This document shows positions 1-64,000 of a stretch of DNA of 64,000 nucleotides, piece by piece. The translations under genes and the position numbers were made by a program. Source of the stretch: Leucoraja erinacea (taxonomy: Eukaryota); contig NC_073395.1 of the NCBI RefSeq assembly GCF_028641065.1, positions 37,014,001-37,078,000 of the forward strand, read 5' to 3'. Each line of letters begins with the position of its first letter. The stretch's first letter is position 1. The notes under the pieces were generated by a model. That model made no database searches, was not told the origin of the DNA, and saw only the letters and a program-made list of their open reading frames with translations.

Positions 1-368
1 ATCCATAGCCCCCAAGGGAGATGTGGGGGGCAGAGAGGGAGGGGAGGTACAGTTTGAGGGGTGGGGGGGTGCATCATCACAGTGGCTCCCGGCTGCAGAC
101 TCCCCCCAATGAACCAGTCCCCTACCCGTAGCCCCCACGGGATGCAGGGCCCAAGTACGGGGGCAGTGGTCAGGGGTGGGGGGGGGGGGGGGGGGGTGTG
201 ACGTCATTCGCAGTGGCTTTTTTTTTCCCACAAGTCTTTTCAGATTCTTGAACGTTTTCATTAAATACTGGAGAAATAAAGCATGAATATTTCAGATAAG
301 ACGGCTTTGGACTCAAGGGGGAAAATCTCTAGCGGAATATGTAAAAATGTTACCATTAACGCGTCGTT

Positions 369-567
369 NNNNNNNNNNNNNNNNNNNNNNNNNNNNNNNN
401 NNNNNNNNNNNNNNNNNNNNNNNNNNNNNNNNNNNNNNNNNNNNNNNNNNNNNNNNNNNNNNNNNNNNNNNNNNNNNNNNNNNNNNNNNNNNNNNNNNNN
501 NNNNNNNNNNNNNNNNNNNNNNNNNNNNNNNNNNNNNNNNNNNNNNNNNNNNNNNNNNNNNNNNNNN
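369..567. other. Assembly gap (N run)
   Basis: Run of about 199 N. Confidence 0.99.
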
Positions 568-845
568 GATTAAGTGGGACCCTTTGGGGCTGGTCCCCCA
601 ATGCAATACCACCTCTCCACCAATTCCAAAATGGGGGGCAGGGGGGGGGGGGGGGGGCTTTCTGGAGCACTAGTATGGATGTTGTGGGCTGAAGGGAATG
701 GTTTCCAGAGGGCTATTATGGACATTGTGGGCCAAATGGAATCTTGGTCTAGCAGCTCAGTCACTCAAGCCTGTTGTGCTGGCAGCTCACTCACTTACGG
801 CTGGTGGGCTGACAGTTAACTCATGGCTATTCCTTGAAATTCCAT

Positions 846-948
846 TTCAAGCAGGGTGCAAGGCCACCAAATACAAGTGCAGTCTCCTACCACTTCAAGC
901 AGGGTGCAAGGCCACCAAATACAAGTGCAGTTTCATACTACTTCAAGC
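846..948 (+). repeat. 48-bp tandem repeat, about 2.1 copies
   Basis: TTCAAGCAGGGTGCAAGGCCACCAAATACAAGTGCAGT... occurs twice, then a partial copy. Confidence 0.95.
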
Positions 949-1032
949 GGCCGTACGTGGAAGCGTTTTTTCTAAAATCAATATACCGTGCAAACAGGAA
1001 GTGGTCAAGATTAGACATTTAATCATATAGAT

Positions 1033-1146
1033 TTTCAAACCACATTTTCAAACCAACCACATTCTTAATCCAACCACAATTTCAAACCAACCATATTTTC
1101 AAATTAACCACATTTTCATTTTCAAACTTCATTTTCAAACCACATT
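1033..1146 (+). repeat. Degenerate ~20-bp minisatellite (TTTCAAACCAACCACATT)
   Basis: Repeated TTTCAAAC/AACCACA units. Confidence 0.8.
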
Positions 1147-1215
1147 AAGGGCACTCATAGGTCAGTACAACCACACCCACAGTTTAGTAGGCATGTTTTC
1201 AGTGTTCAGTGTTAA

Positions 1216-1451
1216 TGCCCCTGTTCCACTTAGAAAACCTGAACGGAAACCTCTGGAGACTTTGCGCCCCACCCAAGGTTTCCGTGCGGTTCCTGGAGGT
1301 TCCCGGAGGTTTTTGTCAGTCTCCCTACCTGCTTCCACTACCTGCAACCTCCAGCAACCACCTGCAACCTCCGGGAACCGCACGGAAACCTTGGGTGGGG
1401 TGCAAAGTCTCCAGAGGTTTCCGTTCAGGTTTCCTAAGTGGGACAGGGGCA
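1216..1451. mobile_element. PIF/Harbinger-type MITE with long TIRs (foldback)
   Basis: TGCCCCTGTTCCACTTAG...CTAAGTGGGACAGGGGCA with about 85-bp inverted arms, flanked by TAA and TTA. Confidence 0.85.
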
Positions 1452-2783
1452 TTATTCACAGCTCAGACAGAGTCGTGACCTCTTCTGCCCCCATCTTGCA
1501 GAGACTGAGGCACGTCCACACTTCCGGGTTTTATAGTCCCTCCCCTCTCCTACTGGAAGGGGTGTGGCCTTCATGGAGTGATTGACAGGAGAGAGAATCT
1601 CACCATTTTTAAAACTTTAATAAGTCTTTCACTTTTCATTGAATAGAAAAATCATCTGGCCCTGACAGCTGGAGGAGGACTAAGATGGCCAAAAATCACA
1701 GCCATAAGTGGTAGCGTTTTTTCTAAAATCAATATACAGTGCAAACAGGAAGTGGCTAAGTTTAGACTTTTAATTATATAAATATGATATGATGATATGA
1801 TATTTTCAAGAGTATAGTCTTATCTGGTATTACCAAACCACCTTATTACTAAATACTGTACTATATGACTAATAAATGATTTTTTAAAGCAGAATTTCAG
1901 ATGATTATAAAGCATTTCAAGTAATATACATTAACATTAATATTAATGTACGCGTGTGAATGTTTTTAATGCAATGTGCAAAATATTTTAATTTGCGCAT
2001 AATATTCAGACTATTAGGCAATTTACTGCAAATTCATTAATTATAATCTATTATATTCACACAAAAGCTTGCTAATTAGGTCAATTTTCACCTTCACTAA
2101 AAAGCAATGATATTTCAATCCCTTAAAAAAACCCACAATGTACAAATTTACCTCTACCAATAATTCTGAAAGTCTTTAATTAAAATTATAACTTTCCATT
2201 CCTATACCCTTTTAATTCTGGCATATCCTATCCATTCTATGGACTCTTTAGAGGTAACAGAGAGAACCAGGAAATCCAATGTATTTATAGCTCTACTTAT
2301 TCTAGATTTTCAACAAACTCTCTATTCCAATCACATTTCCATGCCTTTTTCTTTTCAAATACCTAATTCCCCATGAGTGATGTTACTGTATATACCACTG
2401 CTGATACTGTTGTTAAAATGTCTAAGACAACATGAACATTTTCCCTTAACCTCTCCTTTTATTCAAGTTATAATAACACTAGGCCCCTATTTCCCTTGTT
2501 ACTCTGTCATGGGCCACTAGTCTCAATCTTTCAGCATTTACTCTCTTGAATCCTTTTATAATTTTGAAGACATCCAGTAAAGCACTTCTAAATCATTTCT
2601 GTTCACGTGGAAAATATCCCAGAATTTAGGACATGATCCTCATTTGCCCTGCATTCTCCATAGCTCCATTTTGATTCTATTCATGAATCTCTGGATCTAT
2701 ATGCTTAACTGACCAATACTTCATCACATCATGCTGCTTTCAAGTTTATGAAATCCTTTGCATCTCTTACAAGCCAACAGAAA

Positions 2784-3098
2784 GTTTTAGTTTAGTTTAG
2801 TTTAGAGATACAGCGTGGAAACAGGCCTGTCGGCCCACCGGGTCCACACGCACCAGTGATCCCCGCACAATAACACTATCCTACACACACTAGGGACAAT
2901 TTTACATTGATACCCAGCCAATTAACCTACAAACCTGTACGTCTTTGGAGGGTGGGAGGAATTCGAAGATCTCGATGAAAACCCAAGCAGGTCATGGGGA
3001 GAACATACAAACTACATACAGACAAGCATCCATAGTCAGGATTGAACCCAGGTCTCTGGCGCTGTAAGACAGTAGCTCTACCACTACACCACTGTGCT
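2784..3098 (-). mobile_element. HE1-family SINE
   Basis: (TTTAG)n tail, HER1-like 3' segment and tRNA-derived head with B-box GGGTTCAATCC on the minus strand. Confidence 0.9.
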
Positions 3099-3109
3099 GT
3101 CCAAAAGTA

Positions 3110-3400
3110 TTAGTTTAGTTCAGAGACACAGCATGGACCCTCTGAGTCCATGCTAACCTTCGATCACCTGTTCTAGTTCTAGGTCATCCCACTTTCTCAC
3201 ACCAGGGGCAATTTACAAAGGGCCAATTAACCTGCAAACCTGCACATCTTTGGGATGTGGGAAAAACCGGAGCACCCGGAGGAAACTTACGTGGTCACAG
3301 GGAGAATGTGCAAACTCCACATAGACAGCATCCGATGTCAGGATCAAACCCAGATCTCTCACACTGTGAGGTAGTGGCTTTACCAGCTGTGCCACTATGC
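3110..3400 (-). mobile_element. HE1-family SINE, tandem with the previous copy
   Basis: CCAATTAACCTGCAAACCTGCACATCTTTGGGATGTGGG core and tRNA-like head. Confidence 0.85.
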
Positions 3401-3689
3401 CATCCCTAAAGCTATATCTTAAATTGTTTCTACATTGTTGCTCATGGGTCTGTACAATTACATATTTCCCTTCCATTTATATTATGTAAGTATATATGGT
3501 TTCATGACCTTTAGTATTTTTTGGCTCATTGCTAATAACTAATAATGACCATATAGTGGAAGATCTGCTGAATGCTTAAGTGTCATTTAATTACATCAAA
3601 GCAACATTGCCAAATATACTGCAATGGATGAAAATTTACTGCCAATTTATTTCATTTAAAAAATAATTGTTATTTATTGAAACATTTGT

Positions 3690-4050
3690 AAAGAAACATA
3701 AGGGGAATAAATCAGGTAAATGCACAGTCTTTTTTTCCCAAAGTAGGAGAATCACGAACTGGAGGGCATAAGTTTAAGGTGAAGTGTAAAAAAATTAATA
3801 GGAACTTGAGGGCAATGTTTTCACCTTATATATGTATAATGGTATACGTGGGTATAAGTGGGTATATGGAACAAGCTGCCAGAGGAAGCAAATGCGGCAA
3901 CTATAATAAAACACATTTGGACATGTGCATGGATAGGAAACATTTAGAGGGATATGGAGCAAATGCAGGCAAATGGAACTAGCTTAGATGAGCATATTAG
4001 TCAACCTTGATAGGTTGGGCCAAAGAGCCTGGTACCATGCTGTACAATGC
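3690..4050 (+). mobile_element. CR1/HER1 LINE 3' fragment
   Basis: GAATCACGAACTGGAGGGCATAAGTTTAAGG (ESRTRGH-like) and CR1 3' UTR. Confidence 0.8.
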
Positions 4051-5551
4051 TCTGCCATTTGTACAATTCTGTGTCATTTGCTGCTTTAGAACTTTACACT
4101 TAACTGATTATAGGTTTGCTTTAATAACTATTTTACTATTAAAGGTTATAAATGCAAACTTCACAACTAAATGATTAAAGCATTACAGAATGCAAATGGC
4201 TTGAGATATGGTTAATTTCTATTTAAGAGAACCACACAGGGGAACGTGGGCATAGAAGTGTTGTTATTAATCATTTAAAAACTAAATTAGCATATAAACA
4301 TGTGAAATTATGAATACATTATGCTACTTTCAAATTTCCGAACTGACTGAATGCTTTTTGCCCCTCTCTCTCACTCCCCCCCCCCCCCCCCCCCCAACTA
4401 AATGATGGCTCCTACACAACCCATAAGATCCATCTCGACAGCCTTATTGCAATGGGCTTGACATCATACTGTTTTTGCGTTCCTTTTTCGAACATCAACC
4501 AACTGTTTATTTGGAGTTTCTTGGTGTGATTTGATGATCTCTTTATTGAATCAGGAATTTCTATTCATATTTTCCACATCAATCTTTCACTCAGTGTTTT
4601 CACCTTGTTGCCACGTGGAAGCCAAGAAAATGTATTAATCAAATGGAAAGACAAATAAGGCATTCTGATAGATTCCCCTATCTCATTTTGTAGAATTTAA
4701 TTGCCCCATTTAGTAATTTGATATTTTATGGTGATATTTATTATATTTACATCTGATGATTTTTTCTTTCTTTTAGAACCCACCATATATTTGAGCAATA
4801 CGTCAAACTGGACAGAGGAGTTGACTATTGATATTCCGAGGATCTTACATTTAAAAAACGTGATCCTACATTCTAAAAGATTAGCATTTTGCATTATTAA
4901 TAATATGGTTGAAAGACCATGAAATAACTACATCGATAAATAAATGGAAATGATGAAAGCAATCTGATGGCTGTGTCAGTGAAAAGCACAACAGATATAA
5001 GATCAGTATGTTATCCATCAAGTATAATGACTTGAATGCTCAGCTAATAAAGACAAGTTCTCATAGGAAATATTGCAATCTAAATGTGGACTTTGCATAG
5101 CCTAATAATAAAACAACCACCTGCATCAATGCCTTGAGACAATGTCAGTTGACTTTGTTTGTCTTCAGAAAAATGACCTTGCCTTTTCTCCCCGTTACAC
5201 ATCAACACGTCTTCAACAGCCATTTATCATATTAACTGTCCCCATTGGCAAAGGACCTTAATTAACAAATAAATTGTCCCATTATCTCCATGCACTATTG
5301 ATTAATCTGTAAATAGGCAATATAAAGGATTCATATAGACTAATGTGGAGTTTGTGCATTTAAATCAGCTATCCTTTTTTTTTAAAGTTCAGTCAAGGTT
5401 TGTGGGCATTGCTGGCAAGGATCCATAATTAATAGTGCATTCCTAATTGCCTTTGAAATGCTGGTGTGGCCACTAGCCTGGACTTTTTGCAGCAAGTGAA
5501 AGCAAGTCTAAATAGGATTGGAAGTAAAAGCAGAACAGATTCCTGTTAAAA

Positions 5552-5800
5552 TGGAGATGCATGAAACCGTAGATGCTGGAATGCTGAGTAAAAAAGAAAC
5601 TGCTGGAAGAACGCAGCGGGGTCGAGCAGCATCTATGGAGAGAAACGAATAGACGACGTTTCAGGGCGGGACCCTTCACGTTAATGAGCAGAGGAGGGAC
5701 AGGTGGTTGAAAGAGGTAAGGGGAAGGTGTGGGACAAGAGCTGGCGAGTGATGGGTGGATCCAGCTGAGGAGAAGGTCATTGATAGATGAGTCAGGTGGC
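5552..5800 (-). mobile_element. Penelope pLTR-derived repeat
   Basis: GTAGATGCTGG..CTGCTGGAAGAAC..CAGCATCTATGGAGAGA..GACGTTTCAGGG matches the pLTR repeat seen throughout the window. Confidence 0.65.
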
Positions 5801-6690
5801 GGAGAAAAACCTGGAAATAGTTATATGTAGAACCAGAAGAAGGAAGGGTGGGAAGGGAATGGTGTGGGGAGGGGGGAAATAGTAATTTTATGGTAAGTAA
5901 TTTTAAGTTTCTGTGTATTATGACCCAGTGACATTAAAGTGATCCTCGTGCACATTTAGAAAACACAGCAGCCAATTTACTGACACAAAGTGCAGTTTCA
6001 TAATGACTAGATAATCTGTTTCTGTGATAGTAAGAATATTGAAATGTAAGAAATAGCAAGAGTTGGTTCCGACTTGCTTTGGAGTTTGCATGCTCTCCCG
6101 GTGATTGCATGTATTTCTCCCTGGGTGCACTTGTTTCTTCCACATGATAATGGTAGGTGGGTCTATTGCTACAGTAAATTGCCCCCAGCATAGTTGGTGA
6201 ATGGGAGAATTTTGAATGGATGGCTAGTGGAAGAGTTGATAGACGAATGAGGGAGAATCGGTTACCTGGAGAATACTAGGGTATAGGATTCTCTGAGAAC
6301 CAACATACTCTCAGTGGGCAAAAAGGCCCTTTCCCATCTTGCGATAAATATGAACTAACATGCCCTGCCTTTCAATAATATTATAGCTGTCCCTAGTACC
6401 ATTATTTAACATCAAATTCCTAACCCTTGATTCCCATAACGTCCAAACATTATATAATTAGCAACTGAGCCTCTTCAACCCTGTTAATAGCGAATTGCAA
6501 AGATTAATGAACTATTAGGTGAAGATTGTGTTTCACTATCTTCACTTTTTGGGAACTGTGGCTCATGGTCATTGATGGTGGCGTATACATTTGTTAGATT
6601 ACATGGGAAACATTCCTGCTCTTTCATATGATGCTGCTTGAATTTGGTAGTCTGGTAACTGTGGCTCTCAGTTCACATAGAGAATTTTGG

Positions 6691-7004
6691 GGGGCACCGT
6701 GGTGCAGCAGGTAGAGCTGCTGTCTCACAGCGCCAGAGTCCAGGTTTGATCCTGACCTCAGGTGCTGTCTGTTGCACCTTCTCACTGTGAGCGTGTAGGT
6801 TTCCTCCAAAAGCTCTGGTTTCCTCCCACATCCCAAAAGGCATGCGGGATTGCGTGTTAATTGGCCTCGATAAATTGTCCCATGTGTGTAATGAGTGGAT
6901 GAGAAAGTGGGATTACATAGAACTAGTGTGAACAGGTGATGAGTGTGAACTGATGGTCAGTGTGGATTCACTGGGCCGAAAGGTCTGTTTCCAAGCAGCA
7001 TCTC

Positions 7005-7033
<29 letters not shown>
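6691..7033 (+). mobile_element. HE1-family SINE
   Basis: A-box GTGGTGCAGCAGGTAGAG, B-box GGTTTGATCC, (AAACT)n tail. Confidence 0.9.
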
Positions 7034-7036
<3 letters not shown>

Positions 7037-7369
7037 CTCAGGCTAGGAAGTGTTGCAAGAACGCTTGATCTACATGCACCTGGAGAGAATACAGGAGGAA
7101 GAGTATGAGAGTGTAGCTGGAGTTTAGCAGAAGTGGAAACCTGATGGAAACACTGGATCTATCAAGAAAACAGCAGGTATGCCAATCTATAGTGCTTGGA
7201 AGTGGTAACAACCTATTTATCAAAAGGCTGAATTAGTCCCAAAATAGTTGTAAACTAAAAATGTGCTGTCCAACTCAGTTACATCTGAATAAAAAATCCA
7301 TTACTGAGAATATTCATGCAGGACAACAAGTAAGTTTTAATTAAACCAGACCTGGATTTTTAATGCTGT

Positions 7370-7880
7370 GTTAATGCGGTGAGAGAGGCAAAGTTTGAAG
7401 AAGATGTGTGTGACATGTTTTTACACGTGAGGTGGTGAGTGCCTGGAATGTGCTGCAGTGGATAGTGTTGCAGGCAAATACAATAGTGGCATTTAAGAGA
7501 TTGTTATGTAGACACGTGGGTATGCTGGGAATGGAGGGATATGGACTATGTGCAGGCAGACAAGAGTTGGTCTTGGCTTCATGTTCGGCACAGACTTTGT
7601 GGGCCAAAGGGCCAGTTTCTACTCTATATGTCCTATGTCCTCTACCACCTTCTGCGATATAGCTTCTTTGAAGTTTCTTGAAACACACACAGGCAGCAGG
7701 CAGGTTCAGCAAGAAATGTTGGCCTTTAATGCAAGAAGTTTGGAATATAAAAGTCCGATCCAACTTTGAAAGGCCCAGGTAGGAATTTCACCTGGAGTAT
7801 TCCGTGCAGTTTTGTTTTTCATATTTAAGGGAAAATATGCCTGGATGTCCTTCCATAAATATTGAACGGCATGCAGATTA
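7370..7880 (+). mobile_element. Degraded CR1 LINE fragments
   Basis: GTGGTGAGTGCCTGGAATG 3' region and CACCTGGAGTAT (HLEY) motif. Confidence 0.65.
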
Positions 7881-7894
7881 AGTTTATTACATCG

Positions 7895-8208
7895 ACGCTG
7901 TGGCACAGCAGTTGAGTTGCTGCAACACAGCGCTTGTAGTGCCAGAGACCCGGGTTTGATCCCGACTACTTTGCAGAGTTTGTACGTTCTCCCCGTGACT
8001 TGCGTGGGTTTTCTCCGAGATCTTCGGTTTCCTCCCACACTCCAAAGACATACTGGTTTGCAAGTAAATTGGCTTGGTAAATGTAAAAATTGTCCCTAGT
8101 GTATGTAGGACAGTGCTAGGATGGTGTTAATATGCGGGGGTCGCTGGTCGGCGCGGACCCGGTGGGCCAAGTGGCCTGTTTCCACTCTGTATCTCAAAAC
8201 TAAACTAA
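7895..8208 (+). mobile_element. HE1-family SINE
   Basis: tRNA-like head with GGGTTTGATCC, HE1 core and AAACT tail. Confidence 0.9.
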
Positions 8209-8519
8209 AAAAGACTACAGAAAACTAAGTGTTGATCCAATCTAATGATGCTGCATTAAAGGACTACTTGCATGAAAAACAGCACAAGCAGCACGCAATA
8301 GACACAGTTAAACAACCTTACCGCAAAAGGATCAGATTGAAGTTCACCATGAGATGAGAATGATGGTGGACAATTAGATAATGATGATGGGAGAAGGATG
8401 TTCCCAGAGAATCTCCATCCCTGCAGGTGACTCACATACTGATCCAGGTCCCCTACCACCATCTACATGGTATACGTGAAGAATTTGGTGGAATATTCCA
8501 CATTTGCCTGGATAGAGCA

Positions 8520-8850
8520 GATGTGTAGAGGGTGTTTCCACTAGTGGGTGCATCTAGGACCAGAGGTGATAGCCTCAGAGTAAAAGGACGTTCCTTTAGG
8601 AAGGAGAAGAGCAGGAATTTCTTTAGTCAGAGGGTGGTGAATCTGTGGAATTCATTGCCACAGGAGGCTGTGGAGGCTGTCAGTAGATATTTTTAAAGCA
8701 GAGAAAGCTAGATTCTTGATTAGTACATGTGTCGGGGGTTATGGAGAGAAGGCAGGAGAATGGAAATAGGAGGGAGAGATGGATCAGCCATGATTGGATG
8801 GTGGAGTAGAGTTGATGGGTCGAATGGTCCTATTCTGCTCCTATCCCTTA
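8520..8850 (+). mobile_element. CR1/HER1 LINE 3' end
   Basis: GTGGTGAATCTGTGGAATTC (VVNLWNS) and 3' UTR ..TATTCTGCTCCTAT. Confidence 0.85.
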
Positions 8851-9622
8851 GTGAATTGAATTGAAATGCATACATTTTATTAGCCAAGTATGGAGGCCTC
8901 CCATTTTAGGTCCCTGGAGATGATGGTTCCAAGGAACTTCAATAACTCCACAGATGTGACTGCGGTGTTGTTGATAGTGAGTTGGGGAAGGATGAGCTCT
9001 CCTTGTCTACAATCAATTCCACCGTCTTAAGAGCATTGAGCTCCAGGTTGTTGCGATGGCACCAGGACGCCAGCTGTGTCACTTCCTGTCTGTATGCAAA
9101 TTCCTCCCCATCCTGGATCAGTCCAATCAGGGTTGTGTCGGCCGCAAACTTGAGAAGCTTGACAGAGGAGTCTGTGGGGTGCAGTCATTGGTGTAGAGAG
9201 AGAGTAGAGGAGAGAGGAGAGTACGCAGCCTTGCGGTGCTCCTATGCTGAGGGTCAGCGGGTCCGAGATGTGCTTTCGCAGCCTCACATGCTGCTTCCTG
9301 TCTGTCAGGAAGCTGGTGATCCACTGACAGAGGGGTTCAGGCACAGTCAACTGGGAGAGTTTGGAGTGTAGTAGCTCTGGCACAATGGTGTTGAATGCAG
9401 AGCCAAAATCAACAAACAAAATCTTTGCATTGGCCCCCTGGCAGTCTAGGTGCTGGAGGATGAAGTACAGGTGCAGGTTGACTGCGTCATCCACTGATCT
9501 ATTAGCCCGGTATGCAAACTGCAGGTGGTCCAGCAGGGGGTTTGTGATATTTTTCAGGTGGGCCAGCACAAGTCTTTCATGGGTCTTCATGATTACAGAG
9601 GTCAGTGCGATAGGTCTGTAGT

Positions 9623-11716
9623 ATCTCTGGTATCCTGAGGCTGATGAAGCCCTAAGGTGCTGTTTTGAGACAACAGATTGGGATGTGTTCTGTGAGGAGT
9701 ATGGGGAAGACATTGACGGCCTAACAGAATGCATTACCCATTACATCAATTTCTGTTATGATGACATCATGCCATCCAGGGTAATTCGTTGCTACCCCAA
9801 TAACAAACCATGGATTACCAGTAGCCTGAAGGCCTTACTAAATGAGAAGAAAAAGGCTTTCAGTGTGGGTGACAGGAATAAAATCAAAGAAATTCAAAGG
9901 GAACTGAAGGTGAGGATTAAGGAGGGGAAAGAAGCATATAGGCTCAAACTGGAACGACAGCTGCAGCAAGATGGAGTTAAGCAGGTATGGGCTGGAATGA
10001 AAAAGATCACGGGTATGAAGCAGAAGGGCGGTACACTGCCTGATGGCGAACAGAATCTGGCTGATGATCTGAACAGATTTTTTAACAGATTTGACTGCCC
10101 CACACCATCCCAGCCTCCCCCACCTGGTCTGCTGATCATTGCTGCTTCCTCTCCACCTCCCCTGCCTCTCCCCAATACTCCTGAGATGTCATCTGCACGG
10201 GGTCCCCCCTTCCCACCTACTACTCCATCAGCAGCCCCACCTATGACTCTTCATACTGCGCAGGTCAAGATGATGCTGGACAGACTGAAGCCAGGGAAAG
10301 CAGTGGGGCCCGATGACATCAGCCCAAGGCTACTGAAGACTTGCTCCTCAGAGCTGTGTGGTATTCTAACACACCTGTTCAACCTGAGCTTGCGTCTACA
10401 GAAGGTCCCAAGGCTGTGGAAAACATCTTGCCTGGTACCTGTCCCAAAGAAGACCTATCCCGCTCACCACAATGACTACAGACCAGTAGTCCTCTCCTAC
10501 CTCAGGACTAGTGTGTCAACTCAAATGGATCCTTTACAGTTTGCATATCAGCTCAACATCAGTGTCGATGATGCCCTTATTTACATGCTGCAGAGGGCGT
10601 ACACACATCTGGACATCCCTGATGCATCTGTAAGAATTACATTCTTTGACTTCTCTAGCGCTTTTAACACAATTCAGCCCCGACTGCTAGGGGAGAAGAT
10701 GGAGAAGATGAAGGTGGATCCATTAATGGTACTGTGGTGTTTGGATTACCTTTTCCTCAGACCACAGTATGTGCGCCTACAGAACAATGTCTCAAGCACC
10801 ATCATGAGCAGCACAGGGGCTCCACAAGGAACTGTGCTGGCTCCATTCCTGTTTACCATCTACACAGCGGATTGTCAATATAACACCAACAGCTGCTTTT
10901 TGCAGAAATTTTCAGATGACACAGCTGTTGTAGGCCTCATCAAAGGGGGCAATGAGGAGGAGTATAGAGACACAATTAACAACTTTGTGGAGTGGAGTGC
11001 ACACAATAATCTCCATCTCAACACCAAAAAAACAAAGGAGATAGTTGTGGATTTCAGGAGGGGGAGGAGGAGGACTCAACCAACACCAATCACCATCAGG
11101 GGCACTGAGGTGGAGGTGGTCGCCAACCACAGGTACCTTGGTGTGCAGCTTGACAGTGAGCTGGACTGGAAGAGTCATATGGAGGCGGGTGTACAGGAAG
11201 GGACAAAGTCGACTGTATTTTTTAAGGAGGCTAAAGTCATTTAATATCTGCCAACCCCTACTGTGCAGTGTCTACCATTCAGTGGTGGCCAGTGCTCTGT
11301 TTTTTGCTGTGGCCTGTTGGGGAGAAGGCGCCCGAATAGCGGACAAAAACAGACTGGACAAGCTGATCAGGAAGGCCGGCTCAGTGGTCGGGGCTGAGCA
11401 ACTAACGGTCCAGCAGGTGGCAGAGGCTAGAACTCTGAAAAAACTAGGCTCAATAATGACCAACCCCACTCACCCACTCCACGCCCTGAAGGTGATCAAG
11501 TGCAGCACCTTCAGCCAGAGATTGATTGCACCAATGTGCAAAACGGAGAGACATAGGAAGTCTTGTATACCAGCTGCTATAAGGTTTTATAATGCACAAA
11601 ATTTTAACTTATTATGTATTGAAGATATCTGTTGAAATGTGTGGTGTTATGTCTGTCTTGAAGCTGTTGTGGCACTGTAATTTCCTGTAAAGGATTAATA
11701 AAGGTTATTATTATTA
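9623..11716 (+). mobile_element. Rex1/Babar-clade LINE, 5'-truncated, RT nearly intact
   Basis: ORF 9685-11244 has NNKPWIT, DYRPV, FDFSSAFNTI, GAPQG and QKFSDD. It frameshifts into 11045-11635 (RLYFLRRLKSF..PTHPLH). Ends in AATAAA plus (TTA)n. Confidence 0.95.
9685..11635 (+). pseudogene. Reverse transcriptase ORF of Rex1/Babar LINE (one frameshift near 11190)
   Basis: Non-LTR RT motifs in two overlapping frames. Confidence 0.9.
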
Positions 11717-12626
11717 GTTATTTAGACCAGTAATCATTGGCTTTTTGGATACAGGAACAATAGTGGAGACTTTGACGCAGGCTATGACAGCGCAGGTTTG
11801 CAGGAACTGGTTGACAATGTGTGTGTGGATTGGTTTGGCACAGAGCTTGAGGGTAGAGGGGAATTTATGAATGCAGCAACAACTCTCAAGAGTGGTTGTG
11901 GAATCCACATCAATTGACTGCAGCTCTATATCATTCTGGAAACTTAACATTGACCAGGACAAGGACGCCTTACTTTTTGACATCCCATTCATCACCCAGA
12001 ACCCTCCCTCCTGCCAGCCCTCACAGTCCATTCACAAAAAAGATTCCCTGGCGTCCGCAATATCATCCACTAACACTGAACTCCACCAGTCCAAGGACAA
12101 CAATTGCATGGGAAGCTCACCACAGATTGATTCTGCCTTCCACCCCACCTTTCATGAAACAATAAAATATCAGCATCTCCCCTGCCTTTGAGATAAAATC
12201 CTGGAGTACGCTGGCCAAAGCACTTTCACATTATCGACTTGCCATCACCCATTCAGGGGAATGACTGCCAAAGAAACTCTCAATGCAGAAGGACAAAATC
12301 CTCATCATTCCCCATCTGACAATTATTTCTGTAACTAGACACCAAAACCTGGAGTAACTCAACGGGTCAGACATTATCTCTGGAGAAAAAGGGTCTGTTG
12401 TTCTCTGTTGTTTCGGGTCGAGACTCTTCTTCAGACTTCCATTTCAAGGCCTTCCATTTCTTCCTCGACCACAGATGGACGTTCAGTCACTCTACACCTC
12501 CATCCTCACCAGGAAGGCCTCAAAGCCCACCGTTTCTTCCTCGACCGCAGAACCTGCCGATTACTCCCAGGGCCCATCACCGCTGTCGGTGACTCGACCT
12601 TTCTACCTGTTGCTGAACAGTCCAAT

Positions 12627-13822
12627 GCCGAAAATTAATAAAAGAGCAAAATAAATCAACTTTCCAACCCACCCGCCTATTTGTCTGCACAACAAGAATC
12701 TGGCTAAAGGCTTTCTGAAGAAGGGTCCCATCCCAAAACATCACCGGTCCATTCCCTCCACAGATGCTGCCTGACACAATGAGCTCCTCCTGCCTGTGTT
12801 TTGCTGAGGTATCTCAGGTCTTCTGCACATCACTCCCCCAGTTGCTGCAATGTGACTGGCGGAAGCTGCAGAACTGCAGCAAGGAAACATCAGATGACTT
12901 TGCAGGGCAATCTTGAGCCACTTTGGACTTGGGAGGACCGGTTTTCAACCACATTGAATCACCAGAATGGCAGAGGTCTGGGCAGCCTGATTGAGGGGCA
13001 TTGTCACTGGTGGACTGGTAGTGGACAGATTCTAAATGTTGCCATTGGAAGATATGATAATCAATTCACATTGAGAGCCAGTGGGAATCCCTGGAATGTC
13101 ATGGTAGTGATCTAAATATCCTGTTACAGAATGGACTGCTAGAGTACTGTGGTACCCGCCAAAGTGTTTGATGACTTGAACCCAATGCTATGATGGCAAC
13201 AGGTTGAATGTGCATGCTAGCTCGGTACATAGACACTGGGTGTCTTCTTCTGCCATGGAAGCTGAGATATTGACCATCAGATGCTTTGTGATAGGCAGTA
13301 CATGAGTATTGAAACGGAGCTGGTTTGTTGTTCAGTGATGCTGAAAACGATAGTCTCTGGTCTCTGTGCAAAGTAATAAATGCAGCTTCTTGATTCTTTC
13401 AGACAGTATACCCAAGGCACCAAGAATTTTAATGTGAATGTTCACTAGCCTTTGCATAACAAAATAGCTCGATCTCCAAGGCAAAATGAGTAAAAGAGCA
13501 AAATAAATCAACATTCCAACCCTATTGATCTGAACAACAAAAATCTGGCTAAAGACTCTGTGTGTCTGCAATCAATCTGAAGAAAGAATGAATGAATGAA
13601 TTGAATGAATGAATGAATGCATGATTGAATGAATGAATTAATGAAGAAGAGTCCAATCACAAAACATCACCGGTACATTCCCTCCACAGATGCTGCCTGA
13701 CCCAATGACCTCCTCCTGCCTTGTCTTTTGCTGAGGTCCCTGCGTCCTTGTTCTTTATTTCTCCTGCACAACACTTCCCCAGTTGCTGCAATTTGACTGG
13801 CAGAAGCTGCAGAAATGCAGCT
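12627..13822 (+). repeat. Local diverged direct duplication (about 12627-12880 and 13478-13822)
   Basis: Both copies share AAAAGAGCAAAATAAATCAAC..AATCTGGCTAAAG..CATTCCCTCCACAGATGCTGCCTGAC..GAAGCTGCAGAA. Confidence 0.85.
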
Positions 13823-14269
13823 GTAAGCTAACAATTTCACTGTGACTTGGCGCATGCGGCAATACGGTTTTCATTCATCATTCATCAATTGCACTTGAGT
13901 TTGAGCTGATTGTATCCATGTCTGGTATGTCTGATCTGTCTGCATAGACTGCAACACAAAGCTTTTCACCGTACCTCACTACATGTGATAATAATAAACT
14001 TATACCGAAGTAAAAATCTAAAGCCTTTACCTTCCGCCTGCTATTTTGAAAGTCCTCATCTGATTCCTCTGCAGCAGAGCTCACGTAGATCCTCACTCTC
14101 CAGGGTGAGTACCAAGGCCAATATATCCCCATCCATGTTGATGACACTCATCTCCAATGACTCATGATGAGCAGATTAAGGGTTTAACTTAAGTGACATT
14201 AGCTGAGCTGCTGGCTGTGGCAGTCAGATCCGATGACGGGTTACAGTCATCTTGGCTCCCATGGTGTTC

Positions 14270-14790
14270 ATGTTCATAAGTGATACAAGCAGAATTAGGC
14301 CATTCGGCCCATCAAGTCTCCTCTGCCGTTCAATCATGGCTGATTTATCTTCCCCTCTCAACCCCTTTCTCCTGCCTTCTCCCCATAACTCCTGACACCC
14401 GTACCAATCTGAATCTATCTATCTCTGCCTTAAAAATATACATTGGCTTGGCCTCCACAGCCTTCTATGGCAATGAATGCCACAGATTCACCACCCACTA
14501 ACTAAAATAAATCCTCATAATCGTTTTCCTAAAGGAACGTCCTTTAATTCTGAGGCTATGACGTCTGGTACTAGATTCTCCCACTGGTAGAAAAATCCGC
14601 TCCACATCCACTATGCAGGCTCTTCACTATTTGGTAAATTGCTGTGAGGTCCCCCCTCATCATTCTAATCTCCAGCCCAGTGCTGTCAAAGGCTCATCCT
14701 ATGTTAACCCACACATTTCTGGGATCATTCTCGTAAACCTCCTCTGGACCCTCACCAGTGCCAGCACATCCTTCCTTGAGGCCCAAAGTT
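14270..14790 (-). mobile_element. CR1/HER1 LINE 3' fragment
   Basis: CCACAGATTCACCACCC and CR1 3' UTR on the minus strand. Confidence 0.85.
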
Positions 14791-14939
14791 GCTCACAACA
14801 CTCCAAACCTGTTAATACCTGGCCAGTTGCAGTTTTCAATTCTCTGGCAAAAAAGGCACAATTTTAATCAAGGTCAGATGACAAAGAATAGATGGCAGTG
14901 GGGGTTTCAGGATGCAGTTTGGCAGTGTGCACTGCTCAA

Positions 14940-15548
14940 TAGACAACAGGTGCTGGAGTAGGCCATTCGGCCCTTCGAGCCAGCACCGCCATTCAATGTG
15001 ATCATGGCTGATCATCCCCAATCAGTACCCCATTCCTGCCTTCTTCCCATATCCCCTGACTCTGCTATCTTTAAGAGTCCTATCTAGCTCTCTCTTGAAA
15101 GTATCCAGAGAACCGGCCTGCACCGCCCTCTGAGGCAGATAATTCCACAGACTATCTGTGAGAAAAAGTGTTTCCTCGCCTCCGTTCTAAATGGCTTACC
15201 CCTTATTCTTACACTGTGGCCCCTGGTTCTGGACTCCCCCAACAGCGGGAAATGTTTCCTGCCTCTAGCGTGTCCAAACCCTTAACAATCTTATATGTTT
15301 CAATAAGGTGCCTTCTCATCCTTCTAAACGCCAGAGTATACAAGCCCAGCCACTCCATTCCCTCAGCATATGACAGTACCGCCATTCCAGGAATTAACCT
15401 TGTAAACCTACACTGCACTCCTTCAATAGCAAGAATGTCCTTCCTCAAATTAGGGGACCAAAACTGCACACAATACTCCAGATGTGGGCTCACTAGGGCC
15501 CTGTACAACTGCAGAAGGACCTCTTTGCTCCCATACGCAACTCCTCTT
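14940..15548 (-). mobile_element. CR1/HER1 LINE 3' fragment
   Basis: Minus ORF contains [19 protein letters not shown]. Confidence 0.92.
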
Positions 15549-16699
15549 GTCTCAGGAGCATCCTGCACATATCTCCACCAAGGGCCTTGTACACCAACCT
15601 TATCTGCTGCTTGCTGGTTAATATGGTAGTCATGACAACAGTGTCTTTCCCCATTGAACATCAGCAATAAGGTAATGGTAGCAGGTGCAATGAAGCAAGT
15701 CCGCCTTGAACTTAATGCCAGAGGTTCCCCAGGATTCACCTGAGAATGCCACTCCAGCTGCTCAAGAAGAGATGCTGTCCTTTAGCACCTTCAAATGAAG
15801 CCCAAGTCACTGCCCCTCCTGTAGCAATGCCAGAGTCTCTCTGCAGAGGTACTGCTGCAGATTAGAAAGATGGCTCCTCATCCTTCTCAATCTTAAATAG
15901 AGATGAGTAACTGATCCTGACCTTCTGGGGAAAGCAAATAACCAAAGAGAAGCCTTCAGCACCTCCTTCATCATGGAACACCCAGGGTCATTCCCAGCTT
16001 GCACTGATCAATTCTTAGTGAAACACGGACTTTTATAGTTGCTGTGTCTGTTCTTCTAATTCACTTATACAGGTTTGCTTCACCCCAGCACATTTCATAC
16101 TTTATCACTCACACTAAAGTGACTTCCCACTAAGTTACAACCATAGAATCACACAGCATGGAAATAGACCCCTGAGCCGACTGAGTTCACACCGACCATC
16201 ATTCGCCCATTTACACCAATGTTACACCAACACATTTCATTCTCACTTTCCCATCAGCTTCTCCCACCCACAATTCTACCACTCACCACACAATAGGAGC
16301 AATTCACAAGAGGTCATGTTTGAATCAGGGTCTCAAGCACTGTGAGGCTGCAGTTCAACTAGCTGCACCACCCTGCCACTTTGCCTTACTCTATTCAGGT
16401 CAAAAATTAATGTAATATTAAGTAAGTATCAATTAAATACGACATTGCCACAAAAGGAAAATGGAACTGGATCAAAAAAAAGACTAACGGCTGCGTTGCA
16501 GAGCAAAACTAGGTGAACAAAAGTCTTGGGAATTTATGGTGAGGATTTAAATTACATTAACATTTTATTTCTCTGAGCAGTTATTAAAGACTACAAATGA
16601 TTGCTTTAGCTTTTTTGAATTGTCCTTAATTTTACTTCAAAATAATTGTCTGTGAGAGGCTGAAGTGATATTAGGTCTCAAAGATAGTTGAAAGACTAA

Positions 16700-17034
16700 T
16701 GGGCCTGTCCCACTTACGCGATTTTTTCGGTGACTTGCCGGCACCCGTCATAGTCGCAGCAGGTCGTTGAAAATTTTCAAGATGTTGAAAATCCAGCGGT
16801 GACCAGAACAAGGTACGACTCTTTGGGTGACTACTCATGACCATACAGGCTTCATGTCGCCATGGTGTCGCCTGTATGGTCGTGAGTAGTCTCCTCAGTT
16901 GCCCAAAGAGTCATAGCGCCTTTCTGGTCCCAGCTGAATTTTCAACGTTGAATATTTTCGGCGACCTGCAATGACCTATGGCGGGTGCCGGTGCCGGCAG
17001 TCGCCAAAAAAGTCTTGTGAGTGGGACATGCCCA
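16700..17034. mobile_element. PIF/Harbinger-type MITE
   Basis: TAA|TGGGCCTGTCCCACTTAC...GTGAGTGGGACATGCCCA|TAA with a perfect TAA TSD and long imperfect inverted arms. Confidence 0.9.
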
Positions 17035-17731
17035 TAAGATACTGATGATGAGACAGCGAAGGGTGAAAATATATCATCAGACAAAACTCCTGAATGTTTT
17101 ACTATTGGTCGCATTAAAAAATCTGCGACAGGACAGCTCACAAAATTGTGACTGACTTATGATGGAAGTGTTTCCCCAGCCAGTTGGATTTTTACCTTTA
17201 ACACGATCAGCATTACAGCTGAATAAGTGCATACAATTCCTTTGTCTTTCTTCAGTTGTGGATAAAAGCATTCGGGCTCTGGATTCATTAATGCATTGAC
17301 ACTCAAGTCAATTTAGTGAGGTTACTGCAAATAAAATAAATCTGGTGTTGCAGATGATCTCATGACCTTGCTCTGATAGTTTCAGACCTAAGGGTAATAC
17401 TAATTACTGTACCATCAAGAAACGTGTATCCTTGTTCATAAATTGGGAGAGCAATTTTCTGGAGGATGGAGATTTTGCTTTTTCAGTGAATGAATTTTAA
17501 GATATTTGTTGGAAAGAATAGTAAATTAATATCATTTTTGTTCATTTATGGGATTTTAGAGTTGCTGGCAAGGACAATATTTACTGTCCATTACTAATCG
17601 TCCTTGAGAAGGTTGTGGTAATCCTCTTAGAACCACTGTTTAACAGCGGTTTTTCTGCTGAAAGTTTTCCTCTGGTGCTGTAAAGGAGTTCCAGGATTTT
17701 GATCCAACAGTATATTTTCACATTAGGATGA

Positions 17732-18040
17732 TTTAGTTTAGTTTAGTTTTGAGATGCAGCATGGAAACAGGCCCTTCAACCCATCGTGTCTGCACGGACC
17801 AGCGATTCCCGCACATTAACACTTTCCTGCACGCACTAGGGACAAATTTATGGTTACATCAAGTCAATTAACCAACAAATCTATATGTCTTTGGAGTGTA
17901 GGAGGAAACCGTCGATCTGGTAGAAAACCCATGCCATGATGGGGAGAACGTACAAACTCCACACAGACAGCACCCTTAGTCAGGATTGAACCCAGGTCTC
18001 CGACGTTGTGAGGCAGTGGCTCTACCGCTACGCCACCATG
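17732..18040 (-). mobile_element. HE1-family SINE
   Basis: (TTTAG)n tail, HE1 core and tRNA head. Confidence 0.9.
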
Positions 18041-18045
18041 TCGTA

Positions 18046-18250
18046 ACACAGCGGGACAGGCAGCATTTCTGGAGAGAAAGAATGGGTGATGTTTTAGCTT
18101 CTTCAGGCTTCTTTAGGGTCTGAAGAAAGGTCTCGATCTGAAACGTTGCCCATTCCTTCTCTCCAAAGATGATGCCTGTCCCGCTGAGTAACTCCAGCAT
18201 TTTGTGTCCATCTTCGGTGTAAACCAGCATCTGCAGTTCATTCCTACCCA
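18046..18250. mobile_element. Inverted pair of Penelope pLTR fragments
   Basis: GCGGGACAGGCAGCATTTCTGGAGAGA.. is inverted relative to ..TCTCTCCAAAGATGATGCCTGTCCCGC. Contains CTGAAGA..GAAAC. Confidence 0.75.
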
Positions 18251-19217
18251 AGTTGCAATTGGAATTGAACAGAACAATAAAGTACAGGAACAGGCTATTC
18301 AGCACACAATGTCTGTGCTTATATGATGCCAAGTTATGATACCCCCCCCACCCCTCCCACCCTGTACATATCCATGTGCCTATCCAAAAGTCTCTTAAAC
18401 ACCACCATTTTATTTGATTTCACCGCCATCATTAAGCCATATAAGTTTGGGCTGTTGATGGCCAATTATACATAACCATATCTCCACTTCTCACTTTATG
18501 ATGGATGGCAGGCCATTAATTAAGCAGATGACAATAGCTGGGCCGAAGATACTTGAGGAACACATACATTCCTGGAGCCGGGATGATTAATCTCTGATGA
18601 TCACAATCATCTTCTTTTGTGTGAGTTTCATCTCTAATCATTGAATTGTTTTCCCCTTTATCCATTGACATCAGTTGTTACATGTGGCTTGTGGTCAAAG
18701 GCAGTCCCTCTCACCTTAGCCCTCAAGAGCCCAAGAACCAACAACTTAATCATGGTGATGAAGGCAGATTCAATGGTGGGGTTTAAATGAAGGGAGACCT
18801 TTTTGAAACATGTAACATCAGATGCGTGTGTGACAAGGCAGATGTTGGAATGTTATACCAGTGAGAGAGACTCGAATGAGAAGGCATGTTAGAATATAAG
18901 TGGCAAGTCATTTAAAACTGAGGAGCAATGGGAATCTTACCATGAAGAGTGGCAAAGCCTGGAATTGTCTACCCAAAAAAGCTTGGAGGCCAGAACACTG
19001 GAAGCAATAATATTTTTGAAAGATCACAGAATTGAAGTGCATGTGGAACTGGCATAGAGTGGAGCTGAGATCAGTATCAGAGCAGCCATGATCATACAAA
19101 ATGTCAGGTCAGGCTTGAAGGGTCAAACGGCCTACTCCTGGTCCAATCTGCTTGACATGTCCTTCTGAGATTCAATTATGTCATCCATAATTGGATCTGT
19201 GAGTTGATTCACTAATA

Positions 19218-19780
19218 TAGAAACATAGAAAAATAGGTGCAGGAGTAGGCCATTAGGCTCTTTGAGTCAGCACCACCATTTAATATGATCATGGCTGATC
19301 ATCTAAAATCAATACCCCGTTCCTGGTTTTTCCCCATATCCCTAAATTGCTCTTGAAAACATCCAGTGAATTGGCCTCCACTGCCTTCTGTAGAGAGAAT
19401 TCCACAGATTCACAACTCTCTGGGTGAAGACGTTTTTCCTCATCTCAGTCCTAAAAGGCCTACTACTTATTATTCAACTGTGATCCCTGGTTCTGGACTC
19501 CCCCAACATCAGGAATTTTTTTCCTAAATCTAGCCTGTCCTAAATTCCAGTGAGTCATATGTCAGTCACACCATTCTGGAAATTAACCTGGTGAACCTAC
19601 GCTGCACTCCCTCAATAGCAATAATGTCCTTTCTCAAATTCGGAGACCAAAATTGCACACAATACCCCAGGTGCGGTCTCACCAGGGCCCTATACAACTG
19701 CAGTAGGACCTATTTGCTCCTAAACTCAAATCCTCTCGCAATGAAGGCCAACATGCCATTAGCTTTCTTCACTGCCTTTA
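19218..19780 (-). mobile_element. CR1/HER1 LINE 3' fragment
   Basis: (CATAGAAA) tail and GACCAAAATTGCACACAATA (YCVQFW on the reverse strand). Confidence 0.9.
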
Positions 19781-20079
19781 CAAAATTAATAGAATGCAGG
19801 TTTCAATTTTAACAAACCTGCCTGAGTAAAGTAAGAGATGTTTGGGTCTAATTCAGTTTCATACCATTTAAAATCAATTCCACATACAACTGGGCAATTG
19901 GGAAAACAAATGGTTGTCCCCCATTTCAGTCAGTTAAAAGCAGGCATTTTTGGCTTGTTTTATGAGCCAACTTGAAAATCGTTCAGCCATCCTTTGGTAT
20001 AACCTCAGTACAATGAGGCCAATTGTTTGGAGAAAGATAAGTTATGCCCAAATATCTCTGAAACATGCCCCAAACATAA

Positions 20080-20520
20080 ATGTAGATGGGTTGATGAGTG
20101 CGTTTGCTGACAAAACCAAAATTTGGGGAGATGCCAACATTTAGGAATGCTATCAGCAGGATATGGATCAGCTGCAGAAATGGGCGGAGAAATGACAGAT
20201 GGAGTTTAACCCGAACAAGTGTGAGGTGTTACACTTTGGGAGGCTAAACGTAAGGAGAGAGTATACAGTTAATAGCAAGACCCTTAACAGCATTGATGTA
20301 CAGAGGGATCATGGAGTCCAAGTTCATAGCTCACTAAAGATGGCAGGACAAATAGATAGGGTTATGATACGGTATGCGTGCCTTCATTGCCAGTGCCATT
20401 GAATTATAAGAGTCAGGTAGTCATGATGAACCTCTATATGACTTTGGTTAGGTCGCATTTGGAGTATTGCATGCAGTCTGGTTGCCCCATTATAGGAAAG
20501 AGGGTACAGAGGAGACTGCA
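20080..20520 (+). mobile_element. CR1 LINE RT fragment
   Basis: FADKTKI, MEFNPNKCEVLHFG and LVRSHLEYC. Confidence 0.9.
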
Positions 20521-21021
20521 GAACCGTGTGGCCCTTCATGAAGAAGAACACAGATCGGCACTCCGATCCATGAGTTAAACACCAGGAAATTATTATTTTT
20601 AAGCCAGAAGGCACAGGAAACGTCTCCCCATAGAACTATCACAGTCACCTGCTTAACCTCATGCCCCATGCTGCCAATTTACAGGCATCTGACAATGTCT
20701 GAATCAACTTTAAAACTAATAATGTAGATATTAAGTCATCTGTTCCATAACCAGTTTACTCTCTGTCTTAATGGATCAATTATTTTACAGACAATGATTT
20801 TTCGTTTTTCACTCAGTCTCCCAGGAAAGAAATGTGGGTAGAAATGTTTCCTTAATTGAGAGCAGTAAATAATACAATGGTACAACAGTCCTCCACTTCC
20901 AAACTTGACACAGCCGCAGCCATTTTGTTTGTTTAGCATCAATGACCTGTGTAAAATTCATACTACTGGGAATTTTAAATTGTTTACACAAATAGAATTG
21001 CTTGGGATATATCTGATAGTT

Positions 21022-22168
21022 ATAGAAACATAGAAACATAGAACATTGGTGCAGGAGGAGGCCATTCAGCCCTTCGAGCCAGCTTCCGCCATTCATTGTG
21101 ATCATGGCTGCTCGTCCTCTATCAATAACCCGTGCCTGCCTTCTCCCCATATCCCTGGCCTCCGATAGCCCCTAGAGCTCTATCTAACTCTCTCTTAAAT
21201 CCATCCAGTGACTTGGCCTCCACTGCCCTCTGTGGCAGGGAATTACATAAATTCACAACTCTCTGGGTGAAAACATTTTTTTTCTCACTTCAGTCTTAAA
21301 TGACCTCCCCTTTATTCTAAGACTGCAGCCCCTGGTTCTGGACTCGCCCAACATCGGGAACATTTTTCCTGCATCTAGCTTGTCCAGTCCTTTTATAATT
21401 TTATGTGTTTCTATAAGATATCCCCTCATCCTTCTAAACTCCAGTGAATACAAGCCTAATCTTTTCAATCTTTCCTCATGTGACAGTCCCGCCATCCCAG
21501 AGATCAATCTCGTGAACCTACGCTGCACTGCCTCAATCACAAGGATGTCCTTCCTCAAATTAGGAGACCAAAACTGGACACAATACTCCAGATGTGGTCT
21601 CACCAGAGCCCTATACAACTGCAGAAGAACCTCTTTAATCCTATACTGAAATCCTCTTGTTATGAAGGCCAACATTCCATTAGCTTTCTTCACTGCCTGC
21701 TGTACCTGTAAGCCAACTTTCAGTGACCGATGTACAAGGATGCTCAGGTCTCGCTGAACCTCCCCCTTACCTAACCTAACCCCATTGAGATAATAATCTG
21801 CCCCCTTGTTTTTGATGCCAAAGTGGATAACCTCACATTTATCTATATTATACTGCATCTGCCACGCATCTGCCCACTCACTCGACCTGTCCAAGTCACC
21901 CTGCAACCTCCTAACATTCACACTGCCGCCCAGCTTTGTGTCATCTGCAAACTTGCTAGTGTTGCTCCTAATTCCCTCTTCCAAATCATTAATATATATG
22001 GAAAACATTTGTGGTCCCAACACCGAGCCTTGCAGCACTCCACTCGCTACTGCCTGCCATTTTGAAAAGGACCCGCTCACTCCTACTCCTTGCTTCCGGT
22101 CTGCCAACCAATTTTCTATCCATGTCAACACCCTACCCCCAATATCATGTGCTCTAATTTTAGTCACC
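21022..22168 (-). mobile_element. CR1/HER1 LINE, 5'-truncated, 304-aa RT C-terminal ORF
   Basis: [32 protein letters not shown] and ESRTRG. (CATAGAAA)n tail. Confidence 0.95.
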
Positions 22169-22359
22169 AGATTTCTAAATGTGCCATTTCACTGATGCTT
22201 GTTCCATAATGGAGCAAAAATATCAGAGATGGGCTTTCACTCTGTGCTTGTTTACGGATAATTTATTAGTACTCCTTGTAAGTTGATAAATTGTACATTC
22301 ATCTTTATCTGTATTCCTCCAACGTCCTGCTATGCCGCGTGCAATGCTGAGAGCCTCTA

Positions 22360-23188
22360 TAGACTATATCACTCGAGTACATATTTCCTTTGTACTTTGT
22401 AAGTGTACTTGGCAGTATCACCTTCCAGCATGATTTTATCTTTGTTTTCCTTATTTTGTTCTCCACTGGAATGTTTCCTGTGCTCTCTGAGTATCATATT
22501 ATTTTCTAGTTGATTTGCAGGATTCATGAAGAGGGTGTCATCTTTTAATGTGACAATGAGCGCCTTTTTATGTGCAGTCATTACTATTTTCTGGATATGC
22601 ACCAACCCCCTGTGGACTAAACTCCACCTCACTGGTAAAATCCTCTCACTCCGTGCCTTTATTCTGTGCCTAATTGTGCCTCGCTACTTGTTGTTTCTCC
22701 TTGTTTTCTCATCAGTATCTTGATTTGTTTTCTCTTGGGAGGGATTCTGGTAACCTGCCTTACAAGATATGCACTCGGTGCTTCCAACTCAATAAAAAGC
22801 CAAGTTACATATCAGGATGCCCTTGAGGTCCCACAGTCAATATCATCCCTGCAAAACCCATGAAAGGATGAACATTTGTCAGAGGAATTGCTACAAAGTC
22901 AAGTCAATATTATTACAACTCTCATTATATTTTTTTAAATAATACCTTGGGCTAAACTGGATGGCATCCGAAAACTGTTAGTAACTACACAATACACAGT
23001 TAGCCTCTTCCCATTTGACTTGTTACATGAAAATAGAGATGCCCGCTCATTATAATATTGTTGAATCTGCCAGCATTGTTGGCCTTGCAGCAACGCCAGG
23101 GGTCCCAATATCCTGACCAAATGGCACCACAAATTCCTTGTGAGGCCCCTTGCATGCCCTACATGAACCCTTGCAATGACATCCCAAT
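22360..23188 (-). mobile_element. Highly decayed Gypsy-like integrase relic
   Basis: Frameshifted echoes of IH.GH (ARVHVGH), ..QDI..CC, DLF..NGK (SLFSCNKSNGK) and LRRNRRHL (LREHRKH) in the expected order. Confidence 0.4.
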
Positions 23189-24290
23189 TCAGATTCAGAT
23201 TCAATTTTAATTGTCATTGTCAGTGTACAGTACAGAGACAATGAAATGCATTTAGCATCTCCCTTGAAGAGCGACATAGCAAACGATTTGAATTTAAAAA
23301 AAAAAAATAAGTGTCCGGGGAGGGGGGGGGGAGGGGGTGGTGATTGGCAGTCACCGAGGTACGTTGTTGAGTAGAGTGACAGCCGCCAGAAAGAAGCTGT
23401 TCCTCGACCTGCTGGTTCGGCAACGGAGAGACCTGTAGCGCCTCCCGGATGGTAGGAGGGTAAACAGTCCATGGTTGGGGTGAGAGCAGTCCTTGGTGAT
23501 GCTGAGCGCCCTCCGCAGACAGCGCTTGCTTTGGACAGACTCAATGGAGGGGAGCGTGGAACCGGTGATGCGTTGGGCAATTTTCACCACCCTCTGCAAT
23601 GCCTTCCGGTCGGAGACAGAGCAGTTGCCATACCATACTGTGATGCAGTTGGTAAGGATGCTCTCGATGGTGCAGCGGTAGAAGTTCATCAGGATCTGAG
23701 GAGACAGATGGACCTTCTTCAGTCTCCTCAGGAAGAAGAGACGCTGATGAGCCTTCTTGATCAGAGTAGAGGTATTGTGGGTCCAAGAGAGGTCATCGGA
23801 GATGTTGACTGCCAGGAACCTGAAGCTAGAAACACGTTCCACCTCCGTACCGCTAATGTGGATGGGGGTGTGCGTGCCGCCTCTGGACTTCCTGAAGTCT
23901 ACAATGAGCTCCTTGGTCTTCTTGGAGTTAAGGGCCAGGTTGTTGTCAGCGCACCATGCTGCTAAGTGCTGGACCTCCTCCCTGTAGGCCAGCTCATCGT
24001 TGTTGCTGATGAGGCCAATCACCGTTGTATCATCTGCATACTTGATGATGGTGTTAGTACCATGTACAGGTGTGCAGTCATAGGTGAAGAGGGAGTAGAG
24101 GAGGGGGCTCAGCACACAGCCCTGAGGAACGCCGGTGTTCAGGGTGAGGGTTGAAGAGGTGTGCTTGTCTAACCTCACAGACTGGGGTCTGTTGGTTAGA
24201 AAGTCCAGTATCCAGTTGCAAAGGGAGGGGTCGATGCCCAGGTTACCGAGTTTGGTGATCAGTTTTGATGGAATAATGGTGTTGAATGCT
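23189..24290 (-). mobile_element. Rex1/Babar LINE, 5'-truncated, uninterrupted RT C-terminal frame
   Basis: ORF 23351-24322 has [22 protein letters not shown] and QRLFFLRRL. (TGAATC)n tail. Confidence 0.95.
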
Positions 24291-24849
24291 GACCATTCAA
24301 CACCATGACAGCATGGTGACATGACAGCACCAAGGAGCTGAGTGGTCTACTCCTGCTCCTATTTTCTTATCGTCTTGCATGGGAAGTACACTGCATGCTC
24401 CAAAGGGTGGAAACCGCCGTGGAGATTGTAATCCCTAAAGTCAGTCGTGTGAGGTCTGCAACTTCACCCAGGGTCTTGGTGAAGAACTGGCGAAGATGAA
24501 TAATGTTAACCGTTCCTCTATTCAGGTGCTCCGCAGGCTGCAGGGGCTGGCAATGTTGGTGTGAGTTGTCAAGCCTCTTCGCACATGAAAGAGAGGGTCT
24601 CAACTGAGTTAAATGACCTCACAGAGTCCAGGTCTAAAAGGCATGCTCAAATGTCACGATCAACGAAATGCATCAATGACCTGAGCTACTGTTCAGTGAA
24701 TCACCATATTTTATTTTTCAAAACTGTAACCATGTATTAATTGGACCTTACATCATTCATACACTTCACCCACAACCTTGATGCTTTGCAGGTTTCATAC
24801 CCACATTTGTTTGTATATACCAACATGATCTCTTGGTTGCTAAACACTT

Positions 24850-25140
24850 TAACTCCTCTTCCCATTCCCAATCTGACCTTTGTCTGGGGCCCCCTCCACT
24901 GTCAGAATGAGGCCCAACGCAAGTTGCAGCAACAGCACCTCATACTTTGCTTGGGCAGCTTACACCCCAATATTCACTTCTCTAATATTAACTTCACTAA
25001 CCAAGTAACCCTTGCTTTCCCTCTCTCTCCATCCCTCCCCATACTAGTTCTCCGACCAGTCTGACTGTCCTGATTAAATGTTATCTCTGTACGCTTTGTT
25101 GCCAACTTCCCCGAGCAATGATCTACATTTTCTTTGACCT
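24850..25140 (+). mobile_element. Penelope-like element 3' fragment
   Basis: HCQNEAQRKLQQQHLILCLGSLHP resembles the GIY-YIG C-terminus R.LEEQHLIF.LG.L.P. Confidence 0.75.
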
Positions 25141-26600
25141 AATGTATTTTAAATGTTGTGATAATACTTGCCTTAACTACCCGCTCTGGCAGCTAGTGCC
25201 ATTTACCCACCACCCTTTGTGTGAAAAAGTTGCCCCTCAAGTTCCTATTAAATCTTTCCCCTCTCACCAATAAGCCTATGTCCTCTGCTTTTTTTTCCCC
25301 TTTAGCTCATGCTCTTGGGTTCTGGCAACATCCTCATAAATCATCTCTGCATGCTTTGCTGCTTAACAGCATCTTTCCTATAACTGGGCAACTAAAACGG
25401 AATACAAAACTGCAAATGTGGCCTCACCAATGAATTGTGCAAGTGTAACATAACTTCCCAACTTCCCAACTTCAATAGGTACAGTGGTAAAATAGTTGGG
25501 TAACTAGATGTTTATATACACTAGAATTAAAGAACTAACTCAGCTCAAAATACCATAGGGAATGGTTAAAAAATGTATCAGAGAGAAATTGTTACTGCTG
25601 CAATCCAATTGATTTTGCACCATCCTGTTTTGTTGTATAATTGCAAGAAAGATCAGCGGTGGTGTAGTTTTGTCATTTAATAGCAGTTCTCTCACTACTT
25701 TCCAATTTATCTGTGTCTCCACAAACATAGTGAGCTTTACTGGAATCATACCAACCATATTCAATATCTACTGTCCCCCACATCAAAGGACCCACGTCTG
25801 GGGTTCAAATGCAATATTAGTGATCAAAGAATGAGTCGGTTCGATGTCTCTTTATTCCTGATATATCAAGGGTACATTTTTATGGTAAGTATAAAGCTCA
25901 AATATTATAGTCAAACATTTAAAAATGTTGATCCATTTTAAAATTTTATCCCCAACCCTGTGCAAAAAAATGGCAGAGAATTCACTCAGGTGGGAAAATA
26001 ATTTAAAAAATAATAATGCCCTCTCCAATCAATGTTAAAACAGAGCACTTAGGCTTGGGAAGGATGATTTGGTCAATACCGTTCCATTTAAATAACGTGT
26101 GCTGTGACTTATTTAACTCGTGCAGCTGTGAAACTCATGGCTTAAAATAAGGGAGGACTGTCAATTGCAGTAGCCTTTCCAACACTAGCAGTGAACCGAG
26201 AAACAGAGATGATTAGCATGGATTGCTATGTAAGCCTATAATCATTCCCATGCTATGGTACATTCTTGATGAGCTCAGCAATTGCTAGCTCGTCCATTGC
26301 TCCGTTGCCAATAACGTATTTCATGTCCTTTACAACCCATAATCCTCACAACTGCACTCCCAGGCGACTATTTGCGTGCTAGCCACAGAAGCAGCTCTAC
26401 AATCACATATTACAATCGCTCCACACTCTTAAATCTCTAGGCCATCAGCAACATTTCTTACTTTAACGATGATCTACTTAAACTCCTCTCACACGCTTGC
26501 ACTATCCTTGTTTGGACTTTGCTGGCATTACCTTGCACTAAACGTTATTCCTTTATCATGTATCTGTACACTGTGAATGGCTCGATTGTTATCATGTAAT

Positions 26601-26895
26601 GTTTAGTTTAGAGATACAGATACAGCACGGAAACAGGCCATTTGGCTCCAACCAGTGATCCCTGCACACTAACACTACACACACTAGGGACAATACACAT
26701 TTATACCAAGCCAATTAACCTACAAACCTGTATTTCTTTAGAGTGTGGGATGAAACCGAAGATCTTGGAGAAATCTCACGCAGGTCACGGGGAGAACGTA
26801 AAACTCCGTACAGACAACCCCCGTAGTCAGGATCGAACCCGGGTCTCTGGCGCTGTAAGCACTGTAGACCACAACTCCACTGCTGCGCCATCATG
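26601..26895 (-). mobile_element. HE1 SINE inserted in a LINE 3'-UTR repeat (26510-26965)
   Basis: HE1 core. The flanks join into the repeat that is intact at 28385-28570. Confidence 0.85.
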
Positions 26896-28384
26896 CCGTC
26901 CCGCACTGCGATGGGTTATGTCTTTCTGCTGACTAGATAGCATGCCGCAAACGCTTTTCGCTGCATCTCAAAAAACGAAACTGAACTGAATATTCTCCAA
27001 GATCCTGGCAATAACCTTCATGGGTTCCCTCCAAACGTCTCCTCTCCCTGTTTCAAATCTCGGAGCGTACACATCAATGCCTTCCATGATTCTCAGACCC
27101 ACTCTCCCTCCCGTCTCTGATCTCCTTGGCTGAAGCTCGATACAAAGGATTACCTGGATGATTGTCAATCTGCCAGCCAATCTGGCTGGCCAGATTAAGG
27201 GATTGAATGTTAACAGTAGCAATCAGGTCCTGCTGCTAAACTTGCCACAGCCCAAGAAAATGTTTTAATCTACCCCATGCCCCATTCAACCCTCCCTCCA
27301 TAAATAGAAATCAAATAATTACATTAAGCAGAAGAAACTGTTCTTTGGCTGAAGAATAGTCAATAAGTCAAGGGGGTCCAGAGATGGAATAAAATTCAAA
27401 CTGTTTTACTAAAATAAATAAATCATTTACGATTACTTAATTGATTGGTCCATCTGCTCGTTATTTACATGGAATAAATAACTTATCAAGATTTATCAGC
27501 AATTTAATTTTGTATGATGGTGCAAATTAGATGCAAAAGGTCTGAAATTTGCTGGTGAAGTAATTGTGTGTTTTATGCATTTAACGCCATTAAAGTGTAA
27601 ACAATTCAGCAACTTCAGTGTGAGGAATTGTTCATCCGATTAGAAAATTACAATTGCTGAACAATCCTCACCACTGTCCTTATGAATTCAATAACAGCAT
27701 GTTAACCCTCCTCACAAGCATTAAAAAAGGTTGCAATTATTCAATAATTACTAAGCAAACTCACCAGCAAAAGGGAGGGCTGGCACTTAACAGTTTAGGT
27801 GCCATTACTGACAGGATTTTTATTCCAGAAATCCCACTCAATCACTCCACCAGCTGAAAATATAAATGTAAAAAGTTTCATTTAAATTAAGGTTTAATTT
27901 TAATTCATTCTTTTTTTTCTTCTTTGTTAATCTCTCTCTATTTAGTCTTTATTTCTTCTGAACCTCATTCCCTGTAATTCATCCTCATTATTCCTTGTTG
28001 TTCATTTATCCCTTTCTCAATCCACAAATCTTATTGATAACTAAAATAGTCAGTTGATCACAAAAGTCCCAAATTCCCAGTTTTAATTTTTACCATATTT
28101 TTTGTGATGTATTGCTACATGCAAGCACAGTTTTGGCATCTGTACATTTGCTAGGTACTTTCTATTGAGTTCCTCAGGGTAGAAATATATTTTCAATAAG
28201 TGCACACATCGCATAATAATTGTGCTTTGTATACTGTTATCAAAATCTGGTTCCTTTGAAATCTGCCTTCAATTGATAAAGTGATATTCTCAGTGCAACT
28301 CATGAGAATGTACTTCTATTCCCTTGTTCCTCTGTCAATGTTGCAGTTTAGGGACAAGCATATCCTTCACAGATCATGGTGACC

Positions 28385-28570
28385 CTCAGACTACCTTTGA
28401 TCAGATTTTACTGGCTTCACCTTGCACTACATGTTGTTCCCTTATCATGTATCTGTACACTGTGGATGGCTCGATTGTAATCATGTATTGTCTTTCCGCT
28501 GTCTGGTTAGCATGCAACAAAGGTGTTTTCACTGTACCTCGGTACATGTGACAATAAACTAAACTAAACC
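28385..28570 (+). mobile_element. LINE 3'-UTR-derived repeat with GACAATAAAC(TAAAC)n tail
   Basis: Related copies at 26510, 47370-47700, 49405 and 13890. Confidence 0.7.
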
Positions 28571-28746
28571 ATGTCTTGAGTGGCGACAAACCAAATCAGA
28601 CTTGCCGATATCTTTCCAGAAATCAAACTGTTTAATGATAACAAAGGGAGGAGCATAAAGAGCCATTGAATCTCATGATCTTGCTCTTCCCACTTATTAC
28701 ATAAGTAAATACAGTCAATGTTATATTTGTCCAAGGCAAGAAATCA

Positions 28747-28936
28747 CAATGCTGCTGGAAGTGGGACCAATGCTGCTGGAAGTGGGGACCAATGCTGCTG
28801 GAAGTGGGACCAATGCTGCTGGAAGTGGGGACCAATGCTGCTGGAAGGGGACCAATGCTGCTGGAAGTGGGACCAATGCTGCTGGAAGTGGGGACCAATG
28901 CTGCTGGAAGTGGGGACCAATGCTGCTGGAAGTGGG
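28747..28936 (+). repeat. Minisatellite (CAATGCTGCTGGAAGTGGG[G]AC), about 9 copies
   Basis: Near-perfect 20-22-bp units with no spacers. Confidence 0.97.
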
Positions 28937-29018
28937 TGCCAAATGCATTTTGTTGTCTCTGTACTGTACAATGTACTGTACTGACAATGACAATTAAAAT
29001 TGAATCTGAATCTGAATC
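28937..29018 (+). mobile_element. 3' tail of the Rex family seen at 23189
   Basis: AATGCATT..GTCTCTGTACTGTAC..GACAATGACAATTAAAATTGAATCTGAATCTGAATC. Confidence 0.85.
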
Positions 29019-29990
29019 CAAAGACAAAGGTAGAGCAAATAATATAGGATAGAAATATAAAGTATAGCAAAAAATCTGTCTATCTTTGGTTTAAACCAGC
29101 ATCTGCAGTTCCTTCCTACACAAAGAATATAGTTTTCTTCTGTGCAATGGCTTTGCATAATTCAGCACATAACTTATTTATAAGTAAACATATACAGATG
29201 AAAGCACTTAACCATGGATGATTCTCTCCTTTGAGGATCAACTTTCCATTAATTCCTTCTTGCTACATATAGCTTCCAGTCACACATGCAAAGCAAACTA
29301 AACTATGGCAATCATATAATATAAAAGTAATGAAGTAGGGCAATATAAACCTTCTGGGACATTCTGAATTAATATATGCAGAATAAAATTACTTTGCAAA
29401 CAACTTTTGTAAATGTATGTGCATTTTTAGAATCTAATTTAATGAAACCATTGCATAATCATCGCACAAAACAGACTTTCTGTCTCCTAAAATTTGGAAA
29501 AGTAAATATATTGTGATTTGGAAATTATATTTATTCACTGGAATAGCTGTAAATAATTAAGATTGCATTATGTTATATCATAATTCCCTTCTTGAAAAAT
29601 ATTTTCCAAGATTAAATATCAATGTCCTAACATCATGCAAGATCACCACTATTACATGAAAAAGATAAGTTTTCATGAAATAAATATATAGTTCTACAAA
29701 TATTTCATGATGCCTGAGGCCTCCGGTAGACATGCACTTTATCAATTGAAGCCATTATTTAAACATGAAGCAATAGCCAAGAGTGGGGGCTGCATGTTGT
29801 CTTCTCATTAACTCTTGAAACATTGCGCTCTGACTGAATCTTGCCAGAATCCAGAAGGGGAGGAAGGAAGAATGAGGAAGGACTATGGCAGAAAGTTATT
29901 ATTAAAAAAACTAGTCCTCTATATCTTCCTTTGCCTTCTTCATTTTCTTCTCTCTTACACCTTATTTCTATTCCCCTCTATTTCTTTTTT

Positions 29991-30748
29991 GGGTGGGCGG
30001 CGCGACTCACGTCGCAGCGGCCTCTGCAGTCCGTTTGTCGTTTTTTATTTTTTGTCTCGTTTGAATGTAGTTTAAAGTGTTTTTTTTTTTAAATTGGTAT
30101 GTGTGTGGGGGGTGGGGGAAACTTTTAAAATCTTTCCCCTGCACGGAGAACTGACCTTTTCTCTGTCGGGTCTCCGTTGTTGTTGGGGCCTAGCACCGTG
30201 GAGCGGCCTCCAACCGGAACGACCTGGGGCTCCAGTCGCGGAGCTGCGGACCTACTTACCATCATAGAGCTGGCCGAGTTCGGGGCGGGAGGAACGGTGG
30301 TGGCGCTTTGCTGCAACCCGACCCCAGAGATTCGGAGGCTCCAACCGCAGGTCTAGTGGACAGTAACACCGGGAGCCCGCGGGTCCCTGCTGGGAGACCG
30401 CTTTTTGGGGCTTCCGCAACTGCGACTTCTCCCGCCCGAGTTGCGGGGTTGAAAATTACCTGGAGCAGGGCCTTACATCGCCCGGCGCGGTTTTAATGGC
30501 CGCGGGACACTTACCATCGCCCGCCGGGGGCTTTGACTCTGACATCGGGAGGAGAATGAGGAGTGCAAGGGAGAGATAAGACTTTGCCTTCCATCACAGT
30601 GAGGAGGAGATGCGCTGTGATGGATGTTTGTGTAAATTGTGTTGTGTCTTGGTTCTTTTTCTTGTGTGTATGACTGCAGAAACCAAATTTCGTTTGAACC
30701 TCAATGGGGTTCAAATGACAACAAATAAATTGTATCAATTGTATCAAT
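29991..30748 (+). mobile_element. Non-coding CpG-rich retroposon (SINE-like), same family as 54834-55340
   Basis: Shared GACTTTGCCTTCCATCACA..AAACCAAATTTC..TTCAAATGACAA and a TGTAT-type tail. Confidence 0.75.
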
Positions 30749-31356
30749 TTCTCATATTTTTCTGCATTCTTATTTTCTCTTTGCACTCCCGACCTTGCTG
30801 AACCACCAAGGGCTAAGACTGCAACTACAGTGGGGCAGGCATGACAATGGGCCCTTATATAACACACCTACATTTCTATAACGCAGATAAGTTTCCATTC
30901 AATATTTCTCACGGTGCTTTCCCATAGAAGTGTGACCACTGTTGTCATCCGTGAAACACAGTTGTCAATCTACACATGTCAAGTTTCCACAAAGTGACAA
31001 TGCAATAATGACTGGCAAAGCAGAATGTTGTCATTTTAGTTGGAAGGCTTTTATTGGCCAATGCCTTTCCTGGTTGCTTTTAAAACATTGCAGTTTTTTT
31101 AGCTACTTGTGCAGTTTTGTATGAAACTCTTCAATGAGTTTAGTTTAGTTTAATTTAGCTTAGGAATACAGCGTGGAAACAGGCCCTTCAGCTCATCGGG
31201 TCTGTACCGACCAGCGATCCCCGCACACTACCACTATCTCACACACACTCACACCAATTTACATTTATGCCAAGCCAATTAACCCACAAACCTGTACGTC
31301 TTTGGGGTGTGAGAGGAAAGCGAAGATCTCGGAGAAAACCCACGGGGTACAGGGAG

Positions 31357-33041
31357 CGGAATGGTACCATTTGGTGCCGCCGTTTCGGCGCCGCCGTTTC
31401 GGCACCACTGTTTCGGCGCCTCCATTTTGCAGGCGCCTATCTTTTATTAATTCATCTAATTCATCTAATTCAAGCTGTTATATACTTATCACCTAGTTAT
31501 TTTTAATTGGTTGTTTGGACAACAGTAATCAGTTAATTTATCTTAATATTGGATAGCTGTTATACTGCTTGTTTTACAAACTTTAAAGTTAGTTGTAGTA
31601 AAACCCCCAACAGAAATGGCTGAAAATATTTTGAGCAAGAGAAACAGACCAAAATTTACACACGATGGATATCTATATGTGTTTGATAAGTATAGTAAAA
31701 TAGACCCTTTGTTGATGTTTTGGAGGTGTGCGCACAAGGACAAGTGCAAAGGTCATATTCATATTAAAAACAATGAAGTGGTAAAAGAAATGAACGTGCA
31801 TTCTCACGGTGCTTCAGCAGTAAGTGTCGAAGTGGCTACAATTTATACAAGTGTAAAGCGTCATGCTGGAGAAACTTTAGAACGACCATCATCAATTATA
31901 AATGATTGCGTAGAAAATATTTATCAAGCAGCACTTCCATATGCAGAGGCAATGAAAAAAACAGTAAGAAGAAAACTAAAAGCAGATTGATTTTGTTCCT
32001 CCAAATCCTGTTAGTATTCCTGAGTTAGTGATCCCTGATGAGTACAGATATTATATCACGAACAATGGTCAAAGGGAAAACTTTTTAATATGTGATAGTG
32101 GTCAGGAAGATGATCAAATTTTAATTTTTGGGAGACACAGCTGGATTGTTTTCTTACAAGATTCAGAAGTGTGGTATGCGGACGGCACATTTAAATGATC
32201 TCCTCCATTATTTGCACAGGTGTATGTCATCATGGGAAGAAGGCACGGTGGAGTTCATCCAGTGTTATATGCCTTATTGCCAAATAAACGTAGAGTAACA
32301 AATGTACGAATGTTCCAAATGATGCATGATTAGATTCCAAGATTTGTCTGATGAACTTCAACCATTGCTTAATTGGTTTGAAGATAATTACGTTGGGAGA
32401 CCAGTGAGACGAGGCAACGGAAGGCGCTCTCTGCTTTTTCCTACCGAAATGTGGAATCAGTACAATCGAACAATCGCTGGAGAGGACCGAACAAACAATC
32501 ATGCTGAAGCAACACATAGAAAAATATATGCAGAATTAGCAGTTAACCATTCCATAATATGGAAATTCATTGATGGATTGAGGAAAATTCAGAAAGGCTG
32601 TGATGCATATTATGAACACTTGGTTGTTGGGCATGCACCTAAACAAAAACTCCTTAAATACAAGAGAGCTGATGAGCGCATTTTAAATATTGTACAACAG
32701 TTTGGTACAAGGGATCAACTAGAATACTTGCGTGGTTTATCCCATAACTATGAAATACATTAAGTTATTGAATTTATTTCATACTAACTTTTTCTAACCA
32801 ATTTTTAATTCACCTATTCTTTATTTAATAAAGGCTCCCAAAACTATTTAAAACTATAGGAATTAACATGAACTAGGTGATAATTATATAACAGCTTTCC
32901 AAAATTTAGATGAATTAAGATGAACTAGGTGATAAGCATTAACTTTGGGCGGCGCCAGAACGGAAGCGCCGAAACAGCGGCGGCGAAACAGCGGCGCAGA
33001 AACTGCGGCACCTGAACGGCAGCGCCAAAAAGTACCCGACC
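31357..33041 (+). mobile_element. Mutator-like (MULE) DNA transposon, internally deleted
   Basis: 9-bp TSD (T/C)ACAGGGAG at 31348-31356 and 33042-33050. Imperfect TIRs of about 140 bp with tandem CGCCGTTTCGG units. Transposase remnants inside. Confidence 0.92.
31616..32763 (+). pseudogene. FLYWCH-MULE transposase pseudogene
   Basis: FLYWCH motif (DGYLY..FWRC..C..HSH), WYADGTFK*SPPLFAQVY..VLYALLP, and RTNNHAEATH. Frameshift, stop and a central deletion near 32325. Confidence 0.9.
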
Positions 33042-35074
33042 CACAGGGAGAACATACAAATTCCGTAGAGACAGCACCCGTAGTCAAGATGGAACCCGGG
33101 TCTCTGGTGCTGTAAGCACTGTAAGGTGTCAAATCTACCACTGCGCCACCGTGACACCCTTATACCTCTATACCTCCAATATACCTCACATGAAAGATGG
33201 CATGGCTGACAATGTGCCATTCCCTCGAACACATTGGAGAGACCTAAACATAAAATGTTATGATCAAGTCAGTGTGTTGAATGAATGAATGTATGAGTGA
33301 ATGAATGCATGAATATATGAATGAATGTATGATGCGTTAATCTACAACCTCTCAGATAGAACACAGAACTTATCAAAGTAAAAACAGAAAATATTGGCAA
33401 CATTCAGTAAGTGATGCATGATCTGTGTCAAGAGAAACAGAATTAACATTGCTAGGCTGAAGAACGTTTGTCAGAACTGGAAAGTGAGACAGCAAGTTAG
33501 TTATAAATCACAGAGAGGTATTGATATTGGTTTATTATTGTCCCGGATACCAAGCTACGGTAAAATGTTTTTGTTTGTGTGCTATCCACAGATTAAATCT
33601 AATTAAATCAGTGTACTGTACATGAGTACAATCAAGCCATGTCCAAATATAACATGTAATGCAAAGAGAAAAATACCAGAATAAAGTGTTACAGCATTGT
33701 AGTGTTACAATTATAGATAGTTACAGGATCCGCAACGATGGTAGACTAGAGATCAGGACGACACCAAAACATGGGAAGACCATTTGGAAGTCTGATAACA
33801 GTGGCAGTAGTTGCTTCTGAGTCTGTTGGTACATGTATTCAAGCTTCTGCATTTTCTGCCCAATTGGAAAGGGGAAAAGAGGGAATGCTGGGAGGGGGGG
33901 GGATAAAGGTCTTTCGTTATGTTGGCTGCTTTCCCGAGTTAGCATGAAGTTTGGATAGAGTCTTGCCTGTGTGATAGATTAGGCTACATCCATTCTTGAG
34001 CAGAGCTTGTTCCCAACCCAAGCTTTGATGCAACCAGAGCATTGGGCAATCCAGGATTGGGGTTAAACTAGTTCCTATGCTGAGAATGGATGCTGCCATG
34101 GTCTTCCAGCAACAGCCCAGGCAGGGTGAACCAGTGCTGCTTCTTTAAAGTTTAGATATTAGTCAATGCCGTATCCACACCAAGCCCAGAAGCAATCTTA
34201 CCACCATCTTTTGCCCCATTCCACAAATCTGCTGCCCATGCTTGCATCATTTGCCTGACAATAGCATTGTAAACCAGAATCTGCAGTTCCTCATGTCGGC
34301 ATATACAATAAGCCATTCCCACTTTTTGTCTTTCTGCACAATTTCTCACTTTTCTCATTTGGGTTGGAACTTGGGATCAGTCCATTCGTTAAATTAAGTT
34401 ACTTACATGCTTTTAATTTGAATACTGACAGTTTTGTTCAGAAAGTGAGCAAAAATATGTTTGTATTCACTGAAGAATCAGCATGATATATCAGCACTTC
34501 TTTTATGATTTGTAGATATAAAGAGAGACAAAGAGAAATTATGTTTTTTATAAATATACAAACAAATCTCACAGCAATAAAATACGGCAGGTTCTGGGGA
34601 TTTGATACAAAAAAAAATGCTGGAAACACCCATTTGTTTTTTAATTTATTTTTGTTAGAAGTAAGTACAATAATGTGGTACCAAAGAACCTAATACATTT
34701 TGACATGTTACATTTCATGTACAACTTCTTATTTTTTAATTTAATAATAAAACAGGAGTGAGGAAGAAAAGAGTAGAAAAAGAGATTGGTGCATGAGATT
34801 CTAAGGTAGCCCAAAAGAAGATAGAAGCAGACAAAAAGGTACAGAAGAATGGAGAGAAGACAGAGAGAGAAAAGAGGAAATAGAGAAAGAGAGAGAAAGA
34901 AAATAAGTTAAAAAGAAGGAGATATACTAATTTAATGTTCTTGGCCACCCCGTCACCTGGTTCTGTAACATTTGATTTCTACGGTTGTGTTGCACCATAT
35001 GCTTGTAAAAAGTCGATAAAAGGAGACCAAATCACTAAGAATTTCCTGCTAGGAGGAGTTGCATTTCTTCAAGA

Positions 35075-35162
35075 TGTGACGTTTCCGACATATTTGAAAT
35101 CCACATTTTAAGCGTTGGTGTGACGTTTCCGACATATTTGAAATCCACATTTTAAGCGTTGG
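35075..35162 (+). repeat. Perfect 44-bp tandem duplication inside the L1
   Basis: TGTGACGTTTCCGACATATTTGAAATCCACATTTTAAGCGTTGG occurs twice. Confidence 0.95.
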
Positions 35163-35599
35163 TGTGGATGCGTTTTTCCAAAATTTAAGTATGTTTTTTT
35201 GCCGTTATTAAACCATAATTAAGGAGCGATTTTTGAAACGTATTTAGCTTATTCCCATCTTCCATTGATCCGAAGATAATCATTTCTGTATAAGGGTCAA
35301 GTTTTTTGTTAAATAGTTTTGTAAACATTTAAAAAATTTCATTCCAGAATTTATGAAGTTTTGTGCAAGAGACAAAAGAGTGTGTTATAATGGCATTTTG
35401 AGGTAAGCATTTGTCACAGATGGGGGCAATATTTGGATAGATTTTATTCAATCTACTTTTCGAGTAGTATAATCTATTTAAAATTTTAAATTGATTTATG
35501 TTTTGTCTTGCATTAATCGAACATTTGTGTATGTATATCAGATATTTTTCTCATATTTATTTTGGAATTTTTGTCAGTAGTTCTCAGTCATCTCTGTTT

Positions 35600-36585
35600 T
35601 TTTTTGTTTTTTTAAATATTTTTTATTAGAAGTAGACATATTATAAAGTATAGTTGCATATTATAGTTAAAAAACTTTTCATATACATCAGCCATACATT
35701 ATTAACATTTTCAATTGTCGATTACTTCTACTTCTAGTGTTTTTTTTTTATATAGAAAAAGAGAGAAAGAGAGAGAAAAGTTACAAATATCAAAAAAAGA
35801 ACAAAAAAGGTGCAATGGATTACTTATAATACGTCATTGGAGATAGGTTCGTAGATTATAAAGTATGACTTTTCATCTAATCCTGAGTTCAAGTTTCAGT
35901 TGGGTTTTCGTGCCGGGCCAATCTATCCCGTCAGATAATTAATGAATGGAGCCCATATTTTATCAAAAAGTTCTTGTTTGTCCATTAAGAAAAGTCTAAT
36001 TCTTTCTAGATATAGGGTCTCCGACATTTCCACAATCCACATTTTAATTGTGGGGGTCGTAGGGCCTTTCCAAAATTTTAATATTAATTTTTTCCCGGTT
36101 ATTATACTGTAGTCGAGGAAATTTCTTTGACTTGTTGTGAGTGTTAAACTTTGCTCTGATATTCCAAGTATTATTAATTTTGAGTTTGGATCCAGTTTTG
36201 TATTAGTAACTTCTGAGATTATTTCAAAAATATCAGTCCAGAAATGTTTAATTTTTATACAATTTGCAAACGTATGTGTTAAATTAGCATCTAGATATAG
36301 ACATTTATCACAAATAGGAGAGATTTGTGGGAAGATTTTATTTAGTTTTATTTTAGTGTAATCTATGTAAGACTTTAAATTGTATTAAAGCATGTCTGGC
36401 ATTTAACGAACATTGATGTATATGTTGTAAACTTTCGTCCCACAAATCTTTCGTTATAGGATGACCTAATTCATTTTCCCATGTGTGTCTATATGGTTGT
36501 TTAGGAGGGTGTTATAAATATAAGCTATTAATTTTTCAGTGTTAGGATGCTTGTTCAAACATTCATCAAGGATTGATGAATTGCC
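35600..36585 (-). mobile_element. Second L1-clade fragment nested in the first
   Basis: Poly(A)-like tail, ISPICDKC and FWKGPTTPTIKMWI. Flanked by CTCTGTT repeats. Confidence 0.85.
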
Positions 36586-36764
36586 TCTGTTGATGGCAAT
36601 TCTATATTTAAAATGATATTATATAAATATGATATTAAATTGCTTGATTCTGCCTTACTGTTCATTGCTTCATCTAGTAAATCAATTTGTTAAGTGAGAA
36701 CAAACGCCCATTTGTTAAGCGAGAACATTTTTGAAGGCCTTTAAAACTGGTCAGATCTGATTTG

Positions 36765-37092
36765 AGTTTAGTTTAGTTTAGTTTTTTGTTCAGTTTAGAG
36801 ATACAGTGCAGAATCAAGCACATTGGCCTGCCAAATGTGTGCCGATCAGTGATCCAGGCACACTAACACACTAGCATACGCACACTAGGGACAATTTATA
36901 AATACAAAACCAATTAGCCTTCAAACCTGCATGTCTTTGAAGTGTGCGAGGAAACCAGAGCTCCTGGAGAAAACCCACGGAGGTCACGCGAAAACGTACA
37001 AACTCCGTACAGACAGCACCCATAGTCAGAATCGAACCCGGGTCTCATGGCATTGTCAGGCAGCAACTCTTCTGCTGCATCACTGTGCAGCC
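36765..37092 (-). mobile_element. HE1-family SINE
   Basis: Tail, core and B-box GGGTTCGATTC. Confidence 0.9.
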
Positions 37093-37124
37093 ACAATTTG
37101 AAATGAGAAAGTCTGGTTATCTGA

Positions 37125-37625
37125 ATGTAGACTGCAGCTGCTGGTTTACAGTGCTGAAGTAACTCAGCAACTTTCTCCCCTATTTCTCCGACAATCGGTG
37201 TGAAGAAGGGTCCCAACCTGGAACGTCACCTATTCATGCCCGACAGAGATGCTGCCTGAATTACTAAGTTACTCCATCACTTTGTGTCTTACTTTGATGG
37301 TCTTAAAGTACTGAATTCAATGTCGAGTTATGAGAGCAATATTGTGTCTAGTGAGCAGATGAGATGTTCTCCTTGAGCTTATGTCTGGCTTTATTGGAAC
37401 AGGATAACATGGATAATGTTGGAAGAGGTTAACATGAGGGTGGGATAAAGAAGCAAAGTGACAGACAAATGCAAATTCAGATACCTCTCCTGGACGCAAT
37501 GAAGGTTCAACAAAGCCCTCACTTAGTCTGCATTTGATTTCTTCAATGTAGACAGCACAGCATGTGTAGCAAATGCAGTGCATGAATTGGAAGAGGTCCA
37601 AATGAATCGCTGCTTTATCTGGAAG
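37125..37625 (-). mobile_element. Penelope fragments (pLTR pieces and decayed GIY-YIG region)
   Basis: CICYTCCAVYIEEIKCRLSEGF resembles C..C...YIGETKRRL..RF. Confidence 0.6.
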
Positions 37626-38169
37626 TATGCTTTGGATATTTATATTAAGGTTTAACCCAATAAACTCTTGGATTTTAATTATGATCGGTGCCTGGTTAAA
37701 CCCCACAGTACAACTGCACAGACCAATTAATTAATTAATTATTTTTTCTTAAATATAAGAAACTAGTTATTTAACTAGTTAAATTAATTAAATAACTAGT
37801 TAACTAGTTAACCAGTTAAGTTAAGTTAACTTATGTAAATAGTTATTTATCTAGTTACTTTTTATTAACTGTTGTTTTTGCTTCACTTCAATGATTTTTA
37901 CTATTAAAAACACAGAACTGAATCTTAAGATGGACAAAGTAATGAATACCTGAATGACAAGTATGAGACAAATCAGTTTGCTGCATGAGAGGAAGTGTAT
38001 TCCACACTTAAATCCCTTTGAATTCGAACCTGTTTCTTAATTTTTCTATGTCATCGGTATATTGCTGCTGTGTTGGACAGAACTGCAGATGCTGGTTCAA
38101 ACCAAAGATAGACACAAAAAGCTGGAGTAACTCAGTGAAGGAATCGGTGTCATTTTGGGTCGAGACAAC

Positions 38170-38204
38170 AGTCTGAAGAAGGGTCTCGACCCGAAACGTC
38201 ATAC
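38170..38204 (+). ncRNA. Minimal type I hammerhead ribozyme core in a Penelope pLTR
   Basis: CTGAAGA-A-GGGT(CTCG)ACCC-GAAAC-GTC: CUGANGA core, stem II, GAAA, palindromic ACGT stem III and GUC cleavage triplet. Stem I is weak in this copy. Confidence 0.7.
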
Positions 38205-38244
38205 ATTCCTTCTCTCCTGAGACGCTGCCTGTCCCACTGAGTGA

Positions 38245-38741
38245 AGGGGCTGTCCCACTTGGGCGACCTAGTTTAGAAGAGTTTGAAAAAATGACATGTT
38301 GAAGACCAGCTTCGACTACCTACGCGAGCTACGACTAACCGGGAAAATTGGACACCGAATAGTGGAGTGTGAAGACGACCTCCTTCGATCTCCTTCGACC
38401 TCTCTTTGACCTCTCTTCGACTATGATGAAGACTATCTACGACTACCTTTGACTACCTTCGACTACCCTCAATTACCTACGACTAACATGCCGACTAAAT
38501 CTATAAGTAAAAAGGGTATAGATTTTCTCCATGGCGACCTTTTTTTTACCTGCGGGCATTTTTTAACACATTGAAAAAAAAGCCGCAAGCTAGCTGAGGC
38601 CTCGAGTATGCGGAGACCACTCTCGAGCATGAAGGAGAGTTACGAAGACCTCCTACGGCCTTGTGTCGACCATGCTGCGAGAATGAGGAGGGCAAACTCG
38701 CCAGAACTCGTGGATTAGGTCGCCCAAGTGGGACAGGCCCT
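38245..38741. mobile_element. PIF/Harbinger-type MITE with internal CGACTA/GACCT micro-repeats
   Basis: AGGGGCTGTCCCACTTGGGCGACCTA...TAGGTCGCCCAAGTGGGACAGGCCCT inserted at the TTA of host GAGTTACT (flanks TGA and TTA). Confidence 0.9.
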
Positions 38742-38839
38742 TTACTTGTTTTTTGTGTCTATCTTCAATATATTCATATTGTAACTCCATGATTCTTTAA
38801 TCTAATGTTCTATTTTTCATACACAGAAGAAATAGGATG

Positions 38840-39420
38840 TGGCGTTAGGATAGACTGAAGCTTTATCAGGCAGACCACATTTAGAGCATTATGGGCATTT
38901 TTCGGTCCCGTATCTGAGAAAGGATGTGCTGTAGCATTGGAGAGGGTCCAGAGTTGGTTTACAAGAATGATCTCAGGAATGATTGGGTTAACATATGGTG
39001 AGCGTTTGAAGGCACTGAGCCTCCACTCACTGAATGATCTAATTGAAACTTACCAAATTGTGAAAGGCCTGGATAGAGTGAATGTGGAGAGGATGTTTCC
39101 ACTAGGACCAGGGGCTATAGAATCAAAAAGGATAAAAGGATGTACCTATAGAAAGGAGAAGAGGAGGAATTTCTTTCGTCAGAGGGTAAATCTGTGGAAT
39201 TCATTGCCACAGATGTCTGTGGAGGCCAAGTCAGTGGATATTTTTAAGGTGGAGTTCGACAGATTCTTGATTAGTACGGGTGTCAGTGTTTATCGGGCGA
39301 AGGTAGGAGAATGGGGTTGAGAGGGAAAGATAGATTAACCATGATTGAATGGCAGCGTAGACTTGATGGGCCGAATAGACTAATTCTGCTCCAAGTACTA
39401 ATGAACATGAACTTATGATA
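38840..39420 (+). mobile_element. CR1/HER1 LINE 3' fragment
   Basis: ERVQSWFTRMI..RNFFRQRVNLWNSLP. Confidence 0.9.
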
Positions 39421-40099
39421 CATCTAATATGGATCGATCACTTGAACTGAGTAGCTGATCGTCCCTAAAATATTGAAAGACGTGGTTTTTTCAAGAATGT
39501 TAAGGGGTCACGTTGAAAAATGATAAAGGTGACATGTGGCTATCATAGGAGCTAAATATGAGGTGTGGCATACAGCCTACATTATCTGGGCCAATGTTTT
39601 CCTGCTTTCCTGATATCCTATAACTGTACTGCCCTGCCGTTGCAATGCCCTTCAGTTAAGCTGCACAACAAACCACACCTAAGCATTCTTACTGGTAGTA
39701 AATTCAGCAAAGAACAGGCAGAATCCCAATTGATGTGTAACATTGAAAGATTGGAACTTTCATAAGATGGGCTTTGTGCTGCAACGTGTAAGAATTTCAA
39801 GACAATTTTCAATAGGACAAGTTTGTACATGGCCTACATTCCAGTCAGTTCACATGCTTGTCAACACCCTTCTTGGAAAAGGTAAAGGTTTTATTATTTT
39901 AATTTCTTTAGGAGATGAATGCAATCAATCACAATGCAATAGACCAGTCTGAAGAAGCATCCTGACCCAGAATGTCATCTATTCATGTTCACCAGAGATG
40001 CTGCCTAACCCATTGAGTTACTCCAACACTTTGTGTTCTTCGATGAAATATCATTTGGGAGCATCTAAATTTGGAATCCTCTTCTGAATTCCAATTTGA

Positions 40100-40265
40100 C
40101 ATAGAATCATTGTCATACAGCATGGAAACGGGCCCTTCGGCCCAACTTGCCCATGCCGACCAAGATGCCTTTCTACATTAGACCCACCTGCCCGTATTTG
40201 GCCCATACCCCTCTAAGCCTTTCCTATCCATGCACCTGTCCAAATGTTGTTTAAATATTGTTATA
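40100..40265 (-). mobile_element. CR1 3' end
   Basis: CATAGAATC..GGAAACGGGCCCTTCGGCCC. Confidence 0.75.
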
Positions 40266-40838
40266 GCAGGCATGGTCGTGGCATGTTGGTCGACTTCTCC
40301 AGTTTAGCGTGGTCTGTTATACACAGTGGAAAAGAAATATTATCCCCTTAGAAACTTGATTTTTGAACAGGTATCTCAGGCTATGTTTTATTCCAGCAAT
40401 TTAAGACACTGGAACTATTGCTACAGAAGACACAAGATGGCAAAAAGGAGCATGCTAATTGTTTTGCAAAGCTTGAAAGCAGAATGGAGCCCTCTCCATT
40501 GACTGGAGCCACATGGCCAATATTGCAGTTGGATGAATTTTCAGTGTCAGTCATTCAGATTATGAAAAATTGATTTGCTGTTAAGTAATAAAAATCTGAT
40601 ACATTGAGGGTCAGTGGCATGGCATTGAGTTGGAAATGAGAGGTTTTGTGATGAAACGTCACAGAATGTATCCAAGCAATCCTAACAACAGTCCCATAAA
40701 TAGCGAAAGAGGCTAGGATTGCCCGTCAGGGAGTGGCTTATCTCATCAGTTACCTTTTCTGATTCCTTATGCAGCATTCCAGAATGAGTTCAAGTGGGAT
40801 TGTAGAGGAGCATCCTATCTAATATCCTGCTTTATGGG

Positions 40839-40955
40839 GAACTGCAGATGCTGGAAAAATCGAAGGTAGACAAAAATGCTGGAGAAACTCAGCGGGTGAG
40901 GCAGCATCTTTGGAGCGAAGGAGTAGGTGATGTTTCGGGTCGAGACCCTTCTTCA
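40839..40955 (-). mobile_element. Penelope pLTR fragment
   Basis: GGAACTGCAGATGCTGG..GTTTCGGGTCGAGACCCTTCTTCA. Confidence 0.8.
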
Positions 40956-41074
40956 TAACAGAAGCAGAATGCTCAGCAGGAGAGGCAGCAACTAAAATGA
41001 GGGCAGTATTTTAAAATCAATGCACATTGATGCAGGACAGAATGCCCGAGGAATCCAAGATGCAGGACAGAACG

Positions 41075-41362
41075 CCACAGGAGATCCTTCTTCCCTGTGG
41101 CTATCAAACTTTACAACTCCTTCCGCTTCTGAAATGGGGTAGACTGAGACTGACTCCCACTATCTCTCCCCCCTCCCCTCCACCTACCCCCAATCTTTGC
41201 ATATTCCCAAAGTCTTCCCACTCGTCACTTTAATTTCATGTTTCATGTATCTTGTGTTTTGCATATGGTGTGTTTTTATGGCTGTTGGCAGATCAATTTC
41301 CCTCCTGGGATAAATGAAGTTCTATCGTATCGTATCGTATCGTATCATATTGCATCGTATCA
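41075..41362 (+). mobile_element. Rex/Babar-type LINE 3' end with (TCGTA)n tail
   Basis: RRSFFPVAIKLYN C-terminus and microsatellite tail. Confidence 0.75.
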
Positions 41363-43121
41363 TTGATCTAAGATGAGACAGCCATTGATAAAAGAGTTAC
41401 AGCCATGAAAAAGAGTATTAGTGAATGCACAACCGGATACAAAAATAAATGAAAATGAACAGTTTGAAAGATGGAGTCCAAATAAGCTTGTCAACAAGAA
41501 GAATTTCCACAAATAGGGCAATCCTGAAATACACCAAATAATGAAGCAAAATAGTGCATTTGTTGACAGTCTGAGGTAAAATACAGATTAGGTAGCATTT
41601 TAGCAAAGAGCATAATTAGGTTAATGTTTTGAGGTGTATAAGATGATGTAGAGAAATCGCAAATATAGGACCAATTCATACATGGAAACAGTAATGAAGA
41701 TGAACAGAGCAAGATCCAAATTCAAGCATTTTAAGAAATGTGTGTTTGTGTCTTCGACTCTACCATACACTGGAATGGGAGATGGACTGGAAAAGTAAGT
41801 GTAAAACAAAGCAGCCTCATAAATGATGGCAATTAAAGCACAATCCCTTTTCTAAAGCTTCACCTTTGAGAATCTATGGCTCTCAGTTTAAATAAAAAGC
41901 AGGATTTCAGATTCCTGAGATTTGTATCAAAATATCATTGCCTTCACTGAAGGTGGAAAAGGATGAAGTAGCAACACGAAGAGTATCACAAGTCCCACCT
42001 CCTTCGGGTAGATATACGGCACCAGAACCCTGCTGTGTTATTGCATATTTCCATTCAATTGAGTGCAAACTATTTTTCTATGCATTGCAAAATTAAATTG
42101 CTACTTAAATTAAAAAGTAATTCAAATGGCAATTACGGGTTGAAAGTCTACTGATTATTTAATTAAATAATTTTATTAACTTCAGACAGACTTCACTGGG
42201 CTGACCGATAGCCAGCCTCATTCCCTCTTAGGGGATTTCTTCTTAAATTATTATTTGATGAAACAGCGCTCTGCTCGCTGGTCACCAAGCGGAACCGATG
42301 ACTCAAAAAGATACCTGGGGGAGCAATATACAGTAGGAATGACATCTATAACATGAGTTCAATTACAATAATACTGGTAATAGGGTTGGAGTTATACTGA
42401 GACAAATTTAAGATGACGGATAAAATTTTACACTTAATTATCATCCTCCACTCTCCAAAAATGCATTAAAGCAAGTTTGTTTGCTACTCTTATTTTAAAA
42501 TGGTAGCAATCAGAAATAATTAATCTGCGTCATCAGAACTCATGACAGCTGGATAAAGTGCACCCATTTCAAACATCCTATTGTGTATAGTTTGTGGAAT
42601 ATATTCAGAGTATATTTACAAATGTACTGAGTGAGTAATATGATGTAAAACCAGTTTGATAATGTCCCTGAAAACAGGAGTTTCATTTTCTATTTGGCAA
42701 CATTTTTTTTTTCTAATTCATTGTGTCACCTGTACATAAGCATTCCCCAGAAGACAAGTAAATACTAGCAGCAGGTACATTATTTACGATCAGTTACTAC
42801 ATTTTATGCATAAAGCGGACATCTGTTTATTCAACAATTTCCTTTTGTTGACCATGATTGGAATGAGCTTGTATTCTTCTTTGCTGTGTGTGGTTGTGCT
42901 TCACTCCATGAGAGGGTGAGCAGAGCTTTCACGCACACATTCATCTTGCAGCAACGTGCCAGAGTACTTTTAGCACGGGTAAATACTGAGCCAAGGAGCA
43001 CTGGACGCTTACGAAAATGGATATTAATTTAAATAAATAATATTTTGCAGCGCTGATCTGCTCCTGTCCAACATCATACTTGACGTAGTGTTGCACGCAG
43101 CCTTGCCGTACAGTCTTTGCG

Positions 43122-43430
43122 GGCGGCACAGTGTCGTAGCTAGTCGAGATGCTGCCTCACTGAGCCAGACAACAGGGTTCAATGCTGACCACAGGGATGT
43201 CTGTGTGGAATTTGCATGTTCTCTGTGCGCCTGTGTGGGTTTCTTCCAGGTGCTCTGGTGTCCTCCCACATCCGAAAGAGGTGCGAGTTTTTAGGTTAAC
43301 TGGCCTTTGTAAATTGCCCCTAGTGTGTAGGGAGTGGATGAGAAAGTGGAATAACATGAAATTAGTGTGATCGATGGTTGCATGGACTCAGTGGGCCGAA
43401 GTGCCTGGTTCCATGCTGTGTCTCTAAACT
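43122..43430 (+). mobile_element. HE1-family SINE
   Basis: tRNA-like head, core and CTCTAAACT end. Confidence 0.85.
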
Positions 43431-43596
43431 TTACAATATGTCTGTCGACTTTGGCATTGATATTGATTTTGGTTTATTAATGTTATGTGGGTTGAGATAC
43501 AATGAAAACCTCTGTTTGTGGCGTTGTCAAGGGAACTCCAATTGGGCCAGAGGGCCTGTTTCCGTGCTGTAGGACTCTAATGTCCTAAAATTCTTA

Positions 43597-43913
43597 AGGG
43601 CCTGTCCCTCTGTACGAGCTAATTCAAGAGTTCTCCCGAGTTTCCCCTGATTCGAACACGGAGAATTACGGTAATAGCTGCTCGTAGGTACTCGAAGCTC
43701 TCATGGACATTTTTCAACATGTCAAAAAATCTTCACGAGTCTTCACGAGCTTACTGTGTTTCCCAAGTACCTGCCGTTAGCGTTACGAGCCGCTAAGAGA
43801 CATCCCGATCTCTGACGTACCCGCTACGTACATTTTACGTGCTTACCACGAGTTTGATTTTTTTTTAAACTCAGGAGAACTCTTGAATTAGCTCGTACAG
43901 TGGGACAGGCCCT
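43597..43913. mobile_element. PIF/Harbinger-type MITE
   Basis: TTA|AGGGCCTGTCCCTCTGTACGAGCTAATTCAAGAGTTCTCC...GGAGAACTCTTGAATTAGCTCGTACAGTGGGACAGGCCCT, TIR about 45 bp. Confidence 0.9.
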
Positions 43914-44218
43914 ACTCCTTATTTTAAATCTATTGTCTTTATTTTTAGATCCCTCTACTGGAGGTAAACATTTCCCACTACTAGTACCACTCTACCCCAT
44001 CCATCATTTGTAAAGCTCTGTCAGGTCCATCCCTCTCTCCCCCACCTCCACCAGCTTTCTCTGATCCAAAGAAGACAAACCAGACTCTCCAGCCTCACTT
44101 CATTATGGAATTGCTCCATTCTAGAGTGCTCGATGATTCTCCTCTGAACACACTACAGTATTATTGCATCGTTCCTATAGTGTGGCACGTTTACACTCTG
44201 CTCCAGCAGTCACATATT

Positions 44219-44782
44219 TAGACACAAAATGCTGGAGTAACTCAGTGGAACAGGCAGCATCTCTGGATAGAAGGAATGGGTGATGTATTGGGTCCTTCTT
44301 CAGACTGAGAGTCAGGGGATAGGGAGGCACAGAGATAAGGAAGTGTCAGGTGTGGAAGCGAGACATCAAAGAGGATGTGTCAGGAAAATGTAGAATAGAT
44401 CATTGGTATGAATATTGGCCCTCTAACTTCAAGTCACCCTTGCTTTCTCCCTCTCTCCATCCCTCCCCTTCCTAGTTCCCCATCCAGTCTGACTATCCCC
44501 TTGATTACATTTTATCTCTGTATGCTTCGTTGTCACCTTCTCTAAGCTAACAATGGTCTTTTCTACATTTTCCTTGATCAACATCCCCTTTGATGTCTCG
44601 TTTTCACACCTCACACTGTCTTATCTCTGTGTCTCCCTCTCCCCTGACTCCCAGTCTGAAGAAGGGTCTGAACCCGATACTTCACCCATTCCTTCTATCC
44701 AGAGATGCTGCCTGACTCGCTGAGTCCAGCATTTTATGTCTATCTTTGGTGTAAACCAGCATTTGCAGTTCCTTCCAACACA
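44219..44782. mobile_element. Penelope 3' end with inverted pLTR (foldback of about 180-bp arms)
   Basis: 44219-44400 is the reverse complement of about 44555-44742. Confidence 0.8.
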
Positions 44783-46039
44783 CCATGTCATGTAGAGTTA
44801 TATTGTAATCTCCTTGATCCTATATTCTATGCCCCAACTAATGAAAGCAAGTATCAGATGTGATTTCCATGCCAGCTTATCTATCTGTGCTGCCACCTTC
44901 ATGGATCCTTGGATTAGTACACTGTTCTTCAATACTCTTTAATGTCCTACACCTTAATGTCCTACACATAACGTCCCACACATATCAGGATTGACATGAC
45001 TGGCGGAGTAGCCACAGAGACACAAACCTCTGTAGAGGCTACAAGAAATCTGTCAGACATGATCTCCAGCTATATCTTGCACTGATTTCATTTCCTTTCA
45101 TGCGGGAGGGGCAGATGGAGAAGGTCACGCAATTTATCTTGAGATGTTTTATTTTGCAGTCTCATGGTGGCCAGCCCTTGGGGATTCTGAACAAGGACAA
45201 CCAATTGGTAGCTGTCCTTTTCCTCCTGCTCATCTTTATTTATAGCAGTGTGGAGGCTCCATCTCATGGCCTTCAGGCAGTGGGTCCCTTGCTACTCTTC
45301 CTCTGGCACTGCCTGCTGTCTTTGTGCAGTACACTGCAGCTGATCACAACATTTGCACATCTGCTTGTAAGATGCCCTCTGGACAGATGTAGGTAATAAT
45401 ATCTGGCCTCCAGGAGACCCATGTATTTTTCTGTATGGTTCTGTCAGGTGAGTGGGTCTCACTGCATCTGCGCTCAGCTGTTGTAGCTGGAGATCGGAGC
45501 AAGCAGTCAGGAAAGAAGAAGACGGCCTTTGTGCCTCGGTGCACATCATGCTGGAAATGTATGTCATTGTTGACTCCCATCGGGTGAAGTGCTTGCCGTG
45601 AAGAAATTCTTCTTGTGCATTTAAGGAGTGGTAATGCCTCTCTTCTTAAATATGTCTGGGATGTTTTACAGGAGCTGTCTGGACACATGAGTGTAGTCAA
45701 TAGTTGTCAGTGCTTGTGGGAATCAGGCAATGACAACCAGCAGGCATCTGTTCTTCACTGAAAGCAAAGTGGGTGAAATAATGTTATTGCAAATACAGAG
45801 ACTGGGTGACCTCTCCACTACCTGCTGTGACTTGTACATTGGGAGGTAGAGCAGCATGCTGATGTGGCCAGCAAACAATAGCTGTAGCAAGGAAATTGAG
45901 AGTAAACGCAACCTCGACCTACAGTGAGAGAATAGTTCAAGTATTGAAACACAGCCCCACGTCTACTCACAGAGAGGCACAAATCACAGTGACGATAACC
46001 TTGAAAAGTCTAAGCGAATATATCGTTCATCAAAGAGAT

Positions 46040-46322
46040 TAGTTCAGTTCAGTTTGGTTTAGAGATACAGCATGGAAACAGGTCCTTCAGCCTACCATGT
46101 CTGTGCCCACCAGCAATCCCCGTACATTAGTTCTATCCTACACACTAGGGACAATTTCACAGAAGCCAATTAACCTACAAACCTGTACGTCTGGAATGTG
46201 GGAGAATCCGGAGCAACCGATAAAACCTATGCGATCACAGGGAGAACATACAAACTCCGCACAGACAAGCACCGGTAGTCAGGATTGAACCAGAGTCCCC
46301 GGCACTGTAAGGTAGCATTGTA
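46040..46322 (-). mobile_element. HE1-family SINE
   Basis: HE1 core motifs. Confidence 0.88.
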
Positions 46323-46746
46323 CTCGGGAGAAGTGGGGGCAGAATGTAGTCAATACATTGACATGGTTTCTTGAAGTGAATCAATTTGAATGGGAGGGGG
46401 TCAGGAAGTGGGATTAGCTGTTTTCTCTTGCACAGAGTTGGACTCGGTGAGCCGAATGGCTTTTTCCATGTGGAAGCTACTTTGGAATTCTGCAAATTAT
46501 ATTTTTGTTCCGTGAATCATTCGGGAAATGCATTGGCAATCCATTGTACGCTCCACAACCTGATTATTATGCAGCTTCAGTGTTCACAAACATCTGAGAA
46601 GCATCTGGTGGAATAGTACGAGATGGGACAGATGGGACAGATGGGGAAGGAGATGAAAGGAAGATGAGGAAGGTGCCAGGGACCCAGGTTTGATCCTATC
46701 CAAGAGATCAGACAAATCTGTAACCTTCACTGTATTAACATACAAT

Positions 46747-47038
46747 GCACAGTGGCACAGCAGTAGAGTTGCTGCCTACAGTGCCAGAGACCCAGGTTTG
46801 ATCCTATCCGTGCATGCTGTTTGAATGGAATTTGTAAGTTCTCCCTGTGACCACGTGGGTTTTCTCCGGGTGCTCCAGTTTCCTCCATATCCCTGCCCTC
46901 TCCCCGTAGCCCCTTATCCCCTTGGCAGCTAACCGGTACCGGTTTGTAGATTAATTGGCTTGTATAGTGTTAATATGCAGGGATTGCTGGTCTGCGCAGA
47001 GGGCCTGTTTCGGCGCTGTATCTCTAAACTAAACTAAA
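46747..47038 (+). mobile_element. HE1-family SINE
   Basis: A and B boxes, AAACT tail. Confidence 0.88.
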
Positions 47039-48850
47039 ATAATCAGACTGTTCTCAGTGTATTTATCCCAGATCCCCATTCCACTGTTGTTCCCATTCAG
47101 CAACCATCTGTCACTGATCATTGCAGTGTCTATTTGAACATGCAGCTTAAATGAAAGCATAAAAGCCAACACCAATTAATCATTCATAAGCATATTAAAT
47201 ACATCCAACCATGACCAAAACAATTATCCTCTAATCCTTTTTATGCTTTCCCTCAACACTTTGCCTGTTCTGCTGTCCCTACCTATGCCATGCTCCCACA
47301 GTGGCTGCAGAAAGGTTGGCGGGAGAGTGGTGTCAGAAAAATCCTCCTTTATGTATTTACCTCCTTGGCATAGTTTAGTTGAGTTTAGTTCATTGTCACA
47401 TGTACTGAGGTACAGTGCAAAGTTTTCATGACATGCTAACTAGTCAGCGGAATTACTGTACATGATTACAATCGAGTTGTACATAGTGTACAGTTACATG
47501 ATATAGGGAATAACGCTTATTGTAAGATAAAGTCCGATTAAAGATAGTCCAATGGCTAGAATGTATCCGTACACTGTGAATGGCTCGATTGCAACCATGC
47601 ACTATCCCTCCGCTGGTTGGTCAGCACACAACAAAAGCCCCTCATTGTACACTGGCACACGTGACAATAAACCAGACCAAAATTGAAACTAAAATTGAAC
47701 GAAGGTCTCCAGTGAGATAGTTAGTGGGTCAGGACAGGTAATGAAGACCAGGTTGTTCTGGGGGTGTCCAATGACAGGTTCACATGGTCCAACCTCCCCT
47801 GCAGTGTTCCAGTGCAGGATAGAACATCAAACCACATGTCCCCATGCAGAGATTACGCCGGAGTGATGGTTACATTCTGTGGTAACTTGCAAGCGACTGA
47901 GCCAGACCCCCTTTTTGAGGGGTGCATCTGAGCAATCCTTATGACCTGTGTCTTGACTCTTTCTAAGCCCTTTATCTAACCCATGATGGCAGAAATCTGC
48001 AGCCCTCCAAAGTTATATAACCCCAGCTTATTTTGTGAGAGAAATTATTTTGTGAGATTTTGGAAAGCAGATCCAATAAGGCAGGGGATATCAAGAATTG
48101 CGATCAAGCTAGCCAGCACTTGATAAACAGGATAGAATATCTCAACTCTGCACAGAGCCGAGTGGAAGATTAGAACAGGACTGTCAAATATTCCTGGACC
48201 TTGCACGAACGGTCTCTGGTTGATTGCAATGCATTTCAGTGGATTGACCATCAGTGTGGATTGCTCTCTTTTCTCAAGTCTTTTTTGCACCCTTTCCAGC
48301 ATTCTGTTATCCTTATTTTAGCAGGATGACCAAACTGTACACAGTACTCCCAAAATCAGCTGACAAGGTTATTGGCTGCAACCTTCCCTCCATCGACGAA
48401 CAGTACACTGCAAGGGCCAGGATGCGAGCGGGTAAGATCATTTCTGACCCCTCTCACCCTGGACACAAACTCTTTGAATCACTTTGATAACCTTTTTTAC
48501 TCTCTACTAAATCGCCAGTTTTAGTATCATCAACAACTTACAAATCATGCCACTTACATTCTCATCCAAAGTGTGAACATAAAAAAATCATCAAACAGTG
48601 TACTCAAAACCACAGACATCACAGCATCGATCCCTGTAGCACATCACACATTACAAGCCATCAGTCCGAAAAACAGCCCTCTACCACTGCCCACTGTCTC
48701 CTACCTTCAAGCCAATTGTGGATCTGACTGGTTAGCTCACACTGGTTGGTATGTGATCTAACCTTCCAGACCAGTCTTCATTGTGCTACCATGTCAAATG
48801 GAAAGTTAAAATACCCCTCTATTACAACCCTATTATTCTTGTAACTATCT

Positions 48851-49145
48851 AGGGCGCACGGTGGTGTAGCAGTAGAACTACTGCCTTAAAGCGCCAGAGA
48901 CCCGGGTGCTTTCTTTTCGGAGTTTGGACATTCTCCCCTTGACCTGAGTGGGTTTTCTCCCAGATCTTCGGTTTCTTCCCACACTCCAAAGACGTACAGG
49001 TTTGTTGGTTAATTGGCTTGGTGTAAATGTCAAAATTGTCCCTAATGTGTGTAGGATAGTGTTAGTGTGCGGGCATCACTGGTTGGTGTAGACTTGGTGT
49101 GCCAAAGGGCCTGTTTTCGCGCTGTATATGTATATCTAAATTAAA
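48851..49145 (+). mobile_element. HE1-family SINE
   Basis: HE1 head, core and tail. Confidence 0.88.
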
Positions 49146-49148
49146 CAT

Positions 49149-49403
49149 TTCTTCCCAGAGGCAATTCGGACTGTAAACGCCTTTCTCACCAGGGACTAAC
49201 TCTACAGAACGTTTTTCCTTCTATTATTTATTATGTAAAAGAATATGTGTGTTATGATTGTGTTTATAATTTGTTTGGTTGTTTTGTTGTTTGTCTTTTG
49301 CACAAAAGTCCGTGAGCATTGCCACTTTCATTTCACTGCACATCTCGTATGTGTAGGTGACAAATAAACTTGACTTGACTTGACTTGACTTGACTTGACT
49401 TGA
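49149..49403 (+). mobile_element. Rex/Babar-type LINE 3' end with (CTTGA)n tail
   Basis: FFPEAIRTVN C-terminus, then AATAAA(CTTGA)7. Confidence 0.8.
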
Positions 49404-49768
49404 TTGAATTGAGCCATTCACAATGTACAGATACATGATAAAGGAATAATGTTTAGTGCAAGGTAAAGCCAGCAAAGTCCGAACAAGGATAGGGTAGTGT
49501 TAATGTGTGGGAATCGCAGACTCAGTGGGCTGAAGGGCCTGTTTCCGTGCTTTATCTCCAAACTAAACTAAAATAAAAACCAATCTTTGATCTCATTGCA
49601 TAATTCATTTTCTAATTCCTGCTGATCATTGGGGCAGGGGACAATAATACAATCTCTTTGAAGTGTCCACCTCTTCTTATTTCTCAGTTCCACCCATATA
49701 GCCTCACTGAATGAAGCTATGATTATCCTCTCTGTCATGATGTTCTCGCTTGTCAAAAATGCAAACCA

Positions 49769-49801
<33 letters not shown>

Positions 49802-49979
49802 ACCTCCCCCCCCTCCTCTCCCCGTCATCCTTCCTCCTTTCTAACCTCCACCTCTATCTCTCCTGTCGCATTTATACTCTGGAACATAGAGCAGTCAATC
49901 CTGTCCCTCCCTCAGCCACATCTCAGTAATAGTCTATGAACTGTCTGCTTACCTTGCTCTCTTTAACTTCTATATTTGC

Positions 49980-50320
49980 ATCATAGAGTCATAGAATGAT
50001 ACAGCGTGGAAACAGGCCCTTCGGCCAAACTTGACCACACTGGCCAACAAGCCCCATCTATTCTAGTCCCACCTGCCTGCGCTTTGTCCATAACCCTCCA
50101 AACCTGTCCTATCCATTTACCTGTCAAACTCTTTCTTAAATTTTGGGATAGTGCCTGCTTCTAATATATCCTCTGACAGCTCGTTCAATACACCCACCAC
50201 CGATTGTGTGAAATAGTTACCCCTCAGATTCCTTTTAAATCTTTTCACCTTCACCTTAAACCTATGTCCTCTGGTCCTCGATTCATCTACTCTGGGCAAG
50301 AGACGCTGTGCATCTACCTA
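49980..50320 (-). mobile_element. CR1 LINE 3' fragment
   Basis: PRVDESRTRGHRFKVK..YFTQSVV. Confidence 0.9.
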
Positions 50321-51290
50321 TTTATCAATATATTCCAGGCATGAATCTATTTATCTGTCTCTCTGTTTTAAGCTCTCCCCTCCTCCAAGCTAGTTTAATT
50401 CTGCTGTATATTCTAAATGGCCAAACTTGATCAAATCAGTTTAAATTGGTCAAATGTTAATTCCAAAATAGAATTGATCATTCAAAATAAATGCACTTTC
50501 AATTGTTAAGATGTGAACATGTTGAAAAGCCCATCTTAATGATTAAAATGATCTTAATGAAAAGGCTTGCAAAAGTATTTCTTTTCATAATTAAAGTGAG
50601 CCACACAACTCACTTCCATGCCTTTTAAGAAAGGAAAATCCAGCAAAGCACTCTCCCATAAAATTCTAACCTTAATTCATTATAGTGATTTGCAGTCAAG
50701 CTGGCATTTTTGTCACCAAGCAAAGTCTGTAAAGAAAAATGAGCAACTGTTCTGCTGCATTAGTTGTTGCTTTGCACTGAATATGCCGTTCACTTCTAAA
50801 GCATGAAGTCGACTTTCAGAAGCGTCTTTAATAAGTGTTGTTAAAAACAGCAACGAAAACCAAATATTTGACCAATTATGTTAATGGTGGCATAATGCCA
50901 GAAATAAATGACTTATGAAATTATTTTAGGATGAATTCTTTGCCTTGCTGGTCATACATGCTAATCCAATTGTAAGTCATTTTAATGGCACTTACAAAGC
51001 ACACTGTTGATTTAGAGTCATGCAAAAGTACTTTAGCAAATGATTGGAAACTGGTAGCTAACATTTTTCAGTTTCAAAGACAGCAACAAGGATAGTAAAT
51101 GGTGGAAATGTACTGTAGGTCAGACAGAATTTGCAGAACGAGAATGAGACAAGGTATCAGGTCATCAGAACTGGAAAAGTCAGAAAACAGGTATGTCACA
51201 AATTGCAGAGAGTGGAGATGAGTGGAGAGACAAAGGGAATGTCTGTCATGGGACACTTATTTCTTACTTTTATGGTACAGGTGGAAGGTC

Positions 51291-51418
51291 AAAGATAGAC
51301 ACAAAAAGCTGAAGTAACTCAGCGGGACAGGCAGTATTTCTGGAGAGAAGGAATAGGTGACGTTTCAGGTCGAAACCCTTCTTCAGACTTAAAACCAAGC
51401 AACTGCAGTTCCTTCCTA
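51291..51418. mobile_element. Penelope pLTR with intact hammerhead core on the minus strand (about 51356-51389)
   Basis: Reverse complement reads AGT-CTGAAGA-A-GGGT(TTCG)ACCT-GAAACGTC-ACC. Confidence 0.75.
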
Positions 51419-52139
51419 AACTACTGTAAGGTCATTGTCCTAAGACTTTAATTCTGTTTCTCTCTATACAATGGCAGGTTTTGTTTTAAAATTCTGGCAT
51501 TTCCTCTAACAGCATAATGGTTCCAATGCATTGCTTCTTTCTGCTATCATTGAATAATGATGATAATAATTTGTTAAAATGCCCAATTGGACAAATCTTT
51601 ACTAATTCAGAGCATGGGTTGCAAAATGAATTTGATATTTTTTATTCATGAAACCAAACTTGTGATATAACACACACCCTGCTTGATAGTCGATGGCTCA
51701 TTTGAGACTACTGCCCATTTGCCCTTTCCACTTGACAAAGTTTTGGATATCTATCCACATGGTTAAATATGGAAGTTCAAGATGCTCGCTGATCTAAACA
51801 GCTCCAGATTTACCACTGAGCCCTGTAATGGACACTGAACCGTTGAGGAAAGCTGTAGATCTACATTGCTCACTCACTTTAGCTTTGCACAGGGTAATTA
51901 TAGGAACATTAATCACAATTCCAATCCTGTGGAAAAAGGCAATCCAGGTACCAATCTTGCCCACGTTATTTCATTCTAAGGTTTGTATCCATTTGTTAGT
52001 CTTTTTAATGCTTGTAATTCTTTTTTTATTATTACTTAAAACATTAAAGTCACTTGAATAGTTTTTAATTATCTCTGAATTTTGCAGACAGGTACAGACT
52101 GGTAAAAAAAAGCCTTTTTGCAGCTTTTGACAGTTGGCA

Positions 52140-52713
52140 TTGGTCCTTCAGCCCACTGACTCCACACAGACCAGTGATCACCAGGGACAATTTACAATTA
52201 CAGAAGCCAATTAACCTATAAACCTGTGCATCTTTGGATTGTTGGAAGAAACCGGAGCACCCAGAGAAAATCGAGGCAGTTACAGGGAAATAATATAAAC
52301 ACCAAACAAACAGCAGCCATAGTCAGGATTGAACCTGGGTCCTCGTTTCTACTCTACTGCTGCACCACCATGCTGTCCAATAGGGCCAAGTGTTACAGGG
52401 ATAGGTATAGGGGTGTGTTGTATCACCTGTGGTTGCAGGGGAAAGTTTTAGGTTTTTTTTAAGAAATTCAGCGCAGAATTAACACTATCCTACACACACT
52501 AGGGACAATTTACACTTATAACAAGCCAATTAACCTACATACCTGTATGCCTTTGGAGTGTGGTAGGAAACCAAAGATCTCGGAGAAAACTCACGCAGGT
52601 CATGGGGAGAATGTACAAACTCTGTACAGACAGCACCCGTAATCGGGTTCGAACCCGGATCTCCGGCGCTGTAAGCGCTGTAAGGCAGCAACTCACCGCT
52701 GCGCCACCGTGCC
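52140..52713 (-). mobile_element. Two HE1-family SINEs (about 52140-52375 and 52455-52713)
   Basis: Two AGCCAATTAACCTA cores, each with a tRNA-like head. Confidence 0.85.
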
Positions 52714-52718
52714 ACCCT

Positions 52719-53990
52719 CGTCCTCCAACATTTCCATCACCTCCAACGTGGTCCCACATCCATCACATGTTCCCATCCCGGTCCCTTTCCACCTTCCTCA
52801 GAGACCACTCTCTATGCATCTCCTTGGTTCACAAGGTACCTGGGAGGGGATGGCTTGGGTGGGAAGGGAAGGGACGAGTGAACCAAGGAGATACATCAGG
52901 AGATACCTCTGTGAAAGGTGGAAAAGGATGGGGATGGGAAGCTGTGATGGGTGTGGGATCACATTGGAGGTGACAGAAATGTTGGAGGATGATGTGTTGA
53001 ATGCGGATAGTGATGGGGTGAAAGGTGAGGACCAGTGGAACTCTATCCTTTTTCCATCTTGGAGGAGAGGTAAGGGACACAGAGTAGATGCAGGTGAAGG
53101 ATCCATCTATGACAGCAGGGTGGAAATCACGTTTACTAAAGAAACAGGACATCTCGGATGTCTTAGAAGGGAAGTCTCATCTTGGGAGCCGATGTGGCCG
53201 AGAGAGAGATTGAGAGAAGGGGATAGGGTCCAGGGTGGAAGTTAGGGGTAAAGTTAATGAAATCATTGAGTTCTGTATGGATGTAGTTGGCAGCCCCGAT
53301 GTAGTCATCGCTGTAACAGAGAAAAAGTTGTGGGGCAGTCTAGTGTACATTTGGAACAAAGACTGTTAGATGTAACCAACAAAAAGGAAGGTTTGCTTAG
53401 CTCTGCCAGTGACCAAAGCTATGTATAACTTGGAAAAAGTGAGAGGAGTCAAAAGGGAGGTTGCTGGGGGTGAGGACAAGGCAGGCGGAGGAGCGAGTCA
53501 GTAGATAATTGGGTCTCTGTTTAAGAAAGAACTAGAGGGCCTTTGGATCGTTCTGATTGGGGATGGTGGTGTAAAGGGACTGGACATCCGTGGTAAAGAT
53601 GAAGCAATGGGGGCTGGTAATTGAAAGTCATTGAAGAGTTGAAGGCCATGTGGGGTGTCTCGGATGTAGGTTGAAAGGGACTGAACTGTAGGATGTAAGA
53701 GCTGTAGGATGTAATCAAGGTATTTGGAGATGAGTTTTATTGGCAGGAGCAGGCCGGCATAATGGGTTTGTCTGGGCAGTCCTTCTTGTAGATTTTGGGA
53801 AGGAGATGGAAGCGGGCAGTGCAGGACCAGGGAATGATAAGGTTGCAGACTGTGGAGGGGAGATCACCAGAGGTGATGGGATCAGAAACAGTCTGGGAGA
53901 TAATGTCCTGGTGTCAGCTTTCAGGATATGCTGCTTGCAGTATGGGACCTGGTCCCTCTTGTAGGGCACCTCTTGGACACCAACCTGACA
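52719..53990 (-). mobile_element. Penelope-like element, decayed RT-linker region with a short inverted duplication
   Basis: FFSKRDFHPAVID..KDRVPLVLTFHP..IQHIILQHF..PGT on the minus strand. 52719-52831 is inverted relative to 52878-52989. Confidence 0.8.
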
Positions 53991-54391
53991 ATGCTTAGCC
54001 CACTGCATGCAGCAAATATGCAAGTCCGTAAGACTTTGAATAAAGACAGTGGACTGGATCCAGAACAATTCCCATTAAAAATGAATGCCAATTCATTTAC
54101 TCATTTTGCTTGCTCAACGGTAAAATTTCACAAACACTTCAATATATCTGTGGATCTCCTATGTTCTATTCCATCTCTTAATTTCTTTTGCTCAGTTTTC
54201 AGATTTTAATAATGTAACTCTCCATGTCTTCACATCAAACTGAATCCTCTGAGCCTGACATTGCGGCAAACCTTCAGACAGTGTACAAGGCAAATCTCTC
54301 CTTTATTTATAAACACCAACATAATGCAGCATGAACATATTTTTATTTTCATTCATGATATGCATTCCTGTCATACTGTGTCATTCATACC

Positions 54392-54745
54392 TATTCATCA
54401 AAGACCCACACCATCCTGGCCACACACTCATCTCCCTGCTATCTTCAGGTAGAAGGTACAGGAGCCTGAAGACTGCAACAACCAGGTTCAGGAATAGCTA
54501 CTTCCCCACAGCCATCAGGCTATTAAACCTGGCTCGGACAAAACTCTGATTATTAATAACCACTTTCTGTTATTTGCACTTTACCAGTTTATTTATTCAT
54601 GTGTGTATATATTTATATCATGATATATGGACACATTTATCTGTTTTGTAGTAAATGCCTACTATTTTCTGTGTGCTTAAGCAAAGCAAGAATTTCATTG
54701 TCCTATACAGGGACACATGACAATAAACTCACTTGAACTTGAACT
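54392..54745 (+). mobile_element. Rex/Babar LINE 3' end with (CTTGAA)n tail
   Basis: [35 protein letters not shown]. Confidence 0.9.
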
Positions 54746-54833
54746 ATTGTCACATATCCAAATTTGATCATTACTCGTGTATTTTTTAACTTAGAACATC
54801 AAAACAATGTCTCTGAAGAAGGGTCACCCATTC

Positions 54834-55340
54834 TCCAGTTGCGGAGCCTGCGGGCTTACCATCGTGGAGCTGGCCGGCTTCGGAGCGTGGAGAGCTGTGG
54901 TGGCGCGCAGCTGCGATCCGACTCCGGAGCTTCGGAGGCTTCAGCAGGAGGTCCGGTGGACGGTGACATCGGGAGCTCGTGGTTCCCTGGTGAGAGACCG
55001 CTTTTCGGAGCTCCCACAAGGGCAACTTCTCCTGCCTGAGTTGCGGGGTTGAAGGTGACCCGGAGCGGGGCCTTAAATCACCTGATGCGGCTTCAACGGC
55101 CGTGGGACTTGTCATCGCCCACCAAAGGCTTTGACATTGGGAGAAGAATGGAGAGCAGGGGAGAGACAAGACTTTGCCTTCCATCACAATGAGGAGGAGA
55201 TTCACTGTAATGGATGTTTGTGTAAATTGTGTCGGTGTGTGCCTTGGTTCTTTTCTTGTTGTATGACTGGAGAAACCAAATTTCATTTGAACTTTATTTG
55301 AGGTTCAAATGACAATAAACGGTATTGTATTGTATTGTAT
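54834..55340 (+). mobile_element. 5'-truncated copy of the 29991 SINE-like family, inserted in a pLTR repeat
   Basis: Colinear with 30230-30748 and has a (TGTAT)n tail. Host CCCATTC..TCCTTCTCTCCAG flanks it. Confidence 0.8.
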
Positions 55341-55823
55341 TCCTTCTCTCCAGTTGCTGCCTGTCCCACTGAGTTACTCCAGCATTTTGTGTCTACTGTG
55401 CATTCAGAGTTTTCAGACCCCTTCACTTTTTCCACATTTTGTTACATTACAGCATTATTTTAAAATGGATTAAATTCATTTTTTTTATCATCAATCTACA
55501 CACAATACCCCAGAATGAAAAAGCAAACACAGGTGTTTAGAAATTTTTGCGAAGTAATTAAAAATAAATAACTGAAATATCACATTTACATAAGTTTTCA
55601 AACTCTTTGCTATGACACTCAAAATTGAGTTCATCCCGTTTCCATTGATTATCCTTGAGATGTTTCCACAACTTGATTGGAGTCCACCTGTGGTAAATTT
55701 TACTTCGGAGTCACGTGAGTGATTCCGTGAAGACCCCAGCGCAGTGCGCATGTGCGACATAATCGCACAGCTGTGCAGAACGCGGCCAGCGGGAGTCGGC
55801 AGCTCCCGCATCCAAGGAACGTG

Positions 55824-55839
55824 AGGTAAGTACTTACCT
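55824..55839 (+). promoter_or_regulatory. Consensus 5' splice donor in the DIRS leader within a perfect 16-bp palindrome
   Basis: AGGTAAGTACTTACCT. Confidence 0.55.
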
Positions 55840-56716
55840 TAATCGGGCCTTGTGGTTTTTGCTCCATGGGGAGCAAAGTAGAGAGGCAGCGGCCCCCGTT
55901 TTGACTCCAGCGAAGGAGCCGACAGTGGAGGGGGAAAGGCGCTAACCGGACCGCAAACGCTGCGGACCGCTGCAGGGTGCTGCGCTAATGCCGGTCCGCT
56001 GAACAGCTGTTTGGTGAACAGCAGCAGACCGGCGGGAAGTTTAAAAACCCGACCGGCAGCCCTGCAGACTCCTGACAAGGAGAATCGCCGCCCGGGAACC
56101 GCTACAATGCCGCCTGAAAAACGGCAGGCAGCCTCTACATACAGGTAAGATAAAAATCTTCCCAATTTAACAGGTTCTACAGGAGCCAACTTCCTCCAAA
56201 ACTGGAACAGGTTGGAGACAGCAAAAATAAGTATGTCTGTCTCCCCAAGCCAGAGGAGGTCATGGAGTTCACCTCCAGGAAAAAAGGGGCACTGGCTGAA
56301 TGCCAAGGGAGCTGACACTCCTACCCCAGTGCTATTGCACTAGCCATCTCCCTGGACGAGGGATTGATGCAACAGCGGAGTTTGAGCTATGCCTCCTCCA
56401 ATTTATAGCACACCCTTTTGCTCCCTCTTTTGAGGCTAGCTAAGGAGGCCAGGGCTGGGCTGGCTTAAACGCTGGGCAGGCGGACGAGAACAGCAGTATG
56501 CCAGGGGAGCAGGATCAGGAAGAGCTACTGGGTGTCGTGGGCCACTACATGGCTCCTCCACGCGACCATCTTCCCAACAAAGCCCTGCAGGAGCAGGCCT
56601 TTCTAGAGGCAAATCCGCAGGCAGCTGGGTCAGCAGACTCGCAGACAAGCAGCGAATTCTGAAGCTCCTAACAGAAGGGTAAGATGTTACCGCCTTTGCT
56701 CGTTTTTCCACGGATC

Positions 56717-56853
56717 ATACTCACCTGGCAGGCGAGACGCCATGATCACCAAGGTGGTTCTCCCAGGATGAGACTATCCCGTTGCACTACCAGGGTGCTG
56801 ACGCCTAAGATGTTCCCAAATTTGGGATACTCGACTGAACAATGGTGCATATA
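56717..56853 (+). ncRNA. RNU1: U1 snRNA-derived sequence (variant or pseudogene, 3'-truncated) embedded in DIRS gag
   Basis: ATACTCACCTGGCAGGCGAGACGCCATGATCACCAAGGTGGTTCTCCCAGG..TTGCACT..GTGCTGAC..CCCAAATTTGGGATACTCGACTG is colinear with U1 from nt 1 to the Sm-site region, roughly 80% identical by eye. Stem-loop 4 is absent. Confidence 0.93.
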
Positions 56854-57222
56854 GACCTGCCCGCAACCCCAAATATACGGGGCTATGCAAACCGCTGCTG
56901 CGGGAAGAGAGGCAGCTAAACCTGTGCGCCTCAAGAGGGCAGGCCATGGAACGAGCAGGACATCGCAACACCCAGCTGGCAGCACCCCTCGGCATCCACC
57001 AGCAATATCAAACAAGGACTGGTGAAAGCCTGGCGACCGCTTCACATTACCCCCAAAGTTCTTTTAGACAGGGGCCCAGAGCGGAGCCGTGGGAAAATGC
57101 GCCGCCCCACCGACAGCACCAGCATACCAGCAAACTAGGCCTTCATGAAAAAACAATAAACATGGAGGTAGGTAGTCTGGTTCCTCCCAGTTTACACTAA
57201 ATAAGGGTGTTCTACTAACTGC

Positions 57223-57253
<31 letters not shown>

Positions 57254-57399
57254 TTTACACTTGTTGATAAAGCATGGGATGCTGTCACAAATAACTAAAA
57301 ATATACTCAACAGTATTAGAAGATAAAAACGAATTCAAATTGGGCATATTACCGCCAGTTCAGCAATGCGCCCAATGGGCATTTTCTCCCTCTAAGAAA

Positions 57400-58950
57400 A
57401 GAGAAGTGAGAAGGTCAAGCTGAACTAGAAAGGCTCATTACTAAACGGATCATGGGAGTAAACATGAACCATTGGAATTTGTATCGAATATATTCACCAA
57501 AACTACAAAAGATGGTGAATGTAGCATCATCATTGATCTAATATCACTAAATAAATCTGTTGAGTATATACACTTTAAGATGGAGACGGGTTTTGTCACT
57601 GCCAGACATCTGATCTCCAAAGGATACCTATGGGGCGCATAGATATGGAAGATGCTAACTATCTTATACCCATACACTAGGATCATTATAGATACCTAAA
57701 AAATTTTACCTGGATAATGGATATCCCGGTTAGGGCAACCATGGGAGCATAGAGCATTCCCTATGGTCTAACCTCAGCCCTAAACTACTATAAATATTTT
57801 AAAAAATGGCCATGAAAATATTAAGAAAACAAGCATAATCATGGCATATATTGGATGATATCCTCATATTAGGGGAAACAAAGAAATTAGCTGTGGGAGC
57901 AGTTCTAGCTATGAAACAGCTCTCTAAAGCTCTGAGGTTTATCCCACGCCCAGATATACCAGAATTGAAGCGTTAACTACCAAGGATTATCTGGGCTTCA
58001 ATAATAATTCCGTCCATATGACTGTTACTTTGCCAAGGTACTTGGGTCACTATAATCAAATCATGAATGTACCCACTGAAGCTATATCACAATTAAGGTG
58101 GTGGGCAGACATATATTTGGCATAGTTCTCAGCCCTATTATCATCACCAATCCCAACTTGGTTATTAAAAACCGATGCCAGTACTTTAGGCTGGGGAGCA
58201 ACTAAACTCCATATCCAGCACAGGTAACAGATGGACCAATTCACAAACATCGTTACTACACATACCGGGCATCAACTACTTGGGATTGGTGATCGCCTAT
58301 TGGGCTAAAAAGCATATGCATTTCAAATGCAGCACGCACATATGTGGTTACGGATTGATAATACTATGGTGGTGGCTTACATCAACCATATGGGGAGCAT
58401 AATAATCATTATTGTGCAACAAATTGGTCAAACAAATCTGGCAATGGTGTGTCAAAAGACATTTTAACTATCAGCTGCCTATGTCCTAGGAAGCTAGAAC
58501 ACAGTGGGAGACACCATGTCACGGGGTAAAATTTATGATTACATTGAATAGATGTCAAACCCAAAATATCTGCTAAAGGTATTAAGCAGTTTGAAAGCCA
58601 GATATCAATTTGGTTCCACAAGACGGAATCACCAGTAACCTATGTATGTGACTTAGGAACCAGATTAGAGGCAGCAGCGATAGATGTCTACACGCTGGAA
58701 GGGGGAATTTCTGCTTTGCCTTCCTCCCTTCTGCCTCATCAGATGGGCACTTCGCAATACAGATGGGATCTGTCTCCGAGGTATTGAACGTGCCCGACCG
58801 GCCTACACAGCCATGGTTCCCAGTTCATCACGACACGGTGGGCGAGTCACCTATGGATTTCCCTAGTGGACCATGGTTGCTGACTCAACCCAGTATCAGG
58901 CACAAGCCACCCATGCCAGGGAAACATCAAACTCCTGGGTGCAGGTTTTG
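57400..58950 (+). pseudogene. DIRS RT / RNase H / methyltransferase-like pseudo-ORF
   Basis: Motifs are recognisable across many frameshifts and stops. Confidence 0.85.
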
Positions 58951-59850
58951 AATAGACCTTACCAGGGACTGGGACTATCCAAAGGAACCATTACCACCAT
59001 GTCGGCATCCCTGCGAACAGTCACTAAAAGCTAACATGGGTAAAATACTGCCACGACGCAGGGACAACGAACTATTCAACCACTGATGTATTGGAGTTCC
59101 TGGAACATCTACACCATGACTAAAAGGTGAGTTACAGTGCCGTAAATACAGCATGGAGCGCCTTATCTGCTTGTCTAAAACAGCATGTCAGCAGAGCATG
59201 GGATCCCATATCTCAGAGAATGGCACCAGCCAGATCCCTCAGCTTGCTCAATCTATGTTAAAAACGCTCATGCTTATGGCTCTCGTACACGCTCACAGAG
59301 TCCAGTCACTCCATAAGACTAGACTGGATAACATGGTGATTACCCCAGACGCATCACGTTCATATTCTAGGTCTGGTAAAATCTAACTCGCAGGTATATG
59401 GGACTAGGCGAGATTATGAGTTCGGCACGGACTAGTAGGGTCGAGATCGCCTGTGTTTTCCGTGCTGTAATCGTTATATGGCTATATGGACCAGGAACGC
59501 CCAATTAACTGGTGGGATTCCGGGCCTACCCACCAGAGTCCAGGTTGAGTGTGGTGACCCATCTACTACTATATATAGACACAACCCACAATCTTAGAGG
59601 GAGAGGAAAGCCTATGGGTCAACCACAGAAACCCCAAGACTGGGTACGAGCCAAACCACTCCAAGGTGGCTCAAACAGGTACTGAAAGCTGCCGGAATAG
59701 ATAATAATACATTTTAATCCCATTCCACTAGGGCAGCATTGGTATCAGCGGCTGAACGAATGGACATCCCGGTTGACCACATTCTCAATACGGCAGAATG
59801 GTCAAGGGAACGACGTTCAGAACATTTTTTATTATAAACCGTTGATAAAC
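58950..59850 (+). pseudogene. DIRS tyrosine recombinase pseudo-ORF
   Basis: SKWLKQVLKAAGID..HSTRAA..ILNTAEWS..FYYK catalytic C-terminal motifs. Confidence 0.85.
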
Positions 59851-60057
59851 CTGATTTAATTGCAGGAAGAATATTACAAACTGCAATATTAATTTAAGCT
59901 CAGGGGAGCTCTTTATGTTGTTATTGTTAACAAATACCTTTCTGTTTCTTGTGAAAGCAGATCCACTGGTTGATCACGATAACACTTCCTCCCTCAAAAA
60001 CTTCGGCAGTGAGTGAAATAAAAACTGTTACACGGTTTGAAATCACAGAACTTTGAA

Positions 60058-60171
60058 GTCTTCACGGAATCACTCACGTGACTCCGAAGTAAAATAGTAA
60101 GATTAAACGAGTACTTACCAGTATGAAGTTTGATCTGTATTTTATGAGGAGTTACGGTGAGGTATTACGTG
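60058..60171 (+). repeat. DIRS internal complementary region (ICR)
   Basis: First 37 nt are the reverse complement of 55698-55734. Last 79 nt are the reverse complement of 60319-60397. Confidence 0.95.
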
Positions 60172-60656
60172 CCCGCCGCTCCCACCCTCAATATATAGAT
60201 CAAACTAATAACTGATGTCTCATGATCTTTACTATCTTACTTCAAATATTGTGTCTATCCTGTGATTTCACACCGCTGCTTCGAAGTATGCCGCACATGC
60301 GCACTGCGCTGGGGTCTTCACGTAATACCTCACCGTAACTCCTCATAAAATACAGATCAAACTTCATACTGGTAAGTACTCGTTTAATCTTACTATTAAA
60401 TTGATTGGCCATGATTTGGAAAGACACACATCTGTCTATATAAGGTCCCACAGTTGACAGTGCATGTCAGAGCAAAAACCAAGCCATGAAGAAATTGTCC
60501 CTAGACCTCCAGAACGTTCCGGACCTCAGACAGGTGCAGAGGTTCACCTTCCAACAGGACAACAACCCTAAGCACACAGCCAAAACAATGCAGGAGTGGC
60601 TTTGTGACAAGTCTGTGAATGTCCTTGAGTGGCCCACAATCGAACATCTCTGGAGG

Positions 60657-61292
60657 TGTTAATCCTGGCCAAATTGGAGAGGCTAGGACACTAAAATGTA
60701 AAGGCTTCTGGGCTGCTAGGTCATTTGGTCAATTTAAAAGTGCTTTCTGTAGAAATGGGACAAGCTGCAGAATGGTGCCAGTTTGTCTAGAGCCTTGATC
60801 AGAGCCGTAGGAAGAGGATGGAAACATCCGAAGACCCTGACAATTAGGTGCAAAATACAAAGAATGGATTGAATGAATGCAAACCAGACATACACACTGC
60901 AAATAATGTTGCAAAGCTTTACGCTGCTGAATGTTGATTGGATTAAGTATTGAGCCTTGTCTGGTTTTCTTGCATATCAGGGCACATGTTGTGATGTTCA
61001 TTTCCTCTGAGAAACACTGTTTGAATACAATGTATTAGCCACTGTATTATTGGGTTAGGGAAATGTCTGTCATGTATGGGGTTTATTGATATCTGTAATT
61101 GGATTGTAAAGAGACCACCCCCATGTGGTTCAGCCTCTCAATGTCCGGGGACCTATAAAAGTTCACTACCATGAGGTCCTGTGTCGATCTTCTGGGAGAG
61201 CGCTGAGGACTGCGTGACCTTCCGGAGTGTCTCTGTTTGAGTGATTTTTGACTGAAACTAGACTGGTGGGAGCTTAGAACAAGCAATATACA
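60657..61292. mobile_element. Solo LTR (636 bp)
   Basis: GAGG|TGT...ACA|GAGG with a 4-bp TSD, splitting Tc1 sequence CTCTGGAGGGACCTG. TATAAAA near 61154. Confidence 0.85.
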
Positions 61293-62727
61293 GAGGGACC
61301 TGAAAATAGCTGTGCATTGACACTCCCCATCCAACCTGAAGGAGCATGAGAGGATCTGCAGAGAAGATTGGGAGAAATTACCCAAATACAGGTGTGCCAA
61401 GCTTGTAGCGTCATACCCAAGAAGACTTGAGGCTGTAATCACCTCCAAAGGTGCCTCAATAAAGTACTGAGTAAATGGTCTAAATACTTATGTAAATGTG
61501 AAATTTCAGTTATTTATTTTTAATTACTTTGCAAAGATTTCTAAAAGCCTGTTTTCACTTTTTTATTATGGACTATTGTGTGTGGATTGATGATAAAAAA
61601 ATAGAATTTAATCAATTTTAGAATAAGGCTGTAACGTAACAAAATGTGGAAAAAATGAAGGGGTCTGAATACATTCTGAATACGTTGCGTCTTCGGTTTA
61701 AACCAGCATCTGCAGTTCCTTCCTGCACAAAACATTTTACTCTTCCATTATCTTAAAATATAATTTTAATCTGAATCTGGTTTATGCTTTTATCAATTTC
61801 TTAGTGAATAGCTGTAAAAATAGCAAGTCCCACGTTTTGATACTATACTCCTTTTAATTATTCATTGACTGATTTAATCTAAACAAAACAACAGAAAACA
61901 ATTAACAATTTCACTGACTGCACACAAAGTAGTTATATGTCTAACTATTTTGTGGTCCCTTGGTGAAATGTGATAGTGTATTGATTATATTCACTGTGCT
62001 CAGCATTTTAAGCCAACTAATTGGGAAACATTTTATGCGTCGTATCAGAATGTTATCCTCGGATCAATAATTCAATCCAATGGTACTAAACAGCAAGAGG
62101 CTCAATGCACTGGGTTTGTGTCAGAATTATGCCCACAAAATGTTCATATTAATCTAAAATCAGAGGTGTCAGGCCATTGAGTTATTTCCCTTTGTTTTTA
62201 GATGTTGACCGACCTGCTGTGTGTTCAGTGTTTTCTCTTCTGGGTTTTCACGTTCTGGTAATTATGTGGATTGGGTTTTAATCACTACTTGAGCATCGAA
62301 ATATGTTCATACAATTCCAAAACTAAAGGCAGTTGAAAGGCCAATTCATGGAGTACAGAATGTTTGAATGCATTTTGGGTTGCATTAGTGCCCTTTGGGA
62401 AATGTCTTTTCCAGGTTTATTTCTCTCGAGCGCTATTTCTCCAGTGTATGTGATATCAATAGTAGTGCCACGTGTACGATTGATCCTTGCTAGTCGGAAA
62501 GGTTACAGTTCTTTCTTAACCATTGAAGAGCCAGCTTTCACTCACCCCGTTTCCCTAAAGTGATGCTATTTAAAGGGCCAGCAGTCAAACTGCATTCTCT
62601 GTCCCCACTGAGATCTCAGCCCTCCTACATTCTCAAGTGTAATCTCACATTGGCCCTGACTGATCTCACACTGTGCTGCTGAGTGCTGCTTCATGAGAGT
62701 CACACAAATTCCATAATAATCTTCACC

Positions 62728-62825
62728 TAAGATAGATGCAAAATGCTGGAGTGGCTCGGCGGGACAGGCAGCATTTCTGGAGAGAAGGAATGGGTAATGT
62801 TTCGATCGAGACCCTTCTTCAGACA
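62728..62825 (-). mobile_element. Penelope pLTR fragment
   Basis: AAATGCTGGAG..GGGACAGGCAGC..GAGACCCTTCTTCAGAC. Confidence 0.8.
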
Positions 62826-63040
62826 TATATTCACCGACATCATCTTCACCTAATTCTCCTTCATCCCACAGGAACAGACATAGAAGGCTTGAGGTATTTG
62901 TCTGCTTACATAAAATACTGATGCTAACTGAGTCCTCCCTATCAGCCTCTTGCTTGGTACGCCCGGCTGTAGCCCTGGAAGATCTATGTGTTTTCCACGC
63001 ACAAAGCCCGTGCCTCTAGTGAATACAGACCTTCACCAGT

Positions 63041-63339
63041 AGCGGCATGGTGGCACAGCGGTAGAGTTGCCACCTTACAATGCCAGACACCCGGGTTTAA
63101 TCCTGACTATGGGTGCTGTCTGTATGGAGTTTGTACGCTCTCTGGTGACATACATGGGTCTTTTCCAGGGTGCTCCGGTTTCCTCCCACACTCCAAAGAC
63201 GTACAAGTTTACAGGCTAATTGGCTTGGTATAAATTTAAATTGCCCCTAGTGTGTGTAGGATAACATTAATGTGCGGGGATCGCTGGTCGGCTGGACCAT
63301 AGGGCCTGTTTCCACGCTGTATCTCCAAACTAAACTGAA
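63041..63339 (+). mobile_element. HE1-family SINE
   Basis: A-box, B-box, core and AAACT tail. Confidence 0.9.
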
Positions 63340-63699
63340 CCAGTCCTTCCATGAGAGCATTCTCTTCGCCTGTCTTTTTCCATCAATTTCGCCACCTGCT
63401 CATTTGTGGGAACATTCCCCTGTACATTGTGGTATGTTCCTCTCTGCTCTTGTACATGTTTCTCAGACCTGGAGCAGCAGGAATGAGAAAAGATCCCACA
63501 GCAAAATCTATCAAATTCAGTGGAAGGACAAGTGAACCAGTGTCAGTGTCAACATCCCCAGCAATGATGCCCTTGTTAAACTCAGCCACCTACACCGGAC
63601 AAGCCTCATCATTCACTTGCCCTGCACTAGAAACAGTTACAAATATCAGGACACTTTGTGGTGTTCGATTCTTCCTTTACTAGTACTGACACCGAACAA

Positions 63700-64000
63700 T
63701 GGGCACCCATCTGCATTAATTCAATCTTCCAAATATTTTCCTATTACGGTCTATACCAAGGGAATTTAAGCTTCTTCTATAATGCTCCCAGCGACTCTGC
63801 TTCCATTACTTTTAGGCAAAGCATTCCAAGTACCGGGTACTCACCACTCTTTGAGTGAGAAAAGGTCCCTTTCAGATCATCTCCAAATCTCTTACCCCTT
63901 ACTATATCCTCTAGTTTTATTCATCTTTAATGTGGAGATACGTTTCCTGCAGTCTACCCTATCCATACTCCTTGTAATGTTATATATTTCAATCATGTTC
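63700..64000 (-). mobile_element. Old CR1 3' fragment
   Basis: CATTCCA..ACCACTCTTTGAGTGAGAAAA (FF.QRVV..WN on the reverse strand). Confidence 0.6.

Follow-up and report, generated by a model that had tools for sequence, protein, structure and literature searches.

A U1 snRNA segment inherited by a DIRS retrotransposon lineage in Leucoraja erinacea, and recurrent snRNA capture among DIRS elements of the same genome

The window (the whole 64,000-nucleotide stretch of DNA analysed, positions 37,014,001 to 37,078,000 of contig NC_073395.1 in Leucoraja erinacea assembly GCF_028641065.1) contains a DIRS-type retrotransposon copy with a U1 snRNA-derived segment inside its gag-like region. The features of this copy are as follows.

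55697..60397, + strand: whole DIRS-type retrotransposon copy, delimited by its termini, its internal complementary region (ICR) and 29 close copies aligning from an identical 5' end
55697..55761, + strand: left terminus and left inverted repeat, complementary to the ICR and the right arm
55824..55839, + strand: 5' splice-site-like motif in the leader, recognised from sequence and part of a 16-nt palindrome
55880..57200 (approximate), + strand: broken ORF1 (gag-like), from alignment to relatives, with deletions relative to sisters
56717..56847, + strand: U1 snRNA-derived cargo, U1 nt 1 to ~133, from Rfam, host U1 alignment and sister junctions
57200..58950 (approximate), + strand: broken RT/RNase H/methyltransferase region, with ~65-79% nucleotide identity to relatives
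58870..59860 (approximate), + strand: broken tyrosine recombinase region, from alignment to relatives that match Phage_integrase
59387..59488, + strand: second heritable foreign segment, derived from an abundant repeat whose 3' end it represents, TTATATGG tail included, from comparison of copies
60058..60171, + strand: ICR, complementary to both ends
60287..60397, + strand: right inverted repeat and 3' terminus, from complementarity, including a donor-like motif at 60369-60379

In DIRS1-like elements, by definition, the termini are inverted and their outer ends have a complementary counterpart in an internal region (PMC7192593). The window element has this arrangement: the left terminus (55697-55734) pairs with the ICR (60058-60095) over 38 nt and the right end (60319-60397) pairs with it (60093-60171) over 79 nt, both at 100% complementarity, which bears out the perfect match reported in a preliminary description of this DNA. 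The inverted-repeat arms (55715-55761 and 60287-60333) are 91% complementary over 47 nt. An empty-site joint linking 55696 to 60395, with 3 shared letters, was present in 4/4 runs, and an ATT core opens 29/29 copies, each after a different flank; as in DIRS1-like elements, integration thus left no long target-site duplication (TSD). Inverted termini, ICR and recombinase set this carrier apart from LTR elements, whose direct repeats and integrase it lacks.

The DIRS1-like order of gag, RT/RNase H/methyltransferase and tyrosine recombinase was established via relatives, with which the window copy is collinear. Stop-free stretches in these relatives match the Pfam families RVT_1 and Phage_integrase (E 1e-9 to 3e-7), with Dam and RVT_3 matching weakly, below cut-off; a Pfam search of 14 ORF fragments from the window element returned no relevant match. 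Over 167 aa, the ORF1 reading of a U1-free sister is 63% identical to the long ORF1 found in a relative, placing the gag motifs previously noted on either side of U1 in ORF1, for which LAP2alpha came up as an Atlas lead to a family (14% of cluster members, score 0.91). The window copy is coding-dead, its longest stop-free stretch being 132 aa, and is inferred to be non-autonomous; over the 5' 2.8 kb of the 29 close copies, the longest such stretches are 80-141 aa. ORF1 of the element that received U1 was already broken at capture.

The U1-derived segment lies in sense orientation and begins at U1 nt 1, as originally described, with an Rfam RF00003 match on the + strand at 56717-56848 (62.8 bits, E 2.4e-14) that does not reach the gathering score of 69.5. 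Its proposed start at 56717 holds, but alignments move the end of the U1-derived part from ~56853 to ~56847. Divergence had been put at ~20% by eye and is ~13% from this genome's U1 genes (86.6% identity over 127 nt). The bases ATACT are common to U1 and the element at the 5' junction. In agreement with the first account, no poly(A) or TSD accompanies U1, either at the junction in the fresh relative L111 or visibly in the window. Nucleotide 6 and loop II are changed, the Sm site is destroyed and stem-loop 4 is absent, so the segment is defective in the 5' end, Sm site and stem-loop 4 of a functional U1 gene. Its flanks are DIRS ORF1, unlike those of host U1 genes L031-L041.

The window U1 junction occurs in ~345 copies in this genome; its left side (42 nt) was matched exactly 61 times, and flanks differ in 29/29 junction-bearing copies checked. 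A search with a U1 5' pattern gave 360 matches, and among the first 100 listed 96 were the window junction (counted by eye). A tree built on the recombinase region, independent of the cargo, places U1-free sisters first, followed by copies with fresh U1 (99%) and finally by those with decayed U1 (80%), with identities of 99, 95, 89, 88, 88, 85, 87 and 80% along it. Since the junction is not unique to this locus and the U1-free sisters branch below the U1 clade, the proposal that U1 is heritable through DIRS transposition is supported. The suggested replacement of gag sequence is likewise upheld, as U1-free sisters have 47 or 82 nt of ORF1 at this position. The segment at 59387..59488 (41 blast hits among fetched loci and the window) is present in 8/8 later copies and absent from 7/7 earlier ones, and was thus gained after U1. 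DIRS cargo is therefore not limited to snRNA.

Could the cargo have a function or be under selection, perhaps as a binding site for U1/U2 proteins that aid export, packaging or escape from silencing? U1 or U2 is carried by 12/43 full-length sampled DIRS elements, in abundant lineages; U1-bearing copies outnumber the nearest U1-free sisters found (~345 against 10 exact matches, and 40/40 scored hits as a lower bound); and one site captured U2 twice. Yet U1 diverges as fast as its flanks or faster (12.7% versus 10.4% and 7.9%), mutations affect its 5' end, loop II and Sm site, and most of it has been lost in later copies such as L243 and L221, where blast finds just U1 nt 79-121; deletion variants also exist. 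We regard a selected role as quite unlikely. With a divergence no slower than that of the flanks and no intact Sm site left, U1 is most likely a neutral passenger.

Beyond the preliminary description, capture is recurrent and involves U2 (perhaps U5) as well. We identified ten capture events in this genome's DIRS elements: three of U1, six of U2 and a doubtful one of U5. Two further candidates, one U2 junction at three loci (L148-L150) and a U5 fragment (L212), were dropped from the count because they do not lie in DIRS. All ten events are in sense orientation (10/10, p=0.002), and a both-strand recheck found 28/28 snRNA hits in sense in 59 bounded elements. Among the 30 best U2 hits in this assembly, 25 are DIRS cargo, as are 5/11 U5 hits. 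No case of snRNA capture by DIRS was found in the literature searched.

The events differ in detail. Wherever a cargo-free relative could be used for comparison (6/6 events), element sequence had been replaced: 47/82 nt in A, 41-44 nt in B, 18-22 nt in C, 16 nt in G, 132-137 nt in H and ~360 or 536 nt in I. Event D shows a duplication of ~85 nt rather than a replacement, and no cargo-free close sister was found for events F and J. Shared bases at the 5' junction are ATACT (A), A (B), GG (C) and AT (G, H, I), so that homology, given as raw lengths, amounts to 1-5 nt at 5' junctions and little at 3' junctions; 2-5 As follow the 3' junctions of events E, G and H. Event B is 99% identical to a host U1 variant of L036 type versus 92% for L033 type, and this different source supports an independent capture. 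The same is supported for event E, in which a U2 of 98-100% identity, including nt 91-96 that the older copy lacks, overlies an older U2 of 81-91%. The U1 of event C is interrupted by an internal gap and begins only at nt 11.

The element in the window belongs to a large, coding-dead, U1-inheriting DIRS lineage, and its capture is one of about ten that the DIRS reverse transcriptase probably made by switching templates twice, a process known for mRNAs in LTR elements. While copying DIRS RNA from 3' to 5', the enzyme would change over to a co-packaged snRNA of the Sm class, landing at the 3' end of that snRNA or close to its Sm site (U1 nt 133-141, U2 nt 90-96), run to the snRNA 5' end and re-anneal to DIRS RNA through 1-5 shared bases, which would lose or duplicate element sequence. 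A damaged RNA that kept its termini and ICR would then multiply in trans via other DIRS copies.

A competing account is that genomic DIRS copies received snRNA retrocopies from the LINE machinery, with deletion of target sequence, and that DIRS then amplified them. LINE insertions can also show target-site deletion and 5' microhomology. Target truncation is mentioned in PMC4494074. Retrocopies of LINE type derived from U1, U2 and U6 abound in this genome. A common repeat tail follows the U5 of event J, which may be LINE-made, and the second insert in the window resembles a repeat 3' end. Against this, all ten events are in sense and none (0/10) has an A-rich tail or TSD, whereas non-gene U6 copies have a tail in 18/26 cases and a TSD in 14/26. 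Non-DIRS U1 retrocopies often lack both (tail 4/14, TSD 2/14), so the contrast rests mainly on U6. Moreover, LINEs in this genome use U6 most often as a substrate, yet 0/30 U6 loci lie in DIRS; L194 and L195 were rejected as DIRS cargo, since their matches to one element, on both strands, run through a nested repeat and both loci show tails and TSDs. Finally, U1 cargo ends at nt 133-141 in DIRS, versus nt 146-157 in 13/14 other U1 retrocopies. We consider the LINE route unlikely. U1-tfs were ruled out as the source of the U1 ends, since they lack the Sm site (PMC3936765), which the cargo includes.

Two other routes bear on how snRNA and DIRS RNA might have been joined. RtcB-type ligation of snRNA fragments to broken DIRS RNA before reverse transcription, with one template switch on the 5' side, would fit the little homology at 3' junctions, and U6 is known to be ligated by RtcB to L1 and further RNAs (PMC6789731); but U6, the RNA behind that route, is the one missing from DIRS, and we judge it very improbable. 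That snRNAs prime DIRS reverse transcription and leave cargo as a by-product is scarcely credible. The DIRS primer has not been identified to date (PMC7192593), yet the cargo lies internally and in sense orientation, having served as a copied template, and no snRNA 3' end pairs with the final 600 nt in 43 elements better than shuffles do.

Rfam at gathering level missed the window U1 and found nothing in 40 sampled loci, in 4 of which blast nevertheless recovered U1 remnants; its silence is therefore weak evidence against other partial cargo. When 33 sampled loci and 8 U1-free sisters were scanned with Rfam by E-value, U2 was the sole accepted match, and ARAGORN found 0 tRNA genes in 76/76 sampled loci. 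Hairpin-like miRNA matches at L099 fell below cut-off and were judged to be repeats.

Splice-donor-like motifs recur in these elements. The second half of the leader palindrome (55824..55839) equals U1 nt 3-10, a donor-like leader motif at +124 to +147 is present in 37/43 sampled elements versus 7% of random interior windows, and the 3' donor-like motif CTGGTAAGT (60369-60379 in the window) is present in 41/43. Four runs presumed to be RNA gave contigs over the element, one bridging both U1 junctions, and contained no GT-AG joint; since neighbouring repeats were likewise covered, these contigs do not bear on expression or splicing. More tentatively, and at somewhat less than even odds, vertebrate DIRS particles may selectively take up Sm-class snRNAs (U1, U2 and U5, not U6), via a cytoplasmic maturation stage or the leader splice-donor site, in which case the genome would be a dated fossil record of particle content and assembly place.

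Known systems offer partial parallels. In LTR-mediated retroposition (Tan et al., 2016; PMC5131818), host RNA similarly replaces internal ORF parts, and the chimeras keep transposing non-autonomously; junctions there show short homology, which in DIRS lies mainly on the 5' side. Here the carrier is instead a tyrosine-recombinase element, the cargo is snRNA, capture is recurrent and one capture gave rise to hundreds of copies. Neither "DIRS" nor "snRNA" occurs in the main text of that paper. Retroviral Gag-based particles can contain U1 and U2, with cytoplasmic pre-U2 enriched in MLV, and retroviruses prefer U6, 7SL and Y RNAs (PMC4752605), whereas none of 30 U6 loci lies in DIRS and the captured snRNAs are heritable parts of the element. 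SINEU families (Kojima, 2015; PMC4494074) resemble the DIRS cargo lineages in being multi-copy, with U1/U2 parts and snRNA repeatedly added by template switch, but their snRNA is a 5' head and they move by means of Tx1 LINEs. DIRS snRNA is internal, with termini and ICR, and its position and lack of A-rich tails or TSDs separate it from SINEU and LINE retrocopies. Cassandra, Helenus and Ajax are likewise non-autonomous retroelements inheriting a small-RNA-derived segment, though as 5S or tRNA in their LTRs (PMC10886601), whereas DIRS cargo is internal, varies in position and decays. Dada-U1 transposons are also tied to U1 but insert into U1 genes (PMC8869645); in DIRS, U1 is internal, bordered left and right by element sequence and not by the flanks of a U1 gene.

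Little is known of how DIRS elements replicate, the Dictyostelium element being the sole one tested (PMC7192593). Recurrent, all-sense snRNA capture is genomic evidence of DIRS reverse transcriptase jumping onto host RNAs and extends to the recombinase order the RNA-based duplication known from LTR elements. DIRS cargo also inflates the snRNA annotation of this assembly. The Sm-class bias, if genome-wide, would make DIRS particle content and assembly site testable, and snRNA cargo serves as a probably neutral tracer that orders successive non-autonomous DIRS lineages.

Both ends of the element at 55697-60397 match an internal region, as the terminus-ICR (internal complementary region) layout of DIRS retrotransposons requires, and we therefore assign it to this group. 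In a self-comparison, 38 nt of the left terminus are 100% complementary to 60058-60095 and 79 nt of the right terminus are 100% complementary to 60093-60171. This complementarity is the defining DIRS layout (PMC7192593). The element has no intact frame (longest stop-free stretch 132 aa); relatives at ~65-79% aligned identity contain reverse transcriptase (RT) and recombinase domains, together with methyltransferase and RNase H-like matches that are both weak. The segments discussed below are:

55697-60397: DIRS element, with termini and ICR layout
55824-55839: splice-donor-like motif, upstream of the ORF1 start
56717-56848: U1 cargo, sense (Rfam 62.8 bits, E 2.4e-14)
59387-59488: second inherited foreign segment, derived from the TTATATGG-tailed 3' end of an abundant repeat
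60369-60379: second splice-donor-like motif, 27 nt in from the 3' terminus

The host site is a decayed Tc1/mariner-like transposon (flanks about 55340-55696 and 60398-61500), whose peptide motifs we take to be Tc1, and the empty site is present in 4/4 sequencing runs. A DIRS terminus pattern that samples about three quarters of sites has 11,755 matches across the genome, which indicates thousands of young copies in many subfamilies.

The window U1 is 86.6% identical to the genome's own U1 genes over nt 1-127. Alignment to host U1 upholds the start (56717) and sense orientation given in the preliminary description and moves the end from 56853 to about 56847, near nt 133. That description had also proposed that U1 is heritable cargo and that its junctions be counted, and a genome search returned 61 exact occurrences of the 42-nt left junction. 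All 40 scored matches to 56560-57000 retain 98-100% identity across U1. A U1 5' pattern has 360 genome matches, and the window junction is present in 96 of the first 100 listed (by-eye count), which extrapolates to ~345 copies with decayed copies outside the count. The 5' terminus is recognisable in 29 of the 30 nearest copies, all 29 with distinct flanks, and only 0.3-0.5% of sites in the nearest copies deviate from the column's commonest letter, indicative of a young burst. A midpoint-rooted FastTree phylogeny of 59 bounded elements, which uses the recombinase region, well away from the cargo, and resolves short basal branches poorly, runs from U1-free elements through U1 at 99%, 95, 89, 88, 88, 85, 87 (window) and 80% identity to fragments. 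This gradation implies that U1 aged inside transposing elements, and with the shared junction and distinct flanks it establishes the cargo as heritable. Sequencing runs under two labels, organism A and organism B (not necessarily different species), both contain the stretch, and the right junction is bridged by a contig from an organism B run.

Reading a U1-free sister against a relative's ORF1 (the gag-like frame) places the insertion site within ORF1. U1-free sisters have 47 or 82 nt of ORF1 in place of U1, which confirms the suggested replacement of a gag segment, and share ATACT with the first bases of U1 at the 5' junction. ORF1 deletions of about 58 nt and 1 nt relative to L268 are common to these sisters and a fresh U1 copy, so the recipient was already broken before U1 arrived. 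An Atlas lead ties ORF1 to LAP2alpha as a candidate, and LAP2alpha is a reported domain of Xenopus DIRS ORF1 (PMC9210276). In the freshest copies U1 extends over nt 1-139 with 97-99% identity, and the 133 form arose from this by a 6-nt loss. Relative to a fresh copy, the window cargo has diverged by 12.7%, versus 10.4% and 7.9% in its flanks; regions further 3' have diverged by 5-9%. Since the cargo exceeds its flanks in divergence, carries changes at nt 6, in loop II and in the Sm site, and is mostly deleted in later copies of the lineage, the best reading is that of a passenger. After U1, the lineage acquired the insert at 59387-59488 (8/8 later copies, 0/7 earlier copies), and its uptake thus goes beyond snRNA.

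Weaker U1 matches and sampling of other DIRS elements revealed ten capture events on separate tree branches, positioned between about 1.0 and 3.2 kb inside the element: three of U1, six of U2 and one of U5, the last doubtful because a common repeat tail follows it.

snRNA capture events in DIRS elements of this genome
A: U1; window lineage
B: U1 nt 1-133, from another host variant; some 60 nt upstream of the A site; 1 locus
C: U1 nt 11-70 plus 120-141; RT region; 1 locus
D: U2 nt 1-90, old; 2 loci
E: U2 nt 1-96, superimposed on D; 20 loci
F: U2, full length; 4 loci
G: U2, full length; 1 locus
H: U2 nt 1-95; 2 loci
I: U2 nt 1-91; 1 locus
J: U5, full length, then common repeat tail; 5 loci

The top 30 of 47 listed U2 loci (L143-L172) include 25 instances of DIRS cargo and no true U2 gene. 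The sequence used as U2 reference (L144) is therefore a cargo copy too, and the assembly may lack the U2 gene array. Short U2 fragments adjoin two host U1 genes (L032, L033). Among 76 loci, drawn from the first 100 of the 11,755 terminus-pattern matches, within the first 11 Mb of one contig and biased to young copies, U1 is present in 7 and U2 in 5, and all 12 of these belong to the 43 bounded elements that reach at least 3.8 kb. ARAGORN found no tRNA genes in the 76 sampled loci, and Rfam found no other credible family in E-value scans (33 sampled loci and 8 U1-free sisters) or at gathering level (40 loci), the latter a setting insensitive to partial cargo that missed the window U1. U6 lies inside DIRS at 0/30 fetched loci of 48 listed.

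All ten events are in sense orientation (p=0.002), and a both-strand recheck of 59 elements placed 28/28 snRNA matches on the sense strand. None of the ten has an A-rich tail or target-site duplication (TSD). Non-gene U6 copies have a tail in 18/26 cases and a TSD in 14/26; both are rarer in non-DIRS U1 retrocopies (4/14 and 2/14). Cargo starts at snRNA nt 1 in nine events, and its 3' limits cluster at U1 133-141, at U2 90-96 or at the snRNA's own 3' terminus, presumably flanking the Sm site on both sides. Where a cargo-free relative allows comparison (six events), the cargo replaces between 16 and several hundred nt and shares 1-5 bases with the element at the 5' junction; D duplicates about 85 nt. 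Such an anatomy is described for mRNA capture by template switching in LTR elements (PMC5131818). The DIRS reverse transcriptase would similarly jump onto a co-packaged snRNA, copy it until it runs off the 5' terminus and switch back to DIRS RNA, and the cargo-bearing RNA would then spread in trans, a mode of action shown for DIRS-1 proteins. Possibly bearing on the choice of Sm-class RNAs, MLV packages cytoplasmic pre-U2 (PMC4752605) and P-bodies gather Sm-less snRNAs (PMC3936765, PMC7293007).

A splice-donor-like motif near +130 (+124 to +147) occurs in 37/43 sampled elements, versus a 7% background, and is conserved across deeply diverged subfamilies. This leader motif could bring in U1. 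In several subfamilies it forms half of a 16-nt palindrome that could serve in dimerisation or masking, and just 22-30 nt past it, L073 and L088 have a pyrimidine tract with AG. The second motif, kept in 41/43 elements, sits in the terminus mirroring the ICR.

Outside DIRS, U2 nt 1-150 occurs at three loci (L148-L150) with identical junctions, and U5 nt 1-71 at L212, all without tail or TSD. Several U1/U2 retrocopies (L049, L053, L055, L057, L060-L062, L152) abut similar GC-rich sequence, which we take to resemble a tRNA-type SINE head and which suggests snRNA-SINE chimeras. Segments of 65-180 nt in L081, L088, L102, L219 and L230 match no other fetched locus and are possibly other captured host sequence or unsampled DIRS variants.

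A search of the openly accessible literature, mostly at title and abstract level, found no report of snRNA inside DIRS. The presence of U1 in DIRS is real; template switching is a known mechanism, and what appears new is its carrier and class of cargo, together with how often it recurs and on what scale.
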